A stretch of DNA of 21,140 nucleotides, from assembly GCA_050015075.1 (NCBI GenBank), contig JBEKCB010000049.1:1-21140 (forward strand). The letters run 5' to 3'. This DNA is from Candidatus Brocadiia bacterium. Its GTDB lineage: Bacteria; Planctomycetota; Brocadiia; CAIUPP01. Both the position numbers and the translations under genes were made by a program. The notes under the pieces are model-generated. The model was not told where the DNA came from, made no database searches, and saw only the letters and a program-made list of their open reading frames with translations. Below, piece by piece: positions 1 through 21,140 of the stretch; position 1 is the stretch's first letter, and every line of letters starts with the position of its first letter.

Positions 1-32
1 GGCGCGAACTTCTGCGCGGGCGACTTTTTCAC
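1..32 (-). CDS. Possible 5' end of a gene running off the window (VKKSPAQKFA...)
   Basis: GAGGT SD-like motif followed by GTG at 32, open to the window edge. Only 10 codons are visible. Confidence 0.35.
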   Translation of the reverse strand, partial: MKKSPAQKFA

Positions 33-122
33 AGGTCCACCTCTGAAACACAACTGCGTGAAACTCTCAATGCCCTTGTCGAATCGGCCGCCTACGCGGC
101 ATGAATAGTGCGAAACTATAGA

Positions 123-1256
123 CTAGTCGCGGCCGCCTCGAACGTTTGCTTCGAGCGCCGCATAGGTCTGCTGCGCCGCCTTCTCCCAGGTGAAGCCGCC
201 TGCCCGGCTCCGTCCGGCGCGGGAGAGTTCCTCCCTGCGGCCGGCGTCCTCGAGAAGGGCGATGAGAGCATCGGCGATGGCCTGCGGGGAATTCGGGTCG
301 AAGAACACGGCGGCATCGGCCGCGACTTCACGGAAAACGGGGATATCCGAACACGCTACGGGCGCGCCGCCGGCCATCGCCTCGATCAGCGGCAGGCCGA
401 AGCCCTCGTAGAACGATGGCAGCGCGAAGACCTCCGCGGATTGGTAGAGCGCCAGGAGCGCCTCGAACGGGATTCCCTGAAGGCGGACGACGCGTTCGGG
501 GCGCTTCAGCCGGGCGCGCTCCGCGAGCAGTTCTCCCTCGCCGCGCCGGGCCGGGCCCGCAATCACCAGGGCGCATTCGCTGCGATCCTCCATCAGCCCG
601 AACGCCCTGACGAGCGCGCTGAGATTCTTGTGCGGATACGAATTGGAGACCGTGAGAATGAATCGTCCGGGCGGAATGAGCGGAGCAAGCGCGCTCCGTC
701 GCCGCTCCGGCGGAATCGGCTCGAAGAAAATCCGATTGACTCCCAGGTGAACGGCCGTGATTTTTTCGGGCGCGACGCGGCAGAACCGCCGGATGTCGTC
801 CGCCGCCGCGCGCGATAGAGTCAGCACCTGCGCCGCCCGGCGGCAGCTCATCCGCACCAGCAGGCGCGTCGCCAGGAGGTAGTGCAGCGGCAGGTTCTGC
901 GGAAAGAGCCAGGGCTGCATGTCGTGGACCATGACGACGCTCGGACAGGGCGCGCGGCGCGGCGCGATGCAGCCGGGCGAGAACAGCACGTCCACGCGTT
1001 CGCGCGCGACCCGGCGGGGCAGAAGGAGTTGTTCGTAAAGGATTCGGGCCGGGCGGAACGCCGCGCGGACCGGGCAAAGAACCGCGCGCACGTTTCCGGG
1101 CAAGCCGGTGAAGGTGGAGAAGTTCTCGCGGTTGCAGAAGACAATGAACTCGTCGTCATGGTGCCGGGCCAATTCCGCGAGGAGTTCGCGCGTGAGGGTC
1201 TCGCTGCCGCCGACGACTCCCGGCAGAAGGAAGAGCGCGTTGATGCCGATTCTCAT
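123..1256 (-). CDS. Glycosyltransferase family 4 (GT-B, mannosyltransferase-like)
   Basis: N-terminal MRIGINAL..GGSET; HKNL; C-terminal 'FALPSFYEGFGLPLIEAMAGGAPVACSD' EX7E motif. ATG 1256 has AGGA upstream (the ORF track starts at 1265). Confidence 0.93.
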   Translation of the reverse strand: MRIGINALFLLPGVVGGSETLTRELLAELARHHDDEFIVFCNRENFSTFTGLPGNVRAVLCPVRAAFRPARILYEQLLLPRRVARERVDVLFSPGCIAPRRAPCPSVVMVHDMQPWLFPQNLPLHYLLATRLLVRMSCRRAAQVLTLSRAAADDIRRFCRVAPEKITAVHLGVNRIFFEPIPPERRRSALAPLIPPGRFILTVSNSYPHKNLSALVRAFGLMEDRSECALVIAGPARRGEGELLAERARLKRPERVVRLQGIPFEALLALYQSAEVFALPSFYEGFGLPLIEAMAGGAPVACSDIPVFREVAADAAVFFDPNSPQAIADALIALLEDAGRREELSRAGRSRAGGFTWEKAAQQTYAALEANVRGGRD

Positions 1257-1268
1257 GGGAACCATCCT

Positions 1269-2243
1269 TCAACGCAGGAACAAATCCTGCGCGATGCTGC
1301 GCCAGCCCATCGCGAAACGCGAATACCGGCCGGAGAACGCCTCGCGGGCGATATTCGGAATCCGCCCGATCAGCCGCGGCGACATCCGCTCCCGCCGGCT
1401 CAGGTGCCGCAGTTTCTGGCTCATCTGGTCCATCACGCCCGGCCGCACCGGCGCCGACTCCAGCCGCTCCACCGCCGCCTGGATCATCGCCGCCTCATGG
1501 CCGGCCCTGTTGGACTCGATCAGTTCCCTGCCCAGGCGAACCTGGTCGCGCAGCGACCGCCGCCGAATGCCCACCACGTTCCGGCCGTGCAACCGATAGC
1601 GGTTGAGCAGTTCCGGGACCAGGACCACCTCCGACACGGCCGATGTCAGGAGCGCTATCCAGTAATCATGGCCGCAATAAGGGATCGCCGGAATCGGCAG
1701 CGCCAGCCGCCGCAGTTCCGCACGGAATGCCAGCGTCGCGCCGTGCGCCACGCTGTGCCGCAGGAGCACCTCGTGCGCGCGGCCGGCGGACACTTTCGCG
1801 CGCTCGGCGGCATCGAACCGAGCCGCCTGCCAGAGCGTATAGCCGAGCGGCTGCATCGCCTCGCCGCAGACCTCGCCGTCGCAGAAGGCCATTCCCGCCT
1901 GAGGCGACGCCTCCAGCGCGCGCGCCAGCTTCTCCACCTTCCCCGGCAGCCAGACGTCGTCCTGGTCGGACAGGAAGATCAGGCCGCCCGTGCAGAGGCC
2001 GACGGCCTTGGCGAAGTTCTGCGTCGCGCCCAGCGTTCGCTCGTTCACCTCCACGCGCACGCGAAAGGGCGCGTGCTCGGCGAAGCGCCGCAGCAAACCC
2101 AAGGATCCGTCGGTGGAAAGGTCATCGCACACGACGATCTCGTCCGGCCGCCGCGACTGGGAGAGAAAACTTTCCAACTGCGGCTGGAGCCATGCCTCGC
2201 CGTTGTAGGTGCAGAGGGCTATGCTGATTTTCGGCTCAGACAC
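1269..2243 (-). CDS. Glycosyltransferase family 2 (rhamnosyltransferase-like)
   Basis: 'ISIALCTYNGE', 'VCDDLSTDGS', 'FLSDQDDVW', 'HDYW', 'YRLHGRN'. GTG 2243 overlaps the upstream stop. Confidence 0.93.
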   Translation of the reverse strand: MSEPKISIALCTYNGEAWLQPQLESFLSQSRRPDEIVVCDDLSTDGSLGLLRRFAEHAPFRVRVEVNERTLGATQNFAKAVGLCTGGLIFLSDQDDVWLPGKVEKLARALEASPQAGMAFCDGEVCGEAMQPLGYTLWQAARFDAAERAKVSAGRAHEVLLRHSVAHGATLAFRAELRRLALPIPAIPYCGHDYWIALLTSAVSEVVLVPELLNRYRLHGRNVVGIRRRSLRDQVRLGRELIESNRAGHEAAMIQAAVERLESAPVRPGVMDQMSQKLRHLSRRERMSPRLIGRIPNIAREAFSGRYSRFAMGWRSIAQDLFLR

Positions 2244-3222
2244 GCGTGACGCCCTTCGTTGCCTCGACTTGGATTTCGTCACCGTACGTCGGATCGAACC
2301 GGAACCGGCAGGCTTGCCATACCTGGTGCAGGGGCACGGCCAGCATCGTCCGCAGCGGCGGAATCGTGCCCGGCACGCAGCGTCCCTGGCGGCGGATTTC
2401 CAGGCTGCCGAGCGGGCTGAAAAGGGTGTTTGCGCCGCGCAGGAACGTTACTTCCGGCGCGTCGAACCCCGCGCGCTCGAACACCGTTTTCAGCGCCGGC
2501 GCCGAAAAAACATACAAGTGCCGCGGCGGCTCCAAGTCCACCCAATCCTGCCCGAAGACGCGATGTCCATACCCATCCGCGTGCGGAGTCACCGCCAGCA
2601 ATCGTCCGCCGGGCCGCAACACTCGGCGGCACTCGCGCAGGAGCGCCACGGGATCATGTACGTGCTCGATCACGTGTGAGAGCGTCACCAGGTCGTATTG
2701 CCCATCCGCCAGGCCTGCCCGTTCGATGGCGGCCGCATGGATCGTGAGGCCATACTTCTCGCGCGCAATCTGCACGGAGCGCGGGTCCACCTCGACGCCC
2801 TCGACCGTCCATCCGCGCTCGCGCATCCGCGCCAATCGGTCCCCGGCACCGCAGCCGACATCCAGCAACCGCCCGCGCGGCCGCAGGCGATCCAGGTGGC
2901 GCTGGAATTGATCCACCCGCGTCAGCCGTGCCCAGGCCTTCCACACCCCGCGCAGCAGCCGCACCGACCAGCGGCCTTGCCCCGTCGAAATCTCGTCCAA
3001 GCTGTGGTAATAGACGGCGTAGGCTTTGACAATCTCCTCCTCCAGCGGCACCGGATCAAGCCAGATCAGCCCGCAGGACTCCTCCGGACATTGCCGCAAG
3101 CGCCAGTCGCCGGCGACGTTGAAGAGCCGATCCTGAAGCCCGTCGTGCAGCACCATCCCTTCGCGCCCGCAGAGATAGCAGGCGGGCCGGGGCTTTGTCG
3201 CCAGGACGATGTCGCGGGTCAC
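2236..3222 (-). CDS. Class I SAM-dependent methyltransferase with N-terminal Cys cluster
   Basis: 'LLDVGCGAG' motif I; 'SHVIEHVHDP', 'LRPGG', 'PPRHLYVF'; N-terminal CYLC...CPEESC. GTGA overlap with the upstream stop at 3219-3222. Confidence 0.9.
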   Translation of the reverse strand: MTRDIVLATKPRPACYLCGREGMVLHDGLQDRLFNVAGDWRLRQCPEESCGLIWLDPVPLEEEIVKAYAVYYHSLDEISTGQGRWSVRLLRGVWKAWARLTRVDQFQRHLDRLRPRGRLLDVGCGAGDRLARMRERGWTVEGVEVDPRSVQIAREKYGLTIHAAAIERAGLADGQYDLVTLSHVIEHVHDPVALLRECRRVLRPGGRLLAVTPHADGYGHRVFGQDWVDLEPPRHLYVFSAPALKTVFERAGFDAPEVTFLRGANTLFSPLGSLEIRRQGRCVPGTIPPLRTMLAVPLHQVWQACRFRFDPTYGDEIQVEATKGVTRV

Positions 3223-4244
3223 CGTCGGCCCTCCGCCTTGGACCGCAGCGACAACGCCTTGGGCAGCCATGCGATCCCGCGCACGCCCGCCGCCAGGCGG
3301 CAGGCGCTCCAGAGCGTCGCGAGGCGCGCCTTGCGCTCCATCCGCCGGCCCTGCTGAGCGGCTCCAAGCGTCTGCGTCAACTGGCGCGCGCGCTGCTCGT
3401 AGGTATCACGCCGCAGCACCAGCGCCCGTCCGCGCTCCGCGATGGCCCGCCGCTCCGGCTCGTGCGCGAGGTAATAATCGAGCCTCTCGAAAAGCTCCGC
3501 CTCCGAAGCGTATGTCACCAGGTGCTCGCCGGCCGTGAAGAGGTTCTCCAGGCCGTTGCGCTGAATGGCGTCGGTCACCATCAGCGCGCCCGCGGCCATC
3601 CCTTCGAACACGCGCATGTTCAGGTCGTTGCGCACGGCCTGGTTGAACACGATCCGGCTCTTCCGGTAGGCGTCGGCCATCTCCTGCAGGTAGCAGTTGC
3701 CGGCGATGAATGTGGGAGGATATCGCTCCGCGATCCTCCGCAGCAGGCGGCATCGCTCGCGGTGGATGCGCGGATCGAGCGACCCGACGAATGCCACGCC
3801 GTACTCCGGCGGAAGGGCGTCGCCGGCGAACAGCCGCGCGTCCGCCGCCAGCGGCAGCCAATGGCATTGCGGGCAGTTCGGCCGCAGAGCCTCCACGTAT
3901 TCCTTCTGCGCGACGAACGTGACGTCGAACAGTCGCGCGAGGCGCCGGTGCATCCCCAGATGCATGTGCGTATCAATCGCGTACCATGCCGTCGGACAAG
4001 GCATCTCGCCGATGTCCGCGGGAAAGGCCCGCGCGCCGGACTCGAAAAAGATGGCCGCTTCCGCGTCCGGGGCCACGCGATTCATCACCTCAACGGCGGA
4101 GAAAATCCCCGTTCGCGCCGCGTCAACCTCCGGCCCGGGCGACGGAGAGACGACCGTCACTCGATGCCCGTCGCTCCGCAGTGCCCGGACGTAATAGGCG
4201 CCGGTGGTCCAGGGAACGTTGGAGATGAACGCCAGAATCCTCAC
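3219..4244 (-). CDS. CgeB/Glyco_trans_1_2-like glycosyltransferase
   Basis: 'WLPLAAD', 'VAFVGS', 'RIVFNQAVRNDLNMRVFEGMAAGALMVTD', 'TYEQR'. GTG 4244 follows GGAGG. Confidence 0.85.
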   Translation of the reverse strand: MRILAFISNVPWTTGAYYVRALRSDGHRVTVVSPSPGPEVDAARTGIFSAVEVMNRVAPDAEAAIFFESGARAFPADIGEMPCPTAWYAIDTHMHLGMHRRLARLFDVTFVAQKEYVEALRPNCPQCHWLPLAADARLFAGDALPPEYGVAFVGSLDPRIHRERCRLLRRIAERYPPTFIAGNCYLQEMADAYRKSRIVFNQAVRNDLNMRVFEGMAAGALMVTDAIQRNGLENLFTAGEHLVTYASEAELFERLDYYLAHEPERRAIAERGRALVLRRDTYEQRARQLTQTLGAAQQGRRMERKARLATLWSACRLAAGVRGIAWLPKALSLRSKAEGRR

Positions 4245-4264
4245 GCTGTCCTCCACCGGGAGCA

Positions 4265-5170
4265 TTACGGCGCAATGCCGGACGCCGTCGCCAGGCAGTC
4301 GCCGATCGTTCGGCGCGGCCATTCCCCCTGCAACGGAGCGGGAACGCCGTCCTCATCCAGACGCCAGAGCCGATAGTCCAGCCCGTTCCAGAAAGCGAAC
4401 AAATCCGAAACGCCCGCGCCGGTGCCTTCGAGCGTTGTCCAGTTCACCTCGAAGATCACCCGTTCAATGCGCTTCTCGCTCAGCATCGCGCGCATGCCCT
4501 GAAAGACGAGCCGCTCGGCGCCTTCCACGTCGATCTTGACCAGGTTCACGCGCGCCAGCCCGCGCGCTGCCGCCAGCTCCGCGAAACTGAGGCTCGGCAC
4601 ATCCACCAGGACGAAGCGATATCCGCGAGCCACGGCGGGATCGCCGATCGTCTGCCACCCGTTGCATTCCGGAAAACAGCGCAACTGGACGGTCCCCTTG
4701 TGGTCGGTGATGGCGACATTGACGACATGGTCCTGCGGACAATCGTTGAGGATGAGGTTCGCCTTGAGCCTCTCGATGACGGCCGGGTCCGCTTCGACGG
4801 AGAGCACGCTGCCTCCCGGAGACGCCTGCTTCCACAGCGGGACGGAGATTCCGCCGATGTTCGCCCCGATGTCCACGCAGGACCAGCCGGGTCGAACGGT
4901 CCGCAGAATGTACTTGACCACCGGCACCGAATCCACGACCGTCCCGTGCCGCAGCGCGTATCGGATTCGATCTCCCGGATACTGCCAGTAGCGATGCCTG
5001 AGCCAATCGGTGTAGACGCGCGGCGCGGTCGCGCGCCGGAAGCGGCGCTCGGCCAGGACCGAGGGCAGGTCCGCGAGAAAGCGGACCGGATGCCGCGCCA
5101 GGTCCAGGCCCGAGCGAAAACACCGCGCCAGTCTGCCGGGAATGATCATCCCCAAGCCATCCCGCTGCAC
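4265..5170 (-). CDS. FkbM family methyltransferase
   Basis: 'VDIGANIG', 'SVEADP', 'LVKIDVEGAE'. The start could instead be ATG 5149. Confidence 0.9.
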   Translation of the reverse strand: MQRDGLGMIIPGRLARCFRSGLDLARHPVRFLADLPSVLAERRFRRATAPRVYTDWLRHRYWQYPGDRIRYALRHGTVVDSVPVVKYILRTVRPGWSCVDIGANIGGISVPLWKQASPGGSVLSVEADPAVIERLKANLILNDCPQDHVVNVAITDHKGTVQLRCFPECNGWQTIGDPAVARGYRFVLVDVPSLSFAELAAARGLARVNLVKIDVEGAERLVFQGMRAMLSEKRIERVIFEVNWTTLEGTGAGVSDLFAFWNGLDYRLWRLDEDGVPAPLQGEWPRRTIGDCLATASGIAP

Positions 5171-5173
5171 GCG

Positions 5174-6739
5174 TCAGTTGCGATCGGCCTTCGCCGGCCA
5201 GGCTTTCCGAAGCAGGTAATCGAGAAGGTCTTTCTCTCCCACGAGCCATAGGACTATGGTATACGCCAGCAGCAAGCCGATGCCGGCAAGACCGAGATAT
5301 GCCAGCCTTCCCGACGTTCCCAATTCCGCGGAGCGCGGCAGGCACCGTTGACATAAGCCGAAACAGATCGCAACGACGATCACGGCTATTGTAATCCGGG
5401 CTAGGCCCCGAGCCAAGCGCTGGAAATGCGCGCGCCCGCCGCCGGCAAAGAGCGCGCGCGTGAACACGATCGAGCCGATGATGTTGAAACCGACGTAAGG
5501 GATGAGCAGTATTTCGATGCGCGCGGAAAAGCGTCCCGCCAGGAGGATGCCGAGCGCGATGACGGCGTTCTGCGCGATGCCGATACAAAGAATGGCCGCC
5601 TGCTTCCGGCGGGCCAGCAATCCGCGCACGCTGAGCGACAAAAGCCCCCAGAAAGGAAGCCCGAAAGCCAGAACGCGCAGGCAGTCGGCGGTCAGGCCGA
5701 CGGACGCGGCGGTGAAGGCCCCGCGCTCGTAGACGAAGCGCACGATCGGCTCTGCCAGAAAAAAGAAAAGCAGGCTGAAGGCGAACATCGCCGCCACGGT
5801 CAGCCGCGCGACGAAGTCGAACTCGCCCCAGAGCCGGCCGACGTCCAGGTGGCCCGCCTCGAGCATGTCCGTCCAGGTCACCGTCGCCACCGAACTGGCC
5901 AGGAGCATCAGCGGGACCACCCAAAGCGCGTAGGCGAAATTGTAGGCGGAAAGCCCGCCCGGCACAGCCGCCGAGATGAACTTCTGCAACAGGAAAAGCA
6001 TGAACATCGCCGAGAGCTGCACCAGCAGCAAGGGGACGAACTGGCCGCCGGCGCCGCGCGCGCTGAGCCGTAGGCTGTAGCGGAAACCCGCGCACCGCAA
6101 CGACCAGATCATCCCGGCCAGCTTCACGCCGAATTGAACGTAGAACGCCAGCACGATCGCCATCACCGCCAGCCGCTGGTGGAACAGGACGACCACCGCA
6201 ACCGCCGCCAGAATGCCGATCAGCGTGTAGAATCGCGGGACCAGGTACTTCCTCTGGACCGACAAGTACCCCTCGATCAGGATGCCCGGCGCCTGAAGGA
6301 GGCACAGAGGCAGCAGGTACAGCGTCAGATGGAAGACCTCGGAGCGGGGCGCTCCGCCGACCGAGCCGGGCGCGAGGAAGGTCGCCAGCGGACGCGCGGC
6401 CAGGGCCGCCACCGCGAGGATCAGCAGGGACGACAGGATCAGGCGGTTCAGAAGGGCGGAGAAGGTTCGCTGCGACTCCGCCGGGTCGGTCAGCTCCAGG
6501 ACTTTCACGCCGACCACCGCGGCTTCCTTGAACGGCTCGGCCAGCGCCACCAGCGTCGTCACCACCAGCATCGCCAGCCAGAACCCGTCCAATTCCGCCG
6601 AGGTGCCGAAGTAATTGCTGATGCAGATTCCCTGCAGGAGGTAACCCAGGTACACGGCGGCGGTCATCAGCGTCAGATGGATTGTGCTGCGAAACCGATT
6701 CCGCAACAAGGGAGCGTTTTCTTTCGACGGCACAGTCAC
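5174..6739 (-). CDS. MurJ/MviN-like (MOP superfamily) lipid-linked glycan flippase
   Basis: Many hydrophobic segments; 'YFGTSAELDGF' and 'EPIVRFVYERGAFT' are typical of the MurJ family. Confidence 0.8.
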   Translation of the reverse strand: MTVPSKENAPLLRNRFRSTIHLTLMTAAVYLGYLLQGICISNYFGTSAELDGFWLAMLVVTTLVALAEPFKEAAVVGVKVLELTDPAESQRTFSALLNRLILSSLLILAVAALAARPLATFLAPGSVGGAPRSEVFHLTLYLLPLCLLQAPGILIEGYLSVQRKYLVPRFYTLIGILAAVAVVVLFHQRLAVMAIVLAFYVQFGVKLAGMIWSLRCAGFRYSLRLSARGAGGQFVPLLLVQLSAMFMLFLLQKFISAAVPGGLSAYNFAYALWVVPLMLLASSVATVTWTDMLEAGHLDVGRLWGEFDFVARLTVAAMFAFSLLFFFLAEPIVRFVYERGAFTAASVGLTADCLRVLAFGLPFWGLLSLSVRGLLARRKQAAILCIGIAQNAVIALGILLAGRFSARIEILLIPYVGFNIIGSIVFTRALFAGGGRAHFQRLARGLARITIAVIVVAICFGLCQRCLPRSAELGTSGRLAYLGLAGIGLLLAYTIVLWLVGEKDLLDYLLRKAWPAKADRN

Positions 6740-6751
6740 AAGTTTGCGTCC

Positions 6752-7696
6752 TCAGGGGCGTTCGGCGGAAGGGGCGTGTTTGCGGAACCAGGCGTACGTC
6801 TGCTCGAGACCGTCGCGGAGAGAAATCTTCGGCCGCCATCCCATCGCGCGAATGCGCGTCACGTCCAGCATCCTCCGCGGCGTGCCGTCCGGCTTCGAGC
6901 GGTCATACACGATTTCGCCTTGAAACGCGACGACCTCCCGGAGCAACTCCGCGAGTTCGCCGATGCTCACGTCCTCGCCGACTCCGACGTTGATGATTTC
7001 TTCTCCCTCGTAGCGGAGCATCAGGAAGAGGCAGGCTTCGGCGAGGTCATCCACGTGGAGGAATTCGCGGCGCGGCGTGCCGGTCCCCCAGACGGTCACA
7101 ACCGGCGCGTTCGACGCGGCGGCCTCGTGGAACTTGCGCATCAGGGCCGGGACTACGTGAGCGCTTTCCAGGTCGAAGTTGTCGCCGGGCCCATAGAGGT
7201 TCGCGGGCATGAGCGAAATCGCGTTGAAACCGTGCTGTCGCCGGAAGGCCTGCGCCATCTTGATGCCGGAGATCTTCGCCACCGCGTACCATTCATTCGT
7301 CGGCTCCAGCGCCGCCGTGAGCAGGCTGTCTTCGCGGATCGGCTGCGGCGCGAATTTCGGATAAACGCAGGCCGAGCCGAGGAAAACCAGTTTCCGGACG
7401 CGGTGCCGAAGCGCCGCGTCCAGCGCCAGCGTCTGAATCAGGAGGTTGTCGCGGATAAAGTCGGCCGGCTGCGACGCATTGGCCCGAATGCCGCCCACTT
7501 TCGCGGCGCAGAGGAAAACGTATTCGGGCTGCTCGCGCTTGAAGAAACGCTCGACGGCCGCCTGCGACGTGAGGTCGAGCTGGGCGCGCGTGCGCGTCAG
7601 CAGGCGCGTATAGCCTTCCGCCTGGAGTTTGCGCAGCACGGCCGAGCCGACCAGGCCGCGATGTCCGGCGACGTAGATGCGGCTGTCTTTAGTCAT
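6752..7696 (-). CDS. fcl: GDP-L-fucose synthase
   Basis: '[13 protein letters not shown]', 'AAKVGGI', '[13 protein letters not shown]', 'NLYGPGDNF', '[17 protein letters not shown]', 'KPDGTPR'. Confidence 0.97.
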
Positions 7697-8733
7697 TTCT
7701 GCGCGCTGCCGCCGGCATCGTGCCCGGCCTCCTTGAGCAGCCGCTCGCGCTGGGCGAGCTGCAGATCGTGCTCCACCATCATCTTCGCGAGTTGCTGGAA
7801 CGTCACGTTCGGCTTCCAGCCGAGCGCCTTCCGCGCCTTCGTCGAGTCGCCCTCCAGAGCGTCCACCTCGGCGGGACGGAAATATCGCGGGTCAATCTCC
7901 ACGTGTCGCTCCCAGTCCAGGTCGAGCAGGCGCGCGGTCTCGTGCAGGAACTCGCGCACCGAATGCGACTCGCCCGTCGCGACGACGAAGTCGTCCGGCT
8001 TCTCCTGCTGGAGCATCAGCCACATCGCCTGGACGTAATCGCCGGCGAAGCCCCAGTCGCGGCGCGCGTCGAGGTTGCCCAGGAAGAACTTCTCCTGGAG
8101 GCCGACCTTGATGCGCCCGAGCGCGCGGGTGATCTTGCGCGTCACGAACGTCTCGCCGCGCCGCGGCGACTCGTGGTTGAACAGGATCCCGTTGGCGACG
8201 AACATGCCGTAGGACTCGCGGTAATTGACGCCGAACCAGTGCGCCGCGACCTTGCTGACGCCATACGGGCTGCGCGGGTGGAACGGCGTCCGCTCCGACT
8301 GCGGCGGCGGCGCGGCACCGAACATCTCCGACGAGCCGGCCTGGTAGAAGCGCACCTTCTGCCCCGAGTGCTGCATGTAGTCGCGCAGCGCATCCAGCAG
8401 CCGCAGCGTGCCCATCGCCACCACGTCGGCGGTGTACTCCGGCTGGTCGAACGACACGCGCACGTGCGATTGTGCGCCGATGTTATACACCTCGTCCGGC
8501 CGGACCTTTTCGAGGATGGAGCGGATCCCGGTGCCATCGGTCAGGTCGCCGAAGTGCAGCCGCAGCCGCGCCTGCGGATCGTGCGGGTCCGAATAGAGAT
8601 GGTCAATGCGCGATGTGTTGAAGGAAGAGCTCCGGCGGATCATCCCGTGGACGGCGTAGCCTTTCCCGAGCAGAAACTCGGCCAGGTACGAGCCGTCCTG
8701 CCCGGTGATGCCGGTGATCAGCGCGGATTTCAT
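7693..8733 (-). CDS. gmd: GDP-mannose 4,6-dehydratase
   Basis: '[16 protein letters not shown]', 'AQSHVRVSF', 'PRSPYGVSK', '[21 protein letters not shown]'. ATG 8733; ATGA overlap with fcl. Confidence 0.98.
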
Positions 8734-8768
8734 TCCGGTTCTCCCTGACGAAATGCGATTCCGCAGAA

Positions 8769-8797
8769 AGAATACCCGAACGCCGGGCAAACGTCAA
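8769..8797 (-). promoter_or_regulatory. Putative sigma70 promoter of the gmd operon
   Basis: TTGACG (8797-8792), 17 bp, TATTCT (8774-8769). Confidence 0.65.
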
Positions 8798-8822
8798 TTT
8801 TCGGACCGGCGGCGGGAAAGGC

Positions 8823-8851
8823 TTTACTGGCGCCGCGCGAGGAAGTATGCT
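8823..8851 (+). promoter_or_regulatory. Putative sigma70 promoter of GT2-DUF2304, divergent from gmd
   Basis: TTTACT (8823-8828), 17 bp, TATGCT (8846-8851). Confidence 0.5.
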
Positions 8852-8885
8852 GTGGGCGCAGCCGGCTATGGAAATGGAGCCCAGT

Positions 8886-9647
8886 GTGAGCGAAGCGACG
8901 GCCACGACGCGCGTGATCGTCATTATCCCCGCCATGAACGAGGCGTCCTCGGTGGGGCAGGTCGTCCGCGGAGCGCTGCGCGTGCTGCCGGACGCGGCGG
9001 TGCTCGTGGTGGACGACGGCTCCACGGATCGCACGGCGGCCGAAGGCGAGGCAGCCGGAGCGCTCGTCGTGCGGCTTCCCTACAATCTCGGCATCGGCGG
9101 GGCGGTCCAGACCGGGCTGCGCTACGCGCTGGCGGAAGGCTTCGACGTCGCGGTCCAGGTGGATGGCGACGGCCAGCACCTGCCCGAAGAGATTCCCAAG
9201 CTGCTCAGGACGATGCAGAGCGAAAACGCCGATCTCGTCGTGGGATCGCGTTTCATCGAGGAAAGCGGTTATCGCCCGTCCTTCGCGCGGGGCATCGGCA
9301 TCCGGCTGTTCGCCGTGCTGCTCGGCTGCATCTGCGGCCGGCGCCTGACCGACACCACCTCCGGGTTCCGCGCCGCGGGGCGGCTGGCGATCGCGCACCT
9401 TTCGGAGATGTACGCGTGCGATTATCCCGAAGTCGAATCGCTCGTGACGCTCCACCGTTCCGGCTTCAAAATCGTAGAAGTCCCGGTTCACATGGTCGCC
9501 CGGGCCGAAGGCGCGAGTTCCATCGGGGCGGTCCGTGGGTTTTACTACATGCTGAAGGTGGTCCTGGCCGTCCTGGTGGACGTGGTGGCGAAGCCGACCT
9601 TTACGCGCCGGGAAATCGAGAACACGCTGCGGGCCGCGCGCAAATGA
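8886..9647 (+). CDS. GT2 glycosyltransferase, polyprenol-phosphate-mannose synthase (DPM1/Ppm1)-like
   Basis: 'IIPAMNEA', 'VVDDGSTDRT', 'NLGIGGAVQTG', 'QVDGDGQH', 'VVGSRF', 'DTTSGFRA'. GTG 8886 follows GGAG; ATG 8847 lies inside the predicted -10 box. Confidence 0.88.
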   Translation: MSEATATTRVIVIIPAMNEASSVGQVVRGALRVLPDAAVLVVDDGSTDRTAAEGEAAGALVVRLPYNLGIGGAVQTGLRYALAEGFDVAVQVDGDGQHLPEEIPKLLRTMQSENADLVVGSRFIEESGYRPSFARGIGIRLFAVLLGCICGRRLTDTTSGFRAAGRLAIAHLSEMYACDYPEVESLVTLHRSGFKIVEVPVHMVARAEGASSIGAVRGFYYMLKVVLAVLVDVVAKPTFTRREIENTLRAARK

Positions 9648-9653
9648 AAGGGA

Positions 9654-10025
9654 ATGACGATGAACCTGCATATCGCCGCCGTGATCTGCGCGATCGGAGG
9701 ATTTTTTGCGCTCCTCACGTTTGAGCTGGTCCGCCGCAAACACCTGCGGCCGGAATACGCGCTCCTGTGGGCCGCGCTGGCCGTGCTGACGCTCATCGTC
9801 GCGCTGGTCCCGGGCGTGATTGCGCTGTTGATCCGGCTGACGGGCATGACTTACCAGTCCAGCGTCATCGTCCTCCTGTTCGTTTTCACCGCCGTCATGC
9901 TCATGAACTACTCCGTGATCGCGAGCCGCCACGGCGGGCGGATCGTCCGCCTGACGCAAGAGGTCGCGCTGCTGCGGCTGGAGATCGAGCGGCTGCGGAG
10001 CGGGAGCGAGACGCGGAAGAACTGA
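9654..10025 (+). CDS. DUF2304 family small membrane protein
   Basis: Three hydrophobic helices, 'VRRKHLRPEYALLW', 'RLTQEVALL'. This family typically follows DPM-like GT2 genes. Confidence 0.8.
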   Translation: MTMNLHIAAVICAIGGFFALLTFELVRRKHLRPEYALLWAALAVLTLIVALVPGVIALLIRLTGMTYQSSVIVLLFVFTAVMLMNYSVIASRHGGRIVRLTQEVALLRLEIERLRSGSETRKN

Positions 10026-10044
10026 ACTTCCGGGCGGTGCTCGG

Positions 10045-12045
10045 CTATTCGGCGCGCCCGGAATCGCGGATGAGCTGCCTGAGAAAATCCGACTGCACCG
10101 GGCCGCCGAGTTTCCGCGCCATGGCCACGTCCTGCCACGCTTTGTCGAACTCCTTCAACTCGTAATGGACAATCGCGCGGCTGCTGTAGGCTCTGGCGTA
10201 GTCCGGCTTCAGGGAGATCGCCCGGTCGAAGTCGCCCAGCGCGAGTTCGTGCTCGTTCACGTCTTCGTAAATGACGCCCCGGTTATTGAAGAACTCGGCG
10301 TTAGCCGGCTCCAGGGCGATCGCCCTCTGGCTGTCGCGGAGCGCCTGCTGAAATTGCTCGATCTGGACGTAGGCCGCGGCTCGGTTAGTGAAGGCGGCGG
10401 CGAAATCAGGCTTCAGCCTGATGGCCTCGTCGAAGTCCCGGATCGCGTCGGCGATTTGACGTTGCCTGACCCGCAGGTTGCCGCGATTGTTGTAGGCATC
10501 GGCAAAATACGGCGACAGCTCGATGGCCTTTTCGTAGTCCTTTAACGCGAGGTCGTACTTCCCGGTGCGGAACAGGACATAGCCGCGGCCGTTGTACGCC
10601 GAGGCGAAATCCGGCATCAGATCAATCGCTTTGGAGTAGTCGAGAATGGCCTCGTCGGGCTTTCCGGACAGCGCATCCGCGCGGCCCAGGTTGTGCCATG
10701 CCACGGCGTATCTGGGGTTCAACGCGATGCTCCGCTTGAAGCAGTTCAGGGCCTCGTCCCGTTTCCCCGCGCGGAAGCAGACATCGCCCAGGTTGTTCCA
10801 CGCCAGCCACGATCCTTCCTGCTTCGCGATATTGTCCCGCCAGAGCAGTTGCCCGTCGGCATAAAGTCTCGCTCGATCCCACGTCAGAACCGCAAGAACC
10901 ACCACGCATCCCGCGGCGGCGAACGTTCCCGCGCGGCCCGGCCATCCGGCTGCGGCGGCGGCTCGCGCCAGCACCGCCGCGGTGAAGGCGATGACGCCGA
11001 TCAGGGCGGCATACTGGAGATGGTCCGCCACGAGTGAGAGCTTCATGAACGACATGCTCACAATGCCGATAACCGGCAGCAGCGTGATGACGAAGTATCC
11101 CATCGCGAACAACGGCGCGCGACCCCAGCGCTTGCGGCGCGTCCAGAGGAGGGCGAAAGCGCCGGCGATCAGCGCCAGCGGCAGGAACGCCACCGGGTTT
11201 GTGCCGACGTCCCAGCGCGGGTATGCGGCGCAGAGTCCCGCGGGAACGAGGGCTTTAAACAGGTAGAAGCCGACGATCCATCCCGTCGCGGCCACGCGCG
11301 ACGCCCATCCCTCGGGCCGGACGATCTCGTGCCGGATGACGTTGTTCTGCTGGAACCAGACCGTCACCAGCCCCAACGCCAGCGCCAGGGCGAAGAACGG
11401 CAGGCTGCGGAGGAGGTCTTTCCGCTCGATCTTTCCCCGCCGCCACCAGGCGCACATCAGCAGCACGGCCGGCAGCATGACGACCGAGGTCTTCGCCAGC
11501 AGCGCGAGCAGGAACCATAGGATCGAGAGGTAGTACTCGCGCCGCGTTCCTCGCTCGTCGTAGCGGAGATAGGCCAGGAGCGACAGGAGATAGAGCACCA
11601 TCGGCAGCGTGTTCTTCCGTTCCGTGATCCACGCCGCCGACGCCACCGCCACCGGGTGCACCGCGAAAAGAACTCCCGCCAGCCACGCTCCGGGAACGGC
11701 GAGCCGGCGCAGCACCCGCCACACCAGCACTGCGGCGACCGCGTGGAGCAGCACATTCATCACGCGATACCCCGCCGCGTGATCGCCCCAGATCCGCCAT
11801 TCGATCCAGAGCGTGCTGGAGGTGAGCGGGAAATAATCCTCCGCCTGCGTGGTGAACCAGAACCGCTGGAGCCCGTCCGGCGCTTGGATCAGCCAGTTGT
11901 CTTTGAGGAAGGCGTAGTCGTCCCACAGGAAGCCGCCTTGCATCGCCGGGATGTACGCCAGGATCGTGATCGCCAGAATGGCGGCGGCGAAGAGGGCTTG
12001 CCGTCGAGGCGCGATCAGGCTTTCTGATGCCGTATCCGGTTTCAT
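10045..12045 (-). CDS. TMTC-like membrane glycosyltransferase (GT-C) with C-terminal TPR repeats
   Basis: 'FLWDD' acidic loop, 'NVLLH', 'FAVHPV..SAAWITERK', 'ALLAK', multiple TM segments, then repeated 'A(Y/F)NNRG' TPR units. Confidence 0.85.
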   Translation of the reverse strand: MKPDTASESLIAPRRQALFAAAILAITILAYIPAMQGGFLWDDYAFLKDNWLIQAPDGLQRFWFTTQAEDYFPLTSSTLWIEWRIWGDHAAGYRVMNVLLHAVAAVLVWRVLRRLAVPGAWLAGVLFAVHPVAVASAAWITERKNTLPMVLYLLSLLAYLRYDERGTRREYYLSILWFLLALLAKTSVVMLPAVLLMCAWWRRGKIERKDLLRSLPFFALALALGLVTVWFQQNNVIRHEIVRPEGWASRVAATGWIVGFYLFKALVPAGLCAAYPRWDVGTNPVAFLPLALIAGAFALLWTRRKRWGRAPLFAMGYFVITLLPVIGIVSMSFMKLSLVADHLQYAALIGVIAFTAAVLARAAAAAGWPGRAGTFAAAGCVVVLAVLTWDRARLYADGQLLWRDNIAKQEGSWLAWNNLGDVCFRAGKRDEALNCFKRSIALNPRYAVAWHNLGRADALSGKPDEAILDYSKAIDLMPDFASAYNGRGYVLFRTGKYDLALKDYEKAIELSPYFADAYNNRGNLRVRQRQIADAIRDFDEAIRLKPDFAAAFTNRAAAYVQIEQFQQALRDSQRAIALEPANAEFFNNRGVIYEDVNEHELALGDFDRAISLKPDYARAYSSRAIVHYELKEFDKAWQDVAMARKLGGPVQSDFLRQLIRDSGRAE

Positions 12046-13964
12046 TTCGACCGCCTTGTGGCCCGCAGCAGGGCCTCGACGAACATGGGCGGCGGCTGGC
12101 CGCCCTTCGCCTGGAACGTCTGCACGTCAGCCAGCGCCTGCTCGTACTGCCCGTTCTGCGAATAGGCGCTCGCGCGGTTGATGTAAGCCTGGCGAAGGTC
12201 CGGCCTCAGCTCGATGGCCTTGTCGCAGTCGGCGATGGCGAGCGCGGTACGCTCGGACTGCAAGTAGGCGCTCGCGCGGTTCTCGAAAGCTTCGGCGTAG
12301 CCGGGCTGGAGTTCAATGGCCCGGCTGTAGTCCCGGATCGCCTCGGCGAGCCGGCCGGCCTTCATATAAGCGATGCCGCGGTTATTGTACGCCGCGGCGA
12401 AACCCGGCTTCAAGGCGATGGCCTTGTCGAAGTCGCCGACGGCCTCGGCGGTCTGACCCGCCGCGGTATGCGCGATGCCGCGGTTGTTCCATGCGTCGAA
12501 ATAGTCCTCCTTCAATTCGATGGCCTTGCTGAAGCATCGGATGGCGTCGTCGGTGCGCCCCGCTTCAAAGTAAGCCGCGCCGAGATAGTTCTGCGCGCGT
12601 GGTTCCCAAGGGCGTTTCGCGGCCGTATCCTGCCAGATGGAGATCGCGTCGCGGTAATCCGCGTTCCGCTCGAATGTCCCATAACCCAATGCCGCCGCGG
12701 CCGACAGGAGCGCCACAGCCGCCAGGGCGCCGCCGAGGTGTTTCCGTGTCCCAGCGGATTCGGCCGCGCCGCGGAGCAATTTGCCGCCGAGCCAATAAGC
12801 CGCAACGACGCAGCCCGTCACGATGGCCGCCAGAGGCAGGTACATCCGGCGCTCAGCGGCGACCTCCGTGACGATCGGCACGAAGCTCGAGGTCGGCGCA
12901 AGGATGAAAAAGAACCACGCGCCGAGAAACCCGAGCGCCGGCGCGCGGCGCAGCGCCCAGAGAGTCGCGGCCAGCAACGCCGCAATGACGGCCGCCGCCG
13001 GGATGATCTGCCCGGCACTCGTCGCGATCGGCCAGAAGTAGACCAGGCACAGCGAACTCGGCCAGAAGCTTAGCCGCAAGTAATTCAGTATGACGCCCGG
13101 CTGCGTGCGCGCATATTCCCACGGGCCGGCCTCCGGCAGGCCGAACCCCGCGCCGGTCGCCGCGCCCCAGGGATACGCGATCACCAGCGCGCCGAGGATC
13201 GCCCACGTCGCGGCCAGGCCCAGATACAATGGCCACCGGCGGCGGAGCGCTTCGCGGAACGATCCGGAAAGGAAGCATCGGTCGTACAGGAGGACAACGA
13301 TCGGAGCGGTCGCCATGACCTCCTTGGCGCCCATGCCCAGGGCGCAGGCGGCGACGGCTGCCGCGTACCATCGCCCGGGATGCCCGCTGGATGCGCCGCG
13401 GATCGTACCGTAGAGGGTGAGCAGGAAAAAGAGCCCCATGAGACACTCCGTGCGCTGAGTCAGGTAGGTCACCGATTCGGTCAGCAGAGGATGGACCGCC
13501 CAGATCAGCGCCGCGGCGAACGAAACGGCGACGCGTGCGCCATCGTCCATCGTCCATCGTCCCGATGACAGCGTGCGGCGAACGATGCCGAAGAGCACCA
13601 GCGCGGCCAGCAGATGGATGAGCAGGTTCCCGGCGTGAAAGCCGCCCACGTCTAGCCCGCCAATGGCGTAGTTGATTGCGAGCGTGAGGTTTACGACCGG
13701 CCTGCGGGACACTGCGGTCGCCTGGGGCGGAACGAAATTCTCCCAGGCTGGGAAATGGCGGAGGGTCGGATTGTCCTGGATCGCGGAGAAATCATCGAAA
13801 ATGAAGGGGCCGCTGAAGCTGTTCGACCAGGCCGCGATCCCGGCGGCCAGAATCGCTGCGCAGGCCAGTACCGTCCAGCCGGCCTGTCGCGGAGATGCGA
13901 GACGGTCGGAATCCGCGATCGGTCGCTGGCTCATGTTGGGCGCGTGGTCAGCCTGTCGAGGCAT
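12042..13964 (-). CDS. TMTC-like membrane glycosyltransferase (GT-C) with C-terminal TPR repeats
   Basis: 'FIFDD', 'NLLIH', 'WAVHPLLTESVTYLTQR', 'AKE', 'AERRMYLP', TPR 'AYNNRG' units. ATGA overlap with the paralog; the start may be ATG 13934. Confidence 0.85.
   Translation of the reverse strand: MPRQADHAPNMSQRPIADSDRLASPRQAGWTVLACAAILAAGIAAWSNSFSGPFIFDDFSAIQDNPTLRHFPAWENFVPPQATAVSRRPVVNLTLAINYAIGGLDVGGFHAGNLLIHLLAALVLFGIVRRTLSSGRWTMDDGARVAVSFAAALIWAVHPLLTESVTYLTQRTECLMGLFFLLTLYGTIRGASSGHPGRWYAAAVAACALGMGAKEVMATAPIVVLLYDRCFLSGSFREALRRRWPLYLGLAATWAILGALVIAYPWGAATGAGFGLPEAGPWEYARTQPGVILNYLRLSFWPSSLCLVYFWPIATSAGQIIPAAAVIAALLAATLWALRRAPALGFLGAWFFFILAPTSSFVPIVTEVAAERRMYLPLAAIVTGCVVAAYWLGGKLLRGAAESAGTRKHLGGALAAVALLSAAAALGYGTFERNADYRDAISIWQDTAAKRPWEPRAQNYLGAAYFEAGRTDDAIRCFSKAIELKEDYFDAWNNRGIAHTAAGQTAEAVGDFDKAIALKPGFAAAYNNRGIAYMKAGRLAEAIRDYSRAIELQPGYAEAFENRASAYLQSERTALAIADCDKAIELRPDLRQAYINRASAYSQNGQYEQALADVQTFQAKGGQPPPMFVEALLRATRRSK
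13540..13562. repeat. 7-bp tandem repeat (CCATCGT)x3 inside the TMTC-like CDS
   Basis: ccatcgt ccatcgt ccatcgt cc; encodes GRWTMDDG. Confidence 0.8.
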
Positions 13965-14029
13965 GGCCGGAGGACACGTTCCGCATGCCCCGGTTGGAAA
14001 ACTGGGATTCGACGAGACGACAGGAAGGT

Positions 14030-14058
14030 ATTATACGCCCTCGCCCGAGCGGCATCAA
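14030..14058 (-). promoter_or_regulatory. Putative sigma70 promoter for the TMTC-like pair
   Basis: TTGATG (14058-14053), 17 bp, TATAAT (14035-14030). Confidence 0.7.
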
Positions 14059-14075
14059 GACTCGGCGTCGCCGCT

Positions 14076-14444
14076 TTACTTCCGGATGAGGAAGCGGCGG
14101 CGATTGCCCTTGGCCTTGAAGAACTTCCGGCAAAACGCGGCAGCATCAGCCGGGTCGAACTCCTTGCAGGAGAAGACGTTCAGGTAGACCTTGTTCGTCC
14201 CCTCGCTGAAATGCGCAACGATCGAGCTTGTCTCGATGAGCTGCACCAGGCTGTAACCGGACGTCATCGGATCCTTGTGCCCGAAGTGCGCCAGGATCGG
14301 CTTGCCGTATCGCTTCATCTTGATGCGGCGGCAGAGCTGGCGTGCGAAGAGCGCCAGCTTGGCTTTGCTGCGGATCACCTTGGGATCGCAGCCGCGGAGA
14401 TCCAGAATAAGTTCCGCCCCGAACGTTCTGTGCGCTGCGCTCAT
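14076..14444 (-). CDS. speD: Pyruvoyl-dependent decarboxylase proenzyme, S-adenosylmethionine decarboxylase (SpeD) family, 122 aa
   Basis: 'GAELILDLRGCD', 'GYSLVQLIETSSIVAHF', 'VFSCKEFD'. Strong SD GAGGAGGT before ATG 14444. Substrate uncertain. Confidence 0.8.
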   Translation of the reverse strand: MSAAHRTFGAELILDLRGCDPKVIRSKAKLALFARQLCRRIKMKRYGKPILAHFGHKDPMTSGYSLVQLIETSSIVAHFSEGTNKVYLNVFSCKEFDPADAAAFCRKFFKAKGNRRRFLIRK

Positions 14445-14905
14445 TTCACCACCTCCTCTGCAAAGTTCCGGAGAGCGAAACAAGCACGGTAGAGCTCCGC
14501 GTTGTAGTCTTTCGCCGCGAGACGCCGCTGGCCGACGCGCCGTTCGAGGCGATTCCCCGAGACCCGGAGAACCCCGGCTGAACTGTACCCGTGAACGACC
14601 TGAAAACAAATCCTGCTCGCGCAGGCACAACAGTCTGGTCCATGCAGGCTCTGGGAACGTCTGAGGCAGGACGCGGATCAGCAAGTCTCTTCAACGCCAG
14701 CGCCTTTCAGTTCAGAAAGCCGCACATCCCGGTGCGCGATGACCGGCATTCCCATTCCAACAAGAACCCAACCACCACACAGGGTGACCCAGGAAGAGCA
14801 CACGCAAAACTTTCAGGTGCTCTCGCCCAAAGTCCGTCGGCTGTCCAAACCCACCGACGAGAAAGAGCCGCCCCTTTCAATATAGCCCTAATAGTCAGCG
14901 TCAGC
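14445..14905 (-). other. Long, likely structured 5' leader of the speD-like gene (candidate cis-regulatory RNA)
   Basis: Lies between a strong promoter and the speD SD; several stems visible; I recognise no Rfam family. Confidence 0.45.
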
Positions 14906-14910
14906 AGCGT

Positions 14911-14980
14911 TTTATACCACTAATGGTTGTTTCATGTAAAGTGCAAAAGGCCCTTTTTTTCGATTTTTCCAGAAAATTTT
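14911..14980 (-). promoter_or_regulatory. Putative sigma70 promoter with extended -10 and A-tract UP-like element
   Basis: TTTACA (14940-14935), 18 bp, TG-G-TATAAA (14916-14911); A/T tracts at ~14953-14981 in otherwise GC-rich DNA. Confidence 0.65.
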
Positions 14981-15101
14981 TCCGCGCCCCGCAAGACGTC
15001 CAAGGAGGCTGAAGGGTTTCCTCCCTGCGGAATCGAATCTCCGTGCGACCCTGGCGCGCTAAGCCGATCGGTCGTTCGTAAAATGAACGCTGGGAACAAC
15101 A

Positions 15102-15143
15102 AACGGCATCTCTCGCCAAGACGCCAAGAGCGCCAAGAACGGC
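15102..15143 (+). repeat. Left arm of the inverted repeat flanking the GxxExxY gene
   Basis: aacggcatctctcgccaagacgccaagagcgccaagaacggc matches the reverse complement of 15563-15604 at 38/42 positions. Confidence 0.9.
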
Positions 15144-15149
15144 AGAAAA

Positions 15150-15539
15150 CTATTCGGGTTCTTCAAGGCCGTTCACGATGCGGGTGATTCCGTCCTTCAT
15201 CACGGCCTCGCCGAAGTTCAGTAGAAAACCGAGTTTCATGCCGGTCAGCTTCAGGTATGTCAGCAACTGCTTTCTGTGCGCATTATTCAAGGACGCGACG
15301 GACTTGATTTCCAGGATCACCTTTTTCTCGATGATGATATCCGCGCGGAAACCTTCCTCGAAGCGAACTCCCTGGTATTCGATGGGAACTGCCACCTGCC
15401 GTTCCACGGCCAGACCACGCTCAGAAAGCTTGCGCGCCAGGAGAACCTCGTAAACCGTCTCCAGAAGACCCGCACCGAGGTCGCGATGAAGTGCGACAGC
15501 CGCATCCACCACGATTTTGCCGATCTCGTTCTCCGTCAT
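15150..15539 (-). CDS. GxxExxY protein (PD-(D/E)XK nuclease superfamily), 129 aa
   Basis: 'LGAGLLETVYE' (GxxExxY), 'FRADIII', 'ILEIKSV', 'QLLTYLK', 'LLNF'. ATG 15539 follows AGGA; the ORF-track extension to 15617 is translated repeat. Confidence 0.93.
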   Translation of the reverse strand: MTENEIGKIVVDAAVALHRDLGAGLLETVYEVLLARKLSERGLAVERQVAVPIEYQGVRFEEGFRADIIIEKKVILEIKSVASLNNAHRKQLLTYLKLTGMKLGFLLNFGEAVMKDGITRIVNGLEEPE

Positions 15540-15562
15540 CCGTTGCTTCCTTTGCCTGAGCC

Positions 15563-15604
15563 GCCGTTCTTTGCGCTCTTGGCGTCTTTGCGAGAGCCGC
15601 CGTT
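15563..15604 (-). repeat. Right arm of the inverted repeat flanking the GxxExxY gene
   Basis: gccgttctttgcgctcttggcgtctttgcgagagccgccgtt; inverted partner of 15102-15143. Confidence 0.9.
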
Positions 15605-15613
15605 CGTCTACCG

Positions 15614-16987
15614 TCAATTCTGGCGCCCCTTGCGCCTTGGCGCCGGGCGCGTGCGCCGCGGGTTGATCGCGATCATCGGGTCGGCCGCGGAGATCGTGAC
15701 CGTGGCCGTCGCGCTGGCGATTTCCTTCTTGATGTCCTTCACGGTGCCGTCGAACGACAGGCGGCTGCCGGGCTTGATCTCCAGGATCTCCGTCGGCAGA
15801 CCGATGTGATCAAGGAGGGCGATGAACGGTTCGGGGTCCAGCTCCTCGACGTTGACCATCGTTCTCGGGTCCCAGATGCCCTGGGCGATGAGCATGGCCG
15901 CGGCGACGGGCGGGACGCCGGCGGTGTAGCTGATCGCCTGCGCCTCGACTTCGTCATAGCACCGCTTGTGGTCCGACACCTGGTAGATGAAGATCTCCCG
16001 CTTCTTGCCGTCCTTCCACCCCTTGATGAAATTGCCGATGCAGGTCTTGCCGGTGTAGGCCGGCGCCAGCGTCTTCGGGTCCGGCAGGAGCGCTTTGACG
16101 AGTTTGAGTGGGACGACTTCCTGCCCGGTCACCAGGCGGACCGGCAGGTGAGAGAGCAAGCCCAGGGTGCGGAGCGTGGTGAAGACGTTGATGTAATGAT
16201 CGCCGAATCCCATCCAGAAGCGGATGCTGTTCGCATCAATGTTCTGGGAAAGCGAGTGCAGCTCGTCGTGGCCGTTCAGGTAGATCGGCCGCTCGCCGAC
16301 GACGGGGAAATCGTAAATGCGCTTGACCGCGTGCGTGGGATATTCCTTCCACTGGCGGTCAATCCACGTCCAGACCTTGATGAACTCTCGGAAGTTGATC
16401 TCGGGATCGAAGTTCGTGGCGAAATACTTGCCGTGGCTTCCGGCGTTCACGTCCATGATGTCAATCGTGTCAATCTTGTCGAAGTAGCGCTTGACGGCCA
16501 GCGCGCAGTAGGCGTTCACGACGCCCGGATCGAACCCGGCGCCGAGAATGGCGCACAGGCCCGCTTTCCGGCAACGGTCCTTGCGCTTCCATTCGTAATT
16601 CGCGTACCACGGCGGGTCCTCGCAGACCTTTTCCGGCTCTTCATGGATGGCCGTGTCCACATAGGCCGCGCCGGTCGCCAGGCATGCGTCGAGAACGGAC
16701 ATGTTGACGAACGCGCTGCCGAGGTTCAGGACGATGCCGGAGTGCGTCTCCTCGATGAGCCTGGACGTGGCGGGAATATCCAGCGCGTTGATCTGGCGGG
16801 TATAGACTCTGCGGCTTTCATCCTTGATGTTCTTTTTGCGCTTGATACTCGCGACGACCTCGTCGCACTTGGAGAGCGTACGCGCCGCGATGCAGATGTC
16901 GCCCAGCACGTCGTTGTTCATCGCCGCCTTGTGCGCCGCGACGTGGGCAACCCCGCCGGCGCCAATGATCAGAACATTCTTCTTCAT
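15614..16987 (-). CDS. Carboxy(nor)spermidine dehydrogenase/synthase (saccharopine dehydrogenase family)
   Basis: 'VLIIGAGGV', 'YVDTA', 'GAGFDPGVVN', 'HGKYFATNFDPEIN', 'YTGKTCIG', 'QAISYTAGVP'; adjacent to nspC. Confidence 0.92.
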   Translation of the reverse strand: MKKNVLIIGAGGVAHVAAHKAAMNNDVLGDICIAARTLSKCDEVVASIKRKKNIKDESRRVYTRQINALDIPATSRLIEETHSGIVLNLGSAFVNMSVLDACLATGAAYVDTAIHEEPEKVCEDPPWYANYEWKRKDRCRKAGLCAILGAGFDPGVVNAYCALAVKRYFDKIDTIDIMDVNAGSHGKYFATNFDPEINFREFIKVWTWIDRQWKEYPTHAVKRIYDFPVVGERPIYLNGHDELHSLSQNIDANSIRFWMGFGDHYINVFTTLRTLGLLSHLPVRLVTGQEVVPLKLVKALLPDPKTLAPAYTGKTCIGNFIKGWKDGKKREIFIYQVSDHKRCYDEVEAQAISYTAGVPPVAAAMLIAQGIWDPRTMVNVEELDPEPFIALLDHIGLPTEILEIKPGSRLSFDGTVKDIKKEIASATATVTISAADPMIAINPRRTRPAPRRKGRQN

Positions 16988-17003
16988 GACCGCCGCGACC
17001 TCC

Positions 17004-18107
17004 TCATGACAGGCTCGAGAGATAATCCTGGTAATCGAATCTGCGGACGACCTGGACCGATCCGTTCAACCGCCGGACCGCGATCGCCGGCATCGGCAGG
17101 CCGTTGAACCAGTTCTTCTTCACCATGGTGTAGCCGGCCGCATCAGCGATTCGCACGATGCTGCCGATTCGGAGTTTTCGATTGAACCGATAGGTGCCGA
17201 AGACGTCGCCGGCCAGGCACGATCGGCCCGCGATCATGTAGCGATGCCGTCCACGTCCGGTCCCTTCCATCTTCGCGCTCTGGCGGTAGAGGAGCAGGTC
17301 GAGCATGTGCGCCTCGGCCGAGGCGTCCACTACGGCGATGGAGATCTCGTTGTGCACGATGTCCAGCACCGTGGTCACCAGCGCCGCGGAACGCGTGACG
17401 GCCGCTTCGCCCGGCTCAAGGTAAAGCTGGACACGGAATCGCTCGGCGAATTCCCGCAGCTTCCGGCAGAACGCGTCGAGCGGGTAGCCCTCCATGGTGA
17501 AATACAGGCCGCCGCCGAGGCTGACCCATTCGAGCGTCCGGAGCAGCGGCCCATAGTCGCGGGCGATCCGGTCGAGCGCCCGGGAAAAATGCCCGAAATC
17601 GCCGTTCTCGCAGTTGTAATGGAACATGACTCCGTCGAGCCGCGGCGCGATCTTCAGCAGGGCGCGGCGGTCCCTTACGCCGAGGCGCGAGTATTTCCGC
17701 GCCGGGTCGGCAAGGTCGAAGTGGGAATAGCTGATTCCCGGATTCACGCGCAGGCCGACATTCAGCCCGCGGACCTCTTTCTCGAACCGCGCGAACTGCG
17801 AGATCGAATTGAAAATGACCTTGTCGGCGAACTTCCGCACTTGCCGAATCTCGGCTCGGTTCCAGCCGACGCTGTAGGCATGGACTTCCTTGCCGAACTT
17901 TTCGCGTCCCAGCCGCGCCTCGAGCAGCGAGCTGCTCGTGGTTCCGTCCATGTATTTCCGCATCAGGCCGAAGACGCTCCAGGTCGAGAAGCATTTCAGC
18001 GCGAGCACGGACTTCGCGCCGGAATGCCGGCGGACATACTCGATGGTCTTCAGGTTCCTGAGGAGCTTCCGCTCGTCAATCAGGTAATAAGGTGTCGTGA
18101 GGCGCAT
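17004..18107 (-). CDS. nspC: Carboxy(nor)spermidine decarboxylase
   Basis: 'TPYYLIDE', PLP lysine 'LALKCFS', 'GLRVNP', 'SRLG', 'SLGGG', 'LEPGEA', 'CLAGD', 'YTMVKKNWFNG'. ATG 18107; the longer ORF-track start overlaps gcvH. Confidence 0.93.
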   Translation of the reverse strand: MRLTTPYYLIDERKLLRNLKTIEYVRRHSGAKSVLALKCFSTWSVFGLMRKYMDGTTSSSLLEARLGREKFGKEVHAYSVGWNRAEIRQVRKFADKVIFNSISQFARFEKEVRGLNVGLRVNPGISYSHFDLADPARKYSRLGVRDRRALLKIAPRLDGVMFHYNCENGDFGHFSRALDRIARDYGPLLRTLEWVSLGGGLYFTMEGYPLDAFCRKLREFAERFRVQLYLEPGEAAVTRSAALVTTVLDIVHNEISIAVVDASAEAHMLDLLLYRQSAKMEGTGRGRHRYMIAGRSCLAGDVFGTYRFNRKLRIGSIVRIADAAGYTMVKKNWFNGLPMPAIAVRRLNGSVQVVRRFDYQDYLSSLS

Positions 18108-18153
18108 GGCCGATCCGAACTTCTCCGGGGATGAAAATGTCCGACAGCCTGTG

Positions 18154-18182
18154 AGTATACGGGCTTGCGGACGACCCGTCAA
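18154..18182 (-). promoter_or_regulatory. Putative sigma70 promoter of the nspC operon
   Basis: TTGACG (18182-18177), 17 bp, TATACT (18159-18154). Confidence 0.72.
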
Positions 18183-18193
18183 CGCCCATGACC

Positions 18194-18223
18194 TTGACTT
18201 GGCGCGCCGGACGCTGATAGGAT
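18194..18223 (+). promoter_or_regulatory. Putative sigma70 promoter of the gcvH-like operon
   Basis: TTGACT (18194-18199), 18 bp, TG-A-TAGGAT (18218-18223). Confidence 0.6.
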
Positions 18224-18269
18224 GCCCAATCGCCTCCGATTGGCCTCGAAGAACAGGGAGAGGAGCCAC

Positions 18270-18656
18270 ATGGTCCCAGAGCAGTTGCGCTATACACCGA
18301 CACACGAGTGGTGCCGCATGGACGGCCAGACCGTCGTCATCGGCGTGACCGATCACGGCGTGGCGCCGGTCGGGAACGTCATTTACGTCGAACTCCCCGA
18401 AGCGGGCGACGACGTGCTGCACGAGGTGCCGTTCGGCGAGATTGAAGGCACGCGCAACGTGAAGGACCTGGTCTCGCCGTTCGACGGCGTGGTCGAAGCC
18501 GTCAACAGCGCCGTAGTGCTGAAGCCCGAGGTGCTGATGAAAGAGCCTTACGAAAGCTGGCTGATCCGGCTCAAGCCGGATTCGCCCGCTTCGTTCGAGA
18601 ACCTGCTCTCCGCAGCCGACTACGAGGACCACCTGCGCAAGAGAAGGAGCAAGTGA
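18270..18656 (+). CDS. gcvH: Glycine cleavage system H protein-like, lacking the canonical lipoyl lysine
   Basis: 'LRYTPTHEW', 'IGVTD', 'YVELP', 'SPFDGVVEAVN', 'PYESWLIRL'. SD GGAGAGGAG before ATG 18270. Confidence 0.85.
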   Translation: MVPEQLRYTPTHEWCRMDGQTVVIGVTDHGVAPVGNVIYVELPEAGDDVLHEVPFGEIEGTRNVKDLVSPFDGVVEAVNSAVVLKPEVLMKEPYESWLIRLKPDSPASFENLLSAADYEDHLRKRRSK

Positions 18657-18666
18657 GCGCCGGAAT

Positions 18667-19548
18667 ATGGCCAAGCCGAAAATCGCGATCATCGGTCCCG
18701 GCGTCGTCGGCCGGTCCATCGGGCGCTTGCTGCGCGAGCGGCGGTTCCCAATCGCGGCGGTCGCGGGACCGTCGCCGAACCACGTGCGCGCCGCGCTGGA
18801 CTTTATCGGAGCGGGTCATGCGGCGCGTTCGCCGGCGGTCGCGGCGCGTTCGGGCGACGTGGTCTTTCTCACCGTGCCCGACCGGATGATCCGGCCGGTC
18901 TGCGAGGAGATTGCCGCGGCGAAAGGATTCAAGCGCGGCGCGGTGGTCATTCACTGCGCCGGCGTACACGACGCGTCGGTCCTCGCGGCGGCGCGCGAGC
19001 GGAAGGCCCTGGTCGCCGCGCTTCATCCGCTGCAGAGCTTTGCCACGCCCGAGGGCGCGGTGAAGGCGATGAAGGGGACCTGCTTCACGTTCGACGGCGA
19101 TGAGGCGGCCGCGCCGGTCGCGGAGAAAATCGTCGAGGCGCTCGGCGGCCGAATGGTCCGCGTCCGCCCCGAAGGCCGCGCGCTTTACCATGCCGCCTCG
19201 TGCGTGCTCTCGAATTACCTCGTCGCGGTCGCGGACCTGGGAACTATCATGCTGGTCCTGTCGGGCATGGACAAGGCCGAGGCCGCGCGTGCGGCTCAGC
19301 CGCTGCTGGCCGGCACGGTCGGGAATATCGGAAGAGTCGGCGTGCCGGCCGCGCTGACCGGGCCGATCTCGCGCGGCGACGTGGAGACGGTCACGCGGCA
19401 CCTCGTTGCGCTGAGCCGGTTGCCGCGGGAAATCCGGCGGCTTTACTGCTCGCTCGGACTGTATACCGTCCGCGTCGCGCAGCGAAAGGGCACGCTCAAC
19501 CAGGGCGACGCTCGGAGCCTCGTACGGCTGTTGATGGAAGCCAATTAA
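18667..19548 (+). CDS. Rossmann-like + DUF2520 domain oxidoreductase (PanG-like)
   Basis: 'IIGPGVVG', 'LTVPD', 'HCAG', 'LHPLQSF', 'LYHAA', 'ALTGPISRGD'. Confidence 0.85.
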   Translation: MAKPKIAIIGPGVVGRSIGRLLRERRFPIAAVAGPSPNHVRAALDFIGAGHAARSPAVAARSGDVVFLTVPDRMIRPVCEEIAAAKGFKRGAVVIHCAGVHDASVLAAARERKALVAALHPLQSFATPEGAVKAMKGTCFTFDGDEAAAPVAEKIVEALGGRMVRVRPEGRALYHAASCVLSNYLVAVADLGTIMLVLSGMDKAEAARAAQPLLAGTVGNIGRVGVPAALTGPISRGDVETVTRHLVALSRLPREIRRLYCSLGLYTVRVAQRKGTLNQGDARSLVRLLMEAN

Positions 19549-19563
19549 TTCGGGAGGTCAAGG

Positions 19564-20817
19564 ATGTACTCATCGCACATCGCGCGCGTCGAGGAACTCG
19601 TCAAGGAACAGGAAGACTGGCGCAGCCAGTGCGTCAATCTCATCGCCAGCGAACAGGTCATGAGCCGCCGCGCGCGCAGCGTGATGGGCTCCGACTTCTG
19701 CCATCGCTACGCCGAAGGGCATCCCGGCGAACGCTATTACCAGGGCACCGACAAAATTGACACCATCGAGAGCGACGTGAAGCGCTACCTCAAGACGCTC
19801 TTCGGCTGCCTCCACACCGAAGTCCGCCCGATCTCCGGCACGAACGCCAACGAGGCCGTCTTCAGCCGGTACATCAAGCCCGGCGACATCGTCATGGTCA
19901 ACTCGACTCCCGGCGGCGGCCACATCAGTCACCAGCGCGCCGGGACCGTGGGCAAGTACACCAAGAACGTCATTTCGTTCCCGCGCACCAAGGACGGCTA
20001 CCACATTGATGTCGGCAGGACGCGCAGCCTCATCCGCGCGGTGAAGCCGAGCCTGGTGATCTTCGGCAAGAGCCTGTTCCTGTTCCCCGAGCCGGTGCAG
20101 GATCTCTTCGAAGTCTGCGGCAAGGTCGGCGCCAGGGTGGTCTACGACGGCGCGCACGTCCTGGGCCTGATCGCGGGCAAGCAGTTCCAGAATCCGCTGC
20201 GCGAGGGGGCCGACCTCATCTGCGCGAGCACGCACAAGACTTTCCCCGGCCCGCAGCGCGGGCTGGTGCTGAGCAACATGGACTGGGAAGAGTGGCGGCG
20301 GATTGACAAGGGCGCCTTCCCGGGATCGAGCAGCAACCACCACCTCGACACGCTGCCGCCGCTGCTGATCAGCACGTTCGAGATGCTGGCCTTCGGCGAG
20401 GCCTACGCGACGCAGGTGATCGCGAACGCCAAGGCGCTCGGCGGGTTCCTCGCGGCCAAGGGGCTCGAAGTGCAGGCGAAGGAATTCGGCTTCACGCAGA
20501 GCCACCAGATCGCGCTCGACGTCTCGCGTTACGGCGGCGGCGGCGCGGTCAGCTCGCTCCTGAAGGAGAACTACATCATCCTGAACATGAACCTGCTGCC
20601 GTTTGAGTCGCTCGCGCACCACGACAACCCCGCCGGCATCCGGATCGGGACGCAGGAGATGACGCGCGTCGGCATGAAGGAGCCGGAGATGGAGCAGATC
20701 GCCCAACTCATGTGCGACTGCCTCGTGAAGGGCAAAAAAGTCGGCGACGAAGTCCGGAAGCTCCGCAGCAAGTTCCAGAAGGTGTGCTACAGCTTCGACG
20801 ACGCGGCGGGTTCGTGA
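19564..20817 (+). CDS. glyA: Serine hydroxymethyltransferase
   Basis: 'NLIASE', 'YAEGHPGERYYQG', 'GGHISH', PLP motif 'STHKTFPGPQRG', 'GIRIGTQEMTRVGM'. Confidence 0.93.
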   Translation: MYSSHIARVEELVKEQEDWRSQCVNLIASEQVMSRRARSVMGSDFCHRYAEGHPGERYYQGTDKIDTIESDVKRYLKTLFGCLHTEVRPISGTNANEAVFSRYIKPGDIVMVNSTPGGGHISHQRAGTVGKYTKNVISFPRTKDGYHIDVGRTRSLIRAVKPSLVIFGKSLFLFPEPVQDLFEVCGKVGARVVYDGAHVLGLIAGKQFQNPLREGADLICASTHKTFPGPQRGLVLSNMDWEEWRRIDKGAFPGSSSNHHLDTLPPLLISTFEMLAFGEAYATQVIANAKALGGFLAAKGLEVQAKEFGFTQSHQIALDVSRYGGGGAVSSLLKENYIILNMNLLPFESLAHHDNPAGIRIGTQEMTRVGMKEPEMEQIAQLMCDCLVKGKKVGDEVRKLRSKFQKVCYSFDDAAGS

Positions 20818-20829
20818 ATTATTAGAGTC

Positions 20830-21009
20830 ATGACCGCGAAACAAATGCTGATTCAGACGGTCAAGAAGCTGCCTCAGAATGCTTCGATCGAAGACGCCAT
20901 GGAGAGTTTTCTCTTCCTGGCGAAAATCGAGAAAGGCATCGGGCAGGCGGACGCCGGCAAGACATTCTCACACCGACGGCTCAAGGCGAAGATGAGCAGA
21001 CGCTCGTGA
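20830..21009 (+). CDS. Small antitoxin-like protein (59 aa, below the ORF-track cutoff)
   Basis: MTAKQMLIQTVKKLPQNASIEDAMESFLFLAKIEKGIGQADAGKTFSHRRLKAKMSRRS. The 'LP..ASIED....KIEKG..QADAG...H' pattern resembles antitoxins usually paired with RelE/ParE toxins. Confidence 0.65.
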   Translation: MTAKQMLIQTVKKLPQNASIEDAMESFLFLAKIEKGIGQADAGKTFSHRRLKAKMSRRS

Positions 21010-21140
21010 TTGCCGTCATGCTGCTATGAGGCCATTCCTCAAGTGAGACGTTCGGAGAACCTGTGAAATCGAGTTCCGGCTGCTATTCGTGCTCTAAGGC
21101 ACCCGTTCTGGTATCCGACGTATTCGCATCGGAGCGCCGC

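Follow-up and report, generated by a model that had tools for sequence, protein, structure and literature searches.

The 460-nt gap upstream of the speD-like gene of Candidatus Brocadiia bacterium consists of several parts and is not one RNA element. Judging from related sequences, its make-up is very probably composite, with a gene relic among the parts, and the gap very probably the remnant of an ancestral operon in which a promoter and a leader preceded speD (AdoMetDC), speE (spermidine synthase) and a gene for a speD-like decarboxylase. What remains in the window (the whole 21,140-nt stretch of DNA that was analysed) is the promoter, a leader of ~175 nt, a scar that evolves fast and, abutting the speD-like gene, the final 54 codons of speE (Table 1).

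An initial annotation had treated the ~460 nt as one structured leader. The six pairings that it listed are all present on the minus strand where it placed them, but the comparison of folding with shuffled controls, which it had named beforehand as a refuting test, divides the region. The minimum free energy (MFE) of positions 14910-14440 was -188.3 kcal/mol, against -189.1 +/- 6.2 in shuffles (z = +0.12; 58/100 shuffles at least as stable), whereas that of the 5' 182 nt (14866-14685) was -74.2, against -62.7 +/- 4.0 (z = -2.85; 1/200 shuffles), so that the structured part is the 5' ~175 nt only. Within the genus, variable columns make up 11.9% of the leader, 36.6% of the scar (taken as 14691-14580), 14.1% of the relic and 30.9% of the third codon positions of the speD-like gene, speD2; in neutral-like segments, 31-37% of the columns vary.

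Table 1. Features of the gap and its surroundings in the window
Feature	Coordinates	Strand	Description
sigma-70-type promoter	14911..14940	-	-35 TTTACA 14940-14935, 18-nt spacer, extended -10 TGGTATAAA 14919-14911
5'-proximal hairpin P0	14861..14878	-	GAAAGGG-GCGG-CUCUUUC; from the sequence
Structured leader (block A), ~175 nt	14689..14863	-	match to covariance model R1, 183 bits
Clamp helix of leader	14859-14838 (5' strand) with 14722-14695 (3' strand)	-	consensus fold
Hairpin P2 of leader	about 14831-14779	-	consensus fold
Long imperfect hairpin P3 of leader	about 14777-14726	-	consensus fold
Old speD Shine-Dalgarno (SD) sequence, GAAAGG	14708-14703	-	in a bulge of the clamp
Old speD start, TTG	14694-14692	-	1 nt past the clamp end
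Deletion scar	14606..14691	-	site of former speD and about five-sixths of speE; holds the GNRA hairpin 14625-14612
82-codon bridging ORF	14446..14694	-	old speD TTG, scar, relic in a non-speE frame, TGA 14448-14446, 1 nt before the ATG
speE 3' relic, last 54 codons	14441..14605	-	tblastn to SpeE; stop TGA 14443-14441 overlaps the speD-like ATG (ATGA)
SD/AUG hairpin	14437..14487	-	14487-14470 (GUGCUUGUUUCGCUCUCC) with 14456-14453 and 14450-14437; MFE and centroid
speD-like gene (speD2), 122 aa	14076..14444	-	Pfam AdoMet_dc, E = 4e-17

Loss of speD and speE

The ancestral order, as represented in sister genera and metagenome contigs, is promoter, leader, speD, speE and speD-like gene. A DNA search of 41 related genomes gave matches in 4; the genus-mate of the window (G001) is 90% identical throughout, whereas G002 and G003 match in two blocks only. 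In the alignment, a full speD separates these blocks in G002 and G003, but no speD lies between them in the window or G001, and the G003 gene is a true speD (TIGR03330, 127.4 bits). The speD-like gene was further found in at least 17 metagenome loci. At the site of the scar, a full speD is present in G002, G003, L025, L026 and L032, and both speD and speE in L030 and L029; in the latter two, speE (NF002010 at 328 bits in L030) lies between speD and the speD-like gene, and its stop codon overlaps the ATG. Comparison of these sequences shows that the family of the window lost most of speE and that its genus lost speD as well. The deletion of the window type is shared by 7 sequences (the window, G001, L018 and L020-L023). 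A distinct deletion in L034 created an in-frame speD-speE fusion, the C-terminal part of which matches NF002010 and TIGR00417 and which keeps the ATGA overlap, and L031 represents another relic state. The element that had been assigned to the speD-like gene thus evolved in front of the true speD, as the leader of a gene that relatives carry in full at this site and that is deleted here.

The gap had also been described as the largest one without a recognisable gene, yet it holds the 3' end of speE. Residues 260-313 of the intact L029 SpeE align by tblastn to 14605-14444 with 54% identity (E = 2e-16, for a small target); the frame reads ..YNAELYRACFALRNFAEEVVK*, and a TTTGTTTTC run aligns to Phe-Phe codons of SpeE. 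The gene is not intact: these last 54 codons are all that is left, with no in-frame start until GTG 14452/14449 and an upstream stop at 14680. By speE codon position, the variable sites within the genus number 9/5/5, lending no support to continued coding in the speE frame.

Two further pairings from the initial annotation did not survive the comparison. The 8-bp long-range helix CTGAACTG/CAGTTCAG (14715-14708 with 14585-14578) is present but not kept outside the genus, and in relatives one or two whole genes part its arms; the GNRA hairpin CCTGC-GCGA-GCAGG within the scar, likewise present, is not conserved outside the genus either.

The product of speD2 is probably a divergent, pyruvoyl-dependent decarboxylase of the AdoMetDC fold. 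Its membership in the superfamily is clear (Pfam AdoMet_dc, 62.9 bits vs a cutoff of 25), and it falls below the AdoMetDC equivalog TIGR03330 (23.6 bits vs a cutoff of 75.65). In an hhalign comparison with the true speD, S73 falls on the pyruvoyl serine with a probability of 79%, and T72 takes the place where Glu stands; a sequence-profile search of the PDB with the protein gave no match. Taken together, the S73 serine, the ancestral speD-speE-speD2 cluster and the neighbouring genes would place speD2 among the neofunctionalised SpeD homologues (SpeDC/SpeDA). Just upstream lie a CASDH-like gene (NF043000, 462 bits, cutoff 800) and an nspC-like gene (407 bits vs 409), so that the leader indeed sits in the polyamine gene context that had been noted for it. 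In G004 and G119, the speD-like gene is part of another operon (TetR-like, a 322-aa ORF, then an ORF read by eye as ATP-grasp-like), where nhmmer detected neither leader nor relic with an early profile, whose block A part also spanned speD columns. A phylum sample of 400 genomes contained only 39-47% identical speD-like genes, in other contexts.

The conserved leader of the lost speD

The strong promoter reported upstream of the gap is conserved: among 14 relatives, 13 have CTTTACA and TATA(A/T)N in alignment, and the contig of the fourteenth starts downstream of the promoter position. It is preceded by an A-rich tract (about 14990-14951, minus strand), and the transcription start site (TSS) is expected near 14904. 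The promoter is absent from a strict promoter scan of the window because the scan demands 16-18 nt spacing with T as the last base of the -10 hexamer. RNA-library contigs from 3 studies, which may include DNA and show neither ends nor strand, cover 14083-14804 piecewise; one is identical to 14575-14731 with zero differences, and another, corresponding to 14372-14499, joins the relic to the speD-like gene. No such contig lies on 14805-15095 or 13908-14069, and the contigs are uninformative on transcript ends. Terminator-like sites in the window are weak (4 found vs 1.8 expected), with two of them inside relic or scar sequence.

The stretch from the TSS through P0 (14904-14860) is fast-evolving, with 37.8% of columns variable within the genus. 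The hairpin listed here by the initial annotation exists, and a hairpin is kept at the aligned site in relatives, albeit with another sequence. Downstream of it, there is modest support for a three-way consensus fold of the leader, in which the clamp would be the closing helix and would pair the 5' end with sequence flanking the old speD SD on both sides. AGAGCAC/GTGCTCT (14823-14817 with 14801-14795), also noted initially, forms the top of P2 and is kept with compensatory changes; CGTCGG/CCGACG (14859-14854 with 14840-14835) is present and conserved but shows no covariation. The consensus comprises 52 pairs, with 94.8% of cells paired vs 38-48% with slid partners. Eight pairs changed on both sides, and the covariation score, 0.177 vs 0.124 in shuffles, was matched by 0/500 shuffles; for the clamp alone, 4/21 pairs changed on both sides, with a score of 0.214 vs 0.148 (0/500 shuffles). 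These figures, obtained from only 13 distinct sequences of about 7 lineages, lean towards structure because the consensus was derived from the same alignment that was scored and A5 was fitted to the model. The 'further pair types' measure for the leader did not exceed the shuffles (179/500). Accordingly, of the conservation and covariation that had been looked for in relatives, the leader has the former and, to a modest degree, the latter, but the long-range helix and the GNRA hairpin have no share in it.

The leader lacks codon periodicity, and its lengths, 161-185 nt, differ by non-multiples of 3; on these grounds, we rejected a coding uORF as its identity. The start codon is aligned as TTG or GTG in 15/16 sequences, with CTG in L027, the leader of which has lost the SD and the start codon, and several unpaired stretches (GGGAAUGCCGG, CGCGCA and GGGA) are invariant. 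These comparisons give modest support to the view that the leader is non-coding, is under strong purifying selection, be it on the RNA or on the DNA, and folds better than expected by chance.

The distribution of the leader is narrow. R1 matches were found in 4 of 132 genomes of the class, one per genome and all within the family of the window, and in 12 of the 17 listed metagenome loci; the contigs of the other 5 end short of the expected leader site. Class-wide and phylum-sample searches yielded no additional copies. A scan of the genome contigs for the pattern of the 5' strand of the clamp returned at least 120 rows, with 2 genuine by nhmmer and no new sequence among the matches listed; G002 is not among these matches, so the scan is incomplete. 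In Rfam 15, cmscan with gathering thresholds gave 0 matches over the 21,140-nt window. Among the SAM-family models, none reached E <= 10 in 14300-15150 or E <= 1 in the loci of six relatives, and the best results of permissive searches, a CRISPR repeat model and 'M23', were far below threshold. What stands of the proposed leader new to Rfam is therefore a conserved, folded RNA without an Rfam match, which is limited to the 5' ~175 nt; the 3' 165 nt are the speE tail.

In our reading, the leader is a new cis-regulatory RNA of a polyamine operon that has a narrow distribution and belongs to no Rfam family, and we judge it fairly probable that it is functional in this capacity. Such a cis-acting RNA would gate translation initiation at the TTG through a switch between the clamp and the local CGUCGG/CCGACG hairpin, both of which use the same 5' strand, in response to a ligand or a protein tied to polyamine status. 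The two SAM-dependent genes were lost and the leader was kept, which makes a signal from polyamines or amino acids likelier than one from SAM or decarboxylated SAM (dcSAM). Identification of the leader with a metabolite-binding riboswitch appears rather unlikely.

The conservation and structure data also fit a leader that is conserved and folded without being a metabolite sensor, that is, a binding site for a protein or a small RNA, a structure of the 'polyamine modulon' type, or a constitutive element for stability or translation at the 5' end of the mRNA. We regard this as a substantial possibility, albeit one that falls short of probable. The SD in the bulge of a long helix, combined with a UUG start codon, is compatible with such a role; in E. 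coli, a bulged SD and a UUG start have been linked to polyamine-stimulated translation. Furthermore, confinement to one family and a few contigs would be expected more of a lineage-specific protein-binding leader than of a widespread riboswitch class. However, the locus has no linked gene for a candidate regulator, and a simple operator needs less than 175 nt with a three-way junction and its invariant unpaired stretches.

The bridging ORF and the start of the speD-like gene

The signal gated by the leader may, more speculatively, still reach the speD-like gene in the genus of the window. Ribosomes that start at the TTG would translate the 82-codon bridging ORF and stop 1 nt short of the ATG, within the SD/AUG hairpin, and termination at this point would open the hairpin, resulting in translational coupling. 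We consider such a relay by the bridging ORF tentative, with the balance somewhat against it. The most specific form of this model, in which the leader represents a new class of riboswitch that senses a polyamine-pathway metabolite, opens or closes the clamp over the ribosome-binding site (RBS) and was re-targeted by deletion, with an obligatory, sequence-free bridging ORF across 250 nt of debris that unmasks the start of the next gene, is unlikely; if it held, putrescine, spermidine, ornithine or arginine would be likelier ligands than SAM or dcSAM.

In the speD-like gene, the SD/AUG hairpin covers the ATG (14444-14442) and part of the GAGGAGG SD (14458-14452); both are thus able to pair with the 3' end of speE in the relic. 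The suggestion that CTCTCC (14475-14470) could sequester GAGGAGG holds in that CTCTCC is part of this conserved hairpin. At -25.3 kcal/mol, its stability is not significant (z = -0.77); the RNAalifold consensus of 13 sequences has 17 pairs here, 1 of them with a compensatory change, and the MFE structure of L030 lacks the hairpin. In the last 22 codons of speE, third positions vary at 5/22 sites vs 18/33 upstream (L029, L033 and L034).

The bridging ORF has exactly 82 codons and the same stop in 7/7 genus sequences (5 distinct), and no indels occur in 247 columns within the genus, though about 37% of the scar columns vary. By our estimate from base composition, the chance of an 82-codon open frame in GC-rich DNA is roughly 7%, which makes its retention weakly significant. 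An ORF spans the relic in the window genus, L034, G003 and G002, whereas L025, with speD intact and speE a relic, has no ORF across its 259-nt relic; therefore, continuous translation is not universal.

These observations have to be weighed against the view that everything downstream of the leader is inert: the speD-like gene would use its own SD, the bridging ORF would be a by-product, and any effect that the leader still has in this genus would be confined to transcription or mRNA stability. Such an outcome is quite conceivable, if somewhat less than an even prospect. The speD-like gene has a strong SD, GAGGAGG, 7 nt before its ATG, and the non-significant hairpin, the lack of codon-position signal in the bridging ORF and the lack of a spanning ORF in L025 all agree with inertness. 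In addition, a stretch of 232 nt is open in each of the three frames, so that openness is not specific to one frame. Nevertheless, the leader, including the SD and the TTG, is strongly constrained although its own gene is gone, and the last ~135 nt of the relic are conserved like a coding sequence, at the 14.1% given above, yet are unreadable as speE. The absence of indels and the fact that the independent deletion in L034 is in frame are similarly at odds with an inert downstream region, as is the length of the stop-free run, in that 232 nt without a stop triplet was reached by only 22/5000 dinucleotide shuffles in a post-hoc test.

That the ORF encodes a functional small protein is very improbable. 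It does have an SD and a TTG start and is open at constant length throughout the genus, but its variable sites are spread evenly over codon positions (18/20/22), its peptide is not conserved, with an N-terminal half that differs greatly among genus members, it has no match in Pfam or NCBIfam, and it originated where a deletion joined two sequences and does not follow the speE frame in the relic. Least probable of all, and already contradicted, is the original reading of the whole ~460 nt as one structured leader, be it a riboswitch or an ncRNA in its own right, shaped by evolution for control of the speD-like gene and organised by the 8-bp long-range helix: every listed helix exists, downstream of a conserved promoter and among polyamine genes, but the region as a whole folds no better than shuffles, relatives have 0.4-1.3 kb of coding sequence between the two halves, the 14585-14578 arm of the helix is not conserved in G002 and G003 while its partner arm has other pairings, those of the covariation-supported clamp, the rate of change in the middle 86-112 nt is like that of synonymous sites, and the 3' part is recognisable as speE coding sequence.

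Significance and comparison with known systems

The locus amounts to a natural series of operon decay, from the intact operon through loss of speE and loss of both speD and speE to an in-frame fusion. In every state, the enzymes in between are what disappears and the leader and the gene junction are what is kept, which shows what non-coding parts of an operon are protected by selection. If true, the relay by the bridging ORF would represent the re-targeting of a regulatory RNA to a new gene by deletion. There is also a warning for annotation: in a GC-rich genome, what looks like a long 'structured leader' can turn out to be a gene relic, and hairpins or U-runs found by eye can be fossil codons.

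Only one class of polyamine-sensing riboswitches is established, that of the SAM-I-derived spermidine riboswitches (PMC10853860). An unrelated second leader before polyamine genes, this one from Planctomycetota, would merit ligand screening. The spermidine riboswitch comprises rare SAM-I aptamer variants that precede genes of polyamine biosynthesis, speD and speE among them, and feedback control has been proposed (Salvail et al. 2023, PMC10853860). Both this riboswitch and the RNA analysed here are 5' leaders before polyamine genes, but the former combines the SAM-I four-stem junction with a transcription terminator, whereas the latter has a three-way junction with a clamp over the RBS and no terminator after it. 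Rfam models of the SAM-I/spermidine type (RF00162-like) did not match in the window or in the loci of six relatives, in agreement with the initial failure to recognise a SAM-I consensus, and no intrinsic terminator was found after the leader, which in relatives runs straight into the SD and start of speD. The leader is not a member of the SAM-I-derived spermidine class.

In SAM-II, in 'off' switches of the preQ1 type and in r-protein leaders, a closing helix sequesters the SD or the start codon. The leader resembles such translational systems in its conserved fold, the closing helix over the initiation region and the rival local hairpin on the same 5' strand. It differs in that the SD is bulged out rather than paired and in its spread, one Planctomycetota family and a few metagenome contigs. 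Translational coupling via an ATGA stop/start overlap and an RBS-masking hairpin is a textbook feature of operons. The intact relatives conform to it: the speE stop overlaps the ATG, and pairing is possible between the final codons of speE and the SD and AUG. In the window, however, the upstream gene is missing, and a junk ORF made by deletion would have to do the unmasking.

Finally, speD-speE-speD2 clusters with neofunctionalised SpeD homologues, namely SpeDC ornithine and SpeDA arginine decarboxylases, have been reported (Li et al. 2023, PMC10407285). The speD2 gene analysed here has Thr where Glu before the serine is usual, and the passages of PMC10407285 considered here describe neither a leader RNA nor the decay of such clusters. 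Nonetheless, the ancestral operon and the casdh and casdc-like linkage of the window match the cluster types given there, and the pyruvoyl serine is kept.

Remains of a speD-speE operon

The interval 14445-14910, taken in the initial annotation as a structured leader of about 460 nt, does not behave as one structured RNA. Folding of 471 nt yielded -188.3 kcal/mol, compared to -189.1 ± 6.2 kcal/mol for dinucleotide shuffles (z = +0.12; 58 of 100 shuffles equally or more stable); as a single unit, the region holds no more structure than expected by chance. All the listed helices can be found where they were placed on the minus strand, and the observation behind them is real but was over-read: the feature consists of three parts, namely a probable cis-regulatory leader (about 175 nt), the neutral scar of a deletion and, beside the surviving speD-like gene, a speE (spermidine synthase) relic that is conserved.

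Of 41 related genomes searched at the DNA level, 4 gave matches. The genus-mate (G001) is 90% identical over the whole region, and two genomes from other genera of the family (G002 and G003) match just two blocks, A, the leader (about 14866-14692), and B (about 14579-14440). In G002 and G003, the space between these blocks is taken up by a complete canonical speD (AdoMetDC; TIGR03330 127 bits, cutoff 75.65) that is absent from the window and the genus-mate; its TTG start codon lies where block A ends on the 3' side, 8 nt past a GAAAGG Shine-Dalgarno (SD) sequence. A metagenome scan with the speD-like protein alignment yielded at least 17 loci. In two of these (L030 and L029), an intact spermidine synthase gene lies between speD and the speD-like gene (NF002010 328 bits in L030), and its stop shares ATGA with the speD-like ATG; L028 and L033 have the same speE 3' end on contigs cut upstream. 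Residues 260-313 of L029 SpeE align with 14605-14444 of the window (tblastn, 54% identity, E = 2e-16 with a small target), where the speE frame reads ..YNAELYRACFALRNFAEEVVK*, terminating at TGA 14443-14441. On these alignments, block B of the window is the tail of speE. Because relatives keep speD and speE at this position and block B is a speE tail, the ancestral order was leader, speD, speE, speD-like gene.

The decay of this operon is seen at several stages. Only the speE tail is left, with speD retained, in G002, G003, L025, L026 and L032; speD is lost too in the window, G001, L018 and L020-L023, 7 sequences with an identical junction. A separate, in-frame deletion in L034 fused about 65 N-terminal speD codons, lacking the ES processing motif, to about 60 C-terminal speE codons, retaining the leader start (GTG) and the ATGA shared with the speD-like gene. 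L031 and L027 represent further decay states. The 8-bp long-range helix CTGAACTG/CAGTTCAG of the initial annotation pairs the 3' strand of a leader helix, the clamp, with the first relic bases; neither G002 nor G003 conserves its second arm, and one or two genes separate the arms in relatives. The GNRA hairpin (14625-14612) sits within the fast-evolving scar, and the U-run 3' of it aligns with Phe-Phe codons of SpeE.

The window's genome encodes a second speD-speE pair on another contig (C9), consisting of a true speD (TIGR03330 86 bits) and, after it, a gene for a polyamine aminopropyltransferase (NF002010 230 bits, cutoff 260); a search of this pair with R1, the covariance model of the leader, found no leader copy. 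Furthermore, an alternative route to spermidine, made up of the nspC-like and CASDH-like genes, lies immediately upstream of the leader. Given this second pair and these upstream genes, the lost enzymes were plausibly redundant. The CASDH gene of G002 and G003 is located downstream of the speD-like gene in convergent orientation, and in both genomes a divergent ORF, glycine-cleavage protein H-like by eye, precedes the leader instead of the GxxExxY/PDDEXK_3 gene.

Features of the locus and of related loci (window positions unless a locus is named)
Feature	Position	Strand	Remarks
nspC-like carboxy(nor)spermidine decarboxylase gene	17004-18719	-	407 bits, cutoff 409; residues 207-567 only; 571-aa ORF probably over-extended at 5' end
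CASDH-like gene	15614-16987	-	NF043000 at 462 bits, cutoff 800 not reached
GxxExxY/PDDEXK_3 gene	15617-15150	-	Upstream neighbour, between CASDH-like gene and leader promoter
Leader promoter, TTTACA	14940-14935	-	18-nt spacer, then extended -10 TGGTATAAA (14919-14911)
speD-like gene	ATG 14444, end 14076	-	122 aa; Pfam AdoMet_dc E = 4e-17
Second consensus-like promoter	14030-14058	-	TTGATG-17-TATAAT, 10/12 matches; directly 3' of speD-like gene
TPR gene	13964-12042		640 aa; preceded by second promoter
speD-speE fusion	L034:2076-2504	+
Second speD-speE pair	L007:1288-3139	+	Contig C9 of the window's genome

The leader RNA

In contrast to the whole region, the leader alone is more stable than its shuffles (-74.2 versus -62.7 ± 4.0 kcal/mol; z = -2.85; 1 of 200 shuffles). 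Its predicted consensus fold is a three-way junction, closed by the long, interrupted clamp, in which 14859-14838 pairs with 14722-14695; the SD sequence GAAAGG lies in a 6-nt clamp bulge, and the clamp stops 1 nt ahead of the TTG. P3 is a long hairpin with many G-U pairs, and the AGAGCAC/GTGCTCT stem of the initial annotation survives as part of the consensus hairpin P2. The CGTCGG/CCGACG hairpin is conserved but without covariation; it shares its 5' strand with the clamp, which is compatible with two alternative folds. When 13 distinct sequences were aligned to the model, 94.8% of the cells were paired, compared to 38-48% with slid partners. Both sides have changed in 8 of 52 leader pairs (4 of 21 in the clamp alone), and the covariation score exceeds those of 500/500 shuffles. 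Given the few lineages and a structure derived from the same data, these figures are suggestive, not conclusive.

R1, for which 12 sequences were used, matched once per genome in all 4 family genomes and in 0 of 128 other genomes of the class. It matched 12 of the 17 listed metagenome loci, the other 5 contigs stopping short of the leader position; no match was found among loci from a 400-genome phylum sample, which held only distant speD-like genes. Among 5 distinct sequences of the genus, 11.9% of the columns are variable in the leader core, compared to 36.6% in the scar, 37.8% in the TSS-proximal segment and 30.9% at third codon positions of the speD-like gene. The leader was also considered as a coding sequence and rejected, its variable columns lacking 3-periodicity and its lengths (161-185 nt) differing by non-multiples of 3. 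In G003 (L004:560-790), the distance from the conserved -35/-10 to the leader core is longer by about 100 nt, and P2 is much shorter and differs in sequence.

Metatranscriptome contigs from the libraries of three studies span 14083-14804 piecewise; one (14575-14731) shows zero differences from the window, and another (14372-14499) joins the relic to the speD-like gene. Such contigs attest presence in a library and carry no information on ends, strand or level. Judged from conservation and modeled structure, the leader of about 175 nt is probably a new lineage-specific cis-regulatory RNA.

The relic and the start of the speD-like gene

Within the genus, the relic's final ~135 nt are conserved like coding sequence (14.1% variable), and there they are unreadable as speE, that frame having no start codon and the variable sites being distributed 9/5/5 over its codon positions. 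In L029, L033 and L034, where the speE frame is still read, third positions vary in 5 of the 22 last codons compared to 18 of 33 farther upstream, and this low variation near the junction points to constraint at the RNA level. The consensus fold places a 17-pair hairpin here, in which GUGCUUGUUUCGCUCUCC pairs with the speD-like SD and AUG. The proposal that CTCTCC, contained in this strand, could hide the SD stands as to pairing, but the hairpin shows no excess stability over shuffles (z = -0.77) and is absent from the L030 MFE structure.

An 82-codon ORF, in a frame other than that of speE, runs from the orphaned TTG (14694) across scar and relic to TGA 14448-14446, 1 nt short of the speD-like ATG. 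Ribosomes entering at the leader-controlled TTG would read this ORF and unmask the speD-like start. Its length is identical in 7/7 genus sequences (5 distinct), and the independent deletion in L034 is likewise in frame as far as the ATGA overlap, both of which are consistent with such a relay. The peptide itself diverges freely (variable sites 18/20/22 by codon position). The case for a relay is weak because all three frames are open, the speD-like gene has a strong SD of its own, and no ORF spans the relic in L025. Stop codons are absent from all three frames of 14449-14680 (minus strand), a 232-nt run matched by 22 of 5000 dinucleotide shuffles in a post-hoc test.

The speD-like protein and known systems

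The speD-like protein scores far under the AdoMetDC equivalog cutoff. Profile-profile alignment indicates that the pyruvoyl serine is retained as S73, with Thr in place of the usual preceding Glu (E71-T72-S73, 14226-14234); this Thr is invariant in 4 family sequences. Other speD-like genes, 45-49% identical, occur in G004 (L014) and G119 (L013) within another conserved cluster (by eye, a TetR-like regulator, the speD-like gene, a 322-aa ORF and an ATP-grasp-like ORF), where a profile search (nhmmer) found neither leader nor relic.

A literature search found no paper joining speD, riboswitch and Planctomycetes. As the initial annotation had noted, no SAM-I consensus is recognisable: Rfam 15 gave no matches in the window at gathering thresholds and nothing sensible in 14300-15150 at E ≤ 10. 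As described in PMC10853860, the known spermidine riboswitch is a SAM-I variant that has a terminator, and the leader RNA falls outside that class. Both gene contexts given for neofunctionalised SpeD homologues in PMC10407285 are present at this locus.
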